Shown here piece by piece: positions 1 to 18,348 of a stretch of 18,348 nt of DNA. The notes beneath the pieces were generated by a model. The model worked only from the letters and a program-made list of their open reading frames with translations, searched no databases and was not told the origin of the DNA. The first letter of the stretch is position 1; each line of letters begins with the position of its first letter. The DNA is from an uncultured delta proteobacterium. Lineage in GTDB: Bacteria; Desulfobacterota; WTBG01; CAIYCZ01; CAIRTM01. The stretch spans positions 1-18,348 of the forward strand of contig CAWDSQ010000017.1 of assembly GCA_963804955.1 (NCBI GenBank), written 5' to 3'. Position numbers and translations under genes: made by a program.

Positions 1-1
1 G

Positions 2-569
2 CACTACAGCTTTCTTGTGCGCGCACTGAAAAACGGCGACTACACCATAAAGCCTGCTGAAGTGAAATACTGGGCGCGGGGAGAAGAAAAAGAAAGCACC
101 GCGGCAAGTGGAGAAATCACCTTTAAAGCCGTGCGGTTTGCGCTGGTAGAAAATAATACCACACGTATGTTCATTATCTGCGTGGCGCTGCTGGCCGGTG
201 CGGTTTCCGGCATGGGCTTTGTCGTGCTCAGAAGAAAAAAGGCCCGGAGGCAAAAACAGGCTGCAGGTGGCGAGACCGGGGCAGACACGCAGGCTGCGGA
301 GCTTGCTGCAGATCTGCCGGCAGAGCAGGCTCCAGGGCGACCATGCAGGATTCTGCACAGCAGCCCTCGATCTTGCGCGCATGGTTGCCCCGCAGGACAG
401 CGCTCTTACCGGCACCCTTGCCGCCATGCTTGAAAAAGTGCAGTTCGGCGGGGTTCGGCCGCCGGCCGAAGAAATTGAGCGGCTGCTGCGGCAGCTTGAA
501 AAAAGTTCGGGGGTGCTTCTGTCAGGGAACAAAAAAAACGAGCCCGACTACCAGAAATACTGCAAGTAA
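2..569 (+). CDS. BatD-like (oxygen tolerance family) membrane-anchored protein, 3' part; frameshift near 310-330
   Basis: Beta-strand segment 'YSFLVRALKNGDYTIKPAEVKYW', then a TM helix 'MFIICVALLAGAVSGMGFVVL' followed by RRKK. The helical tail continues in the 198..569 frame ('CRQSRLQGDHAGF...LEKVQFGG...EEIERLLRQLEK'). Directly upstream of moxR. Truncated by the window start. Confidence 0.6.
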
Positions 570-574
570 AACCT

Positions 575-705
575 TTGTGATTGGTTGGATTAGAGTTTTT
601 TAATTTGATTGGTTACTCTGGTTTTAGTATTATTGGCCGCCGGTACAACCCGTCTGCATAGATTACAATACAACAAAAAATTAAACGAATACAATAAACC
701 GAGCA
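575..705. repeat. Degenerate inverted 9-mer array in spacer (GT-rich left arm, AC-rich right arm)
   Basis: Left arm 'gat tggttggat tagagtttt...gat tggttactc tggttttag'; right arm 'caatacaacaaaaaattaaacgaatacaataaacc'. Resembles the clearer arrays at 5074-5187 and 6190-6324. Confidence 0.55.
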
Positions 706-723
706 CTCGTTTGGAGGTTTTCA

Positions 724-1711
724 ATGCAGCCCAATATTCAGGAAATAACCAAAGAGGTTGAAAAGTACGGCCAGCTCACCACCGCCATCAGCGCCGAGGT
801 CAAAAAGGTCATTGTCGGCCAGGATTATCTGATCGAGCGCCTGCTGATCGGGCTTCTGGCCAATGGCCACATTCTCGTGGAGGGCGTGCCGGGGCTGGCA
901 AAAACCACGGCCGTAAAGACACTTGCCCGCAGCTGTCGACACGAGCTTCCAGCGCATCCAGTTCACCCCGGATCTGCTCCCGGCGGACCTCATCGGCACG
1001 CAGATTTACGAGCCCAAAACCGGGAACTTCAATATCAAAAAAGGCCCTCTGTTTTCAACATCATCCTTGCCGATGAAATCAACCGGGCGCCGGCCAAGGT
1101 GCAAAGCGCGCTTCTGGAGGCCATGCAGGAGCGCCAGGTGACAATCGGCGAGACGACCTTCCCCCTTCAGGACCCGTTTCTTGTCATGGCCACGCAGAAC
1201 CCCATCGAGCAGGAAGGCACCTATCCGCTGCCCGAGGCGCAGGTTGACCGCTTCATGCTGAAGCTGCGCATCAACTACCCCAACAAGGCCGAGGAGAAAG
1301 AGATTATCAAGCGCGTTTCCGGCAGTGCCGCATGAAGCCATCAACAAAGTGGCAAACCCGGAGCAGATCCGCAAGGCCCGCGAGGTGGTGGGCAGAATCT
1401 ACATGGATGAAAAGCTTCTGGATTATATCGTGGAGATCGTTTTTGCCACCCGGGAACCCAGGGTGTTCGGCATTGATATCGAGTCGCTCATTCAGTACGG
1501 AGCCTCGCCGCGGGCATCGCTCTATCTTGCTCAGGCGGCAAAAGCCTATGCTTTCCTGCAGGGCCGCGGGTATGTGATCCCGCAGGACATCAAGACCATC
1601 GGCCCGGACGTGCTGCGGCACCGGGTTATCTTGAGCTATGAGGCCGAAGCCGAAGACCTGACATCGGATGACATCATCGCCAGAATATTTGACAATGTGG
1701 AAGTGCCCTAA
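724..1711 (+). CDS. moxR: MoxR-family AAA+ ATPase (frameshifts near 930, 1050 and 1325)
   Basis: GGAGG RBS upstream; 'VIVGQ', Walker A 'EGVPGLAKT', 'FQRIQFTPDLLPADLIGT' (923 frame), Walker B 'IILADEINRAPAKVQSALLEAMQERQVT', 'ATQNPIEQEGTYPLPEAQVDRF', and C-terminal 'GASPRAS...VLRHR' (1325 frame). Confidence 0.95.
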
Positions 1712-1791
1712 TTTATGTGTCAGGTGCTAATTGTCAGCTGATAATCGACAACAGTGACACCACTAGCCAATTAAACCATTGAACTATTATC

Positions 1792-2668
1792 ATGATTTCA
1801 AAAGACGTCTTAAAAAACATCCGCCGCATTCATATCCGCACCAATCATATCGTCAATGATATTTTTGCCGGCGAATATGAAAGCGCGTTCCGCGGCCGCG
1901 GCATGGAGTTTGAGGAAGTGCGCGAATACGCCCCCGGCGACGATGTGCGCGACATCGACTGGAATGTCACGGCCCGCTTCGGCCACCCCTTTGTCAAGGT
2001 CTACCGCGAAGAGCGCGAGCTGACGATCATGCTGCTGGTGGATGTAAGCTCATCCTGCTTTTTCGGCACGCACAAGCGGCTCAAGCAGGAGCTGTGCCGC
2101 CGAGATCGCCTCTGTGCTGGCCTTTGCAGCCACGAAAAGCAATGACAAAGTGGGGCTTATCATTTTCAGCGACCATATCGAAAAGTTCATCCCTCCAAAG
2201 AAGGGCAAAAACCATGTCTGGGCGGTCATCAAAAGCGTGCTTGAGCATCAGCCCGTGTCCCGCAAAACCGATATCGCCGGCGCCCTCAGCTATCTCAACC
2301 GCGTGGCGCGGCGCAAGGCAGTCGCCTTCCTTATCTCCGATTTCATCGCCGCAGATTATGAGAAGCCTTTGCGGGTGGCGGGCAAAAAGCATGATCTCAT
2401 CCCCATCTGCATTACCGACCCGCGCGAGCTTGATCTTCCCAAAGTGGGCCTGGTTGAGCTGCAGGATGCCGAAAGCGGAGAAACCATTCTCATCGATTCC
2501 TCTGATGACGATTTCCGCACCGGCTACGGGCTTCTTGCCCGCAAGCGCCTGCAGGACCGCTTTGACCTCTTTCGGGCATCTGGCATCGATGCCATCGATA
2601 TCCGGACGAATGTTCCCTATATCGATCCGATCATGAAATTCTTCAGAATGCGGGAGAAACGGCTATGA
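1792..2668 (+). CDS. DUF58 family (VWA-like) MoxR-associated protein (frameshift near 2095)
   Basis: 'GEYESAFRGRGMEFEEVREYAPGDDVRDIDWNVTAR...VKVYREERELTIMLLVDVSSS', continuing in the 2114 frame as 'NDKVGLIIFSD...FLISDF...KHDLI...DPRE...DAESGE'. Confidence 0.95.
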
Positions 2669-3911
2669 ACAAATCATCGCTGATTATAAGCATGGCAGGC
2701 CTGTGCATAGCGCAGCCGCTCTGGTGCTGGTGTACACAACCGGCAGCCGGACCGCCCCGGGCCAGGCCTGGACAGCCGAGAACCAGCGGGAGCTTGCAAA
2801 CAAGCTCAAAAGCGCGGGACTGGCGCGTCAGGCAGCGCAGGAATATGAGCAGTATATTCAAGACCGCACGGCTCGAGCCCGGGCAGCTTGCAGGCCTGTG
2901 CTACACCATCGGCAAAATGTGCATGGAGGCCGGCGACTATGAAAAGGCCCTGGCCTGGCTCTACCGCGTGGAGCTTGCCGATCCGCAGACAAAGCTCAAG
3001 GCTGAACTGGGATCAAGCATCATCAACTGCCTTGAGCGCACGGGCCGCCACAGCGCTGCCGAGTATGCCCTGGCAAAACGCACCTCTGCCGCGGATAACG
3101 CCACACGCTCCGGCGGCACCGTGGTCGCTGAAATCGGCAATGACAAGGTATATCTTGAGGATATCAACGAAGCTTTTGACAATCTGCCCGACTGGATGCG
3201 CAAACAGTTCGAAAGCAAACAGCTCAAAAGCTGAATTTGCCAAAAAATATATTGCCGATGAGCTGCTGTTTCGCAAGGCGCTGAAGCTGGAGCTTGATAA
3301 GGATGCCGACATCCGGAAAAAGATGAAGATGGCCCGGCGCGAGCTTATGGTCAACCGCGTGCTTGAGACCGAGCTGAAAGACAAAATTAAGGTCGAGGAA
3401 GATGATCTGAAAAATTACTTACGAAGCGCATAAAGCTGACTATGAGCAGAAAGAAGCCGTAAAGGTAAGCCTGATCGAAGCGGTGAACCGGGAGGCGGCG
3501 GATAAAATATACAAAGAGCTCAAAGGCGGCAGAGATTTTAGCGCCTATGCCAAAGAAATATCCCTGCACAAAAACACGGCCAAAGACGGCGGCCGCTTCC
3601 CCACTTGGGTGCGCAGGGGCGAGGACGATCTCGGGATCGGCAGCACAGAGGCTGTTGGAAAAGTACTTTTTAATGCAAAGCAGGGGGAGCTCACCCAGCC
3701 CGTGCAGGCTGGCGAAAACTGGTTTGTATTCCGGATCGAGGACACGCGGGCTGCGCAGCCCACAACCTATGATGAAGCAAAAGAGCGGGTAAAAAATGAC
3801 TACTCCATGCAGAAGCTCAAAAGCTCCTACCAGAGCCTGCTTGAGCAGACCCTCAAAAGCTCGGATGTAAAGCTGCACCTTGAGGCGGTTACGGGTGAGC
3901 AGAAGAAATAA
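2665..3911 (+). CDS. Exported TPR + SurA/PrsA-like N-domain + PpiC (parvulin)-fold foldase (frameshifts near 2720, 2855, 3225 and 3420)
   Basis: ATGA overlap with the DUF58 stop; hydrophobic N-terminus; TPR-like 'LCYTIGKMCMEAGDYEKALAWLYRVELADP'; 'VVAEIGNDKVYLEDI', 'YIADELLFRKALKLELDKD'; parvulin-like 'GRDFSAYAKEIS...KDGGRF...GELTQPVQ...FVFRI'. Confidence 0.85.
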
Positions 3912-3949
3912 AAGGTTGCAGGCAATCCGTCACGGGAATTTAACTATTA

Positions 3950-5089
3950 ATGAACAATAGCTATAATAGTCAGAGTATCCATTCTGTCATTCCGGCTTGT
4001 CCGGAATCTTTACACTGCGGCGCAGAGAATACTCCACCACGGCGGACTGGAAGGACTGGACATCGTGCGTCTAGATGTAGGGTGCGCATTGCGCACCATC
4101 TTATGTCGGATTTCAATTTTGGTGCGCAATGCGCACCCTACTTGTTCTGTATCCTGCTCGCATGTTGCGCCTGCTCATCTAAAGAACAGCGCACAAACAA
4201 AAATTCGTTCCCCCGCCGGTTGAGATCAGCGCCCAGACCGACCGCACCACGGCCACCCTCTCGGAATCCGTCACATTTACGCTCAGCGCCCACTATGACA
4301 AAAACATTGACGGTGAAGCTGCCTGAAGTAGGCACGCAGATTGCCGGCCTGCGCATAACCGACTTTGGCGAAGAAGGCCCCAAAGAAATCGATAACCGGC
4401 TGGTGCATAAAAAATGGTATAAGCTTCAGGCCGACATTGCAGGTTCCTATATCATCCCCGCACAGGTCGTATCGTATGCCGGAGATAACGGCACGCGGGA
4501 GCTCAAAACGCCGCAGATATTCATTGAGGTTAAGTCGTCGCTCAAGCCGGGTCCTGATGCGCTGAAAGACATTATCGACATCAAAACGCTTGAAGAAGTT
4601 CCGTTCAACTGGCGGCCCTATATCTGGGCAGGCTGCGCCGCAGTGGTGGTTATCTGTCTCGGCGCCGGCGGCTTCATGTATTACCGTAAACGCAAAAAGA
4701 AAGCGGCCGTGCTGAAAAGGCCCGCTCACATAATCGCCCTTGAAGAAATGGAAAAACTCAAAAGCGAGCATCTCATCGAAAAAGGCATTGTGCGCGAGCA
4801 CTATTTCAGGCTCTCGGATATTTTCAGGCACTATATCGAGAACAGGTTTTCCATACCGGCCGTTGAGCAGACCACGCAGGAGCTGCTGCCCGAAATCATG
4901 CGCCTTGATGCCATGCACACAACTGCTAAATCAGGCGCCCGGGATTTCTTGCACCATTCCGACATGGTGAAATTCGCAAAGTATGTGCCTGCTGAAGATG
5001 AAGTAACGCTGAACGAACAGAATGTTGTCCGGATAATCGACGAAACAAAAATAGAAGAAGTTCTGCAAAACAGCAGTTCGATTAGCTGA
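3950..5089 (+). CDS. BatD-like/DUF4381-like lipoprotein of the Bat operon (start uncertain: 3950 or 4103; compensating frameshifts about 4190-4310)
   Basis: Lipobox-like 'LFCILLACCACSSKE'. An alternate frame at about 4216-4310 reads 'PVEISAQTDRTTATLSESVTFTLSAHYDKNID' (BatD-type N-terminus). Then 'LKDIIDIK', TM helix 'YIWAGCAAVVVICLGAGGFMYYRKRKKK', and the conserved tail 'AHIIALEEMEKL...YFRLSDIFRHYIENRF...EQTTQE...DMVKFAKY'. Confidence 0.8.
   Translation: MNNSYNSQSIHSVIPACPESLHCGAENTPPRRTGRTGHRASRCRVRIAHHLMSDFNFGAQCAPYLFCILLACCACSSKEQRTNKNSFPRRLRSAPRPTAPRPPSRNPSHLRSAPTMTKTLTVKLPEVGTQIAGLRITDFGEEGPKEIDNRLVHKKWYKLQADIAGSYIIPAQVVSYAGDNGTRELKTPQIFIEVKSSLKPGPDALKDIIDIKTLEEVPFNWRPYIWAGCAAVVVICLGAGGFMYYRKRKKKAAVLKRPAHIIALEEMEKLKSEHLIEKGIVREHYFRLSDIFRHYIENRFSIPAVEQTTQELLPEIMRLDAMHTTAKSGARDFLHHSDMVKFAKYVPAEDEVTLNEQNVVRIIDETKIEEVLQNSSSIS
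3986..4008. repeat. Single arm of a GTCA-type REP-like palindrome
   Basis: GTCATTCCGGCTTGTCCGGAATC forms a TTCCGG/CCGGAA hairpin; similar to the arms at 10547-10615. Confidence 0.7.
4077..4141. repeat. GTAG-family REP doublet (REPIN-like)
   Basis: Perfect 22-bp inverted repeat GTAGGGTGCGCATTGCGCACCA (4077-4098) / TGGTGCGCAATGCGCACCCTAC (4120-4141) with a 21-bp spacer. Each arm is itself a hairpin with the GTAG tetranucleotide foot. Confidence 0.9.
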
Positions 5090-5187
5090 ATTGTTTCAAT
5101 TAGTTGTATTGGTTAAAAGCACCCAAACCAATCAAACGAATTGAACTAATCGAACCAATAGAACTAATAAAACCAATTAAACAGTTT
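5074..5187. repeat. Inverted array of degenerate 9-mers (TRGTTNNAT x5, then NAACYAATN x7)
   Basis: Left: cagttcgat tagctgaat tgtttcaat tagttgtat tggttaaaa. Right: aaaccaatc aaacgaatt gaactaatc gaaccaata gaactaata aaaccaatt aaacagttt. Confidence 0.9.
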
Positions 5188-5189
5188 TT

Positions 5190-6185
5190 ATGCTCCGTTT
5201 TCAATCACCCTGGCTGCTTCTGCTGCTTGCCGTCATCCCGCTCATGGGATGGTACGGGCTGCGGCGTTTTGCAAGCGCGCAGATCAGGTTTTCATCGCTT
5301 CATGTGCTCGGGCAGCTAAAAACCCCGAAAACTCTCCTGTGGCGCAAGGGGCTTGTGTTTGTGCGCTGCGCGGCAATGGCGCTTTTTATCCTGGCCCTTG
5401 CCCGGCCCCAGTCGGGCATTAAGTCTACCGAGATATCGACCGAAGGCGTCGATATCATGCTGTGCCTGGACACCTCGGGCAGCATGCAGGCCCTGGATTT
5501 CAAGGAAGACGGCAACCGTGTGCCGCGCCTGCAGGTGGTGAAGCGCGTTGTGAACGATTTCATCAAGGGTCGCAAGAACGACCGTATCGGCATGGTGGTA
5601 TTCGGCCAGGAGGCCTTCACCCAGTGCCCGCTCACGCTTGACTACGGCGTGCTCTTGAGCTTTCTTGAAAAAGTCCAAATCGGCATGGCGGGCGACTCAA
5701 CGGCAATCGGTTCGGCACTGGCCGTCTGCGTAAAAAGGCTCAAAGACCTTCAGTCGAAATCAAAGGTTATTATTCTCCTGACCGATGGACGCCACAATGC
5801 CGGCAGCGTAACGCCCCCCACGGCAGCCGATATTGCAAAATCCTTCAACATCAAAATCTACACTATCGGCGTGGGCACGGAAGGCGAAGCGCCGTTTCTC
5901 GTGGATTCATTCTTCGGCAAGCAGTATGTTTATCAGAAAGTCGACCTGGATGAAGACACGCTCAAGGACGTGGCAAACCGCACGGGTGGAAAATACTTCA
6001 GGGCAACAAATACGGAAGCCCTTGAAAATATTTACAAGCAGATCGACGCCATGGAAAAAACCGAGGTGAAGCTCAAGGAGTACATGGAATATGAAGAGCT
6101 GTTCGGCTGGTTTCTCATTCCGGGGCTTGTGCTGCTGCTTCTGGAAATACTGTTGGCAAACACGCGACTCAGAAAAATACCCTGA
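5190..6185 (+). CDS. batA: BatA-like VWA domain membrane protein
   Basis: Intact 331-aa ORF; 'MLRFQSPWLLLLL', 'LALARPQ', MIDAS 'DTSGS', 'DRIGMVVFG...QCPLTLDY', 'TAIGSAL', 'ILLTDG', 'IYTIGVG', and C-terminal TM ending 'TRLRKIP'. Confidence 0.93.
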   Translation: MLRFQSPWLLLLLAVIPLMGWYGLRRFASAQIRFSSLHVLGQLKTPKTLLWRKGLVFVRCAAMALFILALARPQSGIKSTEISTEGVDIMLCLDTSGSMQALDFKEDGNRVPRLQVVKRVVNDFIKGRKNDRIGMVVFGQEAFTQCPLTLDYGVLLSFLEKVQIGMAGDSTAIGSALAVCVKRLKDLQSKSKVIILLTDGRHNAGSVTPPTAADIAKSFNIKIYTIGVGTEGEAPFLVDSFFGKQYVYQKVDLDEDTLKDVANRTGGKYFRATNTEALENIYKQIDAMEKTEVKLKEYMEYEELFGWFLIPGLVLLLLEILLANTRLRKIP

Positions 6186-6189
6186 AACC

Positions 6190-6324
6190 AGGTTCGTTAG
6201 TTGGATTAGTTTAATTGGTTTGATTAGTTGATGGGGAAAACACTTGGAAGTTTAATTTTCTCAACCAACAGAACTAACTTAACCAATACAACTAATTAAA
6301 CCAATGTAACCAATAAAACTGTTT
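6190..6324. repeat. Inverted array of degenerate 9-mers, same consensus as 5074-5187
   Basis: Left: aggttcgt tagttggat tagtttaat tggtttgat tagttgatg. Right: caaccaaca gaactaact taaccaata caactaatt aaaccaatg taaccaata aaactgttt. Confidence 0.9.
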
Positions 6325-6327
6325 TAT

Positions 6328-7340
6328 ATGGACTTCGGCAATCTAACATATCTGTTTCTGCTCTGGCTCATACCGGCGCTGGTATTCTTCTTCATGTATT
6401 CGTTCATGAAGAAGCAGCGCTGCATTCAGGAATTCTGCGGGCCCGACCTGAGCCGGAAGCTGCTTCCCGCAGGTGCAGCGGGGCCGCCAGAAGCTGAAGG
6501 CTCTTCTCGTCATTCTTGCCGTTCTGTTTCTTATCATGGCGCTGGTGCGCCCGCGCTGGGGCTTTCACTGGGAAGATATCAAGCGCACCGGCGTTGATGT
6601 CATGGTGGCGGTCGACGTATCCAAAAGCATGCTCGCCCGGGACATAGAGCCCAGCCGCCTCGAGCGCGCCAAGCGCAAGGTGCAGGACCTTGTGAAAATG
6701 CTTGAGGGCGACCGCATCGGCCTCATAGCCTTTGCAGGCGCCAGTTTCGTGCAGTGCCCGCTCACGCTCGACTACGGCGCGTTCAGCATGTTCCTTGACT
6801 ATCTCTCGCCCGATCTGATTCCCGTGCCCGGCACGGCCATCGGCGATGCGATCAGAAAAGCCGTTGAATCCTTCAGCCGGCAGGAGCGCACTGCAAAAGC
6901 GCTCATCCTCATCACCGACGGCGAAGACCATGACAGCAAGCCACTTGAAGCTGCCGAGCTTGCAAAAAAAGAGGGCGTGCGGATATTTACCATCGGCATC
7001 GGCAAAGAGGACGCGGGCGCGCCTATCCCCGCAGGCGACGGCTCCGGGGGGTTTCATGAAAGACCGGCAGGGCAATATGATCATGAGCAAACTTGATGAA
7101 AAGACCCTGCAGAAAATCGCCCTTGAAACAGGCGGCAGCTATGTGCGCTCGGTCACGGGAGACATGGACCTTGAGGCAATATACAAAAATGAGATTCGAA
7201 AAAGCATGGAGCAGAAAGAGCTGACCTCAACGCGCAAGAAGCGCTGGGAAGAACGTTTTCAGTGGTTCCTTGCCGCCGCCGTGCTCCTGCTGCTTGCCGA
7301 ATTCTTTATCCGCGAAAAAAGCACTGCCAAAGCCCAGTGA
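6328..7340 (+). CDS. batB: BatB-like VWA domain membrane protein (frameshifts near 6470 and 7050)
   Basis: 'MDFGNLTYLFLLWLIP', 'ALVRPRWG', MIDAS 'DVSKSMLARDIEPSRLERAK', 'GDRIGLIAFAG...QCPLTLDY', 'LITDGEDH', 'SKLDEKTLQKIALETGGSY', 'ERFQWFL'. Confidence 0.92.
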
Positions 7341-7415
7341 AATAGCCTTTAGGGCATTTATCTAAATACTGTAGCGTTCATAATAAACGCGTGTTACGAA
7401 GAATACAAACATCTC

Positions 7416-7507
7416 CCGTTCGGCTTGTCCTGAGTCATGTCGAAGGATCGAAGGGGATTGATCAAAGCGCGACTTTCCGTTAATGGTTCGACAAGCTCAC
7501 CACGAAC
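7416..7507. repeat. Palindromic dispersed element of the 'CTGAG..TGTCGAAG / TTCGACAAGCTCA' type
   Basis: 'gttcggcttgtcctgagtcatgtcgaaggatcgaagggg...gcgactttccgttaatggttcgacaagctcaccacgaac' has complementary ends and lies between convergent genes. A degenerate sibling is at 15698-15765. Confidence 0.7.
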
Positions 7508-7593
7508 TAGATCCCCATGCATATGGAATGCGGCTGCAAAATAAAAAATGTTCTAGCCAGAAACAGTGCCACCGTCTATACCGGCCGCTGGTG

Positions 7594-9487
<1,894 letters not shown>

Positions 9488-9728
9488 ACTAATCCTTTGT
9501 ATACGTTTGGGGGGCCCGGCACATGGGCACTTCACACGAGATGTACGGAGTATTTTTCAGTGTATGCCATGTCAGGCTGGATTGCAAATATCCTCTTAAA
9601 ATCAAAAAACATGCGGCACTTCGCCAGCCTGCCCGCACGGTCGCAATATGTACAAGACCTTGCAAACAGCAGCCCATAAGTGTACATACTAAATAAAAAA
9701 CTCCACAAAAGTGGGCTAAAGGGAATTT

Positions 9729-9801
9729 CCCCCTTTTAACAAAGGGGGTGACGGGGATTTATCCGGATGCCCCCCCTGTATCCTCATTTTTCAAAGGGGG
9801 A
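9729..9801. repeat. Inverted pair of 'CCCCCTTT-N-AAAGGGGG' palindromic elements
   Basis: 'cccccttttaacaaagggggtgacggggattt' followed by a degenerate inverted copy 'cccccctgtatcctcatttttcaaaggggga', in the divergent uup/yecA-like spacer. Confidence 0.7.
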
Positions 9802-9939
9802 TGAAACATGCTTCTTTTTTCGTATTAAATTAATAGTGCCCCTTTATATACGGGAGGGTGTACTGATCATGGCTACAATCCCAACTGCGCGTTCCAGCGC
9901 TCCGGGGGCATAATCACGTATTGAGGAAAGGAAATTTGT

Positions 9940-10509
9940 ATGCTGTCGATTGAAAAAATAAATCATCTCGATGAACTGCTTGAAAAATCCGGCCAGGAAA
10001 CCATGAATGTTGAAGAGCTGCACGGGCTGCTGACCGCCATAGCCTGCGGCCCGGTTGAAGTAAAGCCCGAGGAGTGGCTGCCGCTGGTTTTCCTGCGCGA
10101 AAAAGGCCTGCCACGCCTGGCGTCCCCGGCGCAGCTTACCGAGCTGAAAAAGCTCCTCGCCGATTTTTATGCCGATGTGGTCAAAGACCTTGATGCCAAT
10201 GAATTCGCTCCGCTCATTGCCGCTGTAGAAGAAGAGGAGGAGGATTTCCTCGATCCCGGCTACTGGTGCTCCGGGTTCATGGTGGGGGCGCGGTTTGCGC
10301 CCGAGGCCTGGCATGACGAAACCGACACCGTGCTGCATGAACTGCTTGCGCCCATCGTTTTTCTCTCCGATCCCGAAGAAGTGTATGAGGGAATGGAGGA
10401 AAAATCAGACGAGGAAAAGCAGGACGTTGAAGAAGAGTTTATGGATAAAATTTCCGATGTGGTGCCAAAAATTCGGGCCCACTTTAAAACAAAACGCCCA
10501 AAGCAATAA
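9940..10509 (+). CDS. YecA/UPF0149 family protein (no SEC-C tail)
   Basis: GAGGAAAGGA RBS; 'MNVEELHGLLTAIACGPVEVKPEEWLPLVF', 'WCSGFMVGARFAPEAW', 'LLAPIVFL'; acidic, 189 aa. Confidence 0.9.
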   Translation: MLSIEKINHLDELLEKSGQETMNVEELHGLLTAIACGPVEVKPEEWLPLVFLREKGLPRLASPAQLTELKKLLADFYADVVKDLDANEFAPLIAAVEEEEEDFLDPGYWCSGFMVGARFAPEAWHDETDTVLHELLAPIVFLSDPEEVYEGMEEKSDEEKQDVEEEFMDKISDVVPKIRAHFKTKRPKQ

Positions 10510-10546
10510 ACCACACCGCCGCTAGCAGAGGGAATTGAAGTTGTTT

Positions 10547-10615
10547 CGTCATGCCGGACTTGATCCGGCATCCAGTCTGATTTTTTTCTTGATTCCGGCT
10601 TTCGCCGGAATGACG
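10547..10615. repeat. CGTC-type REP-like doublet
   Basis: CGTCATGCCGGACTTGATCCGGCATCC ... GATTCCGGCTTTCGCCGGAATGACG: two hairpin arms in inverted orientation with CGTC/GACG feet. Confidence 0.85.
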
Positions 10616-10671
10616 GGATACGTGGCAAGCCGCAAGGGGTTGCACCCGAAGTACATAAAACAGCCCCATAC

Positions 10672-10708
10672 AAAGGCCCGTAACCTATCTGGTTGCGGGG
10701 CTTTTTTC
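10672..10708 (+). terminator. Probable intrinsic terminator downstream of the yecA-like gene
   Basis: aaaggcccgtaacc-tatct-ggttgcggggc followed by a T7 tract. Confidence 0.7.
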
Positions 10709-10769
10709 ATGCGCGTTTCGCCCGGGCCGCGTTTCCGTAGTTTCCAAGCCTTTCTCAAACAATTTTATG

Positions 10770-10797
10770 TTGACACAAACCCGCATTGGGCTATAGG
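10770..10797 (+). promoter_or_regulatory. Possible sigma70 promoter for the LRR gene
   Basis: Perfect TTGACA at 10770-10775 and TATAGG 16 bp later, in an AT-rich region about 50 bp upstream of the ATG. The -10 match is imperfect. Confidence 0.35.
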
Positions 10798-10843
10798 TAT
10801 AAATAGTTTATAAGAATTAACTACTTTTGTTTTAGGGGGGCTT

Positions 10844-12606
10844 ATGCAATTCAAAAAATCGTTGTTCTTCCTGTCATTCATCAGTTGTCTGGTCCTGTCG
10901 TCTTCCGCTCTTGCCGCACAATGGGGGGATTTTACGTATAGGTTTGCGCAGCGACATAGCACTGTCGGAATCAGGGCTATATCGGTTCTGGCGGAGATGT
11001 TGTAATCCCCGATACCATTGACGGCATGTCTGTTGTAGCAATTATGGGGGACTATGTTTGAATGTGGGAGCCGCCAATGTATTACTATAAGATATTCTGG
11101 GGTGCGTTTATGAATTGCACCACGGTAACCAGCGTGACCATACCGAACAGTGTTACGTGGATTGGGTCTTATGCGTTTAAGGGTTGCACGCTTGACCAGC
11201 GTGAACATATCCCGACAACGTTACGAAGCATTGGAGAAGAGGCGTTTTCCGGCTGCGGAAGTTTAACCAGCGTGACTATTCCCGGCAGCATTAACCAGCA
11301 TTGGGGTTTATGCGCTTTTATGGCTGCAGCAGTTTGACTGGCGTTTATGGGATGCAAACGATCGTGCTATAGCGGCCAGGCTGGCAGTTCTTCACAATAA
11401 AGCCATGACAGACTCATTCAATGTCTGGCGGAAAGGCAGGTGCAGTGATCATCCCTGGCAGCGTTACGAGCATAGGGAAGACGCGTTTAGGGATTGCAGG
11501 GACTTAACCAACATTAGCCATACCCGGCAGCTGTTACGAGCATTATCAGGGATCATGCTTTTATGGGTGCACAGGTTTGACCAGTATAGATGTTGATCCA
11601 GGCAACCTCAATTATAGCAGTCAGGATGGAGTGCTGTACAACAAAGCCGAGACAGAATCTTATTCAGTATCCTATGCGCGAAAGACCTGGCGCATTTTAC
11701 AATTCCCTCTAGCGTTACGAGCATTGGTACTGATGCGTTTTATAGCTGCCCCGGCCTGACCAGCGTTACCATTCCAGACAGCGTTACGAGCATTGAGGAT
11801 CATGCTTTTTATCGCTGCAACGGTTTGACCAGTGTTACCATACCCGACAGTGTCACGAGCATTGGGGCTGGCGCTTTTACCGGTGCACTGGCTTGACCAG
11901 TGTGACCATAGGAAGCGGGTTGGCGTTCCTGCATGGATATGCATATTCTTGTATTTGGGCTTTGCTCTCAGCATCCTGCTTCATCTGCGTCAGCGAACAG
12001 TTCTTTAGTTGCTGCTGATGGGTGTTATGCATGTTCTGACGCCAGCCTTAGTTCTTTTTATAATTGTGAAAATTTGACCAGTGCATACTTTGAAGGGAAT
12101 GCTCCGAATATTTTATTGTATGGCACTTGCAACTTTTCTACGTGTTACAATATAACCCATGGCCCTATTTTATGGTTCCAAAGGTGATTTTACTGTTTAC
12201 TTATCATGCAGGAGCCACAGGGTTTACAAATCCGTGGTGTTTCAATGGCGGCAGCGAATGCTATCCTGTCGTCGAGTTGCCTCCTGCTTCCACAACCACC
12301 ACAACCAGCACAATACCGGCAGAACCCTGCACTGTGGAAATTTTTCCCCGCAGGCTCAGTAAGATGATCAATACCGTCATGGATCTGCAGGCTTTTATTA
12401 TCCGGGGCGATGAAAACTCTTCTTTTTCAAAGGCAACCGACATCGACTGGGGCACCCTGAGCGTAGAAACACTTATAAGGGCGGCTTTAAGCAAAAGGCT
12501 CATCATCGCCCTGGTGCTGGTTAACGGCAGCAATCAGGAGGTGGGTGATATCTATGACGTGACCGTTGATAATTGCACGGGAGAACTTCCTGTTAAGATG
12601 TTCTAA
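10844..12606 (+). CDS. Secreted BspA/TpLRR-type (LRR_5) leucine-rich-repeat surface protein, heavily frameshifted (pseudogene or poorly polished sequence)
   Basis: AGGGGGG RBS; signal peptide [32 protein letters not shown]; '[23 protein letters not shown]'. Repeats across frames include '[28 protein letters not shown]', '[21 protein letters not shown]', '[22 protein letters not shown]' and '[17 protein letters not shown]'. Cap '[12 protein letters not shown]', Thr-rich linker and an approximately 95-aa C-terminal domain. Confidence 0.88.
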
Positions 12607-12682
12607 AATTTCGTCATGTTTTGTCATTTTTGTGCCGAACATACAACAAAGACTCGAACTGGACAAACAGAGAGGCGCAATA

Positions 12683-13546
12683 ATGAAAAAAAGTTTTTCT
12701 TGTCTCACGGCATCACACTTTTTTTTTGCGGCAGTCATACTTTTTGCCTGTTCAATCATCCTCTCGCCGCACACCGCCTGTGCTCAAGACAACAAAACCA
12801 CTCAGGTAAAAAAGAAACTGGTTCTAGCTGCCGACGAATGGTGCCCGTATAACTGCGAACCCGGCTCCGCTAAGCCCGGCTATGTGATAGAGCTGGCAAA
12901 AATCATTTTTGAAAAAAAGGGTTACGAAGTTGACTACAAAATGATGCCCTGGGAACAGGCGAAGTCCGATGCCCTGCAGGGCAAAATGTCAGGCGCTATC
13001 GGCATGGATAAAGAAGAAGGGGAAGAAACAGAAAAAAAAGATGACCCGTCGGGGAAAAAGAAATTTCAATACCCGCAGAATGAAATCACCGTCAACACAA
13101 GCTGCTTTTTTGTACTGACGGAGAACAAATGGCAATTTGATCCTGAAAATCCCGATAAATCCCTGGCCGCCCTCGGCGGCAAAGTCGGAATTGCCCAGGG
13201 GTATGCTTTTGATCTGAGGGATACGCTTTTAGAGAAAAAAATGCTGGTTGAAGTCGGGGGCACGAGCCCCCTGCGGGAGCTGCTGATCATGCTGCTTGAG
13301 GGCAAAATCAAGGCCCTTATCGATGATCGAAATGTCGTTACGTACAAAGCTTACAGCATGAAGTGCGCCCGCAAAATACGAAGCGCGGGCATAGCCGAAG
13401 AGCCGGCAAAACTGTATATTGGATTCTGCCCTGACTGCAAAGCTGAGGCAGCTGTTTTTTCGCAGGGCCTTGATGAATTACGGGCTTCAGGAAAACTGAA
13501 GACCGTGCTGTCAAATTATTACCTTGATGACTGGAAAAACAAATAA
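12683..13546 (+). CDS. Periplasmic solute-binding protein, family 3 (amino-acid type)
   Basis: GAGG RBS, signal peptide MKKSFS...TACA; 'LVLAADEWCPYNC...GYVIELAKIIFEKKGYEVDYKMMPWEQA', 'KVGIAQGYAF', 'FSQGLDELRASGKLKTVLSNY'. Confidence 0.9.
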   Translation: MKKSFSCLTASHFFFAAVILFACSIILSPHTACAQDNKTTQVKKKLVLAADEWCPYNCEPGSAKPGYVIELAKIIFEKKGYEVDYKMMPWEQAKSDALQGKMSGAIGMDKEEGEETEKKDDPSGKKKFQYPQNEITVNTSCFFVLTENKWQFDPENPDKSLAALGGKVGIAQGYAFDLRDTLLEKKMLVEVGGTSPLRELLIMLLEGKIKALIDDRNVVTYKAYSMKCARKIRSAGIAEEPAKLYIGFCPDCKAEAAVFSQGLDELRASGKLKTVLSNYYLDDWKNK

Positions 13547-13644
13547 CACGGACACGGCCGTTTGAGAATCCTCTGCCACGCGCAGTACAGCCGTGAGATC
13601 ATCGCGATCGCTCGGCGGCACTGTCAGCCCTCTGACTGGCCGGA

Positions 13645-14406
13645 TTAATTGTTTCCCTCATCACTATCGTGCATCTGCTTGTGCAGCCTCACCGGCTCAA
13701 CCCGTTTATTCCGCATGCGGATATTGAGCATCTCCACGACCACTGAAAACGCCATGGCAAAATAGATATACCCCTTCGGGACATGTACATCGAAGCCTTC
13801 CACCATCAGCGTGACGCCCACTAAAATAAGAAACGAAAGAGCCAGAACTTTAACGGTCGGATGCTCATCAACGAAATCCCCTATGGATTTTGCAGCAAAC
13901 AGCATGACCCCTACAGCCAGGATGATGGCTGTCGCCATAACGGCAAAATGCCCGCCAAGGCCGACAGCCGTTATCACTGAATCCAGCGAAAAAACAATAT
14001 CCAGCACCGTGATCTGCACCAGCACCATGCCTATGCTTGCAGCAGCAGCAATGCCGGCCGTATCCTCTATGCCTTCCAGGCTGTTGTGTATTTCATGCGT
14101 CGCCTTGGCAAGAAGAAACAGCCCGCCCCCGATAAGAATAATATCGCGGCCTGAAATTTCCTGATTGAAGAGTACAAACCACGGCTCGGTCAGCTTCAAA
14201 ACCCAGGCAATGGAAAACAGCAGAGCCAGACGGCTGATCATGGCCAGCCCGAGCCCCATGCGCCTTGCAAAAGCACGCTGATTCTCGGGAAGGCGGCCGA
14301 CAAGAATTGAGATAAAAATAATATTGTCTATGCCCAGTACAATCTCCAGGGCTGTCAACGTTCCGAGCGCTATCCAGGCTTCGGGGTTTGTGAGCAGTTC
14401 CAGCAT
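13645..14406 (-). CDS. TerC family integral membrane protein (no CBS domains)
   Basis: GGAGG RBS before MLELLTNPEAW; 'LTALEIVLGIDNIIFISIL', 'GGLFLLAKATHEIH', 'QITVLDIVFSLDSVITAVG', 'HPTVKVLALSFLILVG', 'PKGYIYFAMAFSVVVEMLN'. Confidence 0.95.
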   Translation of the reverse strand: MLELLTNPEAWIALGTLTALEIVLGIDNIIFISILVGRLPENQRAFARRMGLGLAMISRLALLFSIAWVLKLTEPWFVLFNQEISGRDIILIGGGLFLLAKATHEIHNSLEGIEDTAGIAAAASIGMVLVQITVLDIVFSLDSVITAVGLGGHFAVMATAIILAVGVMLFAAKSIGDFVDEHPTVKVLALSFLILVGVTLMVEGFDVHVPKGYIYFAMAFSVVVEMLNIRMRNKRVEPVRLHKQMHDSDEGNN

Positions 14407-14474
14407 GAAATCCTCCGATCTTTTTTCCCATCCCGCAGTTATTAAGAAGATCATTAGTAAGCGGACAGAAATCT

Positions 14475-14551
14475 GAGATCGCCACGACCTTCGGCCTCGC
14501 GATGACAACACTCTGGTGTCATTGCGGGGAGTGAAGCGACGAAGCAATCTC
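14475..14551. repeat. REP-like doublet of the 'GTCATTGCGAG...GCAATCTC' type, back-to-back arms
   Basis: GAGATCGCCACGACCTTCGGCCTCGCGATGAC - aacactctggt - GTCATTGCGGGGAGTGAAGCGACGAAGCAATCTC; the ends are complementary. Confidence 0.8.
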
Positions 14552-14663
14552 GTCATACAAAGTCTAAATCATCCGGGCAATAAAACTAAATCAATTTCAT
14601 ATTGTCCGGTTACTTATGACCATCTTGGTAATTGAGCAGAAAGGTGATCTAATTCTCAAACAG

Positions 14664-15356
14664 CTATTGCAGACAGCTGCTTGATGTCGCGGTGGTGTTG
14701 TCCGGGATGATCCATTCGCATTCAGTATGCATAACGCGGTCACTCAGGATTCCCGGCAGGTTGATGAGCATTTTAAGCCCGTCCCCGGGATCAAAAGAAT
14801 CTTTCACGCCCCAGAGGGCCAGATAATCGCCGCCAACGTTATAAGGGTCCCAGTAATATAAATACCAGGTTCCGGGCTCGGTTATCGTATAGTCATAGTA
14901 ATCCGTAATGTAATAGGACTTTTTGCTGTACTGCTCATAGAAAAAGTTTCTTCCCGCTCCCGGCTCCGTATTTTTTATGACAATTGCCCCATAGCCTGCA
15001 GGAAGGGTAAAGGGGATATCTTCTGTTGGTGCCGGCAGCCCCGGACCGACAATGGCCAGCCATGGTAAAAATTCCGGCCCACCCTCACAGGCAGGGACAT
15101 TCACCCTGACGCGCAGGGTCACGCTGCCTTTTTCGCTGATCTCCTTTTGGGGAACGGTAAACCGGTACACATCGATATCGCTGCCTGAATTGAGATAGGC
15201 GTAAACGGCCTGACCCTTTTCTATAGTCCCCTTGATTCTAAAAGGCCATTTTTCTGTCAAATCCCGGCGTTCAACATTGGGCATATGTGCGGCAGCAGGC
15301 AGGGAAAACACGAATAGCCCGGCAATGAGAACACATCAACTCAATATGGTTTTCAT
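14664..15356 (-). CDS. Secreted hypothetical protein; in-frame TGA at codon 7 of the signal peptide
   Basis: AAGGAGG RBS then ATG at 15356, in frame with the 14664..15311 ORF: MKTILS*CVLIAGLFVFSLPAAA-HMPN. Beta-rich body 'AVYAYLNSGSDIDVYRFTV', 'LAIVGPGLP', 'PGTWYLYYWDP'. Confidence 0.75.
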
Positions 15357-15697
15357 CTGATAAAGCCTCCTTTTCAGTTACTGTTCAATTGTATCAGTGC
15401 CTTTAAATCTGTGTAAGCATGGTTCGCAGGGGGATGCATCAACGGCTGTGAAAACGCAGACTCTTGCCTTTGAGCACATGCAGGATGCAGACTTCTGCAC
15501 AGCCTGCATCTCCCTTATGGATAATGTGTTTTTCTTAGTAGTAAACATTGGACCTGTTGTCAATTTTTTACTGAGCAGCTCATCACGAATTCCCTTTGCG
15601 GCACGGCCCTGGGTTCATGGCATGTTTCGTCATCTGCAGCTGGAGCCAGAACATTTTCCTAAATACTGTAGCCTTCTCTCCTTCTGAACACCCTCTA

Positions 15698-15765
15698 CGT
15701 TCGCCCTGAGCCCTGAGCTTGGCGAAGGGTCGAGGGCGACTTTCGTTCAGTTCATGGTTCTACAA
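15698..15765. repeat. Degenerate copy of the 7416-7507 palindromic element
   Basis: 'cgttcgccctgagccctgagcttggcgaagggtcgagggcgactttcgttcagttcatggttctacaa' shares the blocks gttcg / cctgag / cgaaggRtcga / gcgactttc / atggttcKacaa with 7416-7507. Confidence 0.6.
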
Positions 15766-15833
15766 ACGGGCCTGCCCTGCGCATAAACTGCGGCTTCGAA
15801 ATAATGGAAAAAATGCTCCATCAAAGAAAAAAT

Positions 15834-15867
15834 AAAAAGCCTGCCATGAATCACGACAGGCTTTTTT
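15834..15867. terminator. Bidirectional intrinsic terminator downstream of the kinase-reductase gene
   Basis: aaaaagcctgcc-atgaatcac-gacaggctttttt: GC stem flanked by A and T tracts, about 30 bp past the stop at 15900. Confidence 0.75.
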
Positions 15868-15899
15868 CATACCAAAACCAGACAAGGAGACTGCCCTTT

Positions 15900-18333
15900 T
15901 TACTTCATCCCATGAACCCTCTCATAGGGCCACATCACAATGCCGCCGTCCATGACGCGCACCTTTGAAAACCCTGCGGCCTTGAGAATAAGTGCGGCCT
16001 CATAGCCGCGAATTGACAAGCGGCAAAACGCCACTATTTCTTTGTCTTTCGGGATTTCCGAAAGCCGGGAGCGCAGGGCGCCCGAGGGAATATGCATCGA
16101 GCCGGGCAGACGCACTTCTTCGTACTCCTGCGGCGAACTCACGTCCAGCATAACGAAATCCTCATGGCGCTGCATCTTGGCATGCACCTCCATGGGGCTG
16201 ATGCTCTCAAAAACGCCGTCAAGCTTGTTCTTGGCAATATTGGCGCCGGTGATGAGATTGTCCATGGCAAGTGAATACGGCGGAGCATAGCAGAGATCGA
16301 GATTGGCGATCTGATCCACCGTCATGCCTGCAGTGATAGCGGTCGTTGCCACATCGATACGCTTGTCGCCCTGCCCCGGCCCTGCCGCCTGCACACCCAG
16401 GAGCCGCCGCGACGGCGCGTCGACGATCAATTTCAGCATCAGTGGTTTGGCATTGGGCATAAAATGCTCGCGGTCGTGACGCGCCGGTAAGCACCGTCAC
16501 CACATCAAAGCCTGCATCGCGGGCATCGGCTTCGGTAAGCCCTGTGCGGGCGATACAGTACTCAAACACCTTGCAGACCACGGTGCCGAGCACGCCGGGA
16601 AAGGTATCGTTACCGCCGCAAATATTGACGGCCGCAATGCGGCCCTGTTTATTGGCCGTTGAGCCCATGGGCACGTATATGGGCTGCCCGGTAATGATAT
16701 CGATATTTTCCACGCAGTCGCCTGCGGCAAATATGTCGGGATCGGAGGTGAGCATGCGGTTGTCGACCCTGATGGCCTGCGTGGGGCCGATTTCCAGGCC
16801 TGCATTGCGGGCAAGCTCAACCTGGGGGCTTACGCCCACCCCGAGTATCACCATATCGGCCGGCAGCGTAGCCTTGTCGGTCACCACGCCCTCAACAAAC
16901 TCGGAGCCGGCAAATGACATGACGCGGGTATCGGTCATGACGCGCACGCCATTTGCCTCCATGTGCAGCTCCAGCAGCTGCGCCATTTCCCAGTCAAGGG
17001 TGCGCATGATCTGATTCAGGGCCTCAACGATAGTCACGCGGCAGCCGCGGGCCACCAGCGCTTCGGTCATTTCAACGCCGATGAGACCGCCGCCGACGAT
17101 AACCACATCGCGCGCCTTGCAGCTTGCAAGATGGGTGCGCACGCCTTCGGCATCGCGCACGCCGTGCAGGGTGTAGATATTGTTCAAATACGCACCGGGC
17201 AAAGGCGGTATGATGGGTGTGGCCCCTGTAGCCAGCACGAGCTTATCATAGCTGATCCAGCTTTCCCTGGATGAAATAAGATTTTTGATGCGCACGCGCT
17301 TGGCCGCGCGGTCGATTTCAAGGGCCTCGGTTCGGTTCAGAACATTGACATTTTTCAGATTTTGAAAAAAAACAGGGTCGCGCACGCAACCGAGAGGCGT
17401 GCTCATGAGTTCCTTCTGGTCCTTCACGACGCCCGAAACATAGTAGGGAAGGCCGCAGCCGGCATAGGAGAGAAACTCGCCCCGCTCAATGATGGTAACG
17501 GCGGTTTCAGGCTGAAGGCGAATGACCTTTGATGCAACCTTGGGACCCGCAGCAACGCCGCCGATGATGACCACCTTCATGCGGTCCTGGTCAAACAGCT
17601 CCGACTCCCGGGGGACCTGGTCGTCGGCAATGCGGGGCAGCACCATGGAGAACTCAGCCCCGCCGAAATCGGCCTTCTGAACCGAGATTCTGCCGCCGGC
17701 GGCATCAACCACAGCTTTAACAAAGGCAAGCCCGAGGCCCACGCCCGGCAGGGTCGTGTTCTGACACGCTTGCCGAACGGTAGAAGGGCTCGAATATCCT
17801 TTCGCGCTGGTCTTCAGGCACGCCGATGCCCGAATCAGCCACTGAAATGCATATGGAATCGTTCTGCAAGAAGCAACGAGTGTCAGGCGAACCTTACCAT
17901 TATCGGGGGTGTATTTCAGGGCATTGTTCACCAGGGCATTGAGCACCTCGGCAAAACCGGATTCGGCTATGCGTATATAGGCGGGCTCTATCTGGATATC
18001 AAGGCTCAGGGCTATATGGCGGCCACGGGCTTCCTCTGTCAGCTGGTGCTGTGCGCGGCGGACCACGGCTGCGGCTTCGCAGATGGAGTTGCCGTCGCCG
18101 CCGCTTGTTTCCGGCCGCACAATGGCCAGCATCCTGGTTACAGCATCAAGTGCCTCCTCGATGCGCCTGTCCGCCCGTGACACCAGATCTTTCTGCTTTG
18201 AATTGAGGCGGCCGGCATACTCCCCAAGTATCGTTTTGAGCAGCGATGCAGCCGCGCCGACAGGGGAGCGCAGCTGGTGGGCAACCAGAGCCGCAAATTG
18301 CAGGGGGTCTTCATGTCCTTTTTTTTCAGTCAT
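15900..18333 (-). CDS. Histidine kinase (HisKA + HATPase_c) fused to a CoA-disulfide/persulfide reductase-type FAD oxidoreductase with C-terminal rhodanese (frameshifts near 17870, 17770 and 16485)
   Basis: H-box 'VAHQLRSP', N-box 'LVNNALKYT', G1/F boxes '[24 protein letters not shown]' in an alternate frame (about 17775-17860), G2 '[10 protein letters not shown]'. Then FAD motif '[10 protein letters not shown]', redox Cys 'SYAGCGLPY', 'LATGA', NAD motif '[11 protein letters not shown]', 'IFAAGDC', dimerisation 'DLCYAPPY', and rhodanese 'AFCRLSIRG...VMDGG..MWPY'. Confidence 0.88.
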
Positions 18334-18348
18334 GGCTGCATGCTGCTA

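Follow-up and report, generated by a model that had tools for sequence, protein, structure and literature searches.

On the minus strand of the stretch of DNA analysed here, 18,348 nucleotides of a contig from an uncultured delta proteobacterium (hereafter the window), lies what reads conceptually as an 810-codon fusion of a histidine-kinase core, a linker, a reductase of the Npsr type and a rhodanese domain (15900..18333, with the start ATG at 18333 and the stop at 15902-15900 in the ORF list). Its Pfam domains are HisKA, HATPase_c, Pyr_redox_2, Pyr_redox_dim and Rhodanese. As a rule, dedicated sensor domains on the N-terminal side govern a histidine kinase; in this protein the sole candidate sensor is a whole catalytic enzyme placed C-terminally, and the kinase motif is without a residue held to be essential for autophosphorylation. 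This raises the question of whether the fusion is genuine and, if so, whether the enzyme might serve as the input of the kinase.

The first-pass annotation of this DNA had read the gene continuously from kinase to rhodanese. The linker is indeed in frame, and the SYAGC, CYAPPY and CRLSIR motifs are present, but three single-nucleotide frameshifts had been overlooked and the window gene, as assembled, is not one ORF. Alignment of the DNA with G002, G003 and G004, three related genomes, and with contigs C3 and C18 placed the indels at about 17866, at 17765 and at 16476/7. An ORF of 704 aa (16219-18333) holds the H, N and G2 boxes along with Pyr_redox_2, while the G1 and F boxes are in a second frame, within a stretch (17765..17866) bounded by two compensating indels, a base missing near 17865/17866 and an extra base at 17765. 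A further extra base at 16476..16477 moves the dimerisation and rhodanese part to a third frame (ORF 15900-16460). A tblastn comparison with the intact G004 orthologue accordingly breaks into pieces at 18333-16447 (frame -1), 17866-17738 (frame -3) and 16490-15903 (frame -2). HATPase_c scores 83.8 bits in the G004 orthologue against 33.8 bits in the window ORF, and Pyr_redox_dim 64.5 bits against 38.6 bits in the window ORF 15900-16460. All three indels are absent from the six intact orthologues aligned. The extra letter at 16476/7 is missing from the Logan contigs of public runs X1 (3/3), X2 (1/1) and X5 (1/1), and that at 17765 from those of X1 (1/1) and X5 (1/1), while behind 17865 the contigs of X1 (1/1) and X5 (1/1) have an additional G. 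The three frameshifts are assembly errors and no part of the biology. None of the public runs listed for this DNA was of RNA. MoxR and ABC-F genes on the same contig are likewise split, and the source MAG contains several gap-ridden duplicate contigs, 89-95% identical, of which the window contig is one. The contig is error-rich, so that gene architecture can be read from it only once the frames have been checked against relatives.

Could an indel introduced by sequencing at the junction then have produced the apparent fusion, or could the gene be dead in the window organism? The frameshifts and the poor assembly give this some colour, as does the duplicate contig C18, in which an extra G in the run at 17610-17614 leads to a stop after the kinase. 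Such a stop had been predicted for an extra base in this run, but it is seen in C18 alone, the junction in the window being equal in length to those of contig C3 and of the intact orthologues in G002, G003 and G004. Furthermore, the three indels are missing from contigs of independent runs, and the fusion is intact in six relatives as well as in more than a hundred proteins from the database. The explanation is largely refuted and we find it barely credible. The run at 17610-17614 is also covered, gap-free, by contigs X2 record 15, X3 record 21 and X5 record 28, but beyond it these continue for fewer than 31 letters and were not counted as bridging; the junction evidence therefore rests on the orthologues.

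The linker itself (residues about 235-251; 17581..17631, including this C5/G5 run) varies in sequence among homologues while being constrained in length. In the 37 aligned members that underlie the conservation counts given below, the spacing from GGAEF to VVIIGG is 24-35, with a median of 30, and is exactly 30 in 22. In an AF2 model of an orthologue the pLDDT is below 50 at residues 242-247, which predicts flexibility. The frame continues from the linker into MKVVIIGG at 17580, where the reductase part opens. An internal start at this Met was considered as a conserved trait and rejected, since a Met precedes the first-strand K/R in just 19 of the 37.

Across the sequences compared, the kinase-reductase fusion is real and conserved, and both of its halves are shown by the same comparison to be under purifying selection. 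Six related genomes, from at least four genera, have intact fusion ORFs of 810-820 aa; these are six of nine genomes of the family with the locus, the others being frameshifted (one) or cut by contig ends (two). Among the database matches listed, 116 of 120 combine HATPase_c, Pyr_redox_2 and Rhodanese, with lengths of 794-842 aa, and they originate from Desulfobacteraceae-like, Planctomycetota, Lentisphaerota, Verrucomicrobiota and Chloroflexota MAGs. The architecture search proposed with the first-pass annotation has thus returned full-length homologues spanning the junction in independent genomes, and its view of a genuine in-frame fusion is upheld. At ten of 80 genome-contig loci the kinase part lies directly upstream in the same frame, these ten belonging to Planctomycetota, Lentisphaerota, Verrucomicrobiota, Chloroflexota and Spirochaetota. 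The fusion is maintained in at least five phyla. The gene is uncommon and scattered: within the window's phylum, five of 401 sampled genomes have it, all of a single family, and it occurs in two of 301 sampled Planctomycetota genomes, the centre genome counted. These were too few loci to extend the comparison of gene contexts. NCBIfam has no model for the fusion, and a full-text literature search, with subscription journals outside its coverage, found no paper describing the architecture, in agreement with the original statement that no characterised protein of this kind was known.

In the tree, all 46 fused rows fall inside one clade of 55 and the starred branches force only one change, which is compatible with a single origin of the fusion. 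Nested in the same clade are nine unfused reductases, so that the enzyme evidently works without the kinase. A search with this kinase as query found no separate kinase copy in the genomes of five of these nine.

Sequence and predicted fold show the enzyme half to be a close homologue of the characterised Npsr/CoADR-RHD persulfide reductases, as had been proposed. Residues 252-801 align end to end with Npsr, CoADR-RHD and CoAPR enzymes, with e-values of 5.6e-148 to AfNpsr (6PFZ), 5.1e-109 to Bacillus anthracis CoADR-RHD (3ICR), 2e-103 to Shewanella loihica Npsr (3NTA) and 1.5e-96 to E. faecalis CoAPR (8A56). A Foldseek comparison of the AF2 orthologue model (pLDDT 84.4) with 6PFZ gives a target-normalised TM of 0.95, an rmsd of 2.1 and 45% identity, and the range for solved Npsr, CoADR-RHD and CoAPR enzymes is 0.89-0.96, also target-normalised. 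The scores for TIGR03385 (CoA-disulfide reductase; 425.7 bits, cut-off 578.8) and NF007123 (382.3 bits, cut-off 458) fall below threshold, both being models that describe rhodanese-less CoADR.

All features given here are on the minus strand. The FAD and NAD(P)H-binding domains (Pyr_redox_2, residues 252-545, 16699..17580, 215 bits; Pyr_redox scores 69.5 bits in the Pfam search of the intact orthologue) contain the FAD motif GGVAAG, the redox Cys293 in SYAGCG (SYAGC at 17469-17452, Cys codon 17457-17455), the NAD(P)H-binding motif GGGLIG (17094-17077) and the reductase motif AAGDCVE (16728-16708). There follow the dimerisation or interface domain (Pyr_redox_dim, residues 587-690, 16263..16575), with CYAPPYS at 16292-16272, and the C-terminal rhodanese domain (residues 716-801, 15930..16187, 56.8-57.1 bits), whose active-site loop CRLSIR (16025-16008) begins with Cys770 (codon 16025-16023). 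The redox Cys is invariant in all 37 aligned members and aligns with that of AfNpsr; the FAD and NAD glycine motifs are conserved; and an invariant Glu437 ends the strand after GGGLIG. The rhodanese Cys is present in 33 of the 37, and the CRLSIR loop aligns in sequence with the loop of AfNpsr that holds Cys519, as numbered in part of the text of PMC7969121. The same portion of that source describes an Npsr-type mechanism in which the rhodanese Cys takes up sulfur and bound CoA carries it to the FAD-side Cys (PMC7969121). These enzymes and the fusion share a lone redox Cys next to FAD, an NADH motif, an interface domain and a rhodanese Cys loop at the C-terminus. Whereas the known enzymes stand alone, however, the fusion has a 250-residue histidine-kinase core at its N-terminus, and 20 residues are specific to its clade, of which 11 lie within the NAD domain.

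The kinase half has NCBIfam similarity to PnpS, WalK and PhoR, and its residues 11-230 align with HK853 of Thermotoga maritima (3DGE; e = 1e-21). It shares with the HisKA sensor kinases HK853, WalK/YycG and PhoR a DHp hairpin with acceptor His and the boxes of the CA domain. The hairpin (residues 10-72, 18118..18306; HisKA match at 12-75) comprises helices 10-36 and 45-72 in the AF2 orthologue model, and its H-box AHQLRSP is at 18282-18262, with the codon of His19 at 18279-18277. In the ATP-binding CA domain (residues about 87-234, 17632..18075, by HATPase_c match) are found the N box NNALKYTP (17928-17905), the G1 box ADSGIGV (17839-17819) and the F box FEPFYRS (17794-17774), these last two out of frame in the window, and the G2 box GVGLGL (17745-17728). 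The His and the N, G1, F and G2 boxes are kept in all 37 aligned members, where the acceptor His and the surrounding DHp surface are also invariant. The Pfam score for HisKA is a marginal miss, 26.7 bits in the window ORF and 26.0 in the G004 orthologue against a gathering cut-off of 26.9, and precomputed PF00512 assignments are given for many of the database matches listed.

Unlike HK853, WalK and PhoR, the fusion is without any input region at its N-terminus, be it transmembrane, PAS, HAMP or other, its extra domains being only C-terminal. In the window, each of the three frames has a stop no more than 20 nt upstream and His19 is just 18 residues from the start, so that the gene is without an N-terminal input domain, as first claimed. 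The same is true more broadly: the His lies at residue 15-60 (median 20) in 37 of 37 members, and an N-terminal sensor in none. Also unlike those kinases, it scores just under the HisKA cut-off, lacks a conserved cognate regulator next to it and has Gln at H+1, immediately after the acceptor His. The earlier description of a complete kinase core stands as regards the five boxes, but not as regards this residue, which is Gln (Gln20, codon 18276-18274, in the window) rather than Asp or Glu in 120 of 120 database matches listed. As a control, 144 generic kinases have E or D at H+1 in 129 cases and Q in nine, eight of which are kin of the fusion family. At H+4, where Thr or Asn is usual, the 120 matches listed mostly have Ser, with Ala in eight, Thr in three, Gly in two and Met in one.

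According to parts of two sources, the H+1 Asp or Glu acts as general base for autophosphorylation and the H+4 Thr or Asn serves phosphatase activity (PMC8292422, PMC7005713); the former, in the same part, has the H+1 acid strictly conserved in HisKA, with its loss abolishing kinase activity. Gln at H+1 therefore argues against ordinary autokinase activity in the fusion. Plain autokinase activity cannot be assumed and, with Gln in every member examined, the module may be phosphatase-biased or unconventional. A similar case is DrBphP, the bacteriophytochrome of Deinococcus, also a HisKA transmitter without acidic H+1, for which the missing acid is connected with a lack of kinase activity and with a net action as phosphatase (PMC8292422, in part). 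It differs from the fusion in its residues at H+1 (His) and H+4 (Glu) and in its photosensor, which is N-terminal, where the fusion has Gln, mostly Ser and a C-terminal candidate sensor.

The argument can be taken further, to a transmitter that is solely a phosphatase or phosphate sink: lacking an H+1 base it would not autophosphorylate, but would dephosphorylate a regulator charged by another kinase, at a rate set by the flavoenzyme. The universal Gln and the DrBphP precedent point this way, and the Ser at H+4 has a hydroxyl like that of the usual Thr. In one locus, moreover (L032, from a Sedimentisphaerales MAG), the fusion lies behind a second kinase and a lone REC in what looks like one operon, but that kinase is likewise without an acidic H+1 (AHCIKN). 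The ATP-binding boxes, invariant in 37 of 37 members, also tell against the idea, though nucleotide binding stimulates phosphatase activity too (PMC7005713, in part), and the Gln might still position the His. We consider an exclusively phosphatase role unlikely.

Where might the partner regulator be? None of the 25 window ORFs matches Response_reg, and no response regulator is conserved next to the fusion gene in the loci of related genomes or of database contigs. With a home-made REC profile, REC domains were detected in the flanks of five of 19 fused loci, but adjacent and co-directional in only one, L032, where a Rex-like gene, a GAF-kinase (the second kinase mentioned above), the single REC (P0275, 131 aa) and the fusion run head to tail with gaps of 5-22 nt. 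Other candidates were rejected. In two genomes that belong to a single genus, a REC-HD-GYP regulator is encoded 2.4-3.8 kb from the fusion, the two copies being 76% identical to each other, and that in a third genus is a 41% paralogue adjoining its own hybrid kinase; a partner role is unsupported for either. An OmpR-type regulator downstream in G012 and G006 is accompanied by its own HAMP kinase.

The lack of a conserved regulator nearby is what would be expected if the enzyme came first, that is, if a working persulfide/polysulfide reductase were controlled by a kinase-like appendage that senses ATP or stabilises the dimer, with no regulator involved. The fully conserved catalytic machinery also fits such a view, and both halves are naturally dimeric. 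DHp domains dimerise. PNDORs, for their part, are described as homodimeric in a portion of PMC7969121. On the other hand, an invariant acceptor His and DHp surface would be superfluous in a mere ATP sensor, and closely related unfused enzymes manage without the module, so that we hold this reading to be very unlikely.

Alternatively, the halves could be functionally independent and joined for co-expression or co-localisation, the kinase receiving its signal from a separate partner protein. A flexible linker of variable sequence would permit this, stand-alone kinases of the same type exist (238-239 aa, 43-49% identity), and genomes of genus g2 have a gene for a small RsbRD_N/HisK_N-like protein next to the fusion. 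Yet no partner gene is conserved across the fusion loci, and the retention of the fusion in so many phyla with a linker of constrained length counts against independent halves. Such an arrangement seems to us distinctly improbable.

Our preferred reading, of an orphan transmitter with the reductase as its input device, has in our estimation an even chance of being correct as a whole. The product, about 810 residues long, would be an orphan transmitter of the two-component kind, soluble and dimeric, in which a sensor-free N-terminal HisKA-type DHp and CA core is tied by the length-constrained linker of ~20 residues to a complete, NADH-dependent persulfide/polysulfide reductase of the Npsr/CoADR-RHD type. 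The flavoenzyme would be the input device, its steady state set by the supply of NADH against the load of sulfane sulfur, as persulfide or polysulfide. The candidate state variables are FAD, oxidised or reduced; Cys293, free or in mixed disulfide or persulfide with CoA; and the rhodanese domain, in one position or another. The state of the enzyme would alter the access of the CA domain to the DHp His and, through this, how phosphorylation is balanced against dephosphorylation in a response regulator whose gene lies elsewhere. Given the Gln in place of Asp or Glu beside the His in every member, the module is probably a weak or unconventional autokinase, whose main work may be that of a signal-controlled phosphatase or phosphotransfer partner.

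The reductase is a plausible C-terminal redox or sulfur input of the kinase. Sulfane sulfur cannot be the signal in all members, since four of the 37 are without the rhodanese Cys. The pTM of the AF2 orthologue model is only 0.65, and a complex prediction that paired residues 1-240 (kinase) with 252-810 (enzyme), both as 37-row alignments, gave no answer (score 0.00) and counts neither way. A bolder version would see here a new class of transmitter, with a fully active C-terminal flavoenzyme as sensor, whose turnover state, set by NADH against sulfane sulfur, gates a HisKA module in which Gln has taken the place of the catalytic acid. The mechanism of such a module would be non-canonical, its main task being to dephosphorylate an orphan regulator or to serve it as a phosphate sink. 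No earlier two-component sensor of reactive sulfur or redox state would have been based on an enzyme, and this one would have spread horizontally among anaerobes; we offer this version tentatively, as a possibility that is rather doubtful.

Partial precedents exist for the elements of the preferred reading. In the FAD-PAS sensors NifL and MmoS, and in PutA, the redox state of a cofactor or enzyme controls the output, and the P5 domain of CheA is a regulatory domain C-terminal to the CA domain. To our knowledge, neither in these nor in NreB of Bacillus licheniformis is a histidine kinase followed C-terminally by an entire pyridine-nucleotide-disulfide oxidoreductase. The fusion shares with NreB the idea of a redox- or sulfur-related signalling output, but NreB senses sulfide through an N-terminal PAS [2Fe-2S] cluster (PMC13478379, in part) whereas the fusion joins an entire enzyme C-terminally. 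If the coupling is real, the fusion would offer a 'trigger enzyme' within two-component signalling that is open to direct testing, a candidate for a cytoplasmic sensor of sulfane sulfur or NADH/NAD+ balance in sulfur-cycling anaerobes, and a natural test case for the role of the H+1 residue. It is experimentally approachable, since both halves have well-studied relatives with solved structures.

A redox-flavoured gene context is seen in single cases, in L032 as described and in L040, a Verrucomicrobiota MAG locus where hypD, hypE, the fusion and a hypB-like gene lie together. Finally, a scan of metagenome contigs with the 239-aa stand-alone kinase P0123 returned almost only generic kinases, with 24-51% identity over the best segment. 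Many of these matches were partial; one good match, L181, is a further fused gene of 810 aa, with 46% identity to P0123.

On the minus strand of the window, the gene at 15900-18333 is divided between two open reading frames. The first, of 704 codons, runs from an ATG at 18333 to 16219 and matches HisKA, HATPase_c and Pyr_redox_2 in Pfam, HisKA scoring 26.7 bits against a cut-off of 26.9; the second, in a different frame (16460 to 15900), carries Pyr_redox_dim and Rhodanese. Three-frame translation and motif mapping recovered every motif named in the first-pass annotation, but not the single open frame in which that annotation had read them. One frame holds three kinase boxes, H (AHQLRSP, 18282-18262), N (17928-17905) and G2 (17745-17728), together with MKVVIIGG at 17580, where the reductase starts. 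The other two kinase boxes, G1 (ADSGIGV, 17839-17819) and F (FEPFYRS, 17794-17774), fall in a second frame, and a third contains CYAPPYS (16292-16272) as well as FCRLSIR (16028-16008), the loop of the rhodanese domain.

The window is one entire contig (C17) of a MAG of 36 contigs and 4.26 Mb, 87% complete. Alignment of its gene with the copies on two contigs of the same MAG, C3 (97%) and C18 (95%), and with the orthologs of three congeneric genomes located a 1-nt deletion near 17866 and 1-nt insertions at 17765 and about 16480 (16476/7). C3 and C18 have their own, different indels, seven of them in C18. Contigs of four public sequencing runs from four studies (X1, X2, X3 and X5) were also compared with window 15900-18348; they are 88-99% like the window and hence close relatives, not necessarily of the same strain. 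The indel at 16476/7 is absent from all three X1 contigs and from the single contigs of X2 and X5 that cover it, and those at 17765 and 17865 are each absent from the one X1 and the one X5 contig that cover the site; the X3 contigs fall outside all three sites, and no indel beyond the three was listed in this comparison. The three frameshifts of the window gene are assembly errors. One region is present in the bin as redundant copies rich in errors: C17 aligns collinearly with C18, C3 and C15, at 89-95% identity and with numerous gaps. Further window genes are split into overlapping ORFs, among them a MoxR AAA+ protein with lid (724-1332/1325-1708), an ABC-F ATPase (7794-8588/8570-9535) and DUF58; 1792-2142 is also among the stretches concerned.

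A DNA search found the locus in nine of 16 other genomes of the family: it is frameshifted in G003, cut by contig ends in G001 and G006, and an intact in-frame ORF of 810-820 codons in six (G004, G002, G013, G011, G005 and G012), which come from four genera or more and are 66-89% identical in protein sequence. A word-indexed protein search was made with residues 1-400 of the intact G004 protein. Among the best 120 matches listed, 116 combine HATPase_c, Pyr_redox_2 and Rhodanese in 794-842 aa; the remaining four are of 511-704 aa, one being the window's own broken ORF. The matches bear generic names, such as ‘FAD-dependent oxidoreductase’ or ‘NADH peroxidase’, and come from MAGs of Desulfobacteraceae, Lentisphaerae, Victivallales, Phycisphaerae, Planctomycetes and Hydrogenedentes. 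With intact ORFs in six relatives and this architecture in 116 of 120 matches, the kinase-reductase fusion proposed at first pass is real, and an artefact, for all the broken frames of the window copy, is very unlikely.

The first-pass annotation had warned that one extra base in the run at 17610-17614 would bring a TGA into frame between the two halves. This is true of the duplicate C18, where the kinase ORF ends at 251 aa through that very TGA, but in the DNA alignment the window's run equals in length those of C3, G002, G003 and G004. Three run contigs cross it without gaps, each with fewer than 31 letters beyond the run. For comparison across the family we used an alignment of 37 members, comprising six loci and 31 of the 120 listed matches, hand-chosen across identity bands and named phyla. 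Here the stretch from GGAEF to VVIIGG measures 24-35 residues (median 30, and exactly 30 in 22/37) and varies freely in sequence. Since its length is constrained despite this freedom, the stretch appears to be a spacer with a geometric role.

Residues 252-801 (numbering of the conceptual 810-codon fusion) align over their whole length with persulfide reductases of solved structure: Archaeoglobus fulgidus Npsr (6PFZ, E 5.6e-148), Bacillus anthracis CoADR-RHD (3ICR, E 5.1e-109), Shewanella loihica Npsr (3NTA, E 2e-103) and Enterococcus faecalis CoA-persulfide reductase (8A56, E 1.5e-96). In an NCBIfam search of the fusion every model fell under its cut-off. An AlphaFold2 model of the G004 ortholog, with the 37-row alignment as input, has a mean pLDDT of 84.4 and pTM of 0.65, and its enzyme part superimposes on 6PFZ with a target-normalised TM of 0.95 and an rmsd of 2.1 Å. 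The redox Cys of SYAGC is present in 37/37 members, and the glycine motifs for FAD and NAD are retained; 33 have the rhodanese Cys, and the other four Ser or Gly at that position. According to the accessible text of PMC7969121, enzymes of this type are homodimers in which sulfur is accepted by the surface rhodanese Cys and ferried to the FAD-side Cys by bound CoA, the A. fulgidus enzyme preferring persulfides and polysulfides to disulfides. The four Cys-less rhodanese loops read SRLCIR, GSISLR (twice) and SYISLR, all with the FAD-side Cys retained, and the rhodanese of L008 (the G011 locus) has a Cys three positions after the usual site.

Residues 11-230 align with the histidine kinase HK853 (3DGE, E 1e-21), and in the model a DHp hairpin, built of helices 10-36 and 45-72, is followed by a CA domain (87-234). 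All 37 members conserve the phospho-acceptor His as well as the N, G1, F and G2 boxes. The absence of an N-terminal input domain, noted at first pass, is borne out: the position of the His ranges from residue 15 to 60 (median 20), and there is therefore no room for an N-terminal sensor in any member. The loci present a conserved sensor-less HisKA transmitter fused to a complete Npsr-type enzyme, and selection acts on each half.

The residue after the phospho-acceptor His (H+1) is Gln in the window and in all of the 120 matches listed. As a control, an exhaustive search with the kinase part gave 148 matches (P0121-P0268), 144 with a recognisable H box; H+1 is Glu or Asp in 129 of these and Gln in nine, eight of which are kin of the fusion family. 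In the portions available of PMC8292422 and PMC7005713, the H+1 acid is described as the general base for autophosphorylation, strictly conserved in HisKA, and its loss as inactivating the kinase; a bacteriophytochrome without it is a phosphatase, and phosphatase activity is governed by Thr/Asn at H+4. In the fusion family H+4 is mostly Ser. With Gln in place of the acid at H+1, the module may be a poor or unconventional autokinase, perhaps mainly a phosphatase. A rival explanation makes the kinase-like half a phosphatase-only module, for which the bacteriophytochrome offers a parallel. P0121, P0123 and P0125 are sensor-less kinases of 238-239 aa that stand alone; they share the AHQ H box with the kinase half of the fusion and are 43-49% identical to it, and one is named from Planctomycetota.

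Since no other part of the fusion protein could be the input to the kinase module, we infer that the enzyme half is. Its state would be set by NADH supply and sulfane-sulfur load, and would shift how far the module acts as kinase or as phosphatase on an orphan regulator. Two further rivals are that the enzyme is controlled by an ATP-binding appendage, against which the invariant His speaks, and that the fusion is uncoupled, which the free sequence of the junction favours and its constrained length does not. The known sulfur-sensing kinases among the literature matches listed, NreB for one (abstract of PMC13478379), have N-terminal cofactor domains; in the fusion, by contrast, the candidate input is a C-terminal enzyme. 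A full-text literature search, with subscription journals outside its coverage, returned no paper that describes a CoADR/Npsr enzyme fused with a histidine kinase. What is new is a two-component transmitter with an unprecedented enzyme-type C-terminal candidate input and a non-canonical H box.

The fusion is rare: an even sample of 401 genomes from the window's phylum has it in five, all members of the window's family, and of 301 Planctomycetota genomes two carry it, the centre genome counted. Among 80 loci kept from genome_contigs, the kinase part lies directly upstream in the same frame in ten (Planctomycetota, Lentisphaerota, Verrucomicrobiota, Chloroflexota and Spirochaetota), the other 70 being stand-alone reductases. 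A quick maximum-likelihood tree of the reductase part comprised 46 fused rows (the 37 aligned members plus nine loci) and 28 unfused (every one of the nine close, complete forms, and 19 hand-picked from about 58 distant forms), 74 in all, with the partial loci L026, L027, L029 and L079 omitted. One clade of 55 holds all 46 fused rows and nine nested unfused forms. Clade-specific positions number 20, and the stretch 390-459 of the NAD domain contains 11 of the 20; they are shared by the nested unfused forms. These forms have their own Met start with stops upstream, and a kinase-part query of their genomes found no specific copy in five. The tree needs five fusion-state changes, of which well-supported branches force only one. 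Given one clade, one forced change and nested unfused forms in five of whose genomes this query found no separate kinase, a single ancient fusion followed by losses is the simplest reading, though the tree is no proof of it. The fused homolog from Spirochaetes (L041:5288-7786) has a kinase part of 25% identity with an in-frame stop inside the H box (AHQM*SP). In a Thiocapsa MAG (L053:5971-8232), a stand-alone-type CoADR-RHD ORF runs 194 codons further upstream, the extension matching an EAL-domain fragment (profile positions 5-72 of 236).

No Response_reg domain was found among the 25 window ORFs or the scanned neighbours. With a home-made REC profile, receiver domains are seen in 5/19 fused loci, adjacent and co-directional only in L032:4353-9219 of a Sedimentisphaerales MAG. 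There four genes follow one another head to tail, 5-22 nt apart: a Rex-like gene (CoA_binding and Put_DNA-bind_N), a GAF-kinase with H box AHCIKN, a single REC of 131 aa and the fusion. In a Verrucomicrobiota MAG (L040:3294-9731) the fusion has hypD-hypE on one side and a hypB-like (CobW/HypB) gene on the other, after which comes a CBS-pair protein. These contexts, each a single case, fit a redox theme and name no partner. A neighbour in G012 is an OmpR-type pair. In genus g2 the neighbours are rnf genes and a small RsbRD_N/HisK_N-like protein, of 181-223 aa beside the fusion (L015:2729-3271 and L012:11682-12350), which might, as a separate partner, supply the sensor-less kinase with its input.

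In the window's genus a DUF2333 gene precedes the fusion, with MutL, a Kdo-kinase-like gene and a DAO oxidoreductase upstream. Directly downstream in this genus is a conserved secreted protein of about 215-235 aa (window 14664-15311, L017:8142-8846) without a match in Pfam or NCBIfam, followed in the window by TerC; the G004 locus has other downstream genes. Elsewhere in the window, 724-7340 holds a Bat/MoxR-type aerotolerance-like cluster, with a MoxR AAA_3 protein, DUF58, a PPIase-like domain and two BatA/VWA proteins.
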